DNA of 62,702 nt, the filler included, from Klebsormidium nitens (lineage: Eukaryota > Plantae > Klebsormidiophyceae), in assembly GCA_000708835.1 (NCBI GenBank). It is 5 parts of 5 records of this genome, joined end to end, with 100 filler letters (N's around TTAATTAATTAA, not from the genome) between each part and the next. Parts side by side here need not be neighbours in the genome. Positions count along the whole stretch, not along the records: positions 43,329 to 62,702 come from DF237505.1; 4 more parts are not named here. One strand, written 5' to 3'. The notes under the pieces are model-generated. The model did not search any database, was not told the origin of the DNA, and worked only from the letters and a program-made list of their open reading frames with translations. Positions 1 through 62,702 of this stretch are shown here, in pieces (the stretch's first letter is position 1; each line of letters begins with the position of its first letter). The translations under genes were made by a program, and so were the position numbers.

Positions 1-505
1 ACGCTCAACGTCAAGCAAAGAAGCTACGCTCAAAGGAACCCTGCTTAAAGAACATGTTGCATGAACGAGAGTCGGTTCTTCCAACCGCTTGCACAGACAT
101 CCGAGCCCGTTCTCCATCGAGTGCCCGATATGCCCCTAGCATGGTGTGGAGCGAGGCACCAATCTTGGAATTAGAGGCGCTTGCAAACCCCAACAAACTT
201 CGCCATGCCAACGAGTCCCCACACACTGCCTCTCCCAGATACTGAATTGCTAAAAAGGCCCCGTTTTAGAAATTTCGAACATCCATATTCGTGTATCTGG
301 CAATATTCAGATATCGGCCGATAATAGAAAACTGATAAAGCCCCCATGTCGGGTTTTAGAAGTTTCTGCATGCCAGATAACCATGAAAAGCTTCTACATG
401 CACCGGAACGGTGAAAAGCAAGATGAACACGCAAATTCGGTATCTGAGACTCTTGCGGTCAGCTGCCGTTCATCTTTTTTTCCTCGGTATCTAGATACAT
501 AAGGC

Positions 506-1558
506 ATGGAAGCTTCAAATGCAAACACAAAGGTTATAAGAACCTTAACCTCAAGTGAACGGCTACTCCATGACGTGTTTGATGATTCAACCCGAAAACC
601 TTACACTGTCGAACAATATTGTGCTCGTGTGATGCGGCTATTCAAGAGCATATATGCTCCAAAGGAGGATTTCGAGAATTTCGATTGGGTGAAAGATACG
701 ACCACGATCATAGAGTATCTGGATAAGGTGTACTGCGACAAACTACCAACACAAGCTACGAGCATAAGTCCGCTACTCGTCATCGCCCGAAAGCTATGGC
801 CCAGCGATCAACGGATCTACGAGGCACTCTTTAAACGATACACGGCCGTTCGAAAGGCCATGGAAGACGCTCGGCCTGCCCAACACATGTCGGAGCGAGA
901 AGCCAAGAATTGGAAAACGCTTGACGAGATTAATCAACGTCGTGTTGAGCTTCAAAGGAAGATCAATCGTTCCATAGCGCCAAAGAAGCCGGAAGAGGTC
1001 ACTGTTGCGGACAAAGTAACGCTTTGCCGATACCTCGTCCTCTGTCTCTACACGCAAATGCCCGCAATTCGTAATGATTGGAGCGATCTTCCCATCGTGC
1101 GCTTTGAGGAAGCGAGAAACGCTGCCGCACGCGAATTGATGTCTGGATCTCGCAACTATCTGTTAGAGCATGCAAAAGGCAGCTATCGGCTTCATCTCAA
1201 GTCTTACAAGACGGACAAGACACACGGCCCACAAGTTCTCGACATACCAACCCGGCTTTGCAATGTGATTGCTGAAAGCCTCACTATTTTTCCACGAAAG
1301 TACCTTCTTAGCCGAATGAGGACACCAGATGCTCCAATGGGATCAGGGTATTTGACCAAGTTTCTAGCGGCCATTTATCCTGATTCAAATTTGGGTTCGT
1401 GCCTTCTTCGAAAGATCACTGTCAGCAATGCAATGAAGGATGCACCAAGCCTCTATGAAAGAGATCAGCTTGCCAAGTCAATGTTGCACACAACACCGAT
1501 TGCGATGCGCCACTATGAGCTCAAGTACAAACCCGATGGATCTCGGATCCAATTTTGA
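506..1558 (+). CDS. Tyrosine recombinase (Polinton-like virus/virophage OLV11-like type), copy 1
   Basis: 350-aa ORF with catalytic-type residues in the expected order: R (PAIRND), K (YKT), xxLR (CLLRK), H (MLH), Y (RHY). Homologous over its length to 10001..11056. Confidence 0.8.
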   Translation: MEASNANTKVIRTLTSSERLLHDVFDDSTRKPYTVEQYCARVMRLFKSIYAPKEDFENFDWVKDTTTIIEYLDKVYCDKLPTQATSISPLLVIARKLWPSDQRIYEALFKRYTAVRKAMEDARPAQHMSEREAKNWKTLDEINQRRVELQRKINRSIAPKKPEEVTVADKVTLCRYLVLCLYTQMPAIRNDWSDLPIVRFEEARNAAARELMSGSRNYLLEHAKGSYRLHLKSYKTDKTHGPQVLDIPTRLCNVIAESLTIFPRKYLLSRMRTPDAPMGSGYLTKFLAAIYPDSNLGSCLLRKITVSNAMKDAPSLYERDQLAKSMLHTTPIAMRHYELKYKPDGSRIQF

Positions 1559-1583
1559 GCAACCGTTCGCCACTTGCGGCCTC

Positions 1584-1907
1584 TTAAGACACTTCAATGC
1601 AGCTTGTGAAGGCGCCCAATGAAAGGCCCGTGGGTTCTTCGGAACAACATGTGTTTTGCGGCACCTTATAGCCAGCATCAATCAGTCGCTGAGCCGTTGT
1701 TTTGTGGAGTTTCTTTGTGGTGCCCGAAAGAAATCGTTTGTAAGCCTTTTGAAGCAGAATGTTCTCTCGATTCCGACCATAGTACCTGCGAACGTTTTGC
1801 GCGTGTTGCTCATGGTGCTCTTTTTGGTACGCGCGGCTTGTCTCGCAGACACGGCAATGACATGGATGGATCTTGATATCACTCGAGGAATACGTGCTTT
1901 GGACCAT
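1584..1907 (-). CDS. Small basic Cys-containing protein of the YR/Prim-Pol module, copy 1
   Basis: CHCRVC...RRYYGRNRENILLQKAY...RLIDAG matches CICKVC...KRYYYKHRDAILLAQAF...RLLDAG at 9614..9964, in the same relative position and orientation. Confidence 0.65.
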   Translation of the reverse strand: MVQSTYSSSDIKIHPCHCRVCETSRAYQKEHHEQHAQNVRRYYGRNRENILLQKAYKRFLSGTTKKLHKTTAQRLIDAGYKVPQNTCCSEEPTGLSLGAFTSCIEVS

Positions 1908-2014
1908 GATGCCCTATGATTAGAATTCGAAAATAAGTTGTATGAGAACGCAGCAGTTGGCGGTGAAGCGCGTTTCAATCAGCCCCATTATTTCCTGACT
2001 AGAGTACAGACATC

Positions 2015-5000
2015 ATGGCCATGCAAGCAGCTGTCCAAGCTCCTAGCTCTATGGCCTCGGCCCCAGAAGACCCCAAGGCCCGTGGGCCTCGATGTATTAG
2101 AGACGAGATCCAACGACTTGCAGATAATGGCCTATATGCGCTTCCCGTCTCTGTCTCGTGGGATGAAGATGAGGGCAAAAAGAAGGGTGACTTCCCTAGG
2201 CGCTATGCACACATCAAGACCCCGGAAGCATGGGAGGGATCATTTGATTCTTTCATGAAGGGAAAGCGAGATGCAACTGGGCTTGCAATTTTTACAGGAG
2301 TTAGTAAAGTGTATGTGGTGGACCACAAGCTACCTATGGTGGGTACCGGCCGAGTCAATTTTGACTCCGACCGCTACAAAATTGTAATACCGCGTATCGA
2401 ATTCCGTCAGTGATACCGGCGGTTCACGTCACGGCAACTCAGGTTTCTGTTACTCGGGCGGTACAAGTACTCAGACAATATTGCTCGGCCGTAAGTCAGT
2501 GTTACAGGAGTGAAAGACAGTGTTATGTTTTACACTTGTGTGTGAGCATCAAACTGGCACACAAAGAAGAGCCTTATGCAGCCCATAGAAAGCTCTGACA
2601 AGCAAAGAAAAATGTTGGGAGAGCACCTTGAGGGTTTGTTTGAAGACCCAACATAAGGAAATGTCGAGGACAAATCGGAATAAGCACCATACAAGCCTCA
2701 AAGTCGGCCGGCATTGCTTGCTCTTGAAATGCGCCTTTTCCTACACTCTTCTTTCAACTTCCTGCACTCCTCTTTCAAGTTAAGTACCGCGGTACCCTCA
2801 GGTGGTTCGAGTCGGAACTTCCGACAAACACCATGAAATTTCAAATTTGCGGACGCGCAGACTTGCGCGGTACTGTACCGCCGAATATACCGGAGTTTAC
2901 CGTTCGTCGACATGTCAGACAATTTCCAATTCATGAACTCGGACCGGATTCTAAAGTACGGCCGAGTACGGTCGTCAGTACCGTGTACATGAAATGTCGC
3001 GACGCGTAACACCGGTGAGTCAATTTGGTGACGGTACCGTCGCGCGATCGAGACCGCCGACACCCACCATAGGTAGCTTGTGACATAGACGTAGCTGGCA
3101 AGGACGAGAAGCAACCGGGGATTGAGCTTTGGGAGCAACTCGTTAAAATCCATGGGGAGCCAGAGACACTCAAAGCAAGGACCGGCTCTGGTGGATTGCA
3201 CATGTACTTCAAGCTCGACTCGCCTCATCTCACGTGGAAACGGAACTTTTCAGGTGTAAAGGTCGACAATGGAACCTTTGGCATTGATGGACGTGGAGTT
3301 GGTGGCGTTATATTTGCTCCACCAACAAGCTATCAAAAGGCCCTTGGCGAGCTTGCAACGTATGAATGGATTGATGGACCTCCCAGCTATGAAGCATGCA
3401 AGGACATGCCCTTGTGGCTCGCGGAGATGGTGAATGACCATGCCGGTAAGCGTGCATCCATGAGCGAAGGTGACAAGAGGGCCATTCGTAAATCTCCGGT
3501 GGTGTTTGAGGATATCGAGCGTCCATTGGCTGCAACTCAATCCATCAGTGGGTCTCATGAAAGATCGACGGCAGTCCACGAGGTGCAAAAGATGCTCTTG
3601 CAGAGGACAAAAGAAGATGGCGATGCACGCTTTGGAGGCACAACGGTGCTTTCAGAGGGCAACCGTGCTTTCCAATTTCGCGTAAACAGGCCAAGAACAT
3701 GCTATCTTGGACGGCAGCACAACGGATCAAACAACTTCACCGTGATCCAAGGATGTGCAGGCGACTTTCGCAAGGTATACTACCACTGCTTTGGCTCAGC
3801 TTGTCAGCACGATAACGTCAAACTTTTGGAAGAGTTGAGTATCTCCGCCGCTTTTGAGCAAGCTTTGACGGATGAATTTGGGATGGAAGACCAGAAGGTT
3901 ACTAGTACGAGCAATCTTGAAGCACGGCTGCCGACAGGATTCATGAAGATCATGGTGTGTCGGAGCGATTTTGGTGCCGCCTCAATCTTTGCCAGATTGT
4001 TCCAGCACGACAGGCGAATTGTGTACGACGCAGGAAGCTTTTGGACATGGAACGGAAGATCGTGGATTGCATGCGACATAGAGGCGACGTTGATCAAGAG
4101 CACGTTTATGTGCCACATGGGAAAGGTGAAAGTCTTTTGGATGAAGCGCAACACGGAGGAGAGTCGTGAAAAGATTTTGGAAGCGGAGCGCGCACGAGAT
4201 GCTAGTCTGGCAGAGCTCCGCAGTGCGGATAGAGACGCTCGCTCCAAAAGGACCGCTGAAGCAGCCATCATGAAGACCTTCAAAGCGTCGGCAAAGGATG
4301 CCGATCAACTCGCTAAATGGCCGGGACCCGATGTTGAATCAGTGCCAATTGCGAATCGATGTTTGACTCCGTTGAGAGCGATGTTGAGGCTTGATGGCTT
4401 TGCAAAAGAGCTCAATGCAAACCGAGACTTTCTCAATACCACCTCAGGCGCAATTTATCTACCAACGGGCAAGCTCATACCACATCATCCAAGCAACATG
4501 CTCTCGAGAGAGACCGACACCGAGTATGTTGGACCCGACTATCCATCACCGCTGATTGATGACTTCATGCTGCAGATTCAAACGTCAGACATCATTCAGA
4601 TTTTGCAAATGACGCTTGGCTACGGCATCACCGGACATTCAAGAGAGAAGCAATTCATCATCTGCTATGGGCCTTCGAATTCAGGCAAGACGAAACTTCT
4701 TGCTCTTGTAAAGGCGGCAATTCGACTGTACTTTTGCACGATGGACCGCGATTGCGTGATTGGAGTTGGTGCAAGATCAGAAGGCGCCGCTACACCACAT
4801 CTCTTGAAGCTCGAGGGTGCGCACATAGCTGGTCTTGAAGAGACAAAACCGGAGGATGTCTACAACGTTGCAAATGTGAAATCCATCTCGTCAGGTGACG
4901 GAGGACAAAGTGTACGAGGGTTGCATAAGCAACCAGTCGACATCACATACCGATGTCTGCCAATCATTTGCACAAATTCGCTACCCAAATTCGACGTGAA

Positions 5001-5526
5001 GGATAGCGGTACTCTGAAGAAGCTTCGCGTCTTCCCCTTTGAACGAGAGTTTGTTGAACGGCCCAAGCCCGATACCAACGAGCGACTAATTGACTATCAA
5101 CTCTCTGAAAAGATCGAGAGTCCGGAATGGAGGAAGCAAATGCTTGCTTGGCTCGTACGAGGAAGCATGGCGTGGTATGCAAGGGGGAGTCTGCCGCAAG
5201 TCGAAGAGCTACCAAACAAGATGCAAGACGCTCTGAAGGGTTACGTGGAGGCAAACGATCATCTCGAGAATTTCATTGCCGACCATTGCGTCAAAGGCGA
5301 GAAATGGGCAACCCATGTTGATGTACTCAAGCAAGCGTTTGAGAACTATATTGGGAGGCGCGATTGGCCAATGACCGTCACCGAGTTCAAGGCAATGATG
5401 CAAGGTGTGAAAGGGGTCACGTACAAAAAGCAAGTGAAGATATCGGGGCGCAACACAACCGGTTATAAAGGAATCAGCTTACGGCAATGCTACTATTCAA
5501 GCAGTGATCCGACTACCAAGTCATAA
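2015..5526 (+). pseudogene. Prim-Pol primase fused to D5-like SF3 helicase, interrupted by an insertion at 2324-3084
   Basis: Removing 2324-3084 restores VVD-IDV and one 916-aa frame. Prim-Pol motifs: GLAIFTG, DID, GLHMYF, GIDGRG. Zn-like C..H...C..C region. Helicase: Walker A GPSNSGKT, Walker B GLEET, motif C ICTNSLP. Confidence 0.9.
2324..3082. mobile_element. Non-autonomous TIR element (MITE-like), 759 bp, 21-bp perfect TIRs, 2-bp TSD (AC)
   Basis: CACAAGCTACCTATGGTGGGT at 2324-2344 and its exact reverse complement at 3062-3082. AC is duplicated at 2322-2323 and 3083-3084. No convincing internal coding. Confidence 0.9.
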
Positions 5527-5579
5527 ACAACAGAGAGCTCGCTCAACAATAGCCTGAGCTCTGGGACACAAGCAAGTGG

Positions 5580-5905
5580 GTTGGAGCTTGGTAGGCGAGG
5601 TAGTCCAGAGGTAGGTCGAAAGTAGGTGTTTGAAAAATGCTTATTGTAGGGTTGTAGTATGGTTTCTATTATAATGAAAGGTAGGTAGGTAGGTATTGTT
5701 AATACATATCAGGCAATAGTCATTTCTGTCACTGTTGATTGTGCAAAAATTTCCTCATTGGCAAAAAGAAATGTCGTCTACCCTACCTACCTACCTACCT
5801 CAAGGTCGTTCCAAACGATGATTCCGTCCATCCACCACAATTGCTGACACCCTACCACTCCTCTCCCCTACCACCTACCACCTACCACCTACCACCTACC
5901 AGACC
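5580..5905. repeat. Opposed (GGTA)n and (TACC)n / (CCACCTA)n short-repeat tracts downstream of the D5 helicase
   Basis: ggtaggtaggtaggta at ~5680-5697, ctaccctacctacctacctacc at ~5778-5800, ccacctaccacctaccacctaccacctacc at ~5871-5900. Confidence 0.75.
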
Positions 5906-5959
5906 ATTGCTCTTCAAAAAGCGTGCTACTCTTCTTGTTGGAACCTTGCAACATCTATT

Positions 5960-7450
5960 CTATCCTTGCAACAGTCGAGCGCGCACCCCGACCGACCACA
6001 CGCCTGCTGCAATCGCTATCGCTAGCTTTCCGTCATCCACTCTCTTGAGCGTCTGATTGTAGCCTCCGAGCAACAGGGGAAGAACCACCATGAAGCTCTC
6101 GAGTCCTGAGTACCAGCCCAAAGACCGGAACCCCTTCAAGAAGGAGTTGACCGACTCGACGGCGGATGTGTTGACCCAGTGGAGTGCGTCATAGTTGTTC
6201 GCGCAGTTTGATGGACCGCACTTGTGCACCTCTTGTCCCGCCTTCGAAAAGTGGAACCTGTGTGAGAAAAGGTGTACATGAGCTTCAAACCATAACATAA
6301 GCACTTATGTACACGTTCTTGAAACTCATGCACCCCAAGATTTGACTCCAAAGAGTCGCATTACACCCAAATTTCCAAGCCTCTTGCTAGCATCACAAAA
6401 GATTGTGCCAGGACTCACCTGTCAACCACAAAGCGCACGTTGGCAAAGTGCGCGGGCGCCCTCCTCAAGCAGTAATTGCGGAGCGCGCACGCGTTGTCGT
6501 ACACGAGAGTTTTAGGCAAATCCTCGCGCCTCAACCTCGTGTAGAGCACCGTGAACGCGTCCCTTGGGCTCTCTCCTCGCAGCATCGTGTGGAACCCGTA
6601 GATGACGCGATGCGGACAACAAAAGACAAACACCCCCCTACTCCTGTCCGGCCGCTTGCTAGCACTCCCCTTCTTTCCTGAGAGCTTTCCGGTCCCCTTC
6701 ACCAATCCAGCCACGTGCTCCGCGTCCCATTCGGTCACGGTCTTCCCCGTGGCGCATTTGAATCCCTCCGAACTCCGACTGCGGCCGTCCGGATGCTCGA
6801 AGGTGCTATAATGAGGCAAGCCTCGCCGATGCTCCCAACCGGGGAAGCTATAGCAAGCCAACGCGTCCTGCTCGGCTCTGAAAGCGTGCCCCGCTGGCAG
6901 CGGGCGTAGCTCGGCCCCCTCTTCATCCCGTCCTAGCCTCTCTCTCAGAAGCGCCCGCTCATGGTCGCTCATTCGCCCCCATTGCTCAGGGCTCGGCTCC
7001 AATCGCTCGACCCCCGAGAGCAGCTCGTTTGCCAAAGTTCGAGCTTCGTCCAACTGCCGACTCTCCTCGATCGACAGAAGTCGCACCCGGCCCTCCGTGA
7101 GCCAAGCAACCGCCTTGTCGAGAGGATAGATGGCCTTGTGAACCCATCCAAGCCGCCCCTCGGCCTCGAACCCCGTCGCCCCTCGAGCTAGAAGCGCCAG
7201 CAGATACAGCTGATGCAGCGTGCGCATGAAGAAGGTGGGGAACGTGAGCCCTCCGTACGCGTCCAAGAGTTGGCGAAGGATGGGGGCATCTCTCCCCAAC
7301 TCCCGACGCTCCTCGAGTGATGCCCGCCCACCAAGCAGCAACTTGCGGACCACGTGAAGCGCGCTAGCACCGATGAGGTCCTCGTCTGAGTCGTGAGCCC
7401 CCAGCAAGTAGAGCAACGCCGTCCACTCCCCAACCCACGACTCCCAAAGG
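5960..7450 (-). mobile_element. KDZ (Kyakuja-Dileera-Zisupton)-type DDE transposase, spliced; 5' end not located
   Basis: Motifs GVFVFCCPHRVIYGF..GES, LVYDNAC, VVDRFH, HKCG, AVESVNS. A GT-AG intron at 6258-6418 joins VVDR to FHFSK in frame. Confidence 0.7.
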
Positions 7451-7840
7451 TTGGCATTGTGTAACGATTACGATTGGTTAAGCCTAACCTCGTTCTCGAC
7501 AAGATTTCGTTGACCTGCGGGTTAGCGAAACGGCGGTGGTTACGTCTTAACGACGCACTGCGTGGCTGTCTGCAAGACGCCGTAATATCCCGGATGGATC
7601 GGCTTCAGTGAGCCGATATCACCGTTCAGGATAAGTTGTGTTTGGCTTCGCCGTTCGATGCAGCCAAGCTTATCTGTGCTCTGCACAGCTTGCGTGGCTG
7701 GTCTTGTCAAAGGAAGTGGACAAGAGAGAGCTATACGATTNNNNNNNNNNNNNNNNNNNNNNNNNNNNNNNNNNNNNNNNNNNNTTAATTAATTAANNNN
7801 NNNNNNNNNNNNNNNNNNNNNNNNNNNNNNNNNNNNNNNN

Positions 7841-9523
7841 CGCCATCCAACAGATATTGTAGTCAAACCGCTCCTGGGAGCCATCGCACATGATGTTGCG
7901 GAAGTGCCACATGAGCCTCGGCATATGTTCCTCGCACTCCATGAGCTCCAAATCCGTCAATCTGTGGTCGAGTGGTTTGAATCTAAGCCCACTGAACAGA
8001 TTGAAATGTCGTGAGGAAACCTTTGATGAATCCGGCTTGAATACAATTTGATCGTATTCTCGACGCTTGGAACTGCTCTCCCAGAATCTGGCAACCTCCT
8101 TGTTCTTTCCAGACAGGCTTTCAAGCTGGAAATTCTTGCAGACCTCGAGGAAGTCGCGGCCGGACCGGTGGATGGTCTCCTTGGGCTCAAGCTTCCCATC
8201 TGCATCTCTCGAGTAGATCGTCTCCAGATAGACTGCTTTTGTCGAGCGGACGACGGCAAAGTAATGGTTCATGGTACGCAAGACGAGATCGCGCAAGTCT
8301 ATTTTTGCTCTTTTTGTTTGTTCGTCATCTTCTTTCTTCTTCTTTTTCTCTTCCCCTTCATCTGTGGACGGCTTGAAGGGAAGAATGTAGCTTTCGCAAG
8401 TCCTAAAAAGTTCCCCGTCCACTCTCAGAGGCAAACACTCGGGCCAAAAGTGAATGCCTAGCAGTTGCTTCGACCAATCAATGCACCCTGGACTCAGACA
8501 ACGGTACACGAGAATGCACCCGTTGCTCAAGATGCTAAACTGGTTCGAATCATGTTGATGACCATTCAAGCAGGTTCGCACGCCGTTCGTCCTAAACTTC
8601 AAGACTCGCCATCCATTAGGGGTCTTTTCCCCGAGTCCATTGAAAGTGCTGGTCTCATCTTGCACTTTATCACGCAGCAGTCTTTTGATCTCTTGAAGCG
8701 CGCCCTCCAATCCAGGGAGGGCCTCCGTGTCCTGCACATGTTCAAGAGATGTTATTGATAGTGATGTTGACTTGTCAACAACAGATGGGGTTGTATTCAA
8801 GTCATTCTCGCATGAACTGTGCTTTTTGATCCCGTCGGTTGCAGCTTGTTGAACGTGATCGTTGAGAAACTTTACGAGCCAAGGAGGCATCTCTTGACAT
8901 GCCTCAAAGCTGGCAGGCCCATTGACCCAGTCATATGTTGCAAGCTTGCCTTGATCATTTACGTAGCTTGCGGGGTAAGCAAATGCGATCCCTCCACCGG
9001 CTCGACCGTCAATCCCGTATCCGATGTTAAGAACCTTGATGCCTGAAAAGTTACGGGTGCATCTGAGGCCGGGTGTAGCTGCCCTAAAATAAAAATGATA
9101 GCCACCGGATCCCGATCGTGCCTTTAGTGTTTGAGGCTCACCATGTTCCTCGACGAGTTGGTTCCAGAGTTGGATCCCCGGTGATCTTCCATCTTTGCTG
9201 GACACATCAATATCGACCACAAAGATCCTACTGGGACGTGTCAGGATTGCGATGCCGTTGGCGTCCTTCCTTTCTTGCTTTGCTTTGTTGATAGAATGTT
9301 TCCACAACTCTGGGGTTGTGATATCTGCGTACTTGTATGGAAATTTGGCATCTTTCTTACCCTCCATTTTATTCCAGAACATGCGCACAGGGATTGCATA
9401 TAGTCCAAGATGGGAGAGCCGTTCAATCTCGTCTGCAACCGCTCGGGGTCCTACGGGCCTAGAGACATGAGCGGCCTGAGGTCCTGAGGGGCTAGCTTGG
9501 GCGTCCGCCATTTCTTCGTACAT
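7841..9523 (-). CDS. Prim-Pol primase fused to a different helicase N-terminal region (DUF5906/NrS-1-like), copy 2; truncated by gap
   Basis: Prim-Pol motifs GIAILT, VVDID, GGYHFYF, GIDGRAGGG. Downstream MNHYFAVV...W..S..RREYDQIVFKP...FNLFSG...DYNICWMA is unlike the D5_N region of copy 1. Confidence 0.75.
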
Positions 9524-9613
9524 TCTGACAAGATTTTAATTGAGACCATTTGAACGTGCGTGCGTTTGATCTCGAGTCAAGCAAATTTTCTTACCATCAT
9601 ATTAGTACTTAGC

Positions 9614-9964
9614 ATGGAGTCGCATAATGAAAGCGCGTTGAACGATTGCTGCATTTGCAAAGTGTGCAGAAGTATTAAGCAATTCTATGAGAAGCATCCG
9701 GATGCTCGAAGGACTTACACGAAAAGGTATTACTACAAACATAGAGACGCAATCTTATTGGCCCAAGCCTTTCTGCGCTACCAAAATGGACATACGTGTC
9801 AACGGAGGACTCTAAAACGCCTTCTTGATGCCGGCTTTCCAGTGAAGATTCCGTATAATGCATGGCAGCACGATGATAATCGAATCGAGTCTTCAGACAC
9901 GTCAGATGGAATCGGAGTGCCCTCGCTACATCTAGGCGCATTCACAGGCATCCAAGTGTCTTGA
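9614..9964 (+). CDS. Small basic Cys-containing protein, copy 2
   Basis: Homolog of 1584..1907 with conserved synteny. Confidence 0.65.
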   Translation: MESHNESALNDCCICKVCRSIKQFYEKHPDARRTYTKRYYYKHRDAILLAQAFLRYQNGHTCQRRTLKRLLDAGFPVKIPYNAWQHDDNRIESSDTSDGIGVPSLHLGAFTGIQVS

Positions 9965-10000
9965 AGGCAGCTCCCAATTGGCAAGCAGATTACAAACCGT

Positions 10001-11056
10001 TCAAAACTTGATCCGAGTTCCATCCGGGTTAAATTTCTTCTCATATGTCCGCTGTGCCATAGCTGCCGTGTGCAACATGCTCCGCGCGAGGTCGTCGGGC
10101 TCGGCAATGCTCGGAGCGTCTTTGAAGAGGTTGCTCACACAAATCTTGCGAAGGAGACAAGAACCTACACTCGCGTCCCTGAAAAGGCCCGTGCTGCAGA
10201 ACTTGGTCAGATAGTTTCGACTCATTGGCTTGTCAGGCGACTTAATCTGAGACAATAGAAACTTTCGGGGAAAGACCTCAAGGCTTTCGGCAATGACATT
10301 GTTGCATCGGGTTGACATGTCTATCGAAGTGGGTCCGTGGTGCTTGACAGACTTATGATTGTTCAAAACTAGTCGAAATTGGTCTTGTGCAATCTCCAAG
10401 AGATAGTTCCCGAAACCAGACATGATGTCACGTGCCTCGGCCATTTTGGTGTCCTTCAAGCGCACAATGGGGCAATCGCTGTAGTCATTTCGGATTGCTG
10501 GTTGATAGCTATAAAGGCACAGTATGAGATGGCGAAAAAGCACAATTTTGTCCTCATCGGTCAATTCTCCGGGCCTCTTGTGTAGAATCTTGCGATTCAC
10601 GTGCCTTTGCAGCTCCTTTCGGCGTTCATTGATCTGGTCCAAGGTCTTCCAATTGGCCGCTTCCCGCTCTGTCAACTGCTGGGGAGGAGGTTTTGCATCT
10701 TCCATAAGCTTTCGAACCTCTATGTACCGCTTGTAATAGACATCATAGAGCTGTTTGTCCTCGGGAAACGCTTTGCGCGCTATCACAAGGAGCGGGTTAA
10801 TCCCGGTGGCTTGCATTGATAGCTTTGTGGAATACGCTTCTCGAATATACTTGATGATCCCGTCGGCCTCCTTGATCCAATCGAAGCTGGTAAAGTCTCG
10901 TTGCCGTTTGAACCCTTGAAACAAGCGCATGACATGATTGATATACTGTTGAATCGTCAAAGCCTTTCGAGTGCCATCCTTGAATGCCGAGCGCAGTAGC
11001 CTTTCCCCATGGGTTACGGTGGTTATATGTCTCGTGCTTTCAACAGGCCCTTGCAT
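10001..11056 (-). CDS. Tyrosine recombinase, copy 2
   Basis: 351 aa; PAIRND, HKS, CLLRK, MLH, RTY motifs; collinear with 506..1558. Confidence 0.8.
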   Translation of the reverse strand: MQGPVESTRHITTVTHGERLLRSAFKDGTRKALTIQQYINHVMRLFQGFKRQRDFTSFDWIKEADGIIKYIREAYSTKLSMQATGINPLLVIARKAFPEDKQLYDVYYKRYIEVRKLMEDAKPPPQQLTEREAANWKTLDQINERRKELQRHVNRKILHKRPGELTDEDKIVLFRHLILCLYSYQPAIRNDYSDCPIVRLKDTKMAEARDIMSGFGNYLLEIAQDQFRLVLNNHKSVKHHGPTSIDMSTRCNNVIAESLEVFPRKFLLSQIKSPDKPMSRNYLTKFCSTGLFRDASVGSCLLRKICVSNLFKDAPSIAEPDDLARSMLHTAAMAQRTYEKKFNPDGTRIKF

Positions 11057-12959
11057 GTTTCACGTTATCTGGATACTGCTAAGATTTTTTTGACCATCCG
11101 AACGTCTCGATCCCAGATACCATGAATGACCACATTCAAAATCTATCGCGCGAACTCAAGATGGGTAGCAGCTTTTCACGGTGAAAAGGGTTATGAGAGC
11201 CTATAGAACCCGCCAAAAAGCAAGATGGCCACTCCATTTTCGTACGAAAANNNNNNNNNNNNNNNNNNNNNNNNNNNNNNNNNNNNNNNNNNNNNNNNNN
11301 NNNNNNNNNNNNNNNNNNNNNNNNNNNNNNNNNNNNNNNNNNNNNNNNNNNNNNNNNNNNNNNNNNNNNNNNNNNNNNNNNNNNNNNNNNNNNNNNNNNN
11401 NNNNNNNNNNNNNNNNNNNNNNNNNNNNNNNNNNNNNNNNNNNNNNNNNNNNNNNNNNNNNNNNNNNNNNNNNNNNNNNNNNNNNNNNNNNNNNNNNNNN
11501 NNNNNNNNNNNNNNNNNNNNNNNNNNNNNNNNNNNNNNNNNNNNNNNNNNNNNNNNNNNNNNNNNNNNNNNNNNNNNNNNNNNNNNNNNNNNNNNNNNNN
11601 NNNNNNNNNNNNNNNNNNNNNNNNNNNNNNNNNNNNNNNNNNNNNNNNNNNNNNNNNNNNNNNNNNNNNNNNNNNNNNNNNNNNNNNNNNNNNNNNNNNN
11701 NNNNNNNNNNNNNNNNNNNNNNNNNNNNNNNNNNNNNNNNNNNNNNNNNNNNNNNNNNNNNNNNNNNNNNNNNNNNNNNNNNNNNNNNNNNNNNNNNNNN
11801 NNNNNNNNNNNNNNNNNNNNNNNNNNNNNNNNNNNNNNNNNNNNNNNNNNNNNNNNNNNNNNNNNNNNNNNNNNNNNNNNNNNNNNNNNNNNNNNNNNNN
11901 NNNNNNNNNNNNNNNNNNNNNNNNNNNNNNNNNNNNNNNNNCAGGCCCTTGCATGTTTCACGTTATCTGGATACTGCTAAGATTTTTTTGACCATCCGAA
12001 CGTCTCGATCCCAGATACCATGAATGACCACATTCAAAATCTATCGCGCGAACTCAAGATGGGTAGCAGCTTTTCACGGTGAAAAGGGTTATGAGAGCCT
12101 GTAGAACCCGCCAAAAAGCAAGATGGCCACTCCATTTTGCTAGCAAAATACACTGGCTCTGGATACTGTGACTGGAGGTGTACAAAAATGAGAAATGAGG
12201 AATTTTAGCACGTTCCCGTTATCTGGGCGACGTTTTTACAAAGGCTTCGTGAGCCACTCGAGCCTTAAGCGGATTTGCAAGCATCTCGAGCCCCAAAAGC
12301 GGCTCGTTGTCGTCCCAAATGATACTTGGAGCACGACTCGAATAGGACGGGAAAATTGCTCTTGGTGTTGTGCGAATTTTGGGAGATGACGCATCCGTAT
12401 CATGCTCGTTTGCATGTGTCGTTTTGACTGGCAACTTCTGTGCACGGCGTCGTGCTTGAGTTGCGCGATTCAAGGCGCTTCGCCAACTCACTTTCACAGC
12501 GTACGGCCCGTTCAACCCCGACTTATCCCAGAAGGCATCAAAACCCTCGGCAATCAATGATCGCACGAGCGCTCTGGTTATTTGACCTGGGTCATGCGGT
12601 TCGGTAAGCGCTCGCATGCCGCCAAGAGCGGCGGCGTCCAAAATGGTCCCAAGTAGACCAAATTCACAATAACATCTAACAATCGCGGACTTTGCACTCT
12701 CCAAGACGGCTTTGTCCATCTGAAGAATTGCAAAATGGCATGAAGGGCGGTGCCCAAGGATCGCATCCATTTGAACCGTGAAGTATCCTTTGCAAAGAGA
12801 ATTAACAGGGTATCATTGCACACGAGCAATCCTCTAGGTATATCTGACGCACCACCTGAATTTAGCAAGCTTCAAATAATTCCGTCTTGAATAGTCTCAT
12901 GCACAGCGCATATGAGTGTCCATCAAGTTCATGCAACGTTTGAGCACGATTTTCGCAAA

Positions 12960-13890
12960 ATGGGCTGTCAATTTGCACCCTCATGTTAAACAAAGAAGTT
13001 TTAAAAGCAGTGCAGATTGACCGTTTGCTTTGCTGGTCACTGCTTCAACCGACCAAAGAAGTGACCAGCATGGAGTCGACAATCTGCACTGCGGTGCTAT
13101 ACAAATAAGCTTTTGAAACAGTGCAGATTGACAAGCATTTGTACCATAAAGTACAACGCCGGTCAAGAAAGTGTCCGGCATGGGGCGGTCAATTTGCACC
13201 CTCATGCTATACAAGGAAACCTTTACAACAGCGCATATTGACGGCTTTGCTCTGTTTCATTGCAAGTTGTTGAAGGAGTGATCGGCATGGGGCGGTCAAT
13301 TTGCACCCTCATGCTATACAAGGAAACCTTTACAACAGCGCATATTGACGGCTTTGCTCTGTTTCATTGCAAGTTGTTGAAGGAGTGATCGGTATGGGGC
13401 CGTCAATCTGCACCCTCATGCTGAACAAAGAAGCTTCAAAAACAGTGCAGATTGACGGCTTTGCTCTAGCTCCTACAACATCGTTGAAGAATTGACCGGC
13501 ATGGGCTCGTCAATTTGCACCACCATGCTACACAAAGAATCCTTTGCAACAGTGCAGATTGACAAGCATTTGTACCATAAACTACAACGCCGGTCAAGAA
13601 AGTGTCCGGCATGGGGCGGTCAATTTGCACCCTCATGCTATACAAGGAAACCTTTACAACAGCGCATATTGACGGCTTTGCTCTGTTTCATTGCATGTTG
13701 TTGAAGGAGTGATCGGTATGGGGCCGTCAATCTGCACCCTCATGCTAAACAAAGAAGCTTCAAAAATAGTGCAGATTGACGGCATTGCTCTATCTCCTAC
13801 AACATCGTTGAAGAATTGACCGGCATGGGCTCGTCAATTTGCACCACCATGCTATACAAAGAATCCTTTGCAACAGTGCATATTGACGGC
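12960..13890. repeat. Tandem array of nine 107-111-bp units, each with inverted 12-bp boxes; 324-bp higher-order period
   Basis: GTCAAT(T/C)TGCAC-like boxes start at 12967, 13078, 13188, 13295, 13402, 13509, 13619, 13726 and 13833. Each is followed ~30 bp later by G(T/C)GCA(G/T)ATTGAC. Three consecutive units recur 324 bp apart. Confidence 0.95.
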
Positions 13891-14146
13891 TTAACTCGTA
13901 CTTTCTTAGAATAGTGTTTCTTACGAGCAGAGCACGGCGTTCTTTTTGGGCAAATCATGCGAGCATAGGCGAAGCGGCCGGCCTCATTGCAACAACCTTT
14001 ATTGTTATCATGATTCTCCAAACCAATGTATCCGTCTGATTACAGTGCAATAAACATGAAGACCAATAATAAATATGGTCTTCTTAGACGCTATCAACAC
14101 TCGGAGACATTGCAACTTGACTCACTCCTGACCTACAGCACAACCT

Positions 14147-17100
14147 CTATGGGCCACTACCCCTCAGCACGATCATGCACTCAGGGCTAGCGACCGTCTC
14201 TGGAGTAGACCAACCGTACCGCTCATGCAGACTCAACCAGATGGCAGGCGTCAACACGTGGGGATTTTTGAATTTGCCGCCGCCCTTTGAGCCCATACGT
14301 AGCTCGATCCCGAGGCCCGCCCTGAGCACGTTGCCCACTGCATTCCGCTTCTGAGCCTTCTTCTCTCTCACTTTCCCATCGGCAGCCTTCGACGGCCAGG
14401 TGGTCTGCTGCACAAAGCCGAACATGTTGAAGATGGTCTTCAACCAATCCTTGCTGGGCCCGATAAGCTTAGCATAGGCGGCCTGCACCCGCTCATCCGA
14501 GACCTCCCACCGCTCCGCCCGATGATCGAGCTGCTCCTCCTTGCAGTCCACGAGGAAGGCGAGGACGCGCACCGCAAACGGCACACGATTGACAGGTTCG
14601 CGCACTTCTTGAACGTACTCCTGAATCACGCCCTCCCTGTTGACCTGCCCGAGTGCCCTGTCCAAGTCCGCGGTGAGGGCGCCGAAGCGGTGCTCGCGAA
14701 ACCTGTGCAAGTCACAACAAAAGTCAGAAGGCAGCCAACATAACACTTTGAGACGTACAGGGGCACTGCAGCTTGAAGGAGAAAGATGGAGGCCAGTAGA
14801 TTGGCCCAGGACAAACGTTGCAAAACTCCGACAGAGGCTGCAGTTTCGGAGAGAACCAATTGTTGACTTCCATTGGAAGTTGATGGTGGCAAGATGGCTT
14901 CGGTCACTGGTTGAGACTAGGCAGGGAGGGGAAGCGCAGCTAAGTGAGGCGCTCACCTGAGATAGTTTACGTGAGCCTCTCTTGTCTCCTTTGCATCCTT
15001 CTCGTCGGAGCAGTAGCTGATGTAGAAGTTGTGATCAACTCGGCCAGGGTCGACCTTGTACTCCTTTGTGACCATCTCGAACAAGAAGGTCTGGAGCTCC
15101 TGTCTCGAGCTCAGGTCCTCCGGCCTTTCGCACATGATCTCGTACTCCTCCGAGCTGATGATGTACTTCGCGCGCCACTCTTCGTCGGTCAGAACCTCTG
15201 GCTCCGCATCGAAGCCGAGGGGTACCTCCGGGGGCGGGGTCCCGAGGCCGCCCTGGAGAGAAAGTGGTGGGACAGCCGATCATTCAGCTGTAGGAGACAA
15301 ACAGCAGTAGGGTGGACACTGGAGCTTTTAAAAATCCTGCTGCGTCCTAAGCACGGCCCCAAAAGGCCCCCAAACCAGGCTCAGAACAAACCCGGAATCA
15401 GCCTAACCACGGCGCAAAGTCAGCCTGACCGCGCCCCGGATCAGCTTAAAGCATGGCCCCAAACCCAGCCGCAAACCAGGCCCAGAAGAAACTCGGAACC
15501 AGCCTAAACCAGCCCCCCAACCAGCCTGACCGCGCCCAAGACCAGCTTGATTGCGGGTCCAAAAGTAGCCTCGAAAGCAGGCCACAGCAGATCCGAACCA
15601 GCCTGACCGGCGCGCCCTCAGAATCAGCGTGACTGCGCCCCCAAATTAGCTTGTTAACGGGCCCGAAACCTGCCCCGAACCAGACCTGAAGCGGACCCGG
15701 AACCAGCCTCACTGCGGCCACCAATCAGCCTGAAGCCCCAGCCCAAACAGCTTGACCGCGCCCCGAAATCAAGCCCACACCAGACCAAAAACAAGGCCCA
15801 CAGCAGACGCCAAAACAGCATGACCTTGGCCTAAGATCACGCTGACCGCGACCCAAAGAGCAGTCCGTTAGCTTGACCCTCCTCGAGCCTACTTGATCAT
15901 TGCAACCGAAATGGCCACAGTTTGACGGACTTGACAATCTGCACCTTCTAAAAGACTTGATTGTAAAGAACAACCTGTGCAAATTGTCGACCAAGCCATG
16001 CCGGGCGCTTTTCAGTTTTCGCCTCACTACTTGGCAATCTCACCGTTGGCTCGACGTGCTCGACCGTCACCTCGTAACCCTGCTTTTCAAGGTCGGCCTT
16101 CAGCTTCGGCACGTACTCCAGATAGCTTTCCACCTTGGCGAGGATGTTGTTTGCGAACAAGACGCAACTCGCTGAGGAGCGGTCGCAGATGCCTTGCGAG
16201 CCCTTCAGAAACTGGAAGCCGGCCGCGTCCCCGAGCATCTCGACAATGTGCTTGTCGTCCCGCTCGATTGCCCGAAAGACCGCCTCTGTAGAGCGCGGCA
16301 GGTCCACTGCAGTGCTCATCGCCTGCTTGTAGTAGATGGTGGAGTGAGTGACCGTGCGAAAGCGTGCATGCTGCTGGAGCAGCGTCTCAACAGTAGGACC
16401 GTCGAGTCTGTTGAAGGCGAAGGCGACCGTCTGCTCAGCGTACGGCCTCTCTTTCGAGACCCCTGGGCCCAGCTTCGGAGAGAAGGCCACGCAGTCCGCC
16501 TCAAGGTAGATGTCGGACTCGGCCATCGCCTTCTGGAAGAAGTCCTCGTCAGCTTTCGACCGCTTGTCTGCGTGCAGGAAGATGCCGCGCCGATCGGACT
16601 CGGAGGGTGGAAATTCGGCGTTGAAGTGGCGTTCGAGCTCTTTCACAAAGCGCTTAGAGGTCGAGGGGCACTGCGCAAAACAGCCAAAGGGATGGTTGTT
16701 AGCTTTCAGACCGCAAGGAAGAAAGCGGATGAAACAGCCGTTCTTGCGAAAACCAGCTTGCAGAGAACACATCGTGTAAGGCTTTGGCAGAGAGATGGGA
16801 CCGGCAATGCCCACTTGGGTTCCATCAACAGCAGATTCTAGAAGAAGAAGACAAGAAGACATGCAGACTTTGACAAAGACGCGAGAAAGAGACGATCCGA
16901 AGAACGTTTAGACTTGCAGACGACATCCAAGTGACCATCTGTACCACGCAAGCGCGAATAACGCAACAAGTGGAACCTCCAAAAAGCAAGCATCCCCTCC
17001 TCGTCTCAAACTCGCCCTCAAACTGTCCCTCGCCTTCACCAAAAATTGACCCCCTGCCCCAAACAAACTGCCCCGTTTCAAATCTGGCCCCCAAAATGGC

Positions 17101-20100
17101 CCATGTTACAAAACTGGCCCCCTAAACCTTGGACACCTAGTCGCTCACTTGAGAGGATCGCACCGACAAGACAAGATCAACCGCGCTGTGCACGTGGTTG
17201 ACAGTGCGTGAAGGGTCTCATGCAGGAACTCACGACGACTTTTGTGCCATGAGCGACGCGGTCCAGCACGTCCAGCACTGCGNNNNNNNNNNNNNNNNNN
17301 NNNNNNNNNNNNNNNNNNNNNNNNNNNNNNNNNNNNNNNNNNNNNNNNNNNNNNNNNNNNNNNNNNNNNNNNNNNNNNNNNNNNNNNNNNNNNNNNNNNN
17401 NNNNNNNNNNNNNNNNNNNNNNNNNNNNNNNNNNNNNNNNNNNNNNNNNNNNNNNNNNNNNNNNNNNNNNNNNNNNNNNNNNNNNNNNNNNNNNNNNNNN
17501 NNNNNNNNNNNNNNNNNNNNNNNNNNNNNNNNNNNNNNNNNNNNNNNNNNNNNNNNNNNNNNNNNNNNNNNNNNNNNNNNNNNNNNNNNNNNNNNNNNNN
17601 NNNNNNNNNNNNNNNNNNNNNNNNNNNNNNNNNNNNNNNNNNNNNNNNNNNNNNNNNNNNNNNNNNNNNNNNNNNNNNNNNNNNNNNNNNNNNNNNNNNN
17701 NNNNNNNNNNNNNNNNNNNNNNNNNNNNNNNNNNNNNNNNNNNNNNNNNNNNNNNNNNNNNNNNNNNNNNNNNNNNNNNNNNNNNNNNCACTGCGGCGCG
17801 GAAGCATTCGTGCAGCCCGCTTCCCATTGGAAAGATGCGGATGGTCGCCTGTCTCTCGGCCGGGTACAGGCCCGTGTTTCGGATGGTGTGGAGCACCCCA
17901 TCCGGCCGCGCCATGAAGAGGTACTCCATCACCCGTGCGCAATCGATGTCGGCGTCCATGCCTATGATGACCTTTGACCCCGCCACGGCCGCCTCTAGGC
18001 AGGACAGCACCCGGCCCCGTTGACTCATGACTTCGGAGTTGAGGTTCGTGAGCACCATGTTCATCTCGTCCATCGCAACGACGTCCATCCGGACGCGCAC
18101 GCGATGGATGGAGTTGATGCAGATGACGACACGAGAGGCGGTGATGGGCCCCGGGGGCGCCTCCAGGTAGAGCACCACGCCTTCCACGCCCGCGTCCACC
18201 AGGTCCTGGTGGTACTTGCTGGATAGCGAGACGTTAGCCCCGATCAGGACGAAGCTGAGGCCGGGGTTCCTCCTGGCCACGGCCACCAGCCAGGCCATGA
18301 AGGCCTTCGACTTCCCGACCCCCTTCTTGGCCAAGATCAGGATCGTGCGCTTGTGCACGTGAGCGAGCTCGAACACGGGATAGGGGCGCATTCTCAAATT
18401 CTCCTCGTAGTCCTCCGTCCATCCCAGCGTGGTAAGAACGTCCAGGGGCAGCACCCGGCACTCGCCCCTGCAGAGAGCAAACAAGAGGCGCTCTCAACAT
18501 CATGCCAAGCACCAACGCCATGGGGGGTCCTGGCTTGTCAATCAAAGTAAACGGGCCGCATCCAGTCTAACGGGCCCTCAAAAGACAGCTTGACTGCGAC
18601 CCCTAACCTAGCCGAGTTGCGGCTTCGAATAAGGCCCACGGCAGCTCAAAACCAGCCTGACTGCAGCCTCCCCGATTCAACCTCACCACGCCCCAATGAA
18701 AGCTCGACCACGCCCCCAACCAGCCTGACCGCAGCCTTGAACTCAAGCCCACAGCAGACCCGCAACCGGGCCCACAGCATAGGCAAAACAGCCTGATCGT
18801 GGCCTGAACTCAAGACCGCAACCCCGAACCAGCTTGACTGTAGCCTCTAAGCCTAAGCTCACAGCAAACCCATCTCCAGCCTGGCCGCGGCCCAAAAGAG
18901 TCAGCACCATCCTAAATTAATGTGAAAAAACGACATGTGCAAGTTGACGCTATCCTGAAGTACAGAGTCGATCCAACTCAAAGAGCCTGACAAATTGCAC
19001 CGACTTACAAGGGTTGATGTAAAGAACGGCCTGTGCAGATTGACAACCGGGCCATGCCGTGCGCTTTCCTAAAGTACAGAGCCGATCCAACTCAAAAGNN
19101 NNNNNNNNNNNNNNNNNNAACCTGACAAATTGCACTGACTCACAAGGGTGGATGTAAAGAACGGCCTGTGCAAATTGACAGCCGAGCCATGCTTGCTGCT
19201 TCTCCGATATCGGTCTTAGTCAAAAACCTTGACAATCTGCATCGCTTGAAAGGCTTGAATGTAAACACCCCTGTGCAAATCGACAGCCTAGGGCCATGCC
19301 TGATGCTTTTTCGAGCTGCTGAAGCCGGTCAATCGTGAAAGAGCTTGACAATTTGCACCACCTTCTTGACTTTAATGTATAGAACGACTCGTGCAGATTG
19401 TCGGCCAAGCCATACCGGGAGCTTTCCATGTTTCGGCTCACTACAAGGGCGCCTCACCTGCAGCTGTTGGCAAAGCACTGGTAGCGGGCGATGCGCGGCT
19501 CGTCCCGCTTGTAGATCAGGTACGGGTTTTGGTTGCCGGGGGACGTGTGGCGCCTGCCAGCGATGACGCATGAGGGATCGGGCGTCCGGAAGTGGACGAA
19601 GAAGAGCCCCGGCCGCTCCTGCACCACCCGGTCGATCTCGGCCCCTGCGTGGTCCTCCTGGTAGCGGGCGAGGAGGACGGCCCGCTCCTGCTCGGAGAGG
19701 TCCTCCCCGGGCCCCTGTGAGGCGCTCGCCTTGTCGAGGGTGAGCGCCCTCTGCCGGAAGGCCCCCACGCGGGGCGGGACAGGGGGCTGGCGCGGCTCGG
19801 TCGCCCACTCTCCGAGAAGGTGGGCGCTGATCTCGGTGGAGCCAGCCAGCTCCGCTTCCGAATAGAGGCAGACTAGGTGGTCAGCGATTGCCTCGGAGCT
19901 GCCCTCGGAGGGGAGGAGGGCGCGAAGACGGTCTCCGAACTTGGAGGACTTGAGCAATCGGAAGCAGCGGTGGCGCCCGTAGATGGACCCGTCCCAGATG
20001 TAGGCGGATCCACCGTCCTTCCGCAGGAGCTCAACACACGGCTTCAGGTCGTCCGGGGGACTCTCCAAGAAGCACCCGAAGGCCTTCCCGAATGCCCTCC

Positions 20101-21448
20101 TGTCTTGCAGCCCCCTCAGGTAAAAACCCTCCAGCACCTCGTGCACGCTGAATTTGAACTCTTGCTTCGGGGGCCGAGCTGGACCGTGCGCCTCGCAAGC
20201 TTGGAAACGGAGCACACCCTCGGGGACGTTCAGCACCGAGGTTAGGAACCGGTCCCTGACCAGGTGGAAAGCTCCCAGACGCCGTTTGAAGTCGCTCGGG
20301 TCCTCGGTAGGGAGCGAAAGGTCCAGGTCGAAGTAGATGCGCCAGCAGGCATCGTCCTGGATGAGCTCGTACAGGTGCGCGGACAGCCCGAGCGACCTCC
20401 GGTGCGCCAGCAAGGCAGCGACATCCTTCAAGCTGCCGTAGCGCTTGGCCCCCCCCTCGTGCACATCCTCCGCCACGACGATTGCCCGCCCGTTTGCCCG
20501 CCGTTGCCGGAGCGCCTCCTCCAGCTTCTTGCACCAGCCGGGCCCGCTATCTTCGACCGACGCAACCTGAGGGGGATCCCCAGGCAGCTGCGCGGGCGGC
20601 TCTGTGGGCGGAAGTGCGGACGACGGCTCTGCGGACGGCTCCGCTGCAGTGGGCTGACATGGCTCCGCTGCCGGGGGCTGATTTGGCGAGTCGGGCGCTT
20701 GCGCCCGGTCGACGGGCGCCTGCTCCTGGTGGGCAGGGGAAGGGGAACGGGCGACTGCTGGGGGCTGACCGGGGACCACCTCGGGCCGTGGATTTTCGTC
20801 AGGGAGCGGGGCTATGACGAAGGGCTCCTGGGGCTGGTCATTGAGGGGGGGAGAGGGTGGGTGCCCGGCGTGATCGGGGGGCTCATGGGGCTGCGAAAGG
20901 GAAACAAAACCCGGATCCTCGTCGACGGGGGGCCGGTCGGCCGGCGGCGGCGGCGGCGACGGCGGGGCCCGTTCTTCCGCGACCGGTGAAGAGGGGGCTG
21001 CTGTGGGGGGCTGCGCTGCGCTTAGGGCGGGGTCTTCCTCCTGGGAAGGGAGGACGAGAGAGGGCAGAGGGGAAGAGGGGCTCGGGTCCTGGTCGATGGT
21101 GCGGGCCGGGGCATCCCCCGTCCCACGCGGAGCCCCTAGGGGTCGCGTGCGCCCGTAGCGTTTCAGCCACTCCTCTCGCGCGGCCACCTTCTCGGCGTCC
21201 CGCGTGGCTTGCAGGCGGTCAACCAGGGCTCCAACGTTAGGAATGGGAGCGTCAGTCACCAGATCCTGCAGCAATTTAAAGAGGGTTTGGATAAGCAACC
21301 AGAACCATGCCAGAAATCTTGTTTCTAAAGATGGCAGCATGCCAGACAGCAACCCAGGAAGACATATTGCCAGGCAATCTTTCACAACAAAGCGCGGGCG
21401 TTGCATGCTGTTTGTCAAAAGTCTGGGAGGGGGTGGTTGTGTACGCAC
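14147..21448 (-). CDS. Multi-exon AEP primase (NCLDV/herpes-type) fused to UL9-like origin-binding SF2 helicase; exon chain only partly resolved
   Basis: AEP motifs RIYFDLD, SVH, WDGSIY, FRLLKSSK and a C..H...C..C Zn finger. Splice 19458/18467 gives CFANSC-R-GECRVL in frame. Helicase: AKKGVGKS, VAMDEMN, AFSPKLGPGVS...LLQQHARFR. Further coding blocks at ~16860-16050, 15283-14953 and 14956-14147; gap at 17283-17788. Confidence 0.75.
15330..15890. repeat. Degenerate GC-rich short-period repeat (cagcctgaccgcgcccc-like) in an intron
   Basis: Motif recurs many times here, at 18580-18900, and as the reverse complement at ~29480-29960. Confidence 0.7.
18960..19420. repeat. Intronic copies of the 107-bp box unit in reverse orientation
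   Basis: ttgacaat(t/c)tgcac ... gtgca(a/g)at(t/c)gac ... gccatgcc units; also at 15920-16010 and ~24175-24240. Confidence 0.8.
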
Positions 21449-24400
21449 AAGCCAATCGCTTGCGCCTTAACCTTCACCTTAACCTTGATGTTGATCCTAA
21501 CCGTCACCTTAAGCATCGCATGGGGCCAACAGTAGCACAGTTCAGTCAGTTGCAAAAGAGGGGCCAGGAAGTTCTTCAAGGCAACTTACGACGGGGGCCG
21601 CATAAAGGGGGCCGCCAAAATCGCCCAGCTCGGTTTGATGTACGGCTTGCCCCTCGCGCTGCATTCTGGGGGCCCTCAATGCCCCAAGAGTTTGGCGATG
21701 AGCTTCAACAGCCGCTCGACCGGCCGCCCGAGCTGCCTCGTCCACTGGGACAGGGTTCGAATTCGCCCGTTTGCTGTGGAAGCAAAAGAAGAGGTCGGGT
21801 CAGTAGGGAAAATATCTGAGGATCTGCAGCACTGGTCGTTGACGGCTGGCGTGCTACTCAAGCTCTGGGGCAGTCTGATGAACCCCACCTCTATACAAAG
21901 GGGTGCCCTTGCCATCCGCAATCCTTAAGGTGCACCAACTGAATGCGTTGAGGGCACACGAGTCGAGCTTGTGTGTCAAAAATTAGAAAAACAAGCAATA
22001 AGCTGAGCCAAAAACCTTACCGTCGCTTCTTCTGCGCCGGCCCACCAGTCTTTGGCGCCACCGGCGTTGATGGCATAGCTTCGCTGTCCTCGTCCTGTAC
22101 CTGAAGGCCAACGGGTCGACAAACGAGTGAGCTTAGGGTGAGCATCCGCAAGTGCAGCAGTCAGAGCGTCGCTGGTGTGTATGATAGGCTGGAATTCGCA
22201 GAAGTGGAAGCAGGTCGAAGCCTACTTGGGTTGGCCGCTGTGAAGGACGGGATGCCAACGACCACTCCACGAATAATTGGGCGTCAGATGAGGGGCGTGC
22301 GTGTGGCACTGTTCTGGTGAGCTTAGCAACATGTGCGCACAGTGGTTCTACAAAGATGCGCAGATTCTGGTGAAACTCACCACTACCCCGATGTCTCCAG
22401 CGGATGGCGCCGTCGTCGACTCCAAAGCAGCCCCAGTCAAGGGCGCGCCATGCAACAGGAGGTCGGCTTGTACCCGTGGCTCCCTTGGAGGCACCTAATC
22501 ACAACCGGCAAGCAAAGGCTAAGTTTTGCCAAGGTATCGCTGGTCAGCCACACACAGCTCTCACTCAAAGCTCTCATCAAAGTTTGCTCGTGATTATGGA
22601 GTCAAAGCACAGGGACACCAGGGCTCTCTTTCTTTGGCGCAGATCACATTTTGAGTGCTCATCCATAAGGTATCGAACTTTACTTTGACAGGAGGAACTT
22701 AGACTTATCAAAGGACCCTGATAGTGACCTTGATCATGACCTTGTACGTCTCAAGCCTAATCATCTCGTTTCTGGTGACAGATGCTGATGTGATCAAGGT
22801 GGGCGGAGGCAACCTTACCGCTTGGAAGGGACCGTTGAAATCTTCAATCCCTGGAAGCGGCTCCCCGAACGGCTCCCCTTCTCGAGCATTGGCATCATCG
22901 CTGCAGCGGCAAGAAGCAACCGGTCCAGCCCTGGTTTTTCAACGCTATATGAGAGCATGCGCGAAGGCGAACCGGTTCGTGAGCCCAGAGCAAAGCATGC
23001 GACTAAGAACCACGATTGAAAACAGTTTCTCGCCCATGCTGAAGGACGTCTCAATTGTAGCAGATTCAGAAGGTGCAGTGAGGTAAGGCAAGGATAGAGC
23101 AGGGCCTCACGCTTCCAAGGCCTCCAGATCCGTAGGAGAGTCGTGTTGCACCGTTGGGGAGGGTGGGCCGAACATCTCCTCCTCTCTGGCCGCCCAAGCA
23201 TCTCTCTGCTGGTTGCGTTTTGCAAAGAAGTCGGCGACCACTCGCTCCTCCATTGCCCTGCGCTTACCGCGCCGGCTGCCCGCGCCCCGCTCGGACGATC
23301 CACCGAGGTCCTCTTCCAGCTCTTCCGCTTCCCTGAATACCGAGCAGAAAAAGAGCAGGATTAGAGGGTTGATTACCCACTTGTAATCAAGCCAATAGAT
23401 TCTCATGATGTACGAGTTCACTAAAACAACCACTCTGTGCGCACGGAGGTCCCTCCTAGCAACTGCCCAGCAAGCTTTGACGCCCGCCTTGGCAGGCATG
23501 TGCGTACCTAGAAGCCGGGCACATGTGCTTACTTTGCGCCAGCGCAAGCAGCGGGTTGGGGCACGCTGCCTGCAGCAAGTTCTACCGAGGCTCCGCTGGC
23601 AAGTTCTGAGATCTTAACGAGTCTCTTCCTCCTCCTCTTCGACGGTCCCGCTTCTGACGACACCTGCACACCATGCCCCTTTTCAGTAAAACTGGATGAT
23701 GCAGATTAGGCCCACAATCTGACCAGCTCACCTGAAGCAACGACCAAAACTTTGCAGCCTGGTCATGAAGCGCAGCTTGAAGGGATCTCCCACTCGTGGA
23801 GGAAAGTGCACTGAAGATGAGGGGGCTCTTACCTGCTCCGGCGGCCTTTTCGTGCTCACGTCGGATGCAGGCAGGTTCATCTGCGCCTCAGCATGTGCGA
23901 TCATGTCTGTAAGGGCGTCGTTGGCGTCAGAAGTTACGGCTGCTGCCTGCAAGCAGAAATAGAGAGTTACGTTCTGGAGCTTCCACATTCTGGCGGTCCC
24001 GCCTTGCAGGCTTTTGTTCAATGATTTTAAGCGGCCTAACAACATACATACGCTTTGAAGAGAGTAATCATGCAAGGGGTGTGGGTCGAATGAGTACCAT
24101 GGCATGCGCGGAGTCAATATAACACCTGCTCGCTGAATCAAAACCAAGGTCGTAGTATGGAAAGCGAAATGCCAGGGCTGTCAATTTGCTCCTCAGATTT
24201 TATAAAGTCAATTCTTCAAGCCAGTGCAAATTGACTCGACCCCTTTCCTCTGTCTTCTCCGTGCCCAGAAAGCCTTTGGACAGAGGCTGCCAGCCCACTT
24301 CTTGATTTCCGGGGCAATTGCCTGCCTGGCCTGGTCAACTGGTTCCGACACAGCAGTGTCATCCCTGAAGTTGACTGGAACACGTCAAAGGTTGCTCACA

Positions 24401-25949
24401 TCACGAGGATGCGGAGCTCCGGCCACGCCGCCGTCAGATGCCGGTACGTCTCCTCCTGATGCTGAAGGACGCTCTCCTTCCGGGCTGGCTTCGTTTGACG
24501 ATGACCATCCCGGGTTGCTCTCGATTCCGCCCATGATCAAGAGCTTTGCTGCAAAGGGTCAGCCGGACAGCATTAGCTGTTAATGCAGATAGGCAGACCT
24601 TCATTCACGACCGTGAAAATGGAACAAAACTCAACGGATTAAGAGCAGGCGCATATATAAGCGCAAACTTTTGAAGGGTCAAGGCTCAAGCTGCCGTTTT
24701 GAGCTTCAAACGCCATCTTGCGCACAGGTTGAGGCCTTTTCTGAACCGCCGCCCAACGTTCAAGTTTCAACAGATGCTGAGCGCAACATCTATGGTTCAG
24801 GGACCAGATGTGAGCCGAGTCTCATCGCCCCAATCTGATGATCCGAGCGACTTACCTATCAGGAGTCTGCCTTTTGGTGTTGCATCCCCCCAGTATCCGC
24901 TTTCCTGCCTTCCGTGACAACCTGTGGAGGAAAAGGAATGTGATCGTGTTTTGCATGTAGTAGAAAGGTCGCATCGAACTGGAGGTGTAAGCAAACAGCT
25001 CGAAAGCTTGATGGGAGTTCGTTTTCGACAAGGTTGAAACAGCTGCGTCAATAGAGGTCAAGTGCAACTTGAGGATAGCCTTGGCAAAGTAGGGTATTGT
25101 GACGGTTGGACAGGGTCACACGCTGCCTGTCTACTTCACATGTGCGGAAACCATGCGAAGCTTCTCAGCACGCCTTGTNNNNNNNNNNNNNNNNNNNNNN
25201 NNNNNNNNNNNNNNNNNNNNNNTTAATTAATTAANNNNNNNNNNNNNNNNNNNNNNNNNNNNNNNNNNNNNNNNNNNNGGAGAAGGTCAAGAATATGTTG
25301 GGGCCAGATCTGTGGTGAAGGCCGAGGCTAGGACTGAGTCACTGTAGACCAGCATCGATCAGAGACTTGGTCAGCGCCCACGAAGTCTTTCTGGTTTGCG
25401 TTCTATGTTGTGAAGGACATCTTAGGGCAAGCAGTCCAGCATGTCATACAGTAGGGAGCCCTCGTGCGTCTCACATCTTACACTAAATTTAGGCAAGGTA
25501 AGCTAGCAGCAAGAAGGAGGTCGCCAGAGCAGGGAATGGGGGTAAGAAAAAGAGAGTTCTCCAAGATGGCAATTCCGAGTCTTGAGAATCCGATCAATAA
25601 AAACATCTTTCAATGTGCATGATATCAAGCACCATACGCATGGTAAGAAACCTATTAAAGCGCCTTCATCAATATTGACAAGTGCATGGGAATACATAAT
25701 ATGGAAGTAGTACTCGAACAGAAGCATTTTTGATCTTGATAGAATCTCAAGTTATGAAGACCGTACTTGCTGCAGTATGAACAGTCAATACTCATGGTGT
25801 GGTAGTGCTGATGATCTAAATGAAAACATTGTGAAGTCTAAATCCAAAACAAAAACAATGATAATCAATGTGCAGAAAAAGCATCAGCCAAGCCAACTCA
25901 AAGTCTTGCTCGGCAGCCCAAAATTCCGACCATGAGAATTGAATCTGTC

Positions 25950-26170
25950 CAAGAGCGCCAGGTCAGCGGGGTCCACTAATTGGAAGCCAAGCGAGTTTGG
26001 CTTGAAGTTGGGGACACAGCTCAGGCTACACAGAGTAAGATGCCACGGCATGTTACACCACCCTCGGCGGTACGACCATACGCGCCAGCAAGCCGAATGA
26101 AAGTCGGTTATCTGGGCCACGCCACGTACAATCCCCGGAGCCTCGAGGTGTGATGTTGTCCGGGAGGGTC
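25950..26170 (-). mobile_element. Degenerate non-LTR retrotransposon C-terminal remnant
   Basis: VAQ..FH...R..W..P..LTLCSL resembles the pre-Zn-knuckle segment of LINE ORF2; heavily mutated. Confidence 0.35.
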
Positions 26171-26279
26171 GTATCAAGGAGTGGGAGCCGGGTACGGACC
26201 CAAGCGGGTAACAATCCGATCACCGCCTTGGAGACAACACCACTAATGTACCTTAAGTAGGTTACTTAGGGAGAACATC

Positions 26280-26605
26280 TTCTCCAAAAAGTCAATTATG
26301 ACCAATATTGCATCTTTTCTCAGCTATGGCCTTACATACATACATGTTGGCAATTTGATCCGAGAGGAAAAACTCTGTACTACTAATCTGTTATATTCCC
26401 TTCTCCAAAAGGTTAATTACAATATTGCATCTTTTTCAGGTATGGCCTTACAAACATACATATCGCCACTTGGGAACCAAAGGGAAAACTCTATACTACT
26501 AACCTGTTATAATTCCTTCCACGGAGAAGAAAGAAAATATAACAGATTGTAGTACGAGAGTTTGGAACCCTTCGGGAGCTTGCTAATATGTATGTATTTA
26601 AGGTC
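26280..26605. repeat. ~116-bp unit array ending in a long imperfect palindrome (copy A1)
   Basis: Units of gtatggccttacatacatacatattggcaatt...tactactaatctgttata; near-identical blocks at 27770-28060 and 35915-36320. Confidence 0.9.
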
Positions 26606-27171
26606 CCTTTTTGAGAGGCAAGATTGGCGCGAGGGCGCCCCGCCAAAACCAAGGTCGCCCCTCACCTTCCCCCTAAGTGCTTGCCGGATTTTGGAAGTGC
26701 TACTCTTGGAAATGAGGGCCGACAACCCCCAGAAATGCCTTTTATTTTGATCTGACGGTGGCGACTTTGGGCGTATTTGGCAGTAATCGACTACATGATG
26801 CCATTAAGCGTCATCGGTGATTTACCGGATGGTGCGGCACACTGCGGCCCAAGCCGGCCGCATTATCCGCAACGAAGTCAATCNNNNNNNNNNNNNNNNN
26901 NNNNNNNNNNNNNNNNNNNNNNNNNNNNNNNNNNNNNNNNNNNNNNNNNNNNNNNNNNNNNNNNNNNNNNNNNNNNNNNNNNNNNNNNNNNNNNNNNNNN
27001 NNNNNNNNNNNNNNNNNNNNNNNNNNNNNNNNNNNNNNNNNNNNNNNNNNNNNNNNNNNNNNNNNNNNNNNNNNNNNNNNNNNNNNNNNNNNNNNNNNNN
27101 NNNNNNNNNNNNNNNNNNNNNNNNNNNNNNNNNNNNNNNNNNNNNNNNNNNNNNNNNNNNNNNNNNNNNNN

Positions 27172-27370
27172 CAAGGTCTGAATGTAGTCTCGAGTCCTAA
27201 ACGCCTCTCTAACAAAGCTAGCAACCCTCTGTTGGTTCTCCTGACCTATAAAATGACGCAGACTAAATGCGGACTGGCCAACAAACAAATCCATGTACCG
27301 CTCTGTGCGTAGGAACCTATAAGCTGGGCACTCGAAAACGAAATGGTCCTCGTCCTCAAGTTGCACTGTG
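27172..27370 (-). mobile_element. Non-LTR retrotransposon ORF2 3' remnant
   Basis: EDEDHFVFECPAYRFLR...LF...F..Q...VASFV, the typical LINE C-terminal Cys/His segment; abuts a gap. Confidence 0.7.
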
Positions 27371-27769
27371 CGTTGCGGTTCGGGTGGGTTCGGTGCGGTG
27401 CGGTGAGCCGCGGTGCCGACCAGTGCGAGCGGCGCCACGTGTGCAATGTGCACCAATCGGTGCGGTGCGGTGCAGTGCGGTGCGGTGCGGTGCTGTGCGT
27501 ACTGGCGCCACGTGTGCAGTGTGCAACGATCGGTGTGGTGCAGTGTGTATCTGAGGATCGCCAGCCAGATATTGTCCGGTTTGGCAGGGTATAAGCCGCG
27601 ACCAGGACGCGAGGATGACCTGTCCAACCCGTTTTTCCTGTCCTCCTGTCAATTCATGCACTCCATCACACATATTGGGTGGTATGGGTAAGGATAAGCC
27701 GGACACAATAATCTCCTGTCCGCCCTGTCCTCCTGTCGATTCAACCCATAAACTACGATTTCCCAGTGT

Positions 27770-28060
27770 ATTGCGCTGTATGGCCTTATATACATACATA
27801 TTGGCAACTGGATCCGAGATGGAAAACCTTGTACTACTAATCTGTTATATTCTTCTTCTCCAAAAAGTCACTTTCAATATTGCATCTTTTTCAGGTATGG
27901 CCTTACATACTTATATATTGGCAATTGGATTCGAAAGGGAAAAACCTTGTACTATGTATCTGTTATAATATCTTCTCCCGGAGAAGAAAGAATTTATAAC
28001 AGATCATAGTATAGATTGTTCCAATCTTGGCCGAGGTTGCTGATATGTATGTATCTAAGG
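27770..28060. repeat. ~116-bp unit array plus palindrome (copy A2)
   Basis: Same units and terminal hairpin as 26280-26605. Confidence 0.9.
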
Positions 28061-30389
28061 ATTGCCATCGCATATGGGCGGGCTTGGTCAGGATATAAGA
28101 CGCAAGCAGGACAGCAAATTCTGCCGTCCGTCTCGTCTATCCTCGACGCGTGCTATAAATTACAATACGTACTTTGATAGTTCTTCCGGTATGGTAGAGT
28201 ATAAGTCGGAAGCGGGACAGAAGAAAGTGCTGTCGGTCCCGTCTCCTATTTCGAAGCTTGCTATTAATTACAAAATTTCGACCATTTTCAACGTATAGTT
28301 ATTTATAAGCGCAAAGCGGGACAGAAGAAACTGCTGTCCGTCCTGTCTCTTCCGTCGGATCTTGCTATTGACCACAAGACTTCGGGACATATTACCTCGT
28401 ATGGTCACGTATAAGCTGGGGGCGAAACAGGAGCCAGGTAGGAATTGTTGTCCGTCCTGTGTGCCCTGTCTGATCGTGCCCTCATGCATTGCTCAACCAC
28501 TTAATATTGTTTCAGACATATTACCTGGTATGTCGACATAAGACGAGAAGATGCACCATAATATTCGTCTGGCTTAGTCTGATTGCTCCTTGCAGATGCC
28601 ATTGCGTTTCAGCTCAAAAGCTTGCTCAAAAGTGGAAGCCTTTGAATCCAAGTTCAAAAGCTCCTAATGCTAGCTGCAATGACATGCCCCGGCGTTGTGC
28701 TGCAGCTTGGTGCTAGGTGTGCCTGCTGCTGGCAGCATGTGTGGAGCCAACAAATGCTTCACTGGTTGTGTCACCTTCGATGGTGCAGCTGGCACTTGCG
28801 AGTTTCTATGCAAGGCTGCAATCTGCAGCTGCTCATCGAGCAGGTTTTGCAATCAGGCATTAGAAAGAGGTATGGCAAGGCAGCAGCCTGTGGCGCTATC
28901 TACTGCAGACTGCTGAGTTGGCGATGGCAAGCAACGGGAAGCGGTGGCAAGGGTTGGCGGGGAATGGTAAAAAGGCAGAACCTTGCATGCTTGCCAAGTG
29001 GCTGAAATCCACCTCAGCTGGAAGCATCTCTAAGGGGTATGAGGAGCTTTAGGGCCAGCACTTCAGTTCTGGTAGAGGCATTCTCAAGGCTCCCTGAACA
29101 AGGATAAGTGCGGCATCCTGTTGCGAGATCGGGTGAGTGTTGTAGCTCTCTCCTTTGCTTTACATGTTGCCTGTAAGCTTACACCAAAATCTGGTTCAGT
29201 CAGGTTGCAGGAACATGCTCGTTTGTGGTTGGAGTGCTTGCACTAGGGAATTGCCGTTGAGATTACGGTTTGAGAGGCGCCTTCGAGATGGGGAAAGTTT
29301 AAGGTGTGTTTTCAGCAAATGGTGCAAGTTGTTGGCTTCGTTGTACTATTTTTGTCAGGCACCATGGTGCTTGCTGCTGGGCTGATATGGCGCCTGCTGT
29401 CGTGCTGTTATTTGAACCTGCTTTGAGGCTGATTCAGTATGGCTGTCAGGCTAATCTGAGGTTTGCTATGGGCTGACTTGAGACTGACTGGGTGACTATT
29501 GCGCTGATCCTGCGCTCGTTGTTGTGCTGATTTGCCGCCCTGAAGGAGCTAATCTGACGCCAAGTTGTCGCCTTTTTTTGTTGCTCACTGAAGGCTGATT
29601 CGCCGCCCGCTACGGGGCTGATTCGGGGGCATGATTCGCCGCCCGCTACGGGGCTGATTCAGGCCCCGCTGCGGGGCTGATTTGATCCCAGGCTGTCGGA
29701 CTCATTTGTTGCTTGTACTGAGGGCTAGTTCGCTGCCCGTTGAGCCGCTGATTTGGGGTCCGCTGCGGGGCTGACTTGCCGCCCGCCTGGAAGGCTAACT
29801 TGAGCTGCTGCGACCTGATTTGCTGACTGCCTTCGGGTTGCTTTTTGAGCCCACTCTTGGGCTGATTTGGGCTTTTAGATAGGCTGATTTTTTTTGGCAA
29901 TGTATCACTCGTTGCCGTGCTTTTCTGTTGTTTGCTGCTTGGGGCTGAATTTGTCACTCGCTGGCGGCGTTGACTTTGAGCCTACCGTTGCTTCATTGTG
30001 GTCTACACGTTGCAAAGCCCGCGCTCGTGTTCCAACGAGCACTGACTTGTTATCTTCTGCCTCAAAATGCAGAAGATGGGGCTGTACGAGCCTTCAAGCC
30101 CAGTCTTCTTTGGCCCAAGATCACCCAAAGGGTTGCCCAAGCAACCGGCCAACAAGAAGCGTCAACGCCACATCACGGAGAGTGCAAACCTTGAAGACAC
30201 GGCGGCAAGCGGCCAGCGCCACAATGAAGAAATGCAGGTGTGTACCCTGCTTGCCTTCTTGTGTCAACTGCAGATGTTGGTTGCTCGACGTGCTTCTGAT
30301 GCCTTGAGCAGGCACACAGATAGTCTTTTTACCACTTGATCTGCAAACAGTCTCATGAGTCATCTTTGAGAATTGTAAAGCCTGTCGCT

Positions 30390-31260
30390 CCTACCCCGCT
30401 TGCTTTGCAAACAAACAGCAAAGGTGTAGAGATTTTCTATCAGGCCGAGGCTTGCCTGGCGGACAAGACAGACACCAAAGATTCGGTCCCTTTCTTTGCC
30501 CTGTCGTGCTTTCATAAAGGATAGACAGTAAAGACACGAGTCCTTTGCGTCGCCGTTTGTCATCCGGCTCTCGCTTTGCAGATGGAAGAGAACTCTGCAA
30601 AGAATCGGTCTCGCTTGTCTGATGCAAGCGCACGCGCCGCCGACCCATCTTGAAAGGTCCAATTATTCTTAAGTTACAGCAGATAGGACGAACAGCAGAG
30701 ACACGTGTCTCTGCTATCGCTGCCCTAGTATTCCCTGCACTTTTGCTGTCTGTGCGCAGGCTAACAGGAAGGACAGGAAAGACATGTCTTTCTCCTGTCG
30801 AGATCCACGTTTTCGTGCTCTTTCTCTACAGGTGGCAGGCAATTCTAAGGAGAAAGGGGGTGGCTCGCCTGATGCAAGCGCGCACAAGGATGGTTGCATG
30901 CATGTGGTGGAGGGTGGCGCTGCCGATGGTGCACAAATGAGCGGGGTAAGTCTTGACGAATCACTGGTCAAACGGCCCAACTCTATACACCACTCCCGCT
31001 CGGGATTCTTCAGAAGCAACAGACAGGACGGACAACAGAGACACGTGTCTCTTCATCGTTGCCCATGTTCTCAAGCATATGCCATAACGCCGTCTGTGCT
31101 TTGATCGACAGGACGGACAGTAAAGACACGTGTCCTTCCTGTTGCCGTTCATACTTGCAGGCACTTGGCCGTCTGTGCTTTGGCAGGCAGACAGGACAGA
31201 CAGCAAGGACAACAGAGCCACGTAATCCTCCTGTCGCTGTTCATGACTCGCTGCTCTTCC
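30390..31260. repeat. Dispersed ggacagg/cctgtcc-rich repeat family B, both orientations
   Basis: Recurring gacaggacggacag(t/c)aaagacacg(t/a)gtcc motif; related copies at 27600-27745, 28090-28470 and 36420-36710. Confidence 0.7.
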
Positions 31261-32152
31261 TGTGCAGCTGGCATGCAGTTCTCCAGAGGAGGGGGGTGGT
31301 TCGCCTGGTGCAAACGCGTGCATGGATGAGAATGGCGGGGTTGGCAATGCGGAGTCGAGCGCGGACACGTCCTGCAATTTGTGCAACGTGCCCATCGGAG
31401 TAAGGAATCCTGCACTCGCTATATATACCGCGATAGGCACGGCGCATAATTTTTGTGAAAAAGTTGTAAGTCCTGAAGTCACCAGTAATCACTCCCTTTT
31501 ATCTTCTTCCCGTGAGATACTTCAAAATTGCAAGTACTAAGCTCAGCTTTTTAGTACTAGGCTTAGCCTAGGACCTGTACTCAGGTTTGAGGAGGACTGT
31601 CTCAGCAAACTTGCTCGAACGAATCGCTTCCTAGAAATTATCATCGATAGACGCTTCATTCGGGTTCAGTTTCTTCTGTCGCGCTCTTGTTCGTGGGGCA
31701 AGATTGGGCTTCATTCCTCTACACAGTGCCTTAATTGGCTCCGGAGGTTCCAGTCCGGGCCAAGTACCTCCAAACGGACCTTGGTTGTGCCCTAATACCT
31801 AACAATGTCGAAAATTTGTCTAGGTGCTTGACTTTACCGAATAAACCTTCTGCAAGGCTGGTTCCAAATTCGTCTTTAGGCTTCGCACCTAGTAAATTTT
31901 CCCCGGGTTGCTGTGGGCCTGAATTTGCACATGTGGTCAGCTTGATCTCGGGGCTGCAATCAGATGGATTCTGGGGCCGTGGTCAGAATGGTGTTGAGCG
32001 GTAGTCAGGTTGACTTCTTGATCGACTGTGGCCCTTGTTTCTAACTCGCTCGAGGCCAGGCAATCATCCCAACGAAATTGTAGGCATGGAGAAAACCTCG
32101 AAAGTCATGGCCGCACGTGACTTTGCAATGAAAAGCGCCTCGCCCTTGCTAG

Positions 32153-35100
32153 GTGGTCGCAGACCCTTTTGGCTGGCAAAACGGGAATGGGCAGGGGCAA
32201 GAGGGCCGGAGAGGCGGGACCCCCGCAGAATCGGGGGCCAAAGATAGCTCCGAGCCGGCGTCTCCTTTTGGGGAATCGGACCTGGCGGACCCCGAGCTTC
32301 GGTCGGAGGTAGTGCGCGAGCTCGAAAAGCTCCTGTCGACCTGGGGCGACAACACCTCGGTCTTCTGCGCCGTCAAGCCGTCCTCCATGGGCACTGGGGT
32401 CATCTACGAGTTTCGGAACGCGCCTGACGGGCGCACAACGTGCCCTTACTTCGCAGCAACTTGCGAAGGCGTGCACGTCAGCGACGGCTTTGGGCTTCTT
32501 CGACAGGGTGTCGAGGTGATGTACGTGTGCTACGCGCAGAGCTGCAAAGCCGCTTCGCGGTCGGGCAACATCCGCATAGGCGTCCTCCCCCTGCCGATCG
32601 GCGCGGCCTTTGGCGACAGCCAGCCACTGAACAGCGAGAGGAACCACCTGTACTCCGACCGGCAGCTGCTGCCGCTGCCGTTCCTTCGAGAGAACCTCAA
32701 CGTGAAGAAAGGTAAGATGAAGGGTCGTCAATGAACTTCTTTCATGTTGAAGGTGTGACTCGAAGTTACACCTATAAATCCACAAAGTTACAGCTTGAAA
32801 CATTGCCTTCTTCCTTGAGAAAGCCTACTAGGGCAATTGGTTGATTGTGCAGTGGTCTTCGACTACTCTTGCTGCTTGCCACAGGTACCCCGTGATAATC
32901 TTTGAGTATCTTTGCTTTTGACTCGTTTGGTTGATGTAATTCGGCTTTGGTTGTGTTTTTGATGGTGTGCTGTGATAATTTCGGGCATACATGTCTTGTT
33001 TGATACTATCTGATACTGTCTGTTCGTTCCATTCTATCGCTCGTCTCGTTCTGCAGGTGTCTTTGACCCTTTGATGATGAATGTGATAACTTGTAGGAAG
33101 CACTTCGTGTTCGCATGCACATGATTCTACATCTGTTTAGCCTTCGACAGCAATAGTAGCTGGTGACTGGTCTCTACGGCCGCTGCTTTATGGAACCTCG
33201 TACTTGAGCCGGTCCAAGGGTGCAGATGGTGCTGTATGGTCTGCTCTCTACTCATTCAATCTCGATATACCTGCAGGAGACGTGGGTGGCGCCATCATCC
33301 TGGAGCGCCTCTATGTCCGGACGGGCCTGAAGTTTGCCTTCACCTCCTCGGGCTCGTACTACTGGACGGGTCGGTGCTGGGCCAAGGACGAGAGCGGCGG
33401 TCGGATTCTGCGGGTGCTCCGGGAGGAGCTCTCCAATATCGAGGCCGCGTACATGCGAGAGGCAGGGCAGGGGGAGGGAGGAAGGCGTTCGATCGCCATG
33501 GCCGACGGACCGGCAGGCGATGGAGACAGCGGGTTGGGCGTGACAGGAGGCCCTCGCATCAGCTCGAAGCCGGCGGGTGGCGGGAAGCAGCCAGAGGTGG
33601 AGAGAGAGGAGAGGCGGATCAATGTGAATTTTAACGCAAAGATGTCCAACATCATGGGCACATGCAAGGAATACTTCTATCAGCCCGGCTTTCAGTCCCT
33701 GTTGGACGTGCAGAAGGACTTCCTGGCTGTGGCGAACGGCGTCATCGACTTGCGGACGGGCGAGCTGCTCTTGCATCACCCCCGGGTGAGTGATGCAGAT
33801 GAGTTCAAGGACTTCATCAAAAACTTCGCGTCATGGAGGCATCGGCCAGGTCTACCGGCCAGCCGGTGGACCTCCTTGATCAATCAACCGGCACTAAGTC
33901 GAACCCTTTCAGAGGCTCTGGCGACTCGCCTAGCTCTTGCTCCCCATTGGTTGCGGTCTTCCTGAACTCCCCTCGACAGATGAGATGGCCGTCCGTGCCG
34001 TCTTTGCTGTCCAACATGCTTGTGGGTCTGCCGTTCTCACTGCAGTTCATGAATAGTCGGGTGATTGACTGGCCATATCCCCGCGCTGGATTGTCGTTCC
34101 CAAGGTGCGAGATGGTGGGCTTCTTGGAGGACATCATGCACGCCTCCGGAGAGGATGGGCCGGCCGCTCTGGAGCACCTCCAGGTTCTGCTGGGGTACGG
34201 GCTGACTGGTCATACGAGCAATCAGGTATGTGCTCCCTCCAACTGAGTGCTTCGATTCATGAGCTAAAAGTTTGATGGACTCGAGTTACGTGCTGCCTCA
34301 ATCTTCAAGGATCCAACAACCACATGAGGCCTTTGACCATTGGCATGGGATTTCACTGGCCAGTCGCTACGAGACTAGGCTGTGGAGGATTGCAAAAACT
34401 TGGCTCATCAATTATTGGATATCCTCCTCAGGTGCTGCCAATCTTTGTCGGGGAGGGGAGCGCAGGCAAGAGCGTGTTCCTTGCGCTGCTGCGCAAGCTC
34501 CTCGGCGCTGCCTTTAGAGACGTTGGCAAGGAGATTCTGGTGAACTCCAAAGGGCAGCGGGCCGCACACAAGGGGGCCGCTTCGCCGCTTGAGGCCGGTG
34601 AGAAAGTCGCACATCGGTGCACTTTGCTGCATTCGAGTTGCGAACGCCCAAGCCTCAACATGAGATTCCTCTGTCCGTGCTGTCTTTCCTGTCGGATCCT
34701 CTTGACAATCTGAACCCTCTCCCCGATCAGATTGGTCCGGAGATGAGTTAATGTTCTACCACAAGATGTTCTTCTGTCCATTGTGTTTCTCCTGTTTCGG
34801 GCTCAAGAATCTCCCTTTGCGTCTTCAGGGCTTGCTGGGGCGCTGCTCGCCGTGGTCGAAGAGACGGACAAGTCCGATACGCTCAACGAAGCCGGCATGA
34901 AGAAGCTGACGGGCAGCGATGTCATCACGGCACGGCCCCTCTTCAAGGACTTCATCACCTTCACCGCGACCGTTTTGGTAAGACTCTTCCTCTGGCTTGA
35001 AGCATATGCTTGCAAGCGCGCATGCCAGTTTCTCAAAACGTGGCTCGATTCATTTTGAGAAGCTTGCGCATCGAGCATTGCGTGCGGTTGCTTGGTCAAG

Positions 35101-35800
35101 CACGCTGGTCAAATACTTTCGAGCATGCTGAGACCAGTGGGGTGTGTCAAAGAACGTGAGTTATCGAGCACTAAGGACCCTCTCCTGATGTTTTTTGCAG
35201 CTCATCATATGCACGAACTACCTCCCGCGGACGGACGAGACTTGGTCCGTCGCCCTCCGGCGCCGCCTTCAGCTGGTCTGCTTCGTGCGGCGCTACTTCT
35301 CACCGCACGAGAAGGGATACGACCCCACCAACCCGTTGCACGGGCTGGTGGACACGCGCCTCCTTACCAAGCTGAGCACCCTGCAGAACATGCAGGAGTT
35401 GCTTGCGTGGCTGGTCGCAGGAGCGGTCAAGTGGTACCAGAACGGGCAGCAGCTGTTCCCCATGCCGAGGCGGAGCACGGACGCTTTGCAGGACTACGAA
35501 GAGGCGGCTGACGACTTCGACAACTTTGTCCTCAACAGTTGCGTCAAGGGCGATGACCTCTTCATCTCAACGAGTGATGCCCTCAAGGCGTACAACGACC
35601 CGCAGAGGATGGTGGGTGGCAAGTGCGTCGGCCATATCCCCTCGCTCGACACCAAGTCCTTGAAGTCGGCGATGAACAACCACGGCTTCTCGGGTCCGGA
35701 CAAGCCCAGCAAACTTGGCCTTGGCGTAAAGTATTGCGGCGTTACGGAGCGAGGGTATAAGGGTCTTGCGCTGAAAGCCCCAGAGGTTAAGATGGAGTAA
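32153..35800 (+). CDS. Intron-containing D5-like primase-helicase (Zn domain, D5_N, SF3 ATPase); upstream exon(s) not located
   Basis: Exons 32153-32711, 33277-33785, 34046-34225, 34432-34597, 34829-34977 and 35201-35800 splice in frame through five GT-AG introns. Motifs LAVANGVIDLRTG, GYGLTG, GEGSAGKS, VVEET, IICTNYLP. Confidence 0.9.
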
Positions 35801-35914
35801 GGAGGAATAGAGGGAAAACAATTGAATGCTCGTGGCCTGGAATTCGAATCGACTGGAATTGACAGCACCATGTGAGACTTGAGTACTTCAGGATACTGTT
35901 CATTGTGGATGTTG

Positions 35915-36320
35915 CATCTTCTTGGTATGGCCTTACATACATACATATTGGCAATTTGATCCCACAAGGAAAACTTCGTACTACTAATCTGTTATATTCT
36001 CTTCTCCAAAAAGTCAATTACAATATTGCATCTTTTCCGGTATGGCCTTCCATACATACATATTGGCAATTGGATCCCGCAAGGGAAACTTCATACTACT
36101 AATTTGATATATTTTCTTCTCCAAAAAGTCGATTACAACGTTGGCATCTTTTTCGGTGTGGCCTTACATACATACATATTGGCAATTCGGAACCTAAGGG
36201 AAAAGATTGTACTACTAATCTGTTACAATTCCTTCCCTGGAGAAGAAAGAAATTATAACAGATTGTAGTATGAACTTTTCGGATCTCGGCCGAGATTGCT
36301 GATATGTATGTATCTAAGGT
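35915..36320. repeat. Three ~116-bp units plus a ~160-nt palindrome (copy A3), 115 bp after the D5 stop codon
   Basis: Units start at 35924, 36039 and 36155. Inner arms 36210-36230 / 36251-36270; outer arms ~36161-36187 / 36295-36319. Confidence 0.9.
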
Positions 36321-36419
36321 CGGGCCGCCACTCTCACAGATCGGCCAACTTGGTTGTAGCATACGGCCTCATTTCAATTCGTTTCTTGAATCACAATGTT
36401 CAAACAATCTCGGTGGTCC

Positions 36420-36710
36420 AGTCAACTGCAAGCCGGACCTGGACATGGGCATCTCCTGTCCGTCATGTCCTCCTGTCGACTCGCTCCATGAATTACAATA
36501 TTCGATTCATATTATGCATGGTATGGTCAAGTGGGACCCGGACTTGGACACGAGCATCTCCTGTCCGTCCCGTCCTCCTGTCGACTCGCTCCATGAATTA
36601 CAACATTCGACTCATATCAGGTGGCATGGTCAATTGCAAGCCGGTCCCGGACACGAACATCTCCTGTCCGTCCTGTCCTCCTGTCGACTGGCTCCATCAA
36701 TTACAACGGA
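36420..36710. repeat. Three tandem ~105-bp units of repeat family B
   Basis: atctcctgtccgtc..gtcctcctgtcgact.gctccat.aattacaa at ~36451, ~36557 and ~36659. Confidence 0.85.
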
Positions 36711-36852
36711 TGCAACACATTAGATGGTATGGTTGAGTGTGAGGTTGACTTTNNNNNNNNNNNNNNNNNNNNNNNNNNNNNNNNNNNNNNNNNNNNTTAA
36801 TTAATTAANNNNNNNNNNNNNNNNNNNNNNNNNNNNNNNNNNNNNNNNNNNN

Positions 36853-37469
36853 ACGGAACCCAATTCCACCAGAATCCACCAAGGGTCGTTTTAGCGTTCC
36901 AGTACGCAAGACTCTGATTGCAGCTCGACAGAGACAAAGAGCATTTGCGGAAAAAAAGCGCGTCGAAATGACGTACGTTGTCGGGGACCGAGTACTTCTG
37001 AGTATCAAGAATCTGATTCTGAAGCACGCGGAGCGAAGCCGCAAGCTGACGCCCCGCTGGTGGGTCCCTTCACTGTTGTGCAAAAGGTGGGTTCTCTGGC
37101 TTACAAATTGGAGATGAAACCGGGCTGGCGTATTCACCCCGTTTTCCACGTCTCACTTCTGAACCGTACCGCTCTGATGGGCGAACCCAACCCCCACCTA
37201 TTCCAATCGAATTGGAAGGTCATCTGGAGTATGAGGTCGACTGTATACTAGACCACCGTGTCTCTAATCGAAAACGGGAAAACCTCTGGTATCTCATTAA
37301 CAGGAAGGGTTATGGACCAGAACATAACGCCTGGGAACCCGAAGGTAATGTCGCAAACGCTCTTGAGGTGATAGGAGAGTACTGGCAACGGATTGGACGA
37401 GCTGCTGGCATAGGAGCTGCTCCAGCTGCATCAATTCCTGGAGAAACGCGCATCCGACGGAACCGCTAA
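36853..37469 (+). mobile_element. Ty3/gypsy chromovirus pol 3' end (integrase tail, SH3-like region, chromodomain), frameshifted
   Basis: VGDRVLL...KL.PR..GPFTVV.KVG..AYKL....IHPVFHVSLL, then EYEVDCILDHR...YL..KGYGPEHNAWEPE. Confidence 0.9.
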
Positions 37470-37659
37470 TCTCCTCGCGTGACTCAATTGTGCTGGTTCG
37501 GCATGCTGGCTGTACTGTGGTTACTATAACTGGATTCTGAAACTGATTCTGTGTTTCTTTGAACTAATTTGTGACAATCTACTACTCTCACTCTGACCTG
37601 TTGATTTTTACAGTCCTCACATCATGGAGTCCCCCCGGGGCCCCCCTGGAAGAGGCGAG

Positions 37660-38232
37660 TGTTACGATCCGTGTGGCATATCCATTCGGACGGCCTCGTA
37701 TCAATTCTGTTCGGCAAGACTTATCCATTAGGGTAACGGTCGAATATCTGTTCTGAACCTCTGTTCTGCATATTCTGAGCTATATTCATTTGTCGCTTTA
37801 GTCTAGTTGTCACCCGCACATGAGTACTGTATATGTGCACCGCCGGCCACGTGTTATATCTGATGTACGCATGGCAGTCGGCGTGCGTATTGGACGCGAC
37901 GACTCACACATGACACGAATGCATCTTACTGGATAATGATGTACAACCGGGATGACTCGACTTAGCTCTGTCCAGACTTATCCACGCGGCCAAGTCTCAT
38001 GTACTGATTACTGTGTTCGATTGAGTACCGGATAGGAATACCAACTTGAGTATGTAGTACGCTTCGTACGTACCGAACCAGGAAGGATGGCCTTGAGGGA
38101 GAAGGTCAATGAACAAGATCACACTTCTGATGCTGATCTGAAGTAAGCAGTTTTTAAGAGCGCGCAGCTGGTGAGCAAGACAAGGGCTTCCGCAAGTGCA
38201 TTCTGATCCGCTATAGGGCCATCACCGTGACA
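37660..38232 (+). mobile_element. 3' LTR of the chromovirus
   Basis: Begins TGTTACG directly after a purine tract (ggaagaggcgag) and ends CGTGACA, giving a TG...CA inverted terminus. Confidence 0.75.
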
Positions 38233-41140
38233 CCATGAGTAGCACGTAGTTTATATGACACAATTCTTATATGACACAAAGGAGAATTGACTAACTCACT
38301 TCCGAAGTTCCCCCCTTTTAAAGGTGTGACAGCACATATGATAATTCCCACCAATATAATCAATTCATTCATGTCTCTCTTCTATATGAACATGTATAAA
38401 ATTGCTAATTTGATTAAGTTTTGCTAATTTCCTTGTTGCTCTTATCCATATAGCAGCACATCTACTCGTATTATTGCCTTGCAAATACTATATTACTTGC
38501 TAAGTTCTCGTCCATGTGTCCATACAACCATTAACTTAATTAATATATTCAAGTCGCCCCACAATCCGATATACGCTTTTTACGATGTATACCTCTCATA
38601 ATATAAGTAACTCCCATAATTTCCCTCTGTTCCCGTTCATGTCTTATACCGTTCAGAGAGTGGAATGTCACCAACGTACTTTTTTAGGATATACATGGTT
38701 TGCGCTTTCAAGTTTCCGGTATGTACGTCACTGGAATGACCACCCCGAGCCTTCGGCCCACCATCTTCCTATCGGCCCCCCGTTCCTCCCGATCCTGTTT
38801 GCACTGCACTGATTTCACTAATGTGGTTCACACTATCACCAATGTTAATTCACCCTTCAAATTTCTCATTGTCCAAATAAGTTCACTAACAAATTACAAT
38901 GCTAACTTTCAAGTTTAGTAAACTTAGTTAAATTATTCAGATTGTGGTACAGGTACCCACCATGTTATCAATGCTGCTCTACTTGATTAAGCTTATGGGT
39001 CTCAGGGATGTACACCCCTCGATGTGCGTGCCATAATTCGATAATATAATTATAACTTTACTAACTTTAGCCGAATTACTCATATTAGTCAATTATTCAC
39101 ATCTCGTATGATAAAACTAGCAAGTTATTTTATTATCCTACTAAGGGGACTTCCCTTTTCCACCGGAGCATGATACCTTATAGGCTTTCATTTTCCACTG
39201 ACATACACCATGAACAAGATTAGCGTCCCTCTATACTCGGTCTGCTGTGCAAACCAGTCCGAGTGACGATGGAGGTGGCGTTGGCGTGCGTGTGGGTCTT
39301 CCACAACTTGACGACCGTCCCATCGCCGTTGGTGATGAAGGTCTTGACGCGGTTGAGCTGGAAGAAGTTCACATTGTGGGTATCGTAGTCGCTTCCGATG
39401 TACCACCAAGTTGTGCTGGACCTAGACTTTGTTGGCGGCGAGAGCAACAGAGTTGAAGTAGTTTCGGGAGTGCTGGTTGAACTGGGCAAAGATGAGGGCC
39501 CCTCGAATGGCAGCGGCCAACGTCATTCACGTACCTTTTTTGCAGATGACGTGGCGGTCCTGGCCTTTGCTGTCGCTGAAGAGAGGGAATGTGGACGCTT
39601 TGCTCCTGCAGCCACTACACGTGAGCTAGAGGAATCGATTGGCCCGCCTTCGATGGTCTCCTCGATTTGGCCGCCGGTGTCGACACGACGTGCACCTTGC
39701 CGACGTAGTCCTTTGCGTAGCCATCATGGCTGAACAGTGTTGGCTGCTTCCTCCTCCAGGAGGACGCTGGTTTGCTCCATGACAGAGCCACGTGGACACG
39801 TGGGGGGGGGTTCACAAGAGGGTGCTGCTGCTTCAGACGCGTCTGCTCTTTCTGAGTTGTGCGGCCATGAGCGGCCGCCTGCAAAGCCGCAACACGCGAT
39901 GGTGCCGCCAGGGAAGACCCTCCAGCGCCAGCAACGCCCTCCGCGGCGGCGCTCTGCGTCCCTCTTGCGCCTCTTGAGCACGTGGCTCCGTGGCTGCTGC
40001 AGATCTAGCCGCTGGTCCCGGTCCAGCCTCGTGCTTTAATCGCCTGCGCCAGCCTGATGCATCGGTCCAGCTCCTTCTCGTTTCGTGCCTCAAACGGCCC
40101 GGCCCTTCCGCCGAGGGGAATGTCTGGGGGAGGCACCTCATGCACCTCTGATCTTTGGTCGGCTCCTCCTTGGCCGCCTAGCTCTCCTCGAACGGAATGA
40201 TTGGCGTCCTTTTCCGGCTCTGGAGCTAGCTCCGGGGCTGCATAGTGACGTCAACAAGGATATTGGAGAAAGTACTAATTAGCCCTCACGCTAATTCTCT
40301 CCTCATTGATGATTATGAATATATATAGATTCCTTCATTGTTTTCCGCCTCTTCATTACACCTCCGGCTACGCATCTACCCCCNNNNNNNNNNNNNNNNN
40401 NNNNNNNNNNNNNNNNNNNNNNNNNNNNNNNNNNNNNNNNNNNNNNNNNNNNNNNNNNNNNNNNNNNNNNNNNNNNNNNNNNNNNNNNNNNNNNNNNNNN
40501 NNNNNNNNNNNNNNNNNNNNNNNNNNNNNNNNNNNNNNNNNNNNNNNNNNNNNNNNNNNNNNNNNNNNNNNNNNNNNNNNNNNNNNNNNNNNNNNNNNNN
40601 NNNNNNNNNNNNNNNNNNNNNNNNNNNNNNNNNNNNNNNNNNNNNNNNNNNNNNNNNNNNNNNNNNNNNNNNNNNNNNNNNNNNNNNNNNNNNNNNNNNN
40701 NNNNNNNNNNNNNNNNNNNNNNNNNNNNNNNNNNNNNNNNNNNNNNNNNNNNNNNNNNNNNNNNNNNNNNNNNNNNNNNNNNNNNNNNNNNNNNNNNNNN
40801 NNNNNNNNNNNNNNNNNNNNNNNNNNNNNNNNNNNNNNNNNNNNNNNNNNNNNNNNNNNNNNNNNNNNNNNNNNNNNNNNNNNNNNNNNNNNNNNNNNNN
40901 NNNNNNNNNNNNNNNNNNNNNNNNNNNNNNNNNNNNNNNNNNNNNNNNNNNNNNNNNNNNNNNNNNNNNNNNNNNNNNNNNNNNNNNNNNNNNNNNNNNN
41001 NNNNNNNNNNNNNNNNNNNNNNNNNNNNNNNNNNNNNNNNNNNNNNNNNNNNNNNNNNNNNNNNNNNNNNNNNNNNNNNNNNNNNNNNNNNNNNNNNNNN
41101 NNNNNNNNNNNNNNNNNNNNNNNNNNNNNNNNNNNNNNNC

Positions 41141-43228
41141 CATCGGTCTGCGGGTGATCCCGCGAGGCCCAGATGTGGTCAATGTACAGGGCAATCATGA
41201 GCTCATCGAACTCGCCCTCAAACTCTCGGCCCTGGTCGGTCACGACCTCGGCGGGCGCTCCAAATCGGGTCAGAACATCCCGAAAGGCGGCTGCGACGTG
41301 CTTGGCCTTCTTGGCCGGAATCGCACGGAGCTCAATCCATTTCGTAAAGTGCTCGACCATCACGACGACATATCTGTTGCCGTCGTCGGACTTCCGTGGC
41401 ATCTTGCACACGTCTACGCCCCATCGGTAGAACATGCCCATAATAGGCAGGGGCTTGAGCTCAGGGTCCTTGACGTCGAACGTCGCCTTGACCCGATCGC
41501 AGACGGTGCAGGCAGCGACCTCGTGCTGGACCTGACCGTACATTCCGACCCACCAGTAAGTAAGGCTCAGCAGTGAGTACGTCTTTCAGACGCCGTAGTG
41601 GCCGACATCCTGGTGCACGCGGCGAATCAGGTTCGCGCGCAGCTCTGGACGGGGGACAATCTTTGTCTCGCCGTCAACGAGGCGTTTTCTCAGGACGCCG
41701 TCCTTCAACTGATAGCTCTGGGCTCGGTGCCAGATGCGATCCTTATGCTTCGGTGTCACGCCGTTTGCGTACACGCCAGCCTCCAGGTACGCCATTACGG
41801 GGGCGTCCTCAGCCCAAATCTCGCGGTCAAATCGGACCGGCAAGTCAACATCGTCATCGGCGGCCTCACGCAAGGGCGCCACGATCGCAAGTGCCTGCGC
41901 GTCTGCAGAGCTTTCTGCCTGCGGCTGTGCAGGGCTTTCTGCCTGCGCGTCGGCAGGGCTTTCTTCTGGCGCGTTTGCCAGGCTTCTCTCTGGTGCTTGA
42001 ATTTCGTCAGGGCTTAGTAGACGCGTCAGCTCTGGGTCCTCTGGCTCGCTCAGGGTGCCAGCCAGAATGGCGAGGCAGGCTGAGACGGCAGGTAAGTCCA
42101 GACCGACGTGGTCCATTCGGGCATCTGTCCAGTCATCATCCTCTAGGAGCGGGTTCCTCGAGAGCCCATCTGCATCCAGGTTCTTGACTTCACTGCGGTG
42201 CACAATCGTCAGATCGTACTCCTGCAGGATATTCGCCCAGCGGGCGTGCATGCCCGTCAGCTTGGTGTTCGGCATCAGCCACTGCAACGGCTCGTGGTCT
42301 GTGATCAGCGTGAACTGCATCCCGTAGAGGTACACACGGAAGTAGCAAACTCCCTGGACGGCGCAGCTAAGCACTCTCCATGGTAGCTGGAGGAGTTTCG
42401 CTCCCTTCGATTGTTGCTGCGTGAGGCGTAAGCGACCACGTACTCTTTCCCTTCCTTGTCACGCTGTGCGAGAACAGCGCCCAGCCCAGTGGCACTCCAG
42501 TCGGTGTGCAGCTCAAAGGGTCTGGTGAAGTCGGGGCGCCGTAAGACGGGCGCTTCAGTCAGCTTGAGCTTGAGCAGCTCGAAAGCCTTCTGCTCGTCAG
42601 TAACCCAGTTCCAGACAACGCCGTTCTGAAGCAGGCGGTTCAGGGGTGCGGCAATGCGCGCATAGTTCAGGACGTATCTCCGGTAGTAACCGCAGGTGCC
42701 TAAGAAGGCCCGCAGCTCCGAGATGTCCCGAGGCGGAACCATCCGTACGATGGCTGCCACCTTCGCGTCCTGCGGCGCTGTCCCGCCAGGAACGATAAAG
42801 TGGCCCAGGTAGGGCCACTGTGCGAACGGCCAGCCGCATCTTCTCCGGGTGGCACTTAATCCGCTTCGTGCGCAGCCGCTCAAAAACGGCGCGCATATGT
42901 ATCAGGTGCTCGTCGAACGACTTGCTGTGAATGATCACGTTGTCGATGTAACAGCGGCAGAACTCGCGCTGCGCACTGAGTATGGTGTCCATCAACCTCT
43001 GAAAGAAGGCATGCGCGTTTTTCCAGCCCGAAGGGCATTACAACCCACTCGTAGAGACCGTCGTGGCCCCAGAATGTTGTCTTGCAGATGTGCCTTCTCT
43101 GCAATGGCCACCTGGTGGTAACCCCAGCGCAGGTCGAGCGTGGTAAACCACGTCGAACCCGCCAGCTCATCGAATATCTCCTCTGGCGTCGGCAGGTGGT
43201 AGTGGTCAGGGATGCTGACCTTGTTCAA
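41141..43228 (-). mobile_element. Degenerate Ty3/gypsy pol (RT, RNase H, integrase)
   Basis: LDLRWGYHQV, MPFGL, YIDN (YxDD altered), LHTDWS.TGLGAVL, TDHEPL, H..GH...C..C, WGVD, VTDQGREF; frameshifts and a stop at ~41586. Confidence 0.92.
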
Positions 43229-43328
43229 NNNNNNNNNNNNNNNNNNNNNNNNNNNNNNNNNNNNNNNNNNNNTTAATTAATTAANNNNNNNNNNNNNNNN
43301 NNNNNNNNNNNNNNNNNNNNNNNNNNNN

Positions 43329-45245
43329 CCCTTGCAACTGCTCCTTCTCCTGCCTGATAGCGTCTGCGTTTCCTCCGATCCTCAACGCATCTCTCAGTGC
43401 GCCCTCATTCGCTCTCATTTCCTCTTGCAACGCTCGCTCGGTCTCTTCCAGTTCGGCCACTCGTCGGAGGTGATCGGATATCGCACGTTGTTGAGCCGCC
43501 ACTCTATATCTCAGTACGACTCCCGTATCCTCTGCCTGTCGCAATCTATTACGCATGTTGGCGAGATTATTGTCACGATTGCCCAAGTTTCTCCGGGCCT
43601 CGTTCTCCCTGGCCCGTGCGGCGGTCAGGTCGGCTTCCTTCTCTCTGAGACGACGATCCAGATCGTTCCTCTCTTGTCCTAGCTCTCCGATGGTGCTATT
43701 CCGGGCTGCCACGGCCGATCCTAGTTCGGACTCCCTGATCTGCGCGGAGGTCAACTCGGTCTGCAACCTCTCGAACTCTCCCTCGAGTTTTTTCTTGTGT
43801 CTGCTGTATTCGAGGATCGTCGAGGCGAGTTTTGTTTCTTTCATCTCTGCTACGCGCAGAGCATCCTGGATGGATTGCAACTCCTGCTGCAACTGGTCCA
43901 CTTCTCGTTCGAGTCTTTCCGTTTCCGCTCCTTCGACAGGCCCTTCCCTCCTCGCGGCCTCTAATTCTCTTTCCGTTTCCTCTAGACGGTCCTCCAGATC
44001 TAGCTGTTCTTCTTCGTGCCGACTTACTGTCGCTCTGCTCTCGTCCGCGAGCGTTTCGAGTTCTTCTACTCGTGCCTGCGTCCTGTCCAATTCATCTCTC
44101 AACCGCTGACGTCGCTTCCGCGCGGAGGCCACCGCGTCCCGCGACCTCTGCAGTTCTTCCTCCATTTCGTGCCTGCGTTCGACATGTGTGGAAATAATCG
44201 ACCTAAGCCGTTCTTCGGTCCTCCGTGCTTCCTCCTGAGCATTCTGTAATTCATGCAACTCCTGCTGCAACCGGGCCACCTCGCGTTCGAGGCCCTCCGC
44301 ACTCTCACCCCTTCCTCTCGCGACTTCGAGTTCTCTCTTTAAACCTTCCAGGACGGCCTCCAACTGGAGCCTATCTTCTTCTCGCTTGGCAGCTGCGTCC
44401 TTGGTTTCGGTCAAGAGCCTCTCGAGTTCCTCCACTCTCGTCTTTGAAAGGTCCCATTCATCCCGGACATCTCGTAATTCCTGCTGCCGTTCGGTATTCC
44501 TATCGAGGGCCGCCCTCAAGTCCGTTCGCAGTCGTGCCAACTCGTCCTCCTTCTCGCGTCCGGCGTCCAATGCTTCCTCGAGCAAAGCGTGAGTCTTTTC
44601 GTACTGCGCCTTCTTCTCATCCACCTCCGCCGATTTCGCCCTCAGCTGCTCGCGGAGTACGTCTCTCTCGGTCTCCCCCAGCGTACGTTCTCGCTCTCCA
44701 TTCTCGAGTTCTCGCTCGATCCTTTCCTTCTCCCCTATCGTCCTTTCGAGCACCGCTCTCTGGTCGGCGGATTCCCTTTCTAGCCTGCTGTATTCTGACC
44801 TTATGGCGTTCAGGTCCGCTCGCAATCTCTTCTCGTGAGAGCGTTTCAGTCCCTCCGACTCGCCCCCGTGCCTCCTGGCTAAGCTCTGCACGAGTCTCTC
44901 CTTCAGGTCAGGGTCGGCCCGTCGCAGGAGGTCTCTCTTCTCTCTTTCGGACGCATCGAGAGCCTCTCTCAACCTCCTCACTTCGGTACCGCTCTCGAGA
45001 TGTTCGACCTTGGCTTGCAGCTGGACCACCTCTCTCTCCAGTGTCCTATCCTTCACGACGAATACGTTGCCGCTGCTCTCGCCCATCCTGTCTGCCTCTT
45101 CCAATAGTCGATCCGCTCTGAGTTGATCGACGAACTCCGACTCCTCTGCGGTCAAATGCGTAAGCATCTCCACGGAGGCACCCCCTTTCGTCTCCTTTCG
45201 GAACAGCTCTCTTAGGGTCTTTTTTCGTCGCGCACCGATAGCCAT
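43329..45245 (-). CDS. Long coiled-coil protein, 3' end in gap
   Basis: >630 aa of E/R/L heptad-rich sequence without stops. Confidence 0.75.
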
Positions 45246-45311
45246 CCTACGGAATGCCTAGAAATAAACTACAATCGTCCGCACGTCTCGATTTTTCTCG
45301 ACTGGTAGCAT

Positions 45312-45599
45312 ATGGCTACGCAGATCCCTCCCGTCCGCTGGGTGAAGGACCGGCACAAGGGAAAGAAGTTCTTTATGGAAGCTCTGAGGAACCGCGACGA
45401 CTGGATATGCCGCGTCAGACAGAAGGAGTCCATCCCCGCACCGAAAGCTGAAGACGACGGAGACGAAGAATTCTATGCAGACATCAAGGAGGGTTTCGCC
45501 GATCTGGACGAGACTCCGGCCGCTCCCGATATGCAGACCTTAGCGGCAGTCCTCGTCTGCTCGGGATTGATCGTGCTGCTGCTCTCTCACGTATGGTGA
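45312..45599 (+). CDS. Small protein with C-terminal hydrophobic (TM) helix
   Basis: 95 aa with an acidic middle and terminal LAAVLVCSGLIVLLL. Confidence 0.5.
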   Translation: MATQIPPVRWVKDRHKGKKFFMEALRNRDDWICRVRQKESIPAPKAEDDGDEEFYADIKEGFADLDETPAAPDMQTLAAVLVCSGLIVLLLSHVW

Positions 45600-46018
45600 T
45601 CGCGTGCGAAACGCGTCCGAAAAAAACATACATACCCGTACGAGTCATGAGTCCCCCTCTCAGCGAGTCTTCGAAGCACCTGAAAGCGGCCATCGCGGAG
45701 CAAGCGGAGGCGGCCATCGCTGCGGTCGACAGCGGTCGGAAGGACGCGAGGACGCGGCTGCGCAACAAGATCCACAACATGGAGAAGCAGGTCCGGCAGT
45801 TCAAGAAGACAGCCAACGAGCGGCTGAAGGTCGTGCAGGCACAGAAAGACAAGAAGGCGAAGAGCGACAAGAAGGGCTCGGAGAAGAAGTCAAAGACATC
45901 ATCCAGGAAGAAGCGTTCCGCGAGGACGAGCAGGAGGGTCTTGATCCCGGTGCAAGGGGCTCCGCAACAACCTCAGCGCATGAATCAACCGCAGCTGGCA
46001 TCGTTCATTCCCATATGA
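45593..46018 (+). CDS. Small basic, Lys/Arg-rich protein
   Basis: 141 aa; helical N-half and KKAKSDKK...SRKKRS tail; true start may be a later Met. Confidence 0.5.
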   Translation: MVIACETRPKKTYIPVRVMSPPLSESSKHLKAAIAEQAEAAIAAVDSGRKDARTRLRNKIHNMEKQVRQFKKTANERLKVVQAQKDKKAKSDKKGSEKKSKTSSRKKRSARTSRRVLIPVQGAPQQPQRMNQPQLASFIPI

Positions 46019-46087
46019 TCGAGACGACGCATCAGTACGATAACGCTATGCAGTAGGGGCGCCATGCGACCGAGCGAACCGATAGTC

Positions 46088-46119
46088 CGGTGCTGATATA
46101 GGGAACGCACATGCCCTCA
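46088..46119 (+). repeat. 32-bp direct repeat, left copy
   Basis: cggtgctgatatagggaacgcacatgccctca; 31/32 identical to 47227-47258. Confidence 0.95.
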
Positions 46120-46184
46120 CTAGAAACGATACGTGCGTTCTCCGATAGTGAAGAAATCTGGTCTGTCATAAGCAGGCCTACAGC

Positions 46185-47240
46185 ATGCCGAAGGCCCAGC
46201 ACGTCTGCGACACGTGTCACAAAGCGTTCTCCACTCGGAAGGACCTGACAAGACACATTCGCACACATACTGGGGAAAAACCTTATTTATGTGACGAAGA
46301 GGATTGTAGGACGGCATTCTCGACAAATCATGGACTGACCGTCCACAAACGTACTCATTCAGGTATAAGGCCCTATGAATGCGACGAGATAGGTTGCTTT
46401 GCAGCATTTACGACGGCTGGCAATCTTGCAATGCACAAGCGAACACATTCTGGCAAAAAACCTTACTCTTGCGACGAATGCTCTTCGAAATTCACTCAGA
46501 GTGGTGGATTGATCATCCACAAACGCAAGCACTCGGGCGAGAGACCTTACAAGTGCGATGAACCATACTGTACTGCTAGTTTCGCGACGGGTGGCAGCCT
46601 TGTAACCCACAAACGGAGACACGCTGGTATAAAACCTCACGAATGCGATGAACCAGGATGCTCCGCTACCTTTGTGGACGGTGGTGCTTTGAAAACACAC
46701 AAGCTCATTCATACTGGCGTCAAAGCATTTGCATGCGACGAGCCGGGTTGTACGTCAGCATTCATCAGTAGCGGCCGTTTGGTCGATCACAAGAAAATGC
46801 ACGACCCAAACAGGCCTCGGATGAACTCAAGAGGAGAGCAAGAGATCGCGCGAATACTGGAAGACTGGAAGGTAGCTTATCGACAAGAAGTCTTATTGGG
46901 GGACTCCCGTCGCAGATATGATTTCGGTCTCTTGGATGTGAGGTTGCTGATCGAGTTCGACGGCTATCAGCACTTTCATCCCGTAGCATTCTCGTGGCAG
47001 ACGGATCACTTCGCTGAATATCAGAAGAGGGTAGTCATCGACATCGAGAAGAACGAATTGGCCGAAAGTCAGGGCTATCTACTCTTGAGGATACACCACG
47101 AAGACCTCACGAACATGGAACCGGTCATTGCAGAAGCCATAGAAGATGCTACGCTCGGAAAGACGGGTGTCGTCTTCTCCCGGACAGAACCTTACCGTGA
47201 GAATATGGACAAATGGATAGGCGGTTCGGTGCTGATATAA
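46185..47240 (+). CDS. Seven tandem C2H2 zinc fingers fused to a Vsr/DUF559-like PD-(D/E)XK endonuclease
   Basis: Seven CX2-4C...HX3H fingers with TGEKP-type linkers, then SRGEQEI...RYDF...LIEFDGYQHF...DIEKN..A...GY.LLRI. Confidence 0.9.
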   Translation: MPKAQHVCDTCHKAFSTRKDLTRHIRTHTGEKPYLCDEEDCRTAFSTNHGLTVHKRTHSGIRPYECDEIGCFAAFTTAGNLAMHKRTHSGKKPYSCDECSSKFTQSGGLIIHKRKHSGERPYKCDEPYCTASFATGGSLVTHKRRHAGIKPHECDEPGCSATFVDGGALKTHKLIHTGVKAFACDEPGCTSAFISSGRLVDHKKMHDPNRPRMNSRGEQEIARILEDWKVAYRQEVLLGDSRRRYDFGLLDVRLLIEFDGYQHFHPVAFSWQTDHFAEYQKRVVIDIEKNELAESQGYLLLRIHHEDLTNMEPVIAEAIEDATLGKTGVVFSRTEPYRENMDKWIGGSVLI

Positions 47241-47258
47241 GGAACGCACATGCCCTCA
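47227..47258 (+). repeat. 32-bp direct repeat, right copy (contains the ZnF-nuclease stop codon)
   Basis: cggtgctgatataaggaacgcacatgccctca; TAA at 47238-47240. Confidence 0.95.
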
Positions 47259-47383
47259 GAATAGCATTCACAAAAACATCTACACAAAGATCCGTCTAAT
47301 AGCCGGCAAAAAATCTTCTGAGCTTAGACGTAGGCTGGGGGTCTGAGACTCCGATATGCCATACTAGTCCAAGAAAGTGCAGA

Positions 47384-48016
47384 ATGGATCGATCGAAGCA
47401 AGAGCAACTGCGGGCGGAGTACCGCCGGCTCTATGGACTCGGCTTGACACCCGTCTCTGTAAATATAACCAGCAGAGAGCAGGACGGCGTGCTGAAGAAG
47501 GTGGCAAACTTTTGCACCCAGTGGCGGGGGGTCACTCGGGACAATTGCTTGGACTGTTACTGGCCCGATGGCAACTCGATCGCGATCCGGACGGGGGAGG
47601 AGTCGGGGGTCCTCGTCCTGGACATCGACAACGCCTCCTCCGACGAGAAGCTCAACGGGATGCAGCTGCACGAGATGTGGACCCTGCGGCACGGGGAGCT
47701 GAACACGTGGACCGCAAAGACGGGTAAGGACGGGCTTCATCTGTACTTCAAGTTCCCGACGGAGGCCAGCTACGGGGTGAACAACCGGACCGGGTTGGTG
47801 GTCGAGGACAAGCTGTACGGCGTGGATATTCGCGGCCAGGGAGGAGTCATCTTCAGCCCTCCCTCCTCCTACCTGGCACCGGACGGGACCGAGCTGAGGT
47901 ACGAGTGGGTCAAGAGCCCTTTCGACACGCCGCTCGCGGAGGTGCCCGAGTGGCTGGAGGAGGTGCTGATCGAGAACGACAGGATCGGCAATTTCCTTTG
48001 GAATCCAGCAATCTGA
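47384..48016 (+). CDS. Prim-Pol primase-polymerase domain, no helicase attached (probably truncated)
   Basis: SIAIRTG..SGVLVLDID, GLHLYF, GVDIRGQGG...PPSSY, YEW...PEWL; homologous to the Prim-Pol domains at 2015 and 9523. Confidence 0.85.
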   Translation: MDRSKQEQLRAEYRRLYGLGLTPVSVNITSREQDGVLKKVANFCTQWRGVTRDNCLDCYWPDGNSIAIRTGEESGVLVLDIDNASSDEKLNGMQLHEMWTLRHGELNTWTAKTGKDGLHLYFKFPTEASYGVNNRTGLVVEDKLYGVDIRGQGGVIFSPPSSYLAPDGTELRYEWVKSPFDTPLAEVPEWLEEVLIENDRIGNFLWNPAI

Positions 48017-48773
48017 AGCCCATGCTAGATATGGATGAACGAGGGGGTCTGAATACGGTCTGGCGTGAACGCACATCTTCATGCGATGGCCACAGGTGAT
48101 GGATGACCGCACCTTTGGTAGTACTACTGGGAAACCAAGCGAATGCATTCAAGGCATCTGCACCAGGGGCATTGCGGCATCCTAGCGATAGAGTCAGAGG
48201 ATCGTCTAATTCCGAGGAGGATATGTACATGTATGAGGCATCATCTATTGTGGTTGACCGTGACGACGTGATGGGAGCATCGGTATCCCAACTCGTGGTC
48301 CCAGCTTCGAAACCCAACAATGCATGCAGGTCATCACCAGGGAATATGAGTCGGAACTTATCTAGGATCCTGTACTTGAGAGAGAAGCTGAAACACTTGT
48401 GCACGCGGTCATATGTCACGGAGAAGGGATTCAGGATGGAATAGGCTGGCCAGTTCCCTTCCTTGTATGCCTTTGAGGTAGAGTTCATGAGCCTCTGCAA
48501 CTCATCAGCTAGAGTGTACTCTGTATAATGTCCTGTCGGTATCCTTATGCTTAAGGTTGAGCTCATACCCGACGACTGTTCCTCCCAACTGAATACCTGA
48601 TTACCTTCCTTCACATTGTACTCTACGTTAGGAATGCAAGCAGTCACTAATTCTACTTTGTACACGTCTGTTAGAGGAGTGGGAAAGTAGACTCTAAAAT
48701 CACTAGCAGAGGGGAATTGAGCTCTGTCCCTGAATGTGGAGTCCACCACGAGGAGTTCCTCTCGGAAGTCCAT
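47910..48773 (-). CDS. Putative penton/minor-capsid-like jelly-roll protein
   Basis: N-terminal LVVDSTFRDRAQFPSASDFRVYF...VYKVEL...IPNVEYNV.EGN pattern recalls Polinton/PLV/NCLDV penton-like proteins; beta-rich. Confidence 0.55.
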   Translation of the reverse strand: MDFREELLVVDSTFRDRAQFPSASDFRVYFPTPLTDVYKVELVTACIPNVEYNVKEGNQVFSWEEQSSGMSSTLSIRIPTGHYTEYTLADELQRLMNSTSKAYKEGNWPAYSILNPFSVTYDRVHKCFSFSLKYRILDKFRLIFPGDDLHALLGFEAGTTSWDTDAPITSSRSTTIDDASYMYISSSELDDPLTLSLGCRNAPGADALNAFAWFPSSTTKGAVIHHLWPSHEDVRSRQTVFRPPRSSISSMGFRLLDSKGNCRSCRSRSAPPPATRAPPRAACRKGS

Positions 48774-48807
48774 GTCCTTACAAACACCAGACAATAAACC
48801 AGTGGCC

Positions 48808-49221
48808 CTAGAGACGCATATCCTCAGGAAGCTGCGACTCTGCCCCATCCTCTAGAGAGACTTGCTCGACTTTGTGCTCGATCAAATCCAGCGTGGTCCT
48901 TCTTTTCCACTGCTCATGCTTGACTTGCTCTACCATGAAGAGGTTGAATTGCATGGAACCTCTCATTGACTCTTTCAATGCAACCACCTCTGCCCTCAGC
49001 TTTAAGATTTCCTTGCACAACTCTTCTGTTGACATGCTATTCACGTCAGGAGGTGGTACTTCCTCCTCAATGGGACGAAGGTACTCTCTCCGCACGGCGT
49101 CCGCTTGCTCCCTCGTCCAAGCGGGTCCAGTGTTGCTCACCAGCTCCTTCAGGCGGTCCATCTGGGCCTTCGCTCTGGCCTCCAGGCGTGCTGCCTCGCT
49201 CCCTCCCCCATCAGGATCCAT
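48808..49221 (-). CDS. Hypothetical coiled-coil protein
   Basis: 137-aa ORF collinear with the neighbouring gene. Confidence 0.55.
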   Translation of the reverse strand: MDPDGGGSEAARLEARAKAQMDRLKELVSNTGPAWTREQADAVRREYLRPIEEEVPPPDVNSMSTEELCKEILKLRAEVVALKESMRGSMQFNLFMVEQVKHEQWKRRTTLDLIEHKVEQVSLEDGAESQLPEDMRL

Positions 49222-50197
49222 CTTTCTTGGCTAGTGAGAACGTCGTGGTGAGATTCTGAAATACCACATGAAATGTGAAACTTGACCACATGAAATGCGA
49301 TAAGTTGAAACTTGACCACATGCAATAGCTGGGTGAAGTTTTCGGAAGGATGTGGAAACCAGCGTTTGATTCAGGGATCATCACTGGACACTCGGAGGTT
49401 GAGCACGAGGAGGGGAAGGGGAATGACTTCCTACAGAAGCCACGTGCGATCCTCCTCAGTAGAATCTATTCTATATTTCCCTGCCATGTGCGCTTCCACG
49501 ACGGACCACACAAACCTTATCCTGGCCACCGTCACCCGTAATCATTGAGCGATTTCCCAAATCGGACCGGATCAATGTTGTTCCGAATCTGTTGTAACTG
49601 ACACATTACCGTCCGAAATATTTGTCATTTGTCGGACCGTTTCGATCGTAAAGACGTTTTTCTGACATCATACCGTCAGCAGTGCCGTGCGCACCGAAAT
49701 GTACGCGCGACCGTCCGATGTGATGTGGTCATCATTATTACCGTTTCCGTCGAAAATGTCGCGCGAAACCGACCGGTTGGACCCAAATTGGATTTGTTGT
49801 CGTATATAATTGTCCCTCGTGGTTACTACATACGACATTCCGGTATTATAAGCGCTAAGCTTATATACCATAACCAGGAGGGTGCGTAAAATTCCCGAGG
49901 TCTATTTACTTAAGGAGACTCATAGGGGTGGCCTCATGCCAAAGAGTTTTGCCGATCAAGTAGTATATGAGGATTATTCGCGGATACCGGGCGTAAAAAA
50001 CCCGGCAGCTTGTGGATAGCCGGTACCGGTTCATACTCGTATGGACGTAATACAGCATTATTAACGCTTATTCGCTCGGATAACGCCCGGTTCGGGCGAC
50101 AGTTTGGGCGAAAACGGTAATAAGTACATTTACGGGCTTTTCATGTGCTCTCTGCGTCAGCATGTGCTGGACGACACACGGGGTTCCACCTCCAAAT

Positions 50198-50971
50198 TTA
50201 AGTACACTCCAGACACTGACAGCTGATTGAATGCATGGACCTCGCCTCCAGATACGTCTCGGAATCCGACGATTCGGCTGCTGATGCAACTGCCATGAGT
50301 GACGCGCGCCTGGCATGCCGCGTTCTGACATGTTCCAAGACCCTGTCCGCACCTTCTCGGTTCGCACATATGGTGGGCCGCGTGCCGAAGTTGACTCGGC
50401 ATTGCGTGGCGACGACCCCTCTTCCCAACGACCTCAAGCTCTCGTGAACCTCCCTGCGAATCCTGTCTCTCTTCCAGTCACGAAAGTGAGCTGCCACGAC
50501 GTCGAACACGCTCATGAGCTCGCCATCCTCGGTGGTCCTTACCTCTGGCACCTTGGTGCTAGAGGGTGGCCTCCTTTTAGGTCCTTTCTTCTCCCTCAAA
50601 GCATGGATATCAGACCTGAGCGAGTTCACCGTCTCCACTAGCTGATCGATGGTCCTCTTCAGAGCTATCAGGGGGCTCTGGCAAGCTGGTTCCTGAGAGC
50701 TGACAAAGCGCAACTCCAACTCTTGCGAATCCACCATCGGCAGGCTGACGTTCAGGGCCCTGAGCAGCATCCTGCAGCCTTCCAGGTCGACGGCAGGCGT
50801 CTCACCGCCTCTCTTGTCGAACGCGTACGTGGACGTCTGTCTGACCATCCCGGAATCCAGCAAGGCTCGCCACTTTCTGCGTGGATTGGAGTGTTTACCC
50901 AACTTGCTGATAACATCGTAAGCGGACGCGAGGAATGGTTCCTCACTGGTGAATCTGATCTGACTGGTCAT
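50198..50971 (-). CDS. Protein with two Bro-N/KilA-like DNA-binding repeats
   Basis: SAYDVIS..G...PRRKW...F...GGETPAVD..G and SVFDVV...F..RPTICAN..G, separated by a coiled coil. Confidence 0.5.
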   Translation of the reverse strand: MTSQIRFTSEEPFLASAYDVISKLGKHSNPRRKWRALLDSGMVRQTSTYAFDKRGGETPAVDLEGCRMLLRALNVSLPMVDSQELELRFVSSQEPACQSPLIALKRTIDQLVETVNSLRSDIHALREKKGPKRRPPSSTKVPEVRTTEDGELMSVFDVVAAHFRDWKRDRIRREVHESLRSLGRGVVATQCRVNFGTRPTICANREGADRVLEHVRTRHARRASLMAVASAAESSDSETYLEARSMHSISCQCLECT

Positions 50972-51004
50972 GGACCGGTCGGTCTTACATTCGGTTCTCA
51001 ATAT

Positions 51005-51481
51005 TTAGCAAGCGTGCTGGACGCTCTCTACGTGCCTATGCAGGAACATCTCTGCTTCGTCCTCTGGTGCCCAATCGTCCCACGTGGCGACGGCCTCCCT
51101 CACACCGTCGCACGTAGGGCACCGGCATTCGTCCAGCAAACCTTCCGTCTCCTCTTCGCACCCACTGCGTTCGGACGCCGTTTCCCAAGCCTCCGAATCG
51201 GAATCCCCGCCGTCCCTCAGCTCCAGCTCCGAATCTGCTATGTCTGCCTCCAGGTCCTCGTAGCGAAGGAATCGCCTCGCCTCGTACTTGAGTGCCATGA
51301 TGACATCTTCTCGCGTGACGAGAGTCCTCTGCGCGTGCTCTGCGTATGCTGCTGCGGTCTTTGCTGCATTCTTCACCATGGTATACACGAGTGCTAGCAG
51401 CTTATTCACAAATGTTTCGTCCAGCGAACGAGCCGTCCTATCATCCGAACCGGCGCTCATGAACGCGTAATCGGACGCCAT
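51005..51481 (-). CDS. Histone-fold (H4-like) protein with acidic, Cys-containing tail
   Basis: AAKTAAAYAEHAQRTLVTREDVIMALKYEAR aligns with H4 DAVTYTEHA.RKTVTAMDVVYALKRQG. Confidence 0.7.
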   Translation of the reverse strand: MASDYAFMSAGSDDRTARSLDETFVNKLLALVYTMVKNAAKTAAAYAEHAQRTLVTREDVIMALKYEARRFLRYEDLEADIADSELELRDGGDSDSEAWETASERSGCEEETEGLLDECRCPTCDGVREAVATWDDWAPEDEAEMFLHRHVESVQHAC

Positions 51482-51495
51482 AGCTTCCTTCGCAC

Positions 51496-52924
51496 ATGCG
51501 AAAAAATATCCTGATTTCGGACGCCGATGCGGGAGTGGCGTCCGTCACAATATCTCGCTCTAGGATAGCGATGTCGGGTTCTCGATTCAAATCATGGATG
51601 GGATATTCGGACAAGGCGGTGGAAAGTCCGCAATGCAAGAGTTGCGAGGAATTGGAGAAGAGACTGAACAACGCGAGGGTGGCCCTCGTTCTAGCCGACA
51701 ATTACGCGGAGAGACTCACCCGAGCGCGGGAGGTCTTTGTGCAGAAGCTGGGCGACCAGATCAAGGGCCCTCTTCACGGTGTGGTGGGAATCTGCGGTGC
51801 TATGAGAGAGGAGAATGCACTTCCTCCGGACGCTCGGATCCAGATTGGCGTCATAACCGAGATGTGCGGCCAGATCCTCACGACCATCAACGAACTCTTG
51901 CAGCTCGACACGGCGGAGTCCGGGCGCATGTGCATGGAAAACGTGTCTTTCGATCCGAGGAGGATGACGGACCTCGTCTTCAAGCTGCTCTCGAAGAAGA
52001 TGATCCAGAAACGCGTCGGTCGGTCCATCGACATTCACAAGGACGTGCCAAAGAGCCTGGCCGGTGACGTTTCGCGCCTCCGGCAGTGTCTCGTCGAGAT
52101 CCAAGATACCCTCTTGGAAGAGTCGAGGCCCGGAGACGTGTTGGAGTTGAACATGCGGGTGCTCGATCCAGAGGAACAGCTCATAGCCACCATGCCTCGG
52201 TCCAAGAGGTTCATTCCTTGTCTGTACGAGCTCAAACTGAGGCGAGTACCCCAGCGCGAACTGGCGAATATGGAGCAAGTGGACATCGAGAGGGAGAAGG
52301 AGCCCCAGATCGTACTGAGCGCCGAGTTGGCGCAGGGGTTGAACGGGCGCCTCCTCCGCACGCAGAACTACGCTGCGTTCCACCTGGTGGTCCACTTCCG
52401 CCACCCCATAGGCGGAGCCAATCCCAGCGTCCGATACAGCGCGTCCAGGGACCCGGTGACTGCGGACAAGAAATACACGATCCTACTGTACGACGAGAAC
52501 CCGGTCTTCCTGAAGTTGGTGTGCAAGAGCTTGGCTTCCAAGGGTCACGTGGTCGACATTATGCGAGACATCGAGGAGGTCATAGGATTGGTGGAAGCTG
52601 GGACCGTGCACGAGACGTACGATTGCGTCCTGGTGGACGCGCGACGGCGGTCTGCAATTCGTAGAGAGCTTGCGAGACGTGGAGGAGAGGAACGGCATCG
52701 GACGCATCGCCATACTCCTATCTGTGGTACATGGAACCGAAGGGTGGGAGAGGAGATATGCAGACGCGCGCGTGGACGGTCAATTCCTCAAGCCATGTAC
52801 GGAGGAGACCCTACTGAGTAGGATCAAGGACGCCATGAGTGCCGCGAGCTCTCTGGTTCCCATCGAGGGTGGTGAGATCAGTCAGAACTCATCGTCAAAC
52901 AATAGCGCTCGATCGGGTTCTTGA
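51496..52924 (+). CDS. Degenerate hybrid histidine kinase-receiver protein, with a frameshift near 52640
   Basis: HisKA-like GDQIKGPLHGVVG (His replaced by Asp), then GDVSRLRQCL, with N and G1 boxes not recognisable. Receiver LLYDEN...YDCVLVD continues in another frame as DGGLQFVESLR...RIAILL...FLKP. Confidence 0.8.
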
Positions 52925-53127
52925 AGAAAGCAAAGTTTATCGCGGGAGAGGCCACGAGATCCTCCACCGTCTCCAGATCGGTGGCCGGGTCCGTCGCGAG
53001 TGGGGCCCCCTAGGAGGATGTGCCCCCTGGGAGGGTGCGCCCCCTTGGGGCCCTTGTCCGCCAGGACTGCCAACATGCGTGCCATTGTTGCGAACAAGCG
53101 TGTCAAATACATGTTAGAAAATAAATT

Positions 53128-54510
53128 TCATGAGGATTTAGGATTTTCAGTCTCGGGCTTCTCAGCTTTCAAAGCCCTCTTTGCATCACCCCTCTCCTTC
53201 AACACCGCTTTCACGTACGTCTGCCTCATTGACTGCCTCTCTATCTCCCTCATCAAATCTCCCCTTAGGTCCTCTGCTAACATCTCTCCCAGGTTCTCCT
53301 CGACTCTCTGTAAAGTCTCCAGGGCGAACTCGTCGTACCTTCTAAGCTCGACAAAGTAGCCTTTCATTCTGTTGCAAAAACTACACACCCAAGAAAAGTT
53401 GCCAGCATAAGATTCAACCGCAACGTCCGTTCGATCTATCTGGGGAAAGCTTCCCGGCCCTCCACGCAATCGGTTCCACTCGCACTGCATGTCACAGATC
53501 CCGCACCTTCGCTCCTGACGCAACCAGGCAGCCATCGCCTCCTCATCTGTCAAAAGCTGCGGCGTCCTACCGACGATGCTACACCTTGCCTTGCTGGCTG
53601 TGTTGCGGTTGGTCACACTCTTGTGAACGAGTGACCTCTCGTGCTCTTTGGAAAAGAACTGCATGTATCTGTTTTCTACAGGTCCGAGCACTTTCCTCAT
53701 GTCAGGCAGCTTTCCCGTAAGCGTGTCCGACGCCTTTAAAGATTCGTATGTCGGCAGGTTTGCTTCAACCTCCTCCCATATGGCGAGTTGGGTGAACTTT
53801 ACAGCCTCCTTCTCATCGTCGTCCTCATCATCCTCCACTTCAGACCCTGCCGTTATATTGCTCCGGCTGTTCTCTTCCATCTTGCAGAATATCTCCATGA
53901 GGGTCAAGCACATGTCTTTGAGTTCTGGATCGTCCTTTTTCAGAAGCCCGTCCAGGATCTTCCGGGTGTCCTGTCGTACCACGTTCAGCCTTTCCTTGAA
54001 GGCCACCGATCGAGTTAACCCATTCCGACAAGGCGAGCACATCCACGCTGCTTTCAGAACATCGTCCAACCAGAGGTGGGATTCGTGCAAGGGTATGGCC
54101 GTTCCGCACAGCGTGCACCTATCCAGAAAGTCGGGAACCTCGACCACTTCGATCTCGTCTGACTCGTAAATAGCGCACCTCATCAGTTTGAACAGACTGT
54201 CGACTTTGTCCTTCAACAGAACTTCGTCCGAATCGGTCTGCTCGACCACTTCTCTCATCTCACGAATCATCCGTCGGGTTTCGTCGGCTAGAGCCAGGAT
54301 CTGAGCAATCTTTTTCTCGTTCCTCTCATCTTCCTTGGCCTTGCGCTTTTTCAGGAGCTTTTCCTTCTTCTCCGCCGCCTTCCTCTCTTTCTCCTGGAGC
54401 GCCTCCGCAGCCGTGTAAACCCTCACGTTCCCCTCGGTTCGTGGGCGCTCGATGCTGATATCCGCGCTCATGCCATCGGCTATCTGTAGAGTGTACTTGC
54501 GTTTGGCCAT
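53128..54510 (-). CDS. Large protein with C-terminal HNH/His-Me-finger-like nuclease motif and an internal CxxC..CxxC
   Basis: RCGIC...QIDR.D....Y..NFSWVCSFCNRMKG. Likely start MAKRKY (54510), because the longer ORF runs through promoter-like repeats. Confidence 0.55.
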   Translation of the reverse strand: MAKRKYTLQIADGMSADISIERPRTEGNVRVYTAAEALQEKERKAAEKKEKLLKKRKAKEDERNEKKIAQILALADETRRMIREMREVVEQTDSDEVLLKDKVDSLFKLMRCAIYESDEIEVVEVPDFLDRCTLCGTAIPLHESHLWLDDVLKAAWMCSPCRNGLTRSVAFKERLNVVRQDTRKILDGLLKKDDPELKDMCLTLMEIFCKMEENSRSNITAGSEVEDDEDDDEKEAVKFTQLAIWEEVEANLPTYESLKASDTLTGKLPDMRKVLGPVENRYMQFFSKEHERSLVHKSVTNRNTASKARCSIVGRTPQLLTDEEAMAAWLRQERRCGICDMQCEWNRLRGGPGSFPQIDRTDVAVESYAGNFSWVCSFCNRMKGYFVELRRYDEFALETLQRVEENLGEMLAEDLRGDLMREIERQSMRQTYVKAVLKERGDAKRALKAEKPETENPKSS

Positions 54511-54555
54511 TTCGTGTCTGATCGGAATGATGGTAGTGTGGCCCATGAGGTCCTC

Positions 54556-54737
54556 CTTATATAGGCAGATCGTGGCGTCCGAAACTGCAGTCCTGCAAGT
54601 TCTAGATGCTGGCGAGAAAACCGTCCGAAGCTGGCGTCCGAAACTGCAGTCCTGCAAGTTCTAGATGCCACGTGGAGAGAGAAACACGTCCGAAGCTGGC
54701 GTCCGAAAGCGCGGCTCGGACCCTATATAGGCAGGAT
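54556..54737. promoter_or_regulatory. Repeated divergent-promoter-like region
   Basis: ggcgtccgaaactgcagtcctgcaagttctagatgc twice (~54574, ~54633), gtccgaagctggcgtccgaaa twice, tatataggcag twice (~54558, ~54724); lies between divergent ORFs. Confidence 0.6.
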
Positions 54738-54778
54738 GCGAAAATCGATGGACCATTTCAAACGATCCATTTCAAACG

Positions 54779-55570
54779 ATGGAGCCTACCATCTCGCAAA
54801 GGGAAGTGTACGCCAAGTTGCCACTCGAAATTGCAAAGGACATCAGCGATCGCGCCAAGAGAAGGGAGCTCAAAGTGCTCTACCGTTGGATATGCGACCA
54901 GAAGCGACTGCTCGAGCGCGAGATATTGGTGCTGCCCAGACGCGGAGCTTTCGCGGATTACGCGTATGGTTACGACATCGAAGACACGTGGCAAGTTGCG
55001 ACTATACCGACCGAAGTCCGCTGGTATGCCAGGAGACACTTTTCCTGTCTGAAATTTGAGGAGTGCAAGGATTTGTCGGTTGACGTCTCAGTCGACGACG
55101 TGGATGTGCTGTCAAAGACCCGGGCTCTGAACATGCTGTACTGTATGATCGTGAGCAAATGGTGGGGAGACTTCCTCATATCCAAGCTTAGGTGTTCGTA
55201 CGAGGACGCACCTAAGGGTGACGACTCCGAAGACGAGTCTAATTCCGAAAACTCGGACGGCGAGGACTCGGACTGCGAAGAAGATCAGAGACCCTACTCG
55301 GAGATAGCAAAGGACTTCTTCCCGGACTCCCGGACGCTCGATGCGTTCGTCAGCATGATGACCCTGTACAAAAAGGATCTCGCGATGTTTTGTAAGAAAT
55401 ACGAACAGAGTCGAGTCGAAGTGGAAGAATATCTCCAGCAGCTATACTTGGAAGATCTGAGAGTGTTGTTCGAGAACCAGCGTACAGAGAGTGAGGTCAA
55501 AGCGAAAGGATACTACTCGGAAACCCTGGAATTGCTCTTGCTCTTCGAAGGAGGGCACCTGGACACATGA
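54779..55570 (+). CDS. Hypothetical protein (possible F-box-like LPLEI start, acidic patch)
   Basis: 263-aa ORF with normal composition following the TATA-like motif. Confidence 0.6.
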   Translation: MEPTISQREVYAKLPLEIAKDISDRAKRRELKVLYRWICDQKRLLEREILVLPRRGAFADYAYGYDIEDTWQVATIPTEVRWYARRHFSCLKFEECKDLSVDVSVDDVDVLSKTRALNMLYCMIVSKWWGDFLISKLRCSYEDAPKGDDSEDESNSENSDGEDSDCEEDQRPYSEIAKDFFPDSRTLDAFVSMMTLYKKDLAMFCKKYEQSRVEVEEYLQQLYLEDLRVLFENQRTESEVKAKGYYSETLELLLLFEGGHLDT

Positions 55571-55697
55571 ACGGAAACCCGGACAGAATATACCTCGATT
55601 CGTTCCGCTCGAACGTCCGAATGCCAATGCCCAAACATGCATGCACGCATTTGGAGTTCTGCCCGAAAATTCCCTGGGAGTATATTATATCCTCGTC

Positions 55698-55820
55698 ATG
55701 GATAACGTCGTAGTCGTGCTAGTCGGATTTGCACTCGTGTGTCAGATCCTCATAGTATGTATGATATGCATCGGTGCATTCTGTCCGGACGAGGAGGAAG
55801 AGAAGGATCTTCTGGAATGA
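55698..55820 (+). CDS. 40-aa single-TM micro-protein with acidic tail
   Basis: MDNVVVVLVGFALVCQILIVCMICIGAFCPDEEEEKDLLE. Confidence 0.35.
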   Translation: MDNVVVVLVGFALVCQILIVCMICIGAFCPDEEEEKDLLE

Positions 55821-55869
55821 TGTAAGAACAGAGATCCGATTCTGGCGTCCGAAACTTCCAGACTTCGTC

Positions 55870-58455
55870 CTAAACAACGACTTCCTCCAGTTTCGCCAAG
55901 AGCATGTCCAGTTGGGAACTATATAGTCCATTCCTGGCTCTCTCTCTTTCCTGCGCGGCTCCCCTCTTCTGCCTCTCCGCCTCTAGATCCTCGTGCAGCC
56001 CTTCTGCTCTTCTCTCCGCACTTTCCCTCGCCCCTTTCTCGGACGCCAGGGCTTCTCGCAACTCCGCGTTGGCCCTCTCCACGGCCTCGATGCTCCGACG
56101 CAACTCCTCTTTGCTCCGCCTCTCAGCCTCCAGCTCTTTCTCTATTTCGCACACTTTACTCTTTTCGGCATCCAGCAGCCTCCGCAGCTCTTCTCGTTCG
56201 GCTTCGAAGTTCCCCCGCAACTCCTTCTCCCTCTCCTCCCTCTCCCGCCTCTCTGTCTCCAAACCCGCCCGCAGAGCCCGCCCCTCGTTCTCGAGCCTCT
56301 TCCGCAGCTCCTCTACCTCCCTCAGAACCGTCGCGTCGACCAACGCCGGCTCTCCCCCGACTTCTCTCTCGCCGTCTGCGAAACCCCCGACCCAGCCCAG
56401 ACTCTCCAATCGAGAGGATACGCCGTTTCGGAGGTCGAAGCACGTCGTGCGGTAGATCGGAACTTCCACATTTGCCACCCGAACCGCGCGTCTAACCCCG
56501 GCCATCGTCTCGATCGTCTGGCGTGTTATCTCGTCGCAGTGGACAGCTTTCCCCAAGTCCTTGCCGTACGTGAGCTCTCCCTTTGTGTTCGCTTGCAGAG
56601 TCGCTCCCGGGGCAAAGGTATGGAAGTCGCTGAATTCCACGAACCCGGGCTGCATATCAGTGTCTCCGGAGATGCCTTCCACGAGCCCCTGAAGCTTGCA
56701 AGAACACTGCGAGGCCCTTAGTTGCACTGCATTGAGGATGCTCCGCAGCTGCTCCAGCTCCGGGAAGACGTAGACCCCATCGAGCTCCCACGTGGCTTCC
56801 ACAGCACAGTGGACGCAGGTCTGCACTAGTTTGCCACCCCGCGTTCCGCGCACGGACGCCAGACAAAGGTCCCTCTGGCAGTGTTCGCACCTCCACCCGT
56901 ATCCGTCCTCTGCGTTCACCCACTTCTCGTAAGGCCCTCCTCGTTGCGTCGGAGGGTAACGATAGTCCACGCCGTCCACGCGGTAGTCTGCTTCGTCCAC
57001 GTTCTCGATGGGAATGCCCCGCTCCTGCAGGATCTGGATCCCCGCTGAAGTCCACTCCACCGCTTCCGCGAGCCACGCGAGGGCGTGCGCGCAGATGGAC
57101 TTGCACTGTTCGGGGTGCTCCAGGAAATCCAGTGCCATCTTGATGACCGGCACCATGGCAGGGCCATTCACGCCACTGCCCTCTGCAAACGGAAGGAATA
57201 CATTTCTTTCAGTATGTAGTAGATGCAATGCCATCGATCAGCAGAATTGGCTTCACCATCCCACCCCTTTCTGAAACCACAGCCTTTTATACTACAACGC
57301 TGTGCGGCTCGAATCTCTCTCTCAGAGATGATAATCAAACGGGACAGGTACATATAATATCTCACCTCGCTCGTAGAAAGTACTGAATCTATCTGCAGCC
57401 AAACAGTAGCGGAAAAGCGAGCTGGGGAAGGCAGCATTCACGGCGTAGGCACAGCAGAGGCCAGAGTTGCGCACCTGCACGCACGATGACTTGAAGATAT
57501 TTGACATGTGCTCTCTGTAGAATAAGACCCATCCAGTAAAGATCCTTCTATCTTTTGCTCGTCCGTCACCCTAGGAAATCTGGACACTGGAGCTCACCAT
57601 GTGTGGACCCGTGGTGAAGACGAACCACCCTTCCTCTTGCGTGGCGGTGTAGTAGGGAATCTCCCAAAGGTCCAGCGTAGCCAGAGGTATGACGAGCTTC
57701 TTCCCCAAAAATTGGTTGACCGAGTCCTCTCCCCCAGTCTCCCGCAACTTTGCCATCAGAACCGTGGTCCAAACCCCTGGGATGATGATCCACTGCTTGG
57801 AAGAACCTCCAAACAGATAGTTCAGGCTCTCCAGCAGAAGATCTTCCAGATGCATGGGAGCTAGGGTATCTCTCCCACCCGCATACCACATGCCTGTGGT
57901 GATGCCGACGTGAACCATGGCGAAGTTGAAGCAGAAACGCAGGTTGTCCAGGAATGGTTGTCCTACGTTCCTGCCTTTCTCTGTGGTCTTGGCATCAGAA
58001 GCATACTTCCGCTCTGGAAGGGCAAAGCGCGGATCCCCCAACTCAGAGAAGAACCCTAACCCATCTACCACTGCGTCCGCTGCAGACCCCGGCAGCCGCC
58101 CCTCGTGGTCCGAACAGAATCCATCATAATCTGCCTGTTCGACCTCCCCCCTCTGCAAGACCCTAACGCCCTTGTCTAGAGGCTGCAAGTGTTGAGGTGT
58201 AACCTCCATCCTCATTTTCGCTCTCTTCTTTCTCTGGCCCTTGACAGCGCAACCCTCGTCCTCTCCTGCTTTCCTCTGTGGAAGCGTATGCTCCAGATCT
58301 GCATCTCTCACCTTTAGCAGGATGGCCCCATACCTTTCTGCTAGAGGTCTGGCTACGGTCTCCAGGAACTTTGCGAAACCCCCTGCAGAGATCAAGGTCA
58401 AGACACTCACTACCAGGCGGGGCACCTCCCCTCCATAGAACCTACCAGGCGCCAT
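55870..58455 (-). CDS. JmjC histone demethylase-like protein (759 aa, two introns) with KDM6-like helical/Zn tail and C-terminal coiled coil
   Basis: Exons 58455-57598, 57474-57366 and 57182-55870 splice in frame (2280 nt). Fe triad H-x-E (MHLED) ... H (GPHMVRNSG); LNY and KQW 2-oxoglutarate-binding positions; then RYCLAADRF, AMVPVIKM, RCEHC...TCVHC. Confidence 0.88.
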
Positions 58456-58747
58456 TATCGCTTTCCTCGTCTTTCTCGCTGAATTGTTGGAGATGTGAAG
58501 CTGAGCCTATACGCAGGTCGGACTGCCGTACCATTACCAGTGTTTACCGGTGGTTACCGCGACGAAATCTTCGCTCTAGTACGCAATCATTGGAACCCTA
58601 GGCCCAGAACGGTCTCTACCGTAGATATCCGTTCTGAGCCGTCCGATCGGGCGCCGGAATCGGCGCGGTGTTTTTGAAAAAGTTCAGGGTCTGGAAGGAA
58701 GCAATTAATCCTCACTTTACTTGGGAGAGAGGCACTGGCTAGGCGCA

Positions 58748-59524
58748 ATGGCGGCGGAAGCGTTCCTCAAGCTAGATCAGAATGCACTCAGGCTGATCTT
58801 TGACAAGGCTGGGGTTTCCATAGCCACGGTCAAGGAGGTCTGCAAGGATTGGCTGCTGGTGGGGAGGCGCATCTGCCGGAAGCTGACGTTGACTGGGAAT
58901 GAGGTCATTCCTAGGGATGGAACAGCGGGGGTCCTGAGCTGCCTGCAAGATGTGAAGACCCTGGTCATAGAGAAAGGCTGCTTCCGCAGAGGATCCAAGC
59001 TGCGCCAGAGCACGTTGAAAAGCATCGTAGCTGGAGTGTCGTACAGGCATGTGCAGATAACGAGCCCCCCACTCAAGACCTGTCCTGGGCTAGTTGCGAC
59101 CCTTCACAAACACCTCAACATGGACAGGCTGAAATGCATTTGTCTGTCTGCCCCGTGCATCCCGAAAGTGCTGCTGGCCTTCCTGATCAGTCAAGGGAGA
59201 TGTCTGGAGACCATCCTCATGGGGGGCACAGAGGATGGAGACCTCTCAGCTGCCTTGCAGTCGATTCTGATCAACCACAGCGTCAAGAATTTCGCTCTCA
59301 ACGGACACACGATCTCCGACATGCATCCCTTATCGACAGCCCTTCCCATGCTGTCGTACCTGAGCGTGGAGGTGTTCGGAGAGGTGGACTGGGCTGGTCT
59401 GAAAGGACTCAAAGAGCTTCAGCAGCTCTACGTCGCGATCAAAGGCTCCCACCCGTCCGAAGGAGGCCTGTTCGAGACTCTGGCAGAAATGAAGGGCGTG
59501 ACCGTGGTGGATGTGAAAAAATAA
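58748..59524 (+). CDS. F-box/LRR-like protein
   Basis: N-terminal FLKLDQNALRLIF...VKEVCKDW followed by LxxLxL-type repeats. Confidence 0.6.
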   Translation: MAAEAFLKLDQNALRLIFDKAGVSIATVKEVCKDWLLVGRRICRKLTLTGNEVIPRDGTAGVLSCLQDVKTLVIEKGCFRRGSKLRQSTLKSIVAGVSYRHVQITSPPLKTCPGLVATLHKHLNMDRLKCICLSAPCIPKVLLAFLISQGRCLETILMGGTEDGDLSAALQSILINHSVKNFALNGHTISDMHPLSTALPMLSYLSVEVFGEVDWAGLKGLKELQQLYVAIKGSHPSEGGLFETLAEMKGVTVVDVKK

Positions 59525-59560
59525 GGGTCAGACTGGGGTGAGGATCGGAATGCCAGCACC

Positions 59561-60133
59561 GTGGTCTCCGCACAGACCTTGGCTCTAGCGTTTGCCGGGC
59601 GTGACATGCTAGAAGTAGACATCATGACAGGTAGTGCGGGTGTAGGAACCGTGGTCACGGATGGCTTGCTGGCAGCCACGTCGGGAACGATCAGACACCT
59701 GGTCATCGACATAGCCAACCTACACATGGCCGCGGATGCGGGCAGCCCCCACCCCATTACCGGGTGCACTGGTTACGACCTAGACAAGGCGAGAGCGTTG
59801 GCGGTGGCGTTGCGATCGAAGAGGGTCTATAGTATTTCTCTGCGCGCGGGCAGGGAGTGCGGATCGTTGGGCGATTGTGTCTGCCCTTCGGACTTGTTGG
59901 AGGTATTGGTGAGGGAGAGTGGGGCACGATTCGTCTTGTCCGACGCACTTGTGACTGCTTTTGTCGGCATGAAGGAGGAGGATTTTAGAGCTCGCTTCGG
60001 AGATAATCCGAACCCGCTCGGCATAGAAGTCATGAAAAAGCAGATATGCTGCGCTCAGCCTGTGAGGTTGCAAAGGTCTCGTTGCTGTGGCCCCCAAGGT
60101 CAGGGTCTCGAAAGTCTACCCGAGACTTGGTGA
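59561..60133 (+). CDS. Hypothetical protein
   Basis: ORF collinear with the F-box gene; no recognised motif. Confidence 0.4.
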   Translation: MVSAQTLALAFAGRDMLEVDIMTGSAGVGTVVTDGLLAATSGTIRHLVIDIANLHMAADAGSPHPITGCTGYDLDKARALAVALRSKRVYSISLRAGRECGSLGDCVCPSDLLEVLVRESGARFVLSDALVTAFVGMKEEDFRARFGDNPNPLGIEVMKKQICCAQPVRLQRSRCCGPQGQGLESLPETW

Positions 60134-60315
60134 GAGCATTCGGGGGGCACTGGATAGATCCTAGCTCCATATAACACTTGCGAATCTGAATCCTATCATC
60201 CCTTACTCTGTTCCACTTCTCGTGCACAAGCCATGATCATTCAACACTTGTAATGCATCTGACGTTGCACCTCGAAATGTTTCCAATTGGGAGATCACCG
60301 TACGATTCGATGTTA

Positions 60316-62584
60316 CAGTCTGTCCAGAATAAAATGGCACACCTGGTTTTCTGAAAAAACTGATCCTCAAGAGTATCATGGAAGCGTCTCGGACGCCAGC
60401 GTCCGAAACCCCAGCTCCAGAAGCTTCTAGATCGCCACGTCGAAACGACAGGCGTCCGAAGAGAGACGGCCCAGAAGCATCTTCCTTTCGGACGACCGTC
60501 CGAGAGAGATCTCGCTCGGAGTATATAAACCAAAAAACTTCATCTCTCACGACATTCACAGATGGACGATGGAACGGATGGCTTCGAGGGGACGAAGAGG
60601 AAGCGCCCAGACATCGCTCTACGAATCCAACAGCGAAGGGGCAAAGAGACCTCTGTGGTACAGACGGGATGGAACGTCCTCTGTCAGGACCTCGTAATCA
60701 GAGACCGGATCGAAGAGATCATCCCAGAAGTGACTCGCATCCGAATCGAGACCTGCCTCCTGCTCAACCTGCACTTTATCCGCCTTCTCGAGGAAGGGAG
60801 ACCCATACCCGTCATCGACCAGAATCTGGTCGGTCGGGCGATGCAGTGCACATATGCCAGAAAAGCACAAGCAGACTCGGAACTCCAAGAGACATTCGAC
60901 CATCACTACCTGCCCCTCTGCCCCAATCGCCCAGTCAACAGCTGCCTTCCTCGCATCACCAACATCCTCCTGGACCTCCGCAACCAACTGCTCTGCAACA
61001 TCAAGAATCACGTCTCGGTCCTCTTCCAGTCACGACACAAGGCCTTCATGAAGCTCCTCCTGCGAGAAGCAGCCCCGGGCGTGCCTTTCTTCGAGGAGGC
61101 GGACGAGGATCTGGAGTCGTGCACCCGGCTGTTGACGACCGCCACGTTGTGGCGCCCGAACGAAACCGTCCGAGAGTTGCTGCCGGAGTATCCTCGCATA
61201 TATGGAAGGATCCCAGAGGCTGCCATCGAGTGCCTGCAAGATCTGGTAGACTCAGTCAGGCCGGAGGTCGGGCCGCTGCCTGCGGCGCCCCAGAGCAGAC
61301 CTCACCTCTACATGCCCTGGATGAGGATCATCAGCGAGGAGTCATCGGACCGAGAGCTGCGGTCTTTCTCGCTGGTGCCTCATGCCTCCTTCTCCGCACC
61401 TTTCATCGCAATCACTCCTACCACATGGCCCGAGCTGCAGCCCAAGACCGGCAAGAGAAAAGCTCCCAGAGAGCTCCGTGATGCTTTTCCCTCCATCGGA
61501 AGGCTGGAGAGCGGTGGGAAGACCTTCACAGACCGGATCACCACGGACGGAGTGTCCGCTAGCGTGTACTTCTTGGTGGAGAAGAGAACGCCCCCTCCGG
61601 AGGACAGAATGGTCCACATCCACCCCAAGCAGCGCGTGGTGGGATTGGACCCAGGAAAGCACCCTGACTTCCTCACGGGCATCGCTTTGACGGGAGATTG
61701 GGACGGAATCGAGTGTCAAGAAGAGATCATTGGCCTGGGGACCAAAGACTTCTACCACCGAGCGGGATTCAAGAAACGGACGTTCCTCATGCACACCTGG
61801 ATGTCCAGAGACCTGGATGTAGCAGCATTCAACGAGAATGCTCCTTCGGGGAACACCGTGAACCTGGAGGACTTCGGGAAGAGGGTGACCTCCGTCTGTG
61901 CAAACCTGTACGTCCTGGTACGCTTTCACACCGCGAGAAGGGTCCGAAAGCTGAGAAGGCGAGTGACTATCAAGAAGCAGATCGAGGTGGACAGAGCCTG
62001 CAAGAGGATCACGGCAGGGAAGAAGACCGTGGTAGCTTTCGGGGCCGCACAGGTGTGGCCTGGCAGGACCAAGAGGCAGTGTGGTCCATGCGAGTCAGTG
62101 AAGAGGCGACTCAGCAGCCACCACAAGGCGACGGTGGTCATGACAGACGAGTTCAGGACGAGCCAGGTGTGCAGCACGTGCCACTCGGACGTCGGCAAGT
62201 TCGCCGTGCTGAAGAGGCAGCATGTGACGGAGGATGGGATTCCGACTGTGACCGAAGGAGGGCGTCGTGAGGACGAAGACGAGGACGGAGGAGGGAGGAC
62301 GAGCTACAAGACATGCCACAACGTGCGAGCGTGTACTAACCCGCTCTGTCGCATGGTGTGGAATAGAGACGTCAATGCAGCTCGTAACATAGCTTGGATC
62401 TGTATGAGCATAGCGAGAGGCGAGGACAGGCCGGCAGAGTTCACGAGAGCAGGAGTCTGGGGATGACAGATAGATAGTTCGAAGACATAGCTGCCTAGAA
62501 ACGAGTTCATCTAGGCACCTCGGTGAGAACCCGAGATACGGCTGAGTACTATGGAGAGTGTGCCATTTTACTCTGAACGGACTG
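60316..62584 (+). mobile_element. Non-autonomous Tc1/mariner-type element carrying Fanzor (2269 bp; 27-bp TIRs; TA TSD)
   Basis: Left TIR cagtctgtccagaataaaatggcacac (60316-60342) matches the reverse complement of 62558-62584 at 24/27 positions. TA at 60314-60315 and 62585-62586. No transposase inside. Confidence 0.92.
60562..62466 (+). CDS. Fanzor: Fanzor (eukaryotic TnpB-like RNA-guided RuvC endonuclease)
   Basis: 634 aa, uninterrupted. RuvC-I GLDPG, RuvC-II TDEFRTSQ, Zn finger CSTC...CTNPLC, RuvC-III NRDVNAARNI; N-terminal KRKRP NLS-like motif. Confidence 0.95.
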   Translation: MDDGTDGFEGTKRKRPDIALRIQQRRGKETSVVQTGWNVLCQDLVIRDRIEEIIPEVTRIRIETCLLLNLHFIRLLEEGRPIPVIDQNLVGRAMQCTYARKAQADSELQETFDHHYLPLCPNRPVNSCLPRITNILLDLRNQLLCNIKNHVSVLFQSRHKAFMKLLLREAAPGVPFFEEADEDLESCTRLLTTATLWRPNETVRELLPEYPRIYGRIPEAAIECLQDLVDSVRPEVGPLPAAPQSRPHLYMPWMRIISEESSDRELRSFSLVPHASFSAPFIAITPTTWPELQPKTGKRKAPRELRDAFPSIGRLESGGKTFTDRITTDGVSASVYFLVEKRTPPPEDRMVHIHPKQRVVGLDPGKHPDFLTGIALTGDWDGIECQEEIIGLGTKDFYHRAGFKKRTFLMHTWMSRDLDVAAFNENAPSGNTVNLEDFGKRVTSVCANLYVLVRFHTARRVRKLRRRVTIKKQIEVDRACKRITAGKKTVVAFGAAQVWPGRTKRQCGPCESVKRRLSSHHKATVVMTDEFRTSQVCSTCHSDVGKFAVLKRQHVTEDGIPTVTEGGRREDEDEDGGGRTSYKTCHNVRACTNPLCRMVWNRDVNAARNIAWICMSIARGEDRPAEFTRAGVWG

Positions 62585-62606
62585 TACTATACAGCATGTG
62601 GTCCGG
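62440..62606 (+). ncRNA. Predicted Fanzor omega-RNA (scaffold through the right TIR plus flank-derived guide); 5' boundary approximate
   Basis: Position matches TnpB/Fanzor omega-RNA. Hairpins tgcctaga/tctaggca (62492-62517) and ctcgg/ccgag (~62519-62535). Guide would be ctatacagcatgtggtccgg after the TA. Confidence 0.7.
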
Positions 62607-62702
62607 TTGCCATCTGCGTTGCACCTCGAATATATTGCCGGTTGAGATTGCTGGTTGTCAGTACGTTTCTTAGTATACATTCTCCTCTTCATCATGAAGA
62701 CA

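Follow-up and report, generated by a model that had tools for sequence, protein, structure and literature searches.

The free-standing homing endonucleases of T-even phages, namely the seg, mob and Hef enzymes, combine GIY-YIG, HNH or EDxHD cleavage domains with NUMOD-type binding parts, and no flanking direct repeats are known from their insertions. The EDxHD family includes the free-standing Hef-type phage enzymes, and in I-Bth0305I the DNA-binding part is N-terminal and the Vsr-like domain C-terminal (PMC3239194). Vsr, a single-domain bacterial nickase specific for mismatches, lacks a sequence-reading array; a zinc site of its own and intercalating Trp residues have been described for it (PMC3239194). 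Engineered zinc-finger nucleases (ZFNs), in which an N-terminal TGEKP-linked C2H2 array is designed and joined to a C-terminal cutter of the PD-(D/E)xK superfamily, that of FokI, are commonly regarded as a human invention. A natural combination of C2H2 fingers with a PD-(D/E)xK-type nuclease is found in the R2 non-LTR retrotransposon protein. A natural and conserved C2H2-Vsr/EDxHD fusion with a long finger array would mean that viruses arrived at the design of the engineered enzymes, and would bring a eukaryote-type DNA-reading module into the homing-endonuclease repertoire. No description of a C2H2-Vsr-type nuclease fusion was found in the literature searched, which is no proof that none exists.

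The window analysed is a stretch of 62,702 nucleotides, and the piece studied here, from DF237505.1 of the green alga Klebsormidium nitens, is a scaffold end consisting of giant-virus-like DNA. It is giant-virus-derived DNA, either integrated in the K. nitens genome or assembled with it; Phycodnaviridae-like core genes have been reported in K. flaccidum/nitens (PMC5294986). A profile search of the piece revealed the viral hallmarks Prim-Pol and DUF5901 near a ZFN gene. D5_N, DUF5906 and AEP_C962R are found on the syntenic contigs L082 and L092, and a ribonucleotide reductase small-subunit gene is present on contig L002. The contigs used for comparison are related viral sequences from other samples (SRR14092358-60, SRR16630550, ERZ23831752, ERZ23268497 and JGI 3300060284/5).

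The left anchor of the locus is a small ORF of 95 aa with one hydrophobic segment (45312-45599, +), whose product displays 72-75% identity to P0156 and P0157, and whose orthologues lie on L082 (9443-9594) and also on L088-L092. It is followed by a Lys-rich ORF of 141 aa (45593-46018, +), which matches no Pfam family and is the final left-side stretch common to L089 and the ZFN-less L092; blastn matches of the window to these two contigs extend up to 45955-46016, with divergence past the stop codon of this ORF. A spacer of 66 nt (46019-46084), present in K. nitens only and without alignment to L089 or L092, separates the common left flank from the left copy of a direct repeat (46085-46119, +; 35 nt, with a 32-nt core at 46088-46119). 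This copy ends 65 nt 5' of the start codon of the ZFN gene (46185-47240, +). The right copy (47224-47258, +) contains the final codons of the ZFN with its stop, as well as the start of the block upstream of Prim-Pol; the remainder of this conserved intergenic region (47259-47383, +) exhibits 52-72% identity to L092, L086 and L082. The downstream neighbour encodes a viral Prim-Pol (AEP primase) of 210 aa (47384-48016, +; Pfam PF09250 at 4.8e-19). The ZFN gene is free-standing and ends 143 nt 5' of Prim-Pol, and its surroundings show no trace of an intron or intein.

The ZFN is encoded by a single intact open frame of 351 codons, with the fingers at the N-terminus and the nuclease at the C-terminus. 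Seven C2H2 units of the pattern C-x2-4-C-x12-H-x3-5-H, with a period of 28-30 residues, make up residues 8-206 (46206-46802, +), and are connected by the linkers TGEKP, SGIRP, SGKKP, SGERP, AGIKP and TGVKA. The Pfam search of the 351-aa protein gave matches to zf-H2C2_2 (5e-38, six stretches) and zf-C2H2 (4e-25), and none to NUMOD, the N-terminus being occupied by the C2H2 array instead. The DNA-recognition module is shown to be this N-terminal tandem of seven C2H2 fingers, which replaces the NUMOD/HTH of the phage members. The recognition helices contain many Gly, Ser and Thr residues, a composition untypical of strongly base-specific fingers. A putative binding site derived from the helices has no match in the window at ≤3 mismatches, which is uninformative, the site being a crude and unreliable guess by the textbook recognition code.

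The NCBI model of the locus, KFL_005560135 (P0001), splices the nuclease domain to Prim-Pol and omits the fingers, and an exact look-up of the 351-aa protein returned no record because the annotated model leaves the fingers out. C2H2 arrays with TGEKP linkers are typical of eukaryotes. Together with the existence of the annotated model, this could point to an ordinary algal gene, with KFL_005560135 as its true product and with fingers that are either untranslated or the separate remnant of a host transcription factor. Such an explanation is the least credible of all those considered. Fingers and nuclease lie in one uninterrupted frame in K. nitens, L086 and P0002, with the common junction motif DPNRP; in L082 and L092, Prim-Pol is a separate gene with a start of its own; and the stop codon and the intergenic block between ZFN and Prim-Pol are conserved. 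The chimeric nuclease-Prim-Pol gene model of K. nitens is hereby corrected.

The C-terminal domain (about residues 214-331; 46824-47177, +) has been delineated from alignment, an AlphaFold2 model and Foldseek. Pfam DUF559 (PF04480) matches the C-terminal ~140 aa marginally, with 22.2 bits for the domain alone and 18.7 for the whole protein at a cut-off of 20.6, and the match spans only profile positions 46-102 of 109. PHROG families of the 'homing endonuclease / intron-encoded nuclease' type match the nuclease at 7e-16 and 4e-14 for the best two, down to 5e-5. The AlphaFold2 model (pLDDT 90.3) gave Vsr 1CW0 as its best Foldseek match (E 1.7e-4, TM 0.64), along with 3R3P, i.e. I-Bth0305I (E 3.4e-4, TM 0.73 on target), and 1VSR (E 1.6e-3). 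FokI appears at rank 48 with a probability of 0.05, and R2 at ranks 17-30 with probabilities of 0.2-0.3, weak matches that reflect fold-class likeness only. When a nuclease profile was searched against PDB sequences, the best match was 3HRL (E = 0.002), and 3R3P, a crystal with two active-site mutations, was found at E = 0.4. A single-sequence search of the domain against PDB returned only an enolase match, judged to be due to chance.

An alignment of 27 members revealed D246, E257, D259, G260, Q262, H263, D286, K289 and R302 to be invariant, and the ZFN nuclease keeps every one of these residues. E257, D259, H263 and D286 form a conserved Glu, Asp, His, Asp set of EDxHD type, and the E-x-D-G and D-x-x-K stretches are aligned by the profile with their counterparts in 3R3P, a correspondence at the level of alignment and not of superposed structures. 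The C-terminal domain is shown, by model and invariant residues, to be a Vsr-fold, EDxHD-type nuclease. The pN of 0.06 and pS of 0.36 between the nuclease parts of K. nitens and L086 indicate that it is under purifying selection.

The first-pass annotation had read the gene as seven canonical C2H2 fingers with TGEKP-type linkers, naturally fused to a Vsr/DUF559-like nuclease. The finger array and the natural fusion agree with the single frame, the Pfam matches and the retained invariant residues described above. Likeness to Vsr/DUF559 (1CW0, 1VSR, 3HRL; PF04480) holds for the fold and the active-site layout, but the nearer functional kin of the nuclease are the EDxHD homing endonucleases.

Like the EDxHD enzymes (I-Bth0305I, 3R3P), the K. 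nitens ZFN is virus-borne, lies beside or within DNA-metabolism genes, and joins an N-terminal DNA-binding part to a C-terminal Vsr-fold domain. It differs from them in having seven C2H2 fingers rather than NUMOD/HTH, in residing in a giant virus of a eukaryote and not in a phage, in being free-standing instead of intron- or intein-borne, and in the weak sequence similarity of its nuclease to 3R3P. With the T-even seg, mob and Hef genes it shares the state of a single gene set between conserved genes of replication or nucleotide metabolism, present or absent in close relatives; however, those genes are not known to have either direct repeats or a C2H2 array, and the K. nitens ZFN has both. The layout is also that of the engineered ZFNs, from which it is distinguished by being natural and by its Vsr-type cutter, whereas the R2 protein is of C2H2/Myb type with one to three fingers, a restriction-like endonuclease and a reverse transcriptase, the last being absent from the seven-fingered K. 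nitens ZFN.

The nuclease family comprises 1712 cluster representatives at E≤1e-3, in which the domain is mostly C-terminal and the N-termini are varied; IMG/VR holds 129 relatives. C2H2 arrays occur in about 5% of the sampled family members, some of them in giant-virus MAGs, and the fusion recurs across several giant-virus lineages, with nearest-neighbour identities of about 40%, too low to tell one origin from several. P0002, a 51% relative of the ZFN, is located at a different locus, where it adjoins a ribonucleotide reductase small-subunit gene, and in L092 an HNH/NUMOD endonuclease gene lies directly 3' of the primase. These ribonucleotide reductase and primase neighbourhoods are typical of homing endonuclease genes.

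The locus represents a rare natural series of two occupied arrays, other-gene alleles and empty alleles, from which target and insertion history may be read by sequence comparison alone. In L085, L086 and L087, a ZFN occupies the same position and is followed by the repeat block and then Prim-Pol. L082 and L092 possess orthologous flanks, no ZFN as judged by tblastn, and a single, diverged copy of the repeat block. Homology to L092 ends on the left at the stop codon at 46018, 66 nt before the left repeat, and resumes at 47234, within the right repeat copy. The Prim-Pol of K. nitens, a 210-aa ORF with one truncation, is 86% identical to that of the ZFN-less L092 and 83% to that of the ZFN-bearing L086, so that at least one gain or loss must have taken place among close relatives; the Prim-Pol-D5 genes of relatives measure 620-950 aa (620+ aa in L086; 950 aa in L092, with D5_N and DUF5906). 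The comparison of contigs shows the spot 5' of Prim-Pol/D5 to be variable in close relatives, with a ZFN bearing another array, other genes or nothing, and it supports an accessory status of the ZFN gene at the Prim-Pol locus.

The exact edges of the insertion are unreadable, since the ZFN-less alleles are 14-28% diverged, and the left edge cannot be fixed. The L082 left flank is no more similar to either K. nitens repeat flank than shuffled sequences are; a ZFN remnant in L082 was considered and rejected in view of this shuffle-level flank and the empty tblastn. The left junction is known from one assembly and is absent from every related contig; for the L086 lineage, a contig from its sample, L089, stops ~70 nt past the upstream ORF without overlap to L086.

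The two copies of the direct repeat are identical at 33 of 35 positions (46085-46119 and 47224-47258) and at 31 of 32 in the core (46088-46119 and 47227-47258). They are the only copies in the piece, none arose in 100 shuffles, and the match is far beyond chance; similarity of the flanks stops at 35 nt. The right copy contains the TAA stop codon of the ZFN (47238-47240), where the left copy has an in-register TAG. The left copy is identical at 31 of 32 positions to the single copy located 3' of the ZFN in L085 and L086. In every allele, the right-hand 25 nt of the repeat are the best-conserved piece of the region upstream of Prim-Pol, and between K. nitens and L086 the repeat is conserved at 31 of 32 positions as compared to about 70% in the remaining intergenic region. 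The 32-mer is thus no widespread intergenic motif: no third copy of it occurs in 21 kb of scaffold or in four related contigs, and the 25-nt core has no match in IMG/VR. The core is also unmatched in JGI metagenome contigs, a result that is uninformative as this collection evidently lacks the samples concerned; a 20-mer invariant across the Prim-Pol alleles is likewise unmatched there, though the JGI contig L082 contains it. An 8-nt inverted repeat next to the left copy (46103-46110 and 46133-46140) has no counterpart at the right copy or in relatives, and was judged to be a chance occurrence.

The conservation of these 25 nt upstream of Prim-Pol, and a left copy placed 65 nt 5' of the ZFN start, where upstream signals are plausible, would be accommodated if the repeat were a local duplication, either a captured regulatory block of the primase or a relic of tandem duplication, unconnected to the arrival of the gene. 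This explanation is improbable, as the repeat is single in the ZFN-less alleles, the extra gene in K. nitens is enclosed precisely by the two copies, and the end of similarity at 35 nt leaves no trace of a larger duplication.

A gene bracketed by 31/32-identical repeats, with its stop codon inside the right one, had been interpreted in the first-pass annotation as a mobile cassette, a reading that is supported in part. The repeats, the position of the stop codon, the presence of flanks without ZFN in L082 and L092, and the scarcity of the 32-mer all accord with that description, but the expectation that other ZF-nuclease copies would carry repeats of their own fails, as eight of them (five distinct genes) have only chance-level matches of 10-14 nt in their flanks. 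Mobility itself draws on the accessory locus, the relative elsewhere and a GC content of 50% in the cassette as compared to 58-61% in the flanks; on the other hand, neither a transposase nor an integrase nor terminal inverted repeats were found, and flanking repeats do not characterise the family. A cassette driven by a transposon or integrase, with the repeats as target-site duplication or attL/attR, would explain direct repeats around a one-gene insert and empty alleles with a single copy, yet it is very unlikely. The ZFN is the sole long ORF, a reverse transcriptase is also lacking, the best terminal inverted match (9/10 nt) is equalled in 30 of 100 shuffles, and a second cassette copy is not known. 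Usual target-site duplications are far shorter than the 32-35 bp found here.

The ZFN gene is an accessory and probably mobile 'homing' nuclease gene. The reading favoured here, with moderate confidence, is that a free-standing gene of the homing-endonuclease type occupies a variable site, and that ~32 bp of the block 5' of the primase were duplicated when it inserted. In this process, the ZFN would cut a long site near the Prim-Pol locus in ZFN-less genomes, and recombinational repair would copy the gene in, an intron-less homing as for the free-standing endonucleases of T-even phages. Imprecise repair on the left side in the K. nitens lineage would then have duplicated ~32-35 bp of this block, leaving the ZFN frame to end in the right copy and a left copy that may give upstream signals. 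This homing-type reading is favoured by the Vsr/EDxHD fold, the invariant residues and the PHROG homing-endonuclease families; by the layout shared with I-Bth0305I; by the presence of ZFNs in L085, L086 and L087 and their absence from L082 and L092; and by the gene neighbourhoods of P0002 and L092, the GC contrast, purifying selection and a repeat beyond chance. Imprecise repair is an extra assumption, needed because classical homing proceeds without direct repeats and other family members have none. The Gly/Ser/Thr-rich helices, a left junction from a single assembly and the unreadable edges also count against it.

Conservation of both the position and the nuclease across about 17% nucleotide divergence likewise counts against homing, and fits a resident, useful gene as well. 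The ZFN might then be a non-mobile viral nuclease or nickase for the virus's own use, for example against co-infecting genomes or host DNA or in a primase-side role, with an incidental repeat. Purifying selection, the same position beside Prim-Pol in two lineages, retention of all invariant residues and the repeat-free flanks of other family members are in line with such a gene. It is nevertheless unlikely, considering that L092 and L082 lack the ZFN, the primase of L092 being full-length (950 aa), that the nearest relative by Prim-Pol is ZFN-less, and that a 51% relative lies elsewhere and the GC content is unlike that of the flanks. Moreover, a finger array that differs between alleles is hard to reconcile with a fixed house-keeping target.

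Under the homing-type reading, the repeat could itself be the candidate target of the fingers. This is somewhat unlikely, and awkward since the occupied allele has kept both copies whole, so that they would stay cleavable. A tentative possibility is that the finger array is a swappable specificity module in a natural ZFN family of algal and protist giant viruses, with the repeat marking the site of action; if true, swappable arrays would constitute a protein-based, naturally re-targetable nuclease. ZFNs at the same place in K. nitens and in contigs from other samples share 86% amino acid identity in the nuclease and 50% in the finger array. The arrays of the two lineages differ in finger count, their recognition helices are wholly unlike and their synonymous differences are saturated, suggesting that the arrays have been exchanged or rebuilt while the cutter was kept.

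The zinc-finger nuclease (ZFN) of Klebsormidium nitens is encoded by a single ORF of 351 amino acids (46185-47240, +), in which seven C2H2 fingers joined by TGEKP-type linkers (residues 8-206) are fused to a C-terminal nuclease of ~140 amino acids, as the first-pass annotation had proposed. Its assignment of a Vsr/DUF559-like nuclease was borne out at the level of fold. The Pfam DUF559 match of the C-terminal part is marginal; PHROG families of homing and intron-encoded endonucleases match it at 1e-14 to 1e-16, and the top two PDB matches of the sequence profile are 3HRL (0.002) and 3R3P (0.4). The best structural match of the AlphaFold2 model of the nuclease (pLDDT 90.3) is Vsr bound to DNA (1CW0, E 1.7e-4), with 3R3P, the catalytic domain of I-Bth0305I (3.4e-4, TM 0.73 on target), 1VSR and the DUF559 protein 3HRL also among the best. 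Residues D246, E257, D259, G260, Q262, H263, D286, K289 and R302 (ZFN numbering) are invariant in a 27-member alignment. The EDxHD homing endonucleases, of which I-Bth0305I is the prototype, act as dimers, leave a two-base 5' overhang on cleavage and combine NUMOD/HTH DNA binding at the N-terminus with a Vsr-like domain at the C-terminus; they include the free-standing Hef-type enzymes of phages (PMC3239194). The ZFN displays the same layout of N-terminal DNA-binding and C-terminal Vsr-like parts, but has a C2H2 array where these enzymes have NUMODs. It is an intact natural fusion of such an array to a Vsr/EDxHD nuclease.

Scanning 1.84 billion cluster representatives in full with HMMER (E<=1e-3) revealed 1712 proteins of this nuclease family, in which the domain is nearly always C-terminal and the N-terminal parts vary greatly in length; 129 relatives were confirmed in IMG/VR. 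The fusion is not unique to K. nitens: of 218 distinct members collected for comparison, 10 have three or more C2H2 fingers, among them genes from giant-virus MAGs (contigs of 234-351 kb for L006/L007 and 264 kb for L036/L038/L039) and from the AT-rich contigs L004/L005. Nearest-neighbour identities among these fusions (~40%) fit one fusion event or several. The closest full-length relative, P0002 (458 amino acids, nine motif-matching fingers), has a 51% identical nuclease and the same finger-to-nuclease junction, DPNRP. Its gene (metagenome contig L002, 9370-10416, -) converges on an adjoining ribonucleotide reductase small-subunit gene (Pfam 1.4e-107), a classic neighbourhood of free-standing homing endonuclease genes.

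Protein look-ups with flanking genes gathered five kinds of allele of the locus. K. nitens, whose left junction is known from one assembly, carries a small ORF (45312-45599, +), a Lys-rich ORF (45593-46018, +), a 66-nt spacer, the left copy of a direct repeat, the ZFN, the right copy and the Prim-Pol primase ORF (47384-48016). The second kind (L085, L086 and L087, from ENA and Logan assemblies; DNA 83% identical) has a ZFN, one copy of the 32-nt repeat core and Prim-Pol, the contigs ending before the left junction is reached. This core, in its TAG form, is 31/32 identical to the left and 30/32 to the right K. nitens copy and is the best-conserved part of an intergenic region otherwise ~70% identical. 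The ZFN tail and stop position in L085 and L086 are those of K. nitens; the L086 frame is open for ~400 codons as far as the contig edge, and the L085 copy, short and of low coverage, is interrupted by one in-frame stop within its covered part. In the third kind (JGI contig L082, ~72-76% identical), orthologues of the small ORF and Prim-Pol are separated by 483 bp (1991 bp in K. nitens), and tblastn detected no ZFN. Its single diverged block lies as far from the Prim-Pol start as the K. nitens right repeat; the downstream flank matches the K. nitens right flank (1/300 shuffles as good), the block itself also matches (3/300), and the upstream flank matches neither repeat flank. The fourth kind (Logan contig L092), in which a ZFN was sought and not found, has the small and Lys-rich ORFs, 3.9 kb of other genes, one block copy, a 950-aa Prim-Pol-D5 gene and, directly after it (11148-11948), an HNH_3/I-HmuI-NUMOD endonuclease gene of 266 amino acids; in these viruses the primase gene therefore draws nucleases of homing type to either side of it. 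The fifth kind (L083, L084; Prim-Pol identity 53%) has Prim-Pol without an adjoining ZFN.

Homology between K. nitens and L092 ends at the Lys-rich ORF stop (46018) and restarts at 47234, inside the right repeat, and the spot immediately left of the block is a variable site. The K. nitens Prim-Pol DNA is closer to that of ZFN-less L092 (86%) than to that of ZFN-bearing L086 (83%), so that a gain, loss or replacement must have occurred at least once among close relatives. The ZFN gene is accessory and occupies a variable site adjoining a viral primase. The block, duplicated in K. nitens, is single in the ZFN-less relatives L082 and L092, the alleles without the gene being 14-28% diverged from K. 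nitens; a search for such single-copy alleles had been proposed in the first-pass annotation.

The near-identical direct repeats reported earlier (46085-46119 and 47224-47258) agree at 33/35 positions, occur as two copies only in this part of the window and were equalled in 0/100 shuffles. The right copy contains the TAA stop of the ZFN; the left has TAG in the same register, preceded by merely 14 open codons. Further copies of the 32-mer were sought in the surrounding region and four related contigs, where it is not a general intergenic motif. Around eight other zinc-finger nuclease copies (five distinct genes), a comparison that the first-pass annotation had suggested, no such flanking repeats were present; this counts against the repeat as a hallmark of the mechanism. 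A perfect 8-nt inverted repeat (46103-46110/46133-46140) has one arm in the left copy and the other 22 nt downstream; neither the right copy nor the relatives show it, and it is probably due to chance.

The view of the gene as a moving cassette holds in part, as evident from its accessory presence and the single-copy relatives. A simple transposon is disfavoured, as transposase, integrase and terminal inverted repeat are all absent and a duplication of ~32-35 bp would be very long. We infer instead that the ZFN acts like a free-standing homing endonuclease. The gene would have been copied into the site, its frame running into the primase upstream block before reaching a stop, and imprecise repair on the left would have duplicated ~32-35 bp of that block, giving the K. 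nitens repeat. That the fingers read the repeat, as the first-pass annotation had suggested, is somewhat unlikely: the occupied allele keeps two intact copies, and an enzyme with the block as its whole site could still cleave the element. A finger site spanning the block's edge or within Prim-Pol is at least as likely a candidate.

Between K. nitens and L086, the nuclease (86% amino acid identity, pN 0.06, pS 0.36) and Prim-Pol (88%, 0.07, 0.56) are conserved as compared to the finger region (50%, 0.32, 0.77), where K. nitens has seven fingers and L086 at least eight, with all recognition helices different. The excess of synonymous change in the finger region points to an array exchanged or rebuilt rather than merely faster amino acid change. 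GC content of the cassette is below that of its flanks in both K. nitens (0.50 against 0.58-0.61) and L086 (0.52 against 0.58).

The NCBI model KFL_005560135 (P0001; window 46821-48016) splices the nuclease domain to Prim-Pol, omitting all seven fingers, and its 'intron' excises the stop codon of the ZFN together with the intergenic block. In relatives the two are separate genes, and the model probably arose as an artefact of annotation.

Window 43329-62702 matches the final 19,374 nt of scaffold DF237505.1 (59,529 bp; GCA_000708835.1) at 100% identity. The ZFN neighbourhood looks viral rather than algal in gene content, with DUF5901, HisKA-like, JmjC and TnpB/Fanzor-like ORFs in addition to Prim-Pol, and D5_N/DUF5906 helicase and AEP_C962R primase genes on syntenic metagenomic relatives. 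Phycodnaviridae-like giant-virus core genes (PMC5294986) and Fanzor1 copies (PMC10530073) have been reported from K. flaccidum/nitens. The K. nitens Prim-Pol ORF is truncated, with 210 codons against 620-950 in relatives, which run on into D5_N/DUF5906; beyond it synteny with these relatives is lost, pointing to decay or rearrangement of the viral insert. A long coiled-coil ORF (43332-45245, -), with internal similarity of 378-nt period and a weak CENP-F leucine-zipper match, belongs to a kinesin-like gene model of 2195 amino acids; L082 likewise has a kinesin-like gene.

The TnpB/Fanzor-like ORF (60562-62466, +; 634 amino acids; Pfam Cas12f1-like TNB match 2.4e-5) is enclosed by 29-nt inverted repeats, 90% complementary (60314-60342 and 62558-62586; element 60314-62586). 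The terminal sequence of the element occurs twice in L002 (6941-6972, 7039-7070), and a copy of its terminal repeat forms the extreme left edge of L086, cutting the ZFN frame, either by one insertion or by an assembly break. It is probably a Fanzor-type element present in several copies and common to these viral sequences. A motif of ~21-37 nt, which may be regulatory or part of a repeat element, recurs between genes (54573-54717, 55825-55863, 60386-60417), including two identical 37-nt copies 59 nt apart and one inverted occurrence near the Fanzor-like ORF.

Follow-up and report, generated by a model that had tools for sequence, protein, structure and literature searches.

An intact Fanzor1 gene within a TA-flanked inverted-repeat element of Klebsormidium nitens

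The stretch of DNA analysed here (the window; 62,702 nucleotides, filler included, in five joined parts from the Klebsormidium nitens assembly GCA_000708835.1) ends in a piece of about 19 kb from DF237505.1, in which a long open reading frame lies between inverted repeats. An earlier note had read this locus as a complete, catalytically intact Fanzor in a minimal Tc1/mariner-type shell. The questions were whether the protein is a Fanzor, what kind of element carries it, how the element came to lie there, and how much of this is new. The segment is very probably a non-autonomous cut-and-paste transposon with Tc1/mariner-like ends whose sole gene is an intact, intronless Fanzor1, and, with the same high confidence and as part of the same reading, this gene belongs to the K. 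nitens family of the published nuclease KnFNuc. Coordinates are collected in Table 1.

Table 1. Features of the Fanzor1 element and of its surroundings, in positions of the window.
Feature	Position	Strand	Details
Fanzor1-carrying unit (probable transposon)	60314-62586		2,273 bp; ends TA-CAGT...ACTG-TA; in Klebsormidium nitens
T and TA bordering left end	60313..60315	+	TA is a putative target-site duplication
Left terminal inverted repeat	60316..60342	+	27 nt; begins CAGT
Right terminal inverted repeat	62558..62584	-	27 nt
TA beyond right end	62585..62586	.	putative target-site duplication
TATATAA box	60522..60528	+	40 nt 5' of the start codon; candidate element-borne promoter
Fanzor1 ORF	60562..62466	+	634 aa; one exon; coordinates include the stop codon
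KRKRP codons	60595..60609	+	residues 12-16; NLS-like motif in disordered N-terminus
RuvC-I aspartate D363	61648..61650	+	GLDPG; aligns to SpuFz1 D383
Relocated RuvC-II glutamate E530	62149..62151	+	DEFRTS; aligns to SpuFz1 E541
Zinc-finger (TNB) segment	62170..62349	+	C537, C540 ... C591, C596; Pfam PF07282, E 2.4e-5
RuvC-III aspartate D603	62368..62370	+	NRDVN; aligns to SpuFz1 D606
Putative guide-RNA (omegaRNA/fRNA) scaffold	62440..62586	+	ORF end, 91-nt 3' non-coding region and right repeat
Putative natural guide	62587..62606	+	first ~20 nt of right flank; guide length assumed
Intron of model KFL_005560180	59909..60561	+	653 nt; fuses host exons to the Fanzor ATG
Prim-Pol ORF	47384-48016		E 4.8e-19; lower-GC stretch of the same piece
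DUF5901 ORF	47910-48848		E 5e-14; lower-GC stretch of the same piece

The ends were read directly from the sequence: TA (60314-60315) is followed by CAGT on the left, and ACTG is followed by TA (62585-62586) on the right. The two arms (60314-60342 and 62558-62586) agree at 26 of 29 positions with the TA and at 24 of 27 without it, as the earlier note had reported. A degenerate form of the 27-mer occurs at two sites in the window, which are the two ends of the element (0 expected by chance, 100 shuffles). The same degenerate search of the 19-kb piece returned no second repeat or 'ghost' element. A TA target-site duplication is plausible; it is seen at one copy, where it is inseparable from the last two bases of a palindromic repeat end.

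The ORF has no internal stops and is preceded by an in-frame TAA (60526) shortly 5' of the ATG. Homologues at 57-92% identity are collinear with it from the first residue to the last and keep D363, E530 and D603, so that no intron is needed. Neither D363 nor D603 varies across 60 relatives (20-92% identity), and E530 is nearly invariant, as are the zinc-binding residues C537, C540, C591 and C596. The canonical RuvC-II position is occupied by a glycine (G494, in VAFGAA) and the glutamate E530 lies 36 residues downstream, both nearly invariant. Such a rearranged RuvC site with a relocated glutamate was described for Fanzors by Jiang et al. (2023, PMC10530073), the conserved pair G500/E536 in Fanzor1 by Bao and Jurka (2013, PMC3627910), and the catalytic residues D383, E541 and D606 of SpuFz1 by Saito 2023. 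The Fanzor1 motif of Bao and Jurka, D-X(125,275)-[TS][TS]-X-X-[C4 zinc finger]-X(5,50)-RD, is read here as D363, 169 residues, T533 S534, Q V, C537..C540...C591..C596, five residues, and R602 D603. By Pfam the zinc-finger segment scored 24.8 bits, just below the PF07282 cut-off of 26.3 bits, and close relatives scored above it.

At the N-terminus, residues 1-9 were modelled with low pLDDT, and close relatives hardly vary at R15, P16 and D17. KRKRP is NLS-like, a predicted function that it shares with a second motif, GKRKAP (residues 297-302); for Fanzors, N-terminal NLSs have been put to the test (Jiang et al., 2023). The locus combines a eukaryotic (K. nitens) genome with a predicted NLS; of Fanzor1 one expects an NLS and a eukaryotic or large-virus genome. 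An overlapping ORF of 367 aa (60378-61481), in a different frame, was taken as a by-product of the GC-rich sequence.

Membership of the Fanzor family was placed on a family profile and on the fold, since matches of the single protein to Pfam and PDB were weak: solved Fanzors were marginal against the single protein or a shallow profile (A1; E 0.01-0.04), and NCBIfam TnpB models scored the protein far under their cut-offs. Relatives were found at E<=1e-3 (1921 sequences), and a family profile (A4), built as a 60-sequence alignment, was searched against solved structures. It matched SpuFz1 over its full length (E 9.9e-59), followed by Parasitella Fz1 (3e-49) and Guillardia Fz1 (6e-44); its match to mimivirus Fanzor2 (4e-10) was restricted to the C-terminal ~70 residues. 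An AlphaFold model made with the 60-sequence alignment as input (pLDDT 89.6, pTM 0.87) superseded an unusable one from just 10 close relatives (pLDDT 41). With this model Foldseek ranked SpuFz1 (E 1e-21, TM 0.68-0.73) above Cas12f and TnpB, and TM to Fanzor2, TnpB and Cas12f was 0.23-0.25. The ORF is a Fanzor1 with the full D-E-D set, a relocated glutamate and a zinc finger. The complete, catalytically intact Fanzor of the earlier note, with its uninterrupted intronless ORF, three RuvC acidic residues, zinc finger and NLS-like motif, is borne out by the profile, the fold and the mapping of residues onto SpuFz1.

The note had also stated, correctly, that a Klebsormidium Fanzor had been characterised. 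The protein in question is KnFNuc (Jiang et al., 2023, Sci Adv, PMC10530073), a Fanzor1 of K. nitens whose gene lacks introns and occurs in 5 copies per genome. It recognises a TTA TAM, uses an RNA from the 3' non-coding stretch that borders the right end, cleaves DNA in an RNA-guided, TAM-dependent manner and edits human cells. The two share species, Fanzor1 type, lack of introns and multiple copies (5 reported; four annotated paralogues plus the ORF's own gene model found here), and the KnFNuc TAM equals the T-TA at the left border of this element. The four annotated paralogues are 87-92% identical to the ORF in protein; two are broken before RuvC-III, and the ORF is the sole complete and intact copy among those annotated. 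It may be identical with KnFNuc or be one of its paralogues, at a distance of 8-13%. The main text on KnFNuc mentions neither the repeats and the TA nor the probably chimeric GenBank model found at this element, and the supplements of Saito 2023 and of a 2023 NAR paper name neither Klebsormidium nor the GenBank accessions. Two metagenome searches and one viral search with the protein or its alignment returned no relative. Because a characterised KnFNuc comes from the same genome, most of the novelty of the ORF is gone: the protein family, activity, TAM and RNA were published in 2023 and the layout in 2013, and the sequence is in GenBank. As a discovery the element carries little weight.

That layout is nearly identical to SPu-1 of Spizellomyces punctatus, described by Bao and Jurka (2013, PMC3627910) as about 2.1 kb long (2149 bp), with short (33-bp) inverted repeats, a TA duplication, one single-exon Fanzor1 of 633 aa and no transposase; in K. 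nitens the figures are 2273 bp, a repeat of 27 nt, TA and an ORF of 634 aa. SPu-3 and PUl-4 have the same layout. SpuFz1 and the K. nitens protein share the fold (TM about 0.7), the catalytic triad and TAMs that end in TA (CATA for SpuFz1), whereas protein identity is ~16-17%, the termini differ (GTGCGG in SPu-1, CAGT here), and one host is a fungus and the other a streptophyte alga. PUl-4 and similar Fanzor1-only elements have repeats of 24-33 bp, a TA duplication and a mariner transposase acting in trans; for PUl-4 a matching autonomous mariner is known (Bao and Jurka, 2013).

The Tc1/mariner-type shell proposed earlier holds as far as its parts go, namely the flanking TA, CAGT, the 27-nt repeat and the lack of an internal transposase; the superfamily is suggested by the ends of one copy. 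CAGT termini adjoining TA are the classic Tc1 end. The Fanzor ORF is the sole substantial gene between the repeats, and with no DD(E/D) transposase there the element is at best non-autonomous. Its shell might instead fall outside Tc1/mariner, in an unclassified Fanzor-only family like SPu-1 with short inverted repeats and some other enzyme as mover, the TA being then merely the last two bases of a palindromic repeat end. TA is its own reverse complement and stretches the inverted repeat to 29 nt, a single copy is visible, and none of the 18 ORFs of the piece has a transposase domain; SPu-1 and SPu-3 were given no superfamily by Bao and Jurka (2013) despite their TA duplications. Against this, PUl-1, PUl-4, ROr-1/2, MCi-1 and PGv-1 are Fanzor1 elements with mariner transposases or repeats and TA duplications, the TAM of KnFNuc ends in TA, and the CAGT-TA ends themselves speak for Tc1/mariner; a shell of another kind is therefore unlikely. 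The transposon could also be an immobile relic, with an open ORF in an element that no longer moves and a nuclease without a current role. The K. nitens paralogues stand at roughly equal distances from one another, half of those annotated are broken, and the 19-kb piece yielded no further repeat; moreover, because the paralogues are 8-13% apart in protein and the two arms mismatch at 3 of the 27 repeat positions, activity of the element may be old. On the other side, every catalytic and zinc-binding residue of the ORF is intact, relatives down to 57% identity keep full-length ORFs, which suggests purifying selection, and Jiang et al. (2023) showed activity of one K. nitens family member both in vitro and inside human cells and took the multiple copies as recent mobility. 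An immobile relic is a serious possibility, though not the one that we favour over a Tc1/mariner-like transposon with an intact Fanzor1.

Two further readings concern the neighbours of the element, and both are very improbable. In one, the GenBank model is right and the Fanzor forms the last 634 residues of a host-Fanzor fusion protein of 1000 aa made through the 653-nt intron. The annotation exists (KFL_005560180, protein GAQ89740.1, whose residues 367-1000 match the ORF at 100% identity), and a GTGAGA donor at 59909 and a CAG acceptor immediately 5' of the ATG are present. The host ORF nevertheless continues in frame to its own stop (60131-60133), which the intron would remove together with the left repeat, the TATA-like box and the rest of the 5' region of the element; all relatives share the start Met and have a conserved N-terminus, and other K. 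nitens copies are unfused there, two of them carrying different model artefacts. GAQ89740.1 (1000 aa, 'hypothetical protein') probably joins a host gene and the Fanzor ORF in a chimera; this public gene model merits correction. That the 59909/60561 splice is real, so that the nuclease would be expressed from a host promoter as a 1000-aa fusion, is more improbable still; if true, it would mean that a streptophyte alga had begun to domesticate an RNA-guided nuclease. In the other reading the element came recently with an adjoining giant-virus insertion, in line with the earlier proposal that it sits at the edge of a viral island, a position that would fit spread by a virus. The piece does hold Prim-Pol and DUF5901 ORFs in a lower-GC stretch, the fold also occurs in proteins of giant viruses (TM 0.70-0.83), and an ORF at 53128-54654 has a weak atlas lead to Nucleocytoviricota. 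The Prim-Pol and DUF5901 ORFs are, however, the only virus-like or mobile-looking ones in the piece and lie ~12 kb off, behind cell-type ORFs (CENP-S-like, HisKA-like, JmjC), so that the viral edge is not supported; spread by a virus likewise lacks direct support. The closest viral proteins by structure share only 12-20% identity with the Fanzor, IMG/VR held no relative of the protein, the DUF5901 ORF or the repeat, the GC content of the element matches its surroundings, and the family is scattered over the genome in several diverged copies. An 18-mer match to the repeat in one IMG/VR contig was set aside as chance, as the repeat does not extend into the bases beside it.

For the favoured transposon carrying a KnFNuc-family Fanzor1, a cycle can be proposed from the layout and from the literature on relatives. 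A transposase supplied in trans would move the element. The Fanzor protein would bind RNA made from the 3' non-coding stretch next to the right end, as published for the family, and read-through past that end could append the right flank (~62587-62606) as guide. By analogy with the family and its relatives the nuclease would then cut DNA in which a TTA TAM precedes a sequence matching the guide. At an empty or vacated site T-TA would directly precede the right flank, so that the nuclease could re-cut it, and homology-directed repair from a sister copy might restore the element, as shown for bacterial TnpB. The placing of the scaffold follows the biology of KnFNuc and SpuFz1 and is putative; in folding stability the 3' region does not exceed shuffled sequences (z -0.73), and Rfam gave no match to it. 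The left flank reads T-TA, identical to the published KnFNuc TAM, a link that we infer; a T before TA by chance is a 1-in-4 event.

We know of no Fanzor with a demonstrated homing role through re-cutting of the vacated site of a eukaryotic cut-and-paste transposon. The natural T-TA TAM at the left end and the presumed guide at the right end together offer a concrete substrate for a re-cutting test. The closest bacterial counterpart is ISDra2 TnpB (IS200/IS605), likewise a RuvC and zinc-finger nuclease with a guide RNA from the right end, a TAM at the left border and a proposed re-cutting of the vacated site, as proposed here. Its fold match is distant (Foldseek E 4e-5, TM 0.24), and it differs in having the canonical RuvC-II glutamate and no large REC domain; ISDra2 itself is a single-strand 'peel and paste' transposon with no inverted repeats or duplication.

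The element's borders were read directly from the sequence between 60100 and 62702 (coordinates in the table). With its TA dinucleotides (putative target-site duplication) the unit measures 2,273 bp, and without them 2,269 bp. Its ends were returned by a repeat finder as inverted arms of 29 nt, 90% complementary, with 26/29 identical positions when the TA is counted and 24/27 when it is not (script). A degenerate 27-mer of the repeat matched two sites in the entire window, the two arms, against 0 expected (100 shuffles). A single long ORF lies between the arms, with an in-frame TAA upstream of its ATG. The earlier note's unit, TA-CAGT...ACTG-TA ends with a 24/27 repeat around an uninterrupted ORF, was thus confirmed at sequence level. 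CAGT ends are Tc1-like. A transposase of Tc1/mariner type was inferred from the TA and CAGT ends, and the minimal Tc1/mariner-type shell proposed in that note is supported by the TA borders, CAGT ends and inverted repeats at this one copy. A TATATAA box inside the element, 40 nt before the Fanzor ATG, contains the in-frame stop closing the upstream frame and is a candidate for the element's own promoter. In another frame, a Pro/Arg/Ser-rich ORF of 367 aa overlaps the Fanzor ORF along its first half; it seems to be a side product of high GC content. The flanks share a direct repeat that is imperfect (identity at 31 of ~38 alignment columns, exact core of 14 nt, alignment score 37 versus a shuffle mean of 16 and maximum of 25), whose copies would lie ~83 nt apart if the element were excised; the repeat may stem from a local duplication of host sequence or belong to some other repeat.

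Coordinates of the element, its surroundings and the annotated gene model (positions in the window)
Feature	Position	Strand	Remark
Element	60314-62586		
Left border	60314-60315		TA, then CAGT
Left arm	60314-60342		
Right arm	62558-62586		
Right border	62585-62586		ACTG, then TA
Fanzor1 ORF	60562-62466	+	634 aa
In-frame stop	60526		TAA
TATA-like box	60522-60528		TATATAA
Overlapping ORF	60378-61481	+	367 aa
Flank direct repeat	60256-60293; 62611-62647		
End of left flank with TA	60313-60315		T-TA
KFL_005560180 model	58748-62466		
Predicted intron	59909-60561		653 nt
Stop of host ORF	60131-60133		
Multi-C2H2 zinc-finger ORF	46185-47240	+	
Prim-Pol ORF	47384-48016	+	E 4.8e-19
DUF5901 ORF	47910-48848	-	E 5e-14
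Stretch holding these three ORFs	46185-48848		GC dips to 0.49-0.52

The ORF product (window protein) is hard to place from its single sequence, and its identity is settled by family context. Alone, it matched Pfam only at the Cas12f1-like TNB (zinc ribbon), at 24.8 bits against a cut-off of 26.3, scored far below threshold with the NCBIfam TnpB models, and reached E 0.01 and 0.03 against the solved-structure sequences of Spizellomyces punctatus Fanzor1 (SpuFz1) and Parasitella Fz1, respectively. A word search collected close relatives (57-92% identity), several of them above the Pfam cut-off; from 1.84 billion representatives, a profile built on 7 of these retrieved 1921 relatives at E<=1e-3. 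Sixty of these, 20-92% identical to the window protein, were aligned (A4); 51 of the 60 match PF07282. The A4 profile matched three Fanzor1 proteins, SpuFz1 (8gkh; E 9.9e-59, full length), Parasitella Fz1 (E 3e-49, strongest along ~150 profile positions at the C-terminus) and Guillardia Fz1 (E 6e-44, nearly full length), and the Fanzor2 protein Mimivirus L79 (E 4e-10, last ~70 residues only). AlphaFold2 gave a confident model with A4 (pLDDT 89.6, pTM 0.87) and pLDDT 41 when only 10 close relatives were supplied instead. SpuFz1 structures ranked top in Foldseek against the PDB (E 1e-21, TM 0.68-0.73), followed by the Parasitella and Guillardia Fanzors and then by Cas12f, Cas12m and TnpB at TM ~0.25.

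Residues D363, P364, G365, S534, R602 and D603 are invariant across A4 (n = 60), and G494, E530, T533, C537, C540, C591 and C596 nearly so. Alignments paired the window protein with SpuFz1 at DEFRTS/DEYKTS, NRD/NRD and GLDPG/VIDPN. In SpuFz1 numbering (PDB chain position minus a 394-residue MBP offset), D363, E530 and D603 correspond to D383, E541 and D606, which together with N385 coordinate two magnesium ions (Saito et al., PMC10432273). Glycine G494 (VAFGAA) occupies the canonical RuvC-II position, and the glutamate, E530, follows 36 residues further on. Jiang et al. 2023 describe this rearrangement of the site for all Fanzors (PMC10530073). It also agrees with the G500/E536 pair that Bao and Jurka 2013 found conserved, and the protein contains their motif D-X(125,275)-[TS][TS]-X-X-C4-X(5,50)-RD (PMC3627910). 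The N-terminal KRKRP spans residues 12-16, its R-P-D part being nearly invariant among close relatives; residues 1-9 have very low model confidence (AlphaFold2). The A4 profile, predicted fold and mapping of catalytic residues onto SpuFz1 support the claim of an intact Fanzor.

The same note had placed the element at the edge of a viral island and proposed virus-mediated spread, which our results do not bear out. In the same ~19-kb piece, a primase-polymerase (Prim-Pol) ORF overlaps a DUF5901 ORF on the opposite strand, near a multi-C2H2 zinc-finger ORF, and GC falls in the stretch where all three lie, which could represent foreign DNA or a mobile insertion. For the DUF5901 ORF only three relatives were found, unnamed proteins from Logan assemblies. 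About 12 kb separate the Prim-Pol/DUF5901 stretch from the element, and this interval includes ORFs with matches of CENP-S-like, HisKA-like and JmjC type. Giant-virus proteins share the window protein's fold (TM 0.70-0.83) but are only 12-20% identical; IMG/VR yielded no relative of the Fanzor protein or of the DUF5901 ORF, and metagenome scans returned none of the Fanzor protein. Nothing links the element to recent viral delivery. A lone 18-mer match to its repeat in IMG/VR was rejected as chance, and an atlas lead for the ORF at 53128-54654 fell below the reliable range.

Novelty is low: both the family to which this copy belongs, with its biochemistry, and this kind of element have been published before. 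KnFNuc, a K. nitens Fanzor1 tested by Jiang et al. 2023, has no introns and a genomic copy number of 5; an RNA derived from 3' non-coding sequence next to the right end co-purifies with it, its TAM is TTA, it makes focused nicks on both strands, and its editing of human cells reached at most 2% (PMC10530073). Elements of Bao and Jurka 2013 have the same layout: SPu-1 (2149 bp, 33-bp repeats, TA duplication, one 633-aa single-exon Fanzor1, no transposase), SPu-3, ESv-1 and PUl-4, the last sharing repeats with a confirmed mariner (PMC3627910). The SPu-1 termini, however, differ from those of the K. nitens element.

The repeats would be bound by a transposase supplied in trans. Right-end RNA, a TTA TAM and RNA-guided double-strand cutting are reported for the KnFNuc family (PMC10530073). 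Transcription past the right end would yield a guide with the sequence of the right flank, from 62587. Because T-TA closes the left flank, an empty site would have TTA directly before the right flank and so offer a TAM and a target to the RNP encoded by the element. If this RNP cut the empty site, repair would follow from the element-bearing copy, as demonstrated for bacterial TnpB. Finding a T ahead of the TA is a 1-in-4 event and counts as weak evidence. Folding of the 3' region was not more stable than that of shuffled sequences (z 0.07 and -0.73), and no Rfam family matched it.

Best matches of the window protein by word search were K. nitens proteins; the exact 634-aa sequence was not found in the protein collection searched. 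The 90% cluster of KFL_010640010 includes KFL_005560180 (GAQ89740.1, UniRef A0A1Y1IFW6, 1000 aa), whose residues 367-1000 are 100% identical to the Fanzor ORF and whose residues 1-366 come from upstream host ORFs, from the model start through 59585-59908. A GTGAGA donor is joined to a CAG immediately before the Fanzor ATG, so that the predicted intron takes out the left repeat and the TATA-like box as well as the stop codon that ends the host ORF. Because all relatives share the same start Met and conserved N-terminus, the model was read as a probable prediction artefact. GenBank therefore already contains this sequence, in a probably chimeric annotation that fuses exons of the host with the start codon of the Fanzor. 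KFL_010640010 (590 aa, 92% identical) is cut by a contig end and otherwise intact, KFL_007780030 (864 aa) has an internal duplication and a disturbed zinc finger, and KFL_006650100 (730 aa) diverges before RuvC-III. All four copies lie at about the same distance from one another (87-92% protein identity), and a profile search with names found no second K. nitens Fanzor family. Since the element's ORF is the only complete and intact copy among those annotated, it may well be the one cloned as KnFNuc. As annotated, KFL_007780030 (P0001) and KFL_006650100 (P0003) are damaged after ~residue 589, one by a tandem repeat of residues ~260-530 and the other by unrelated sequence from before the RuvC-III aspartate; the C-terminus is also lost in the JGI relative P0005.
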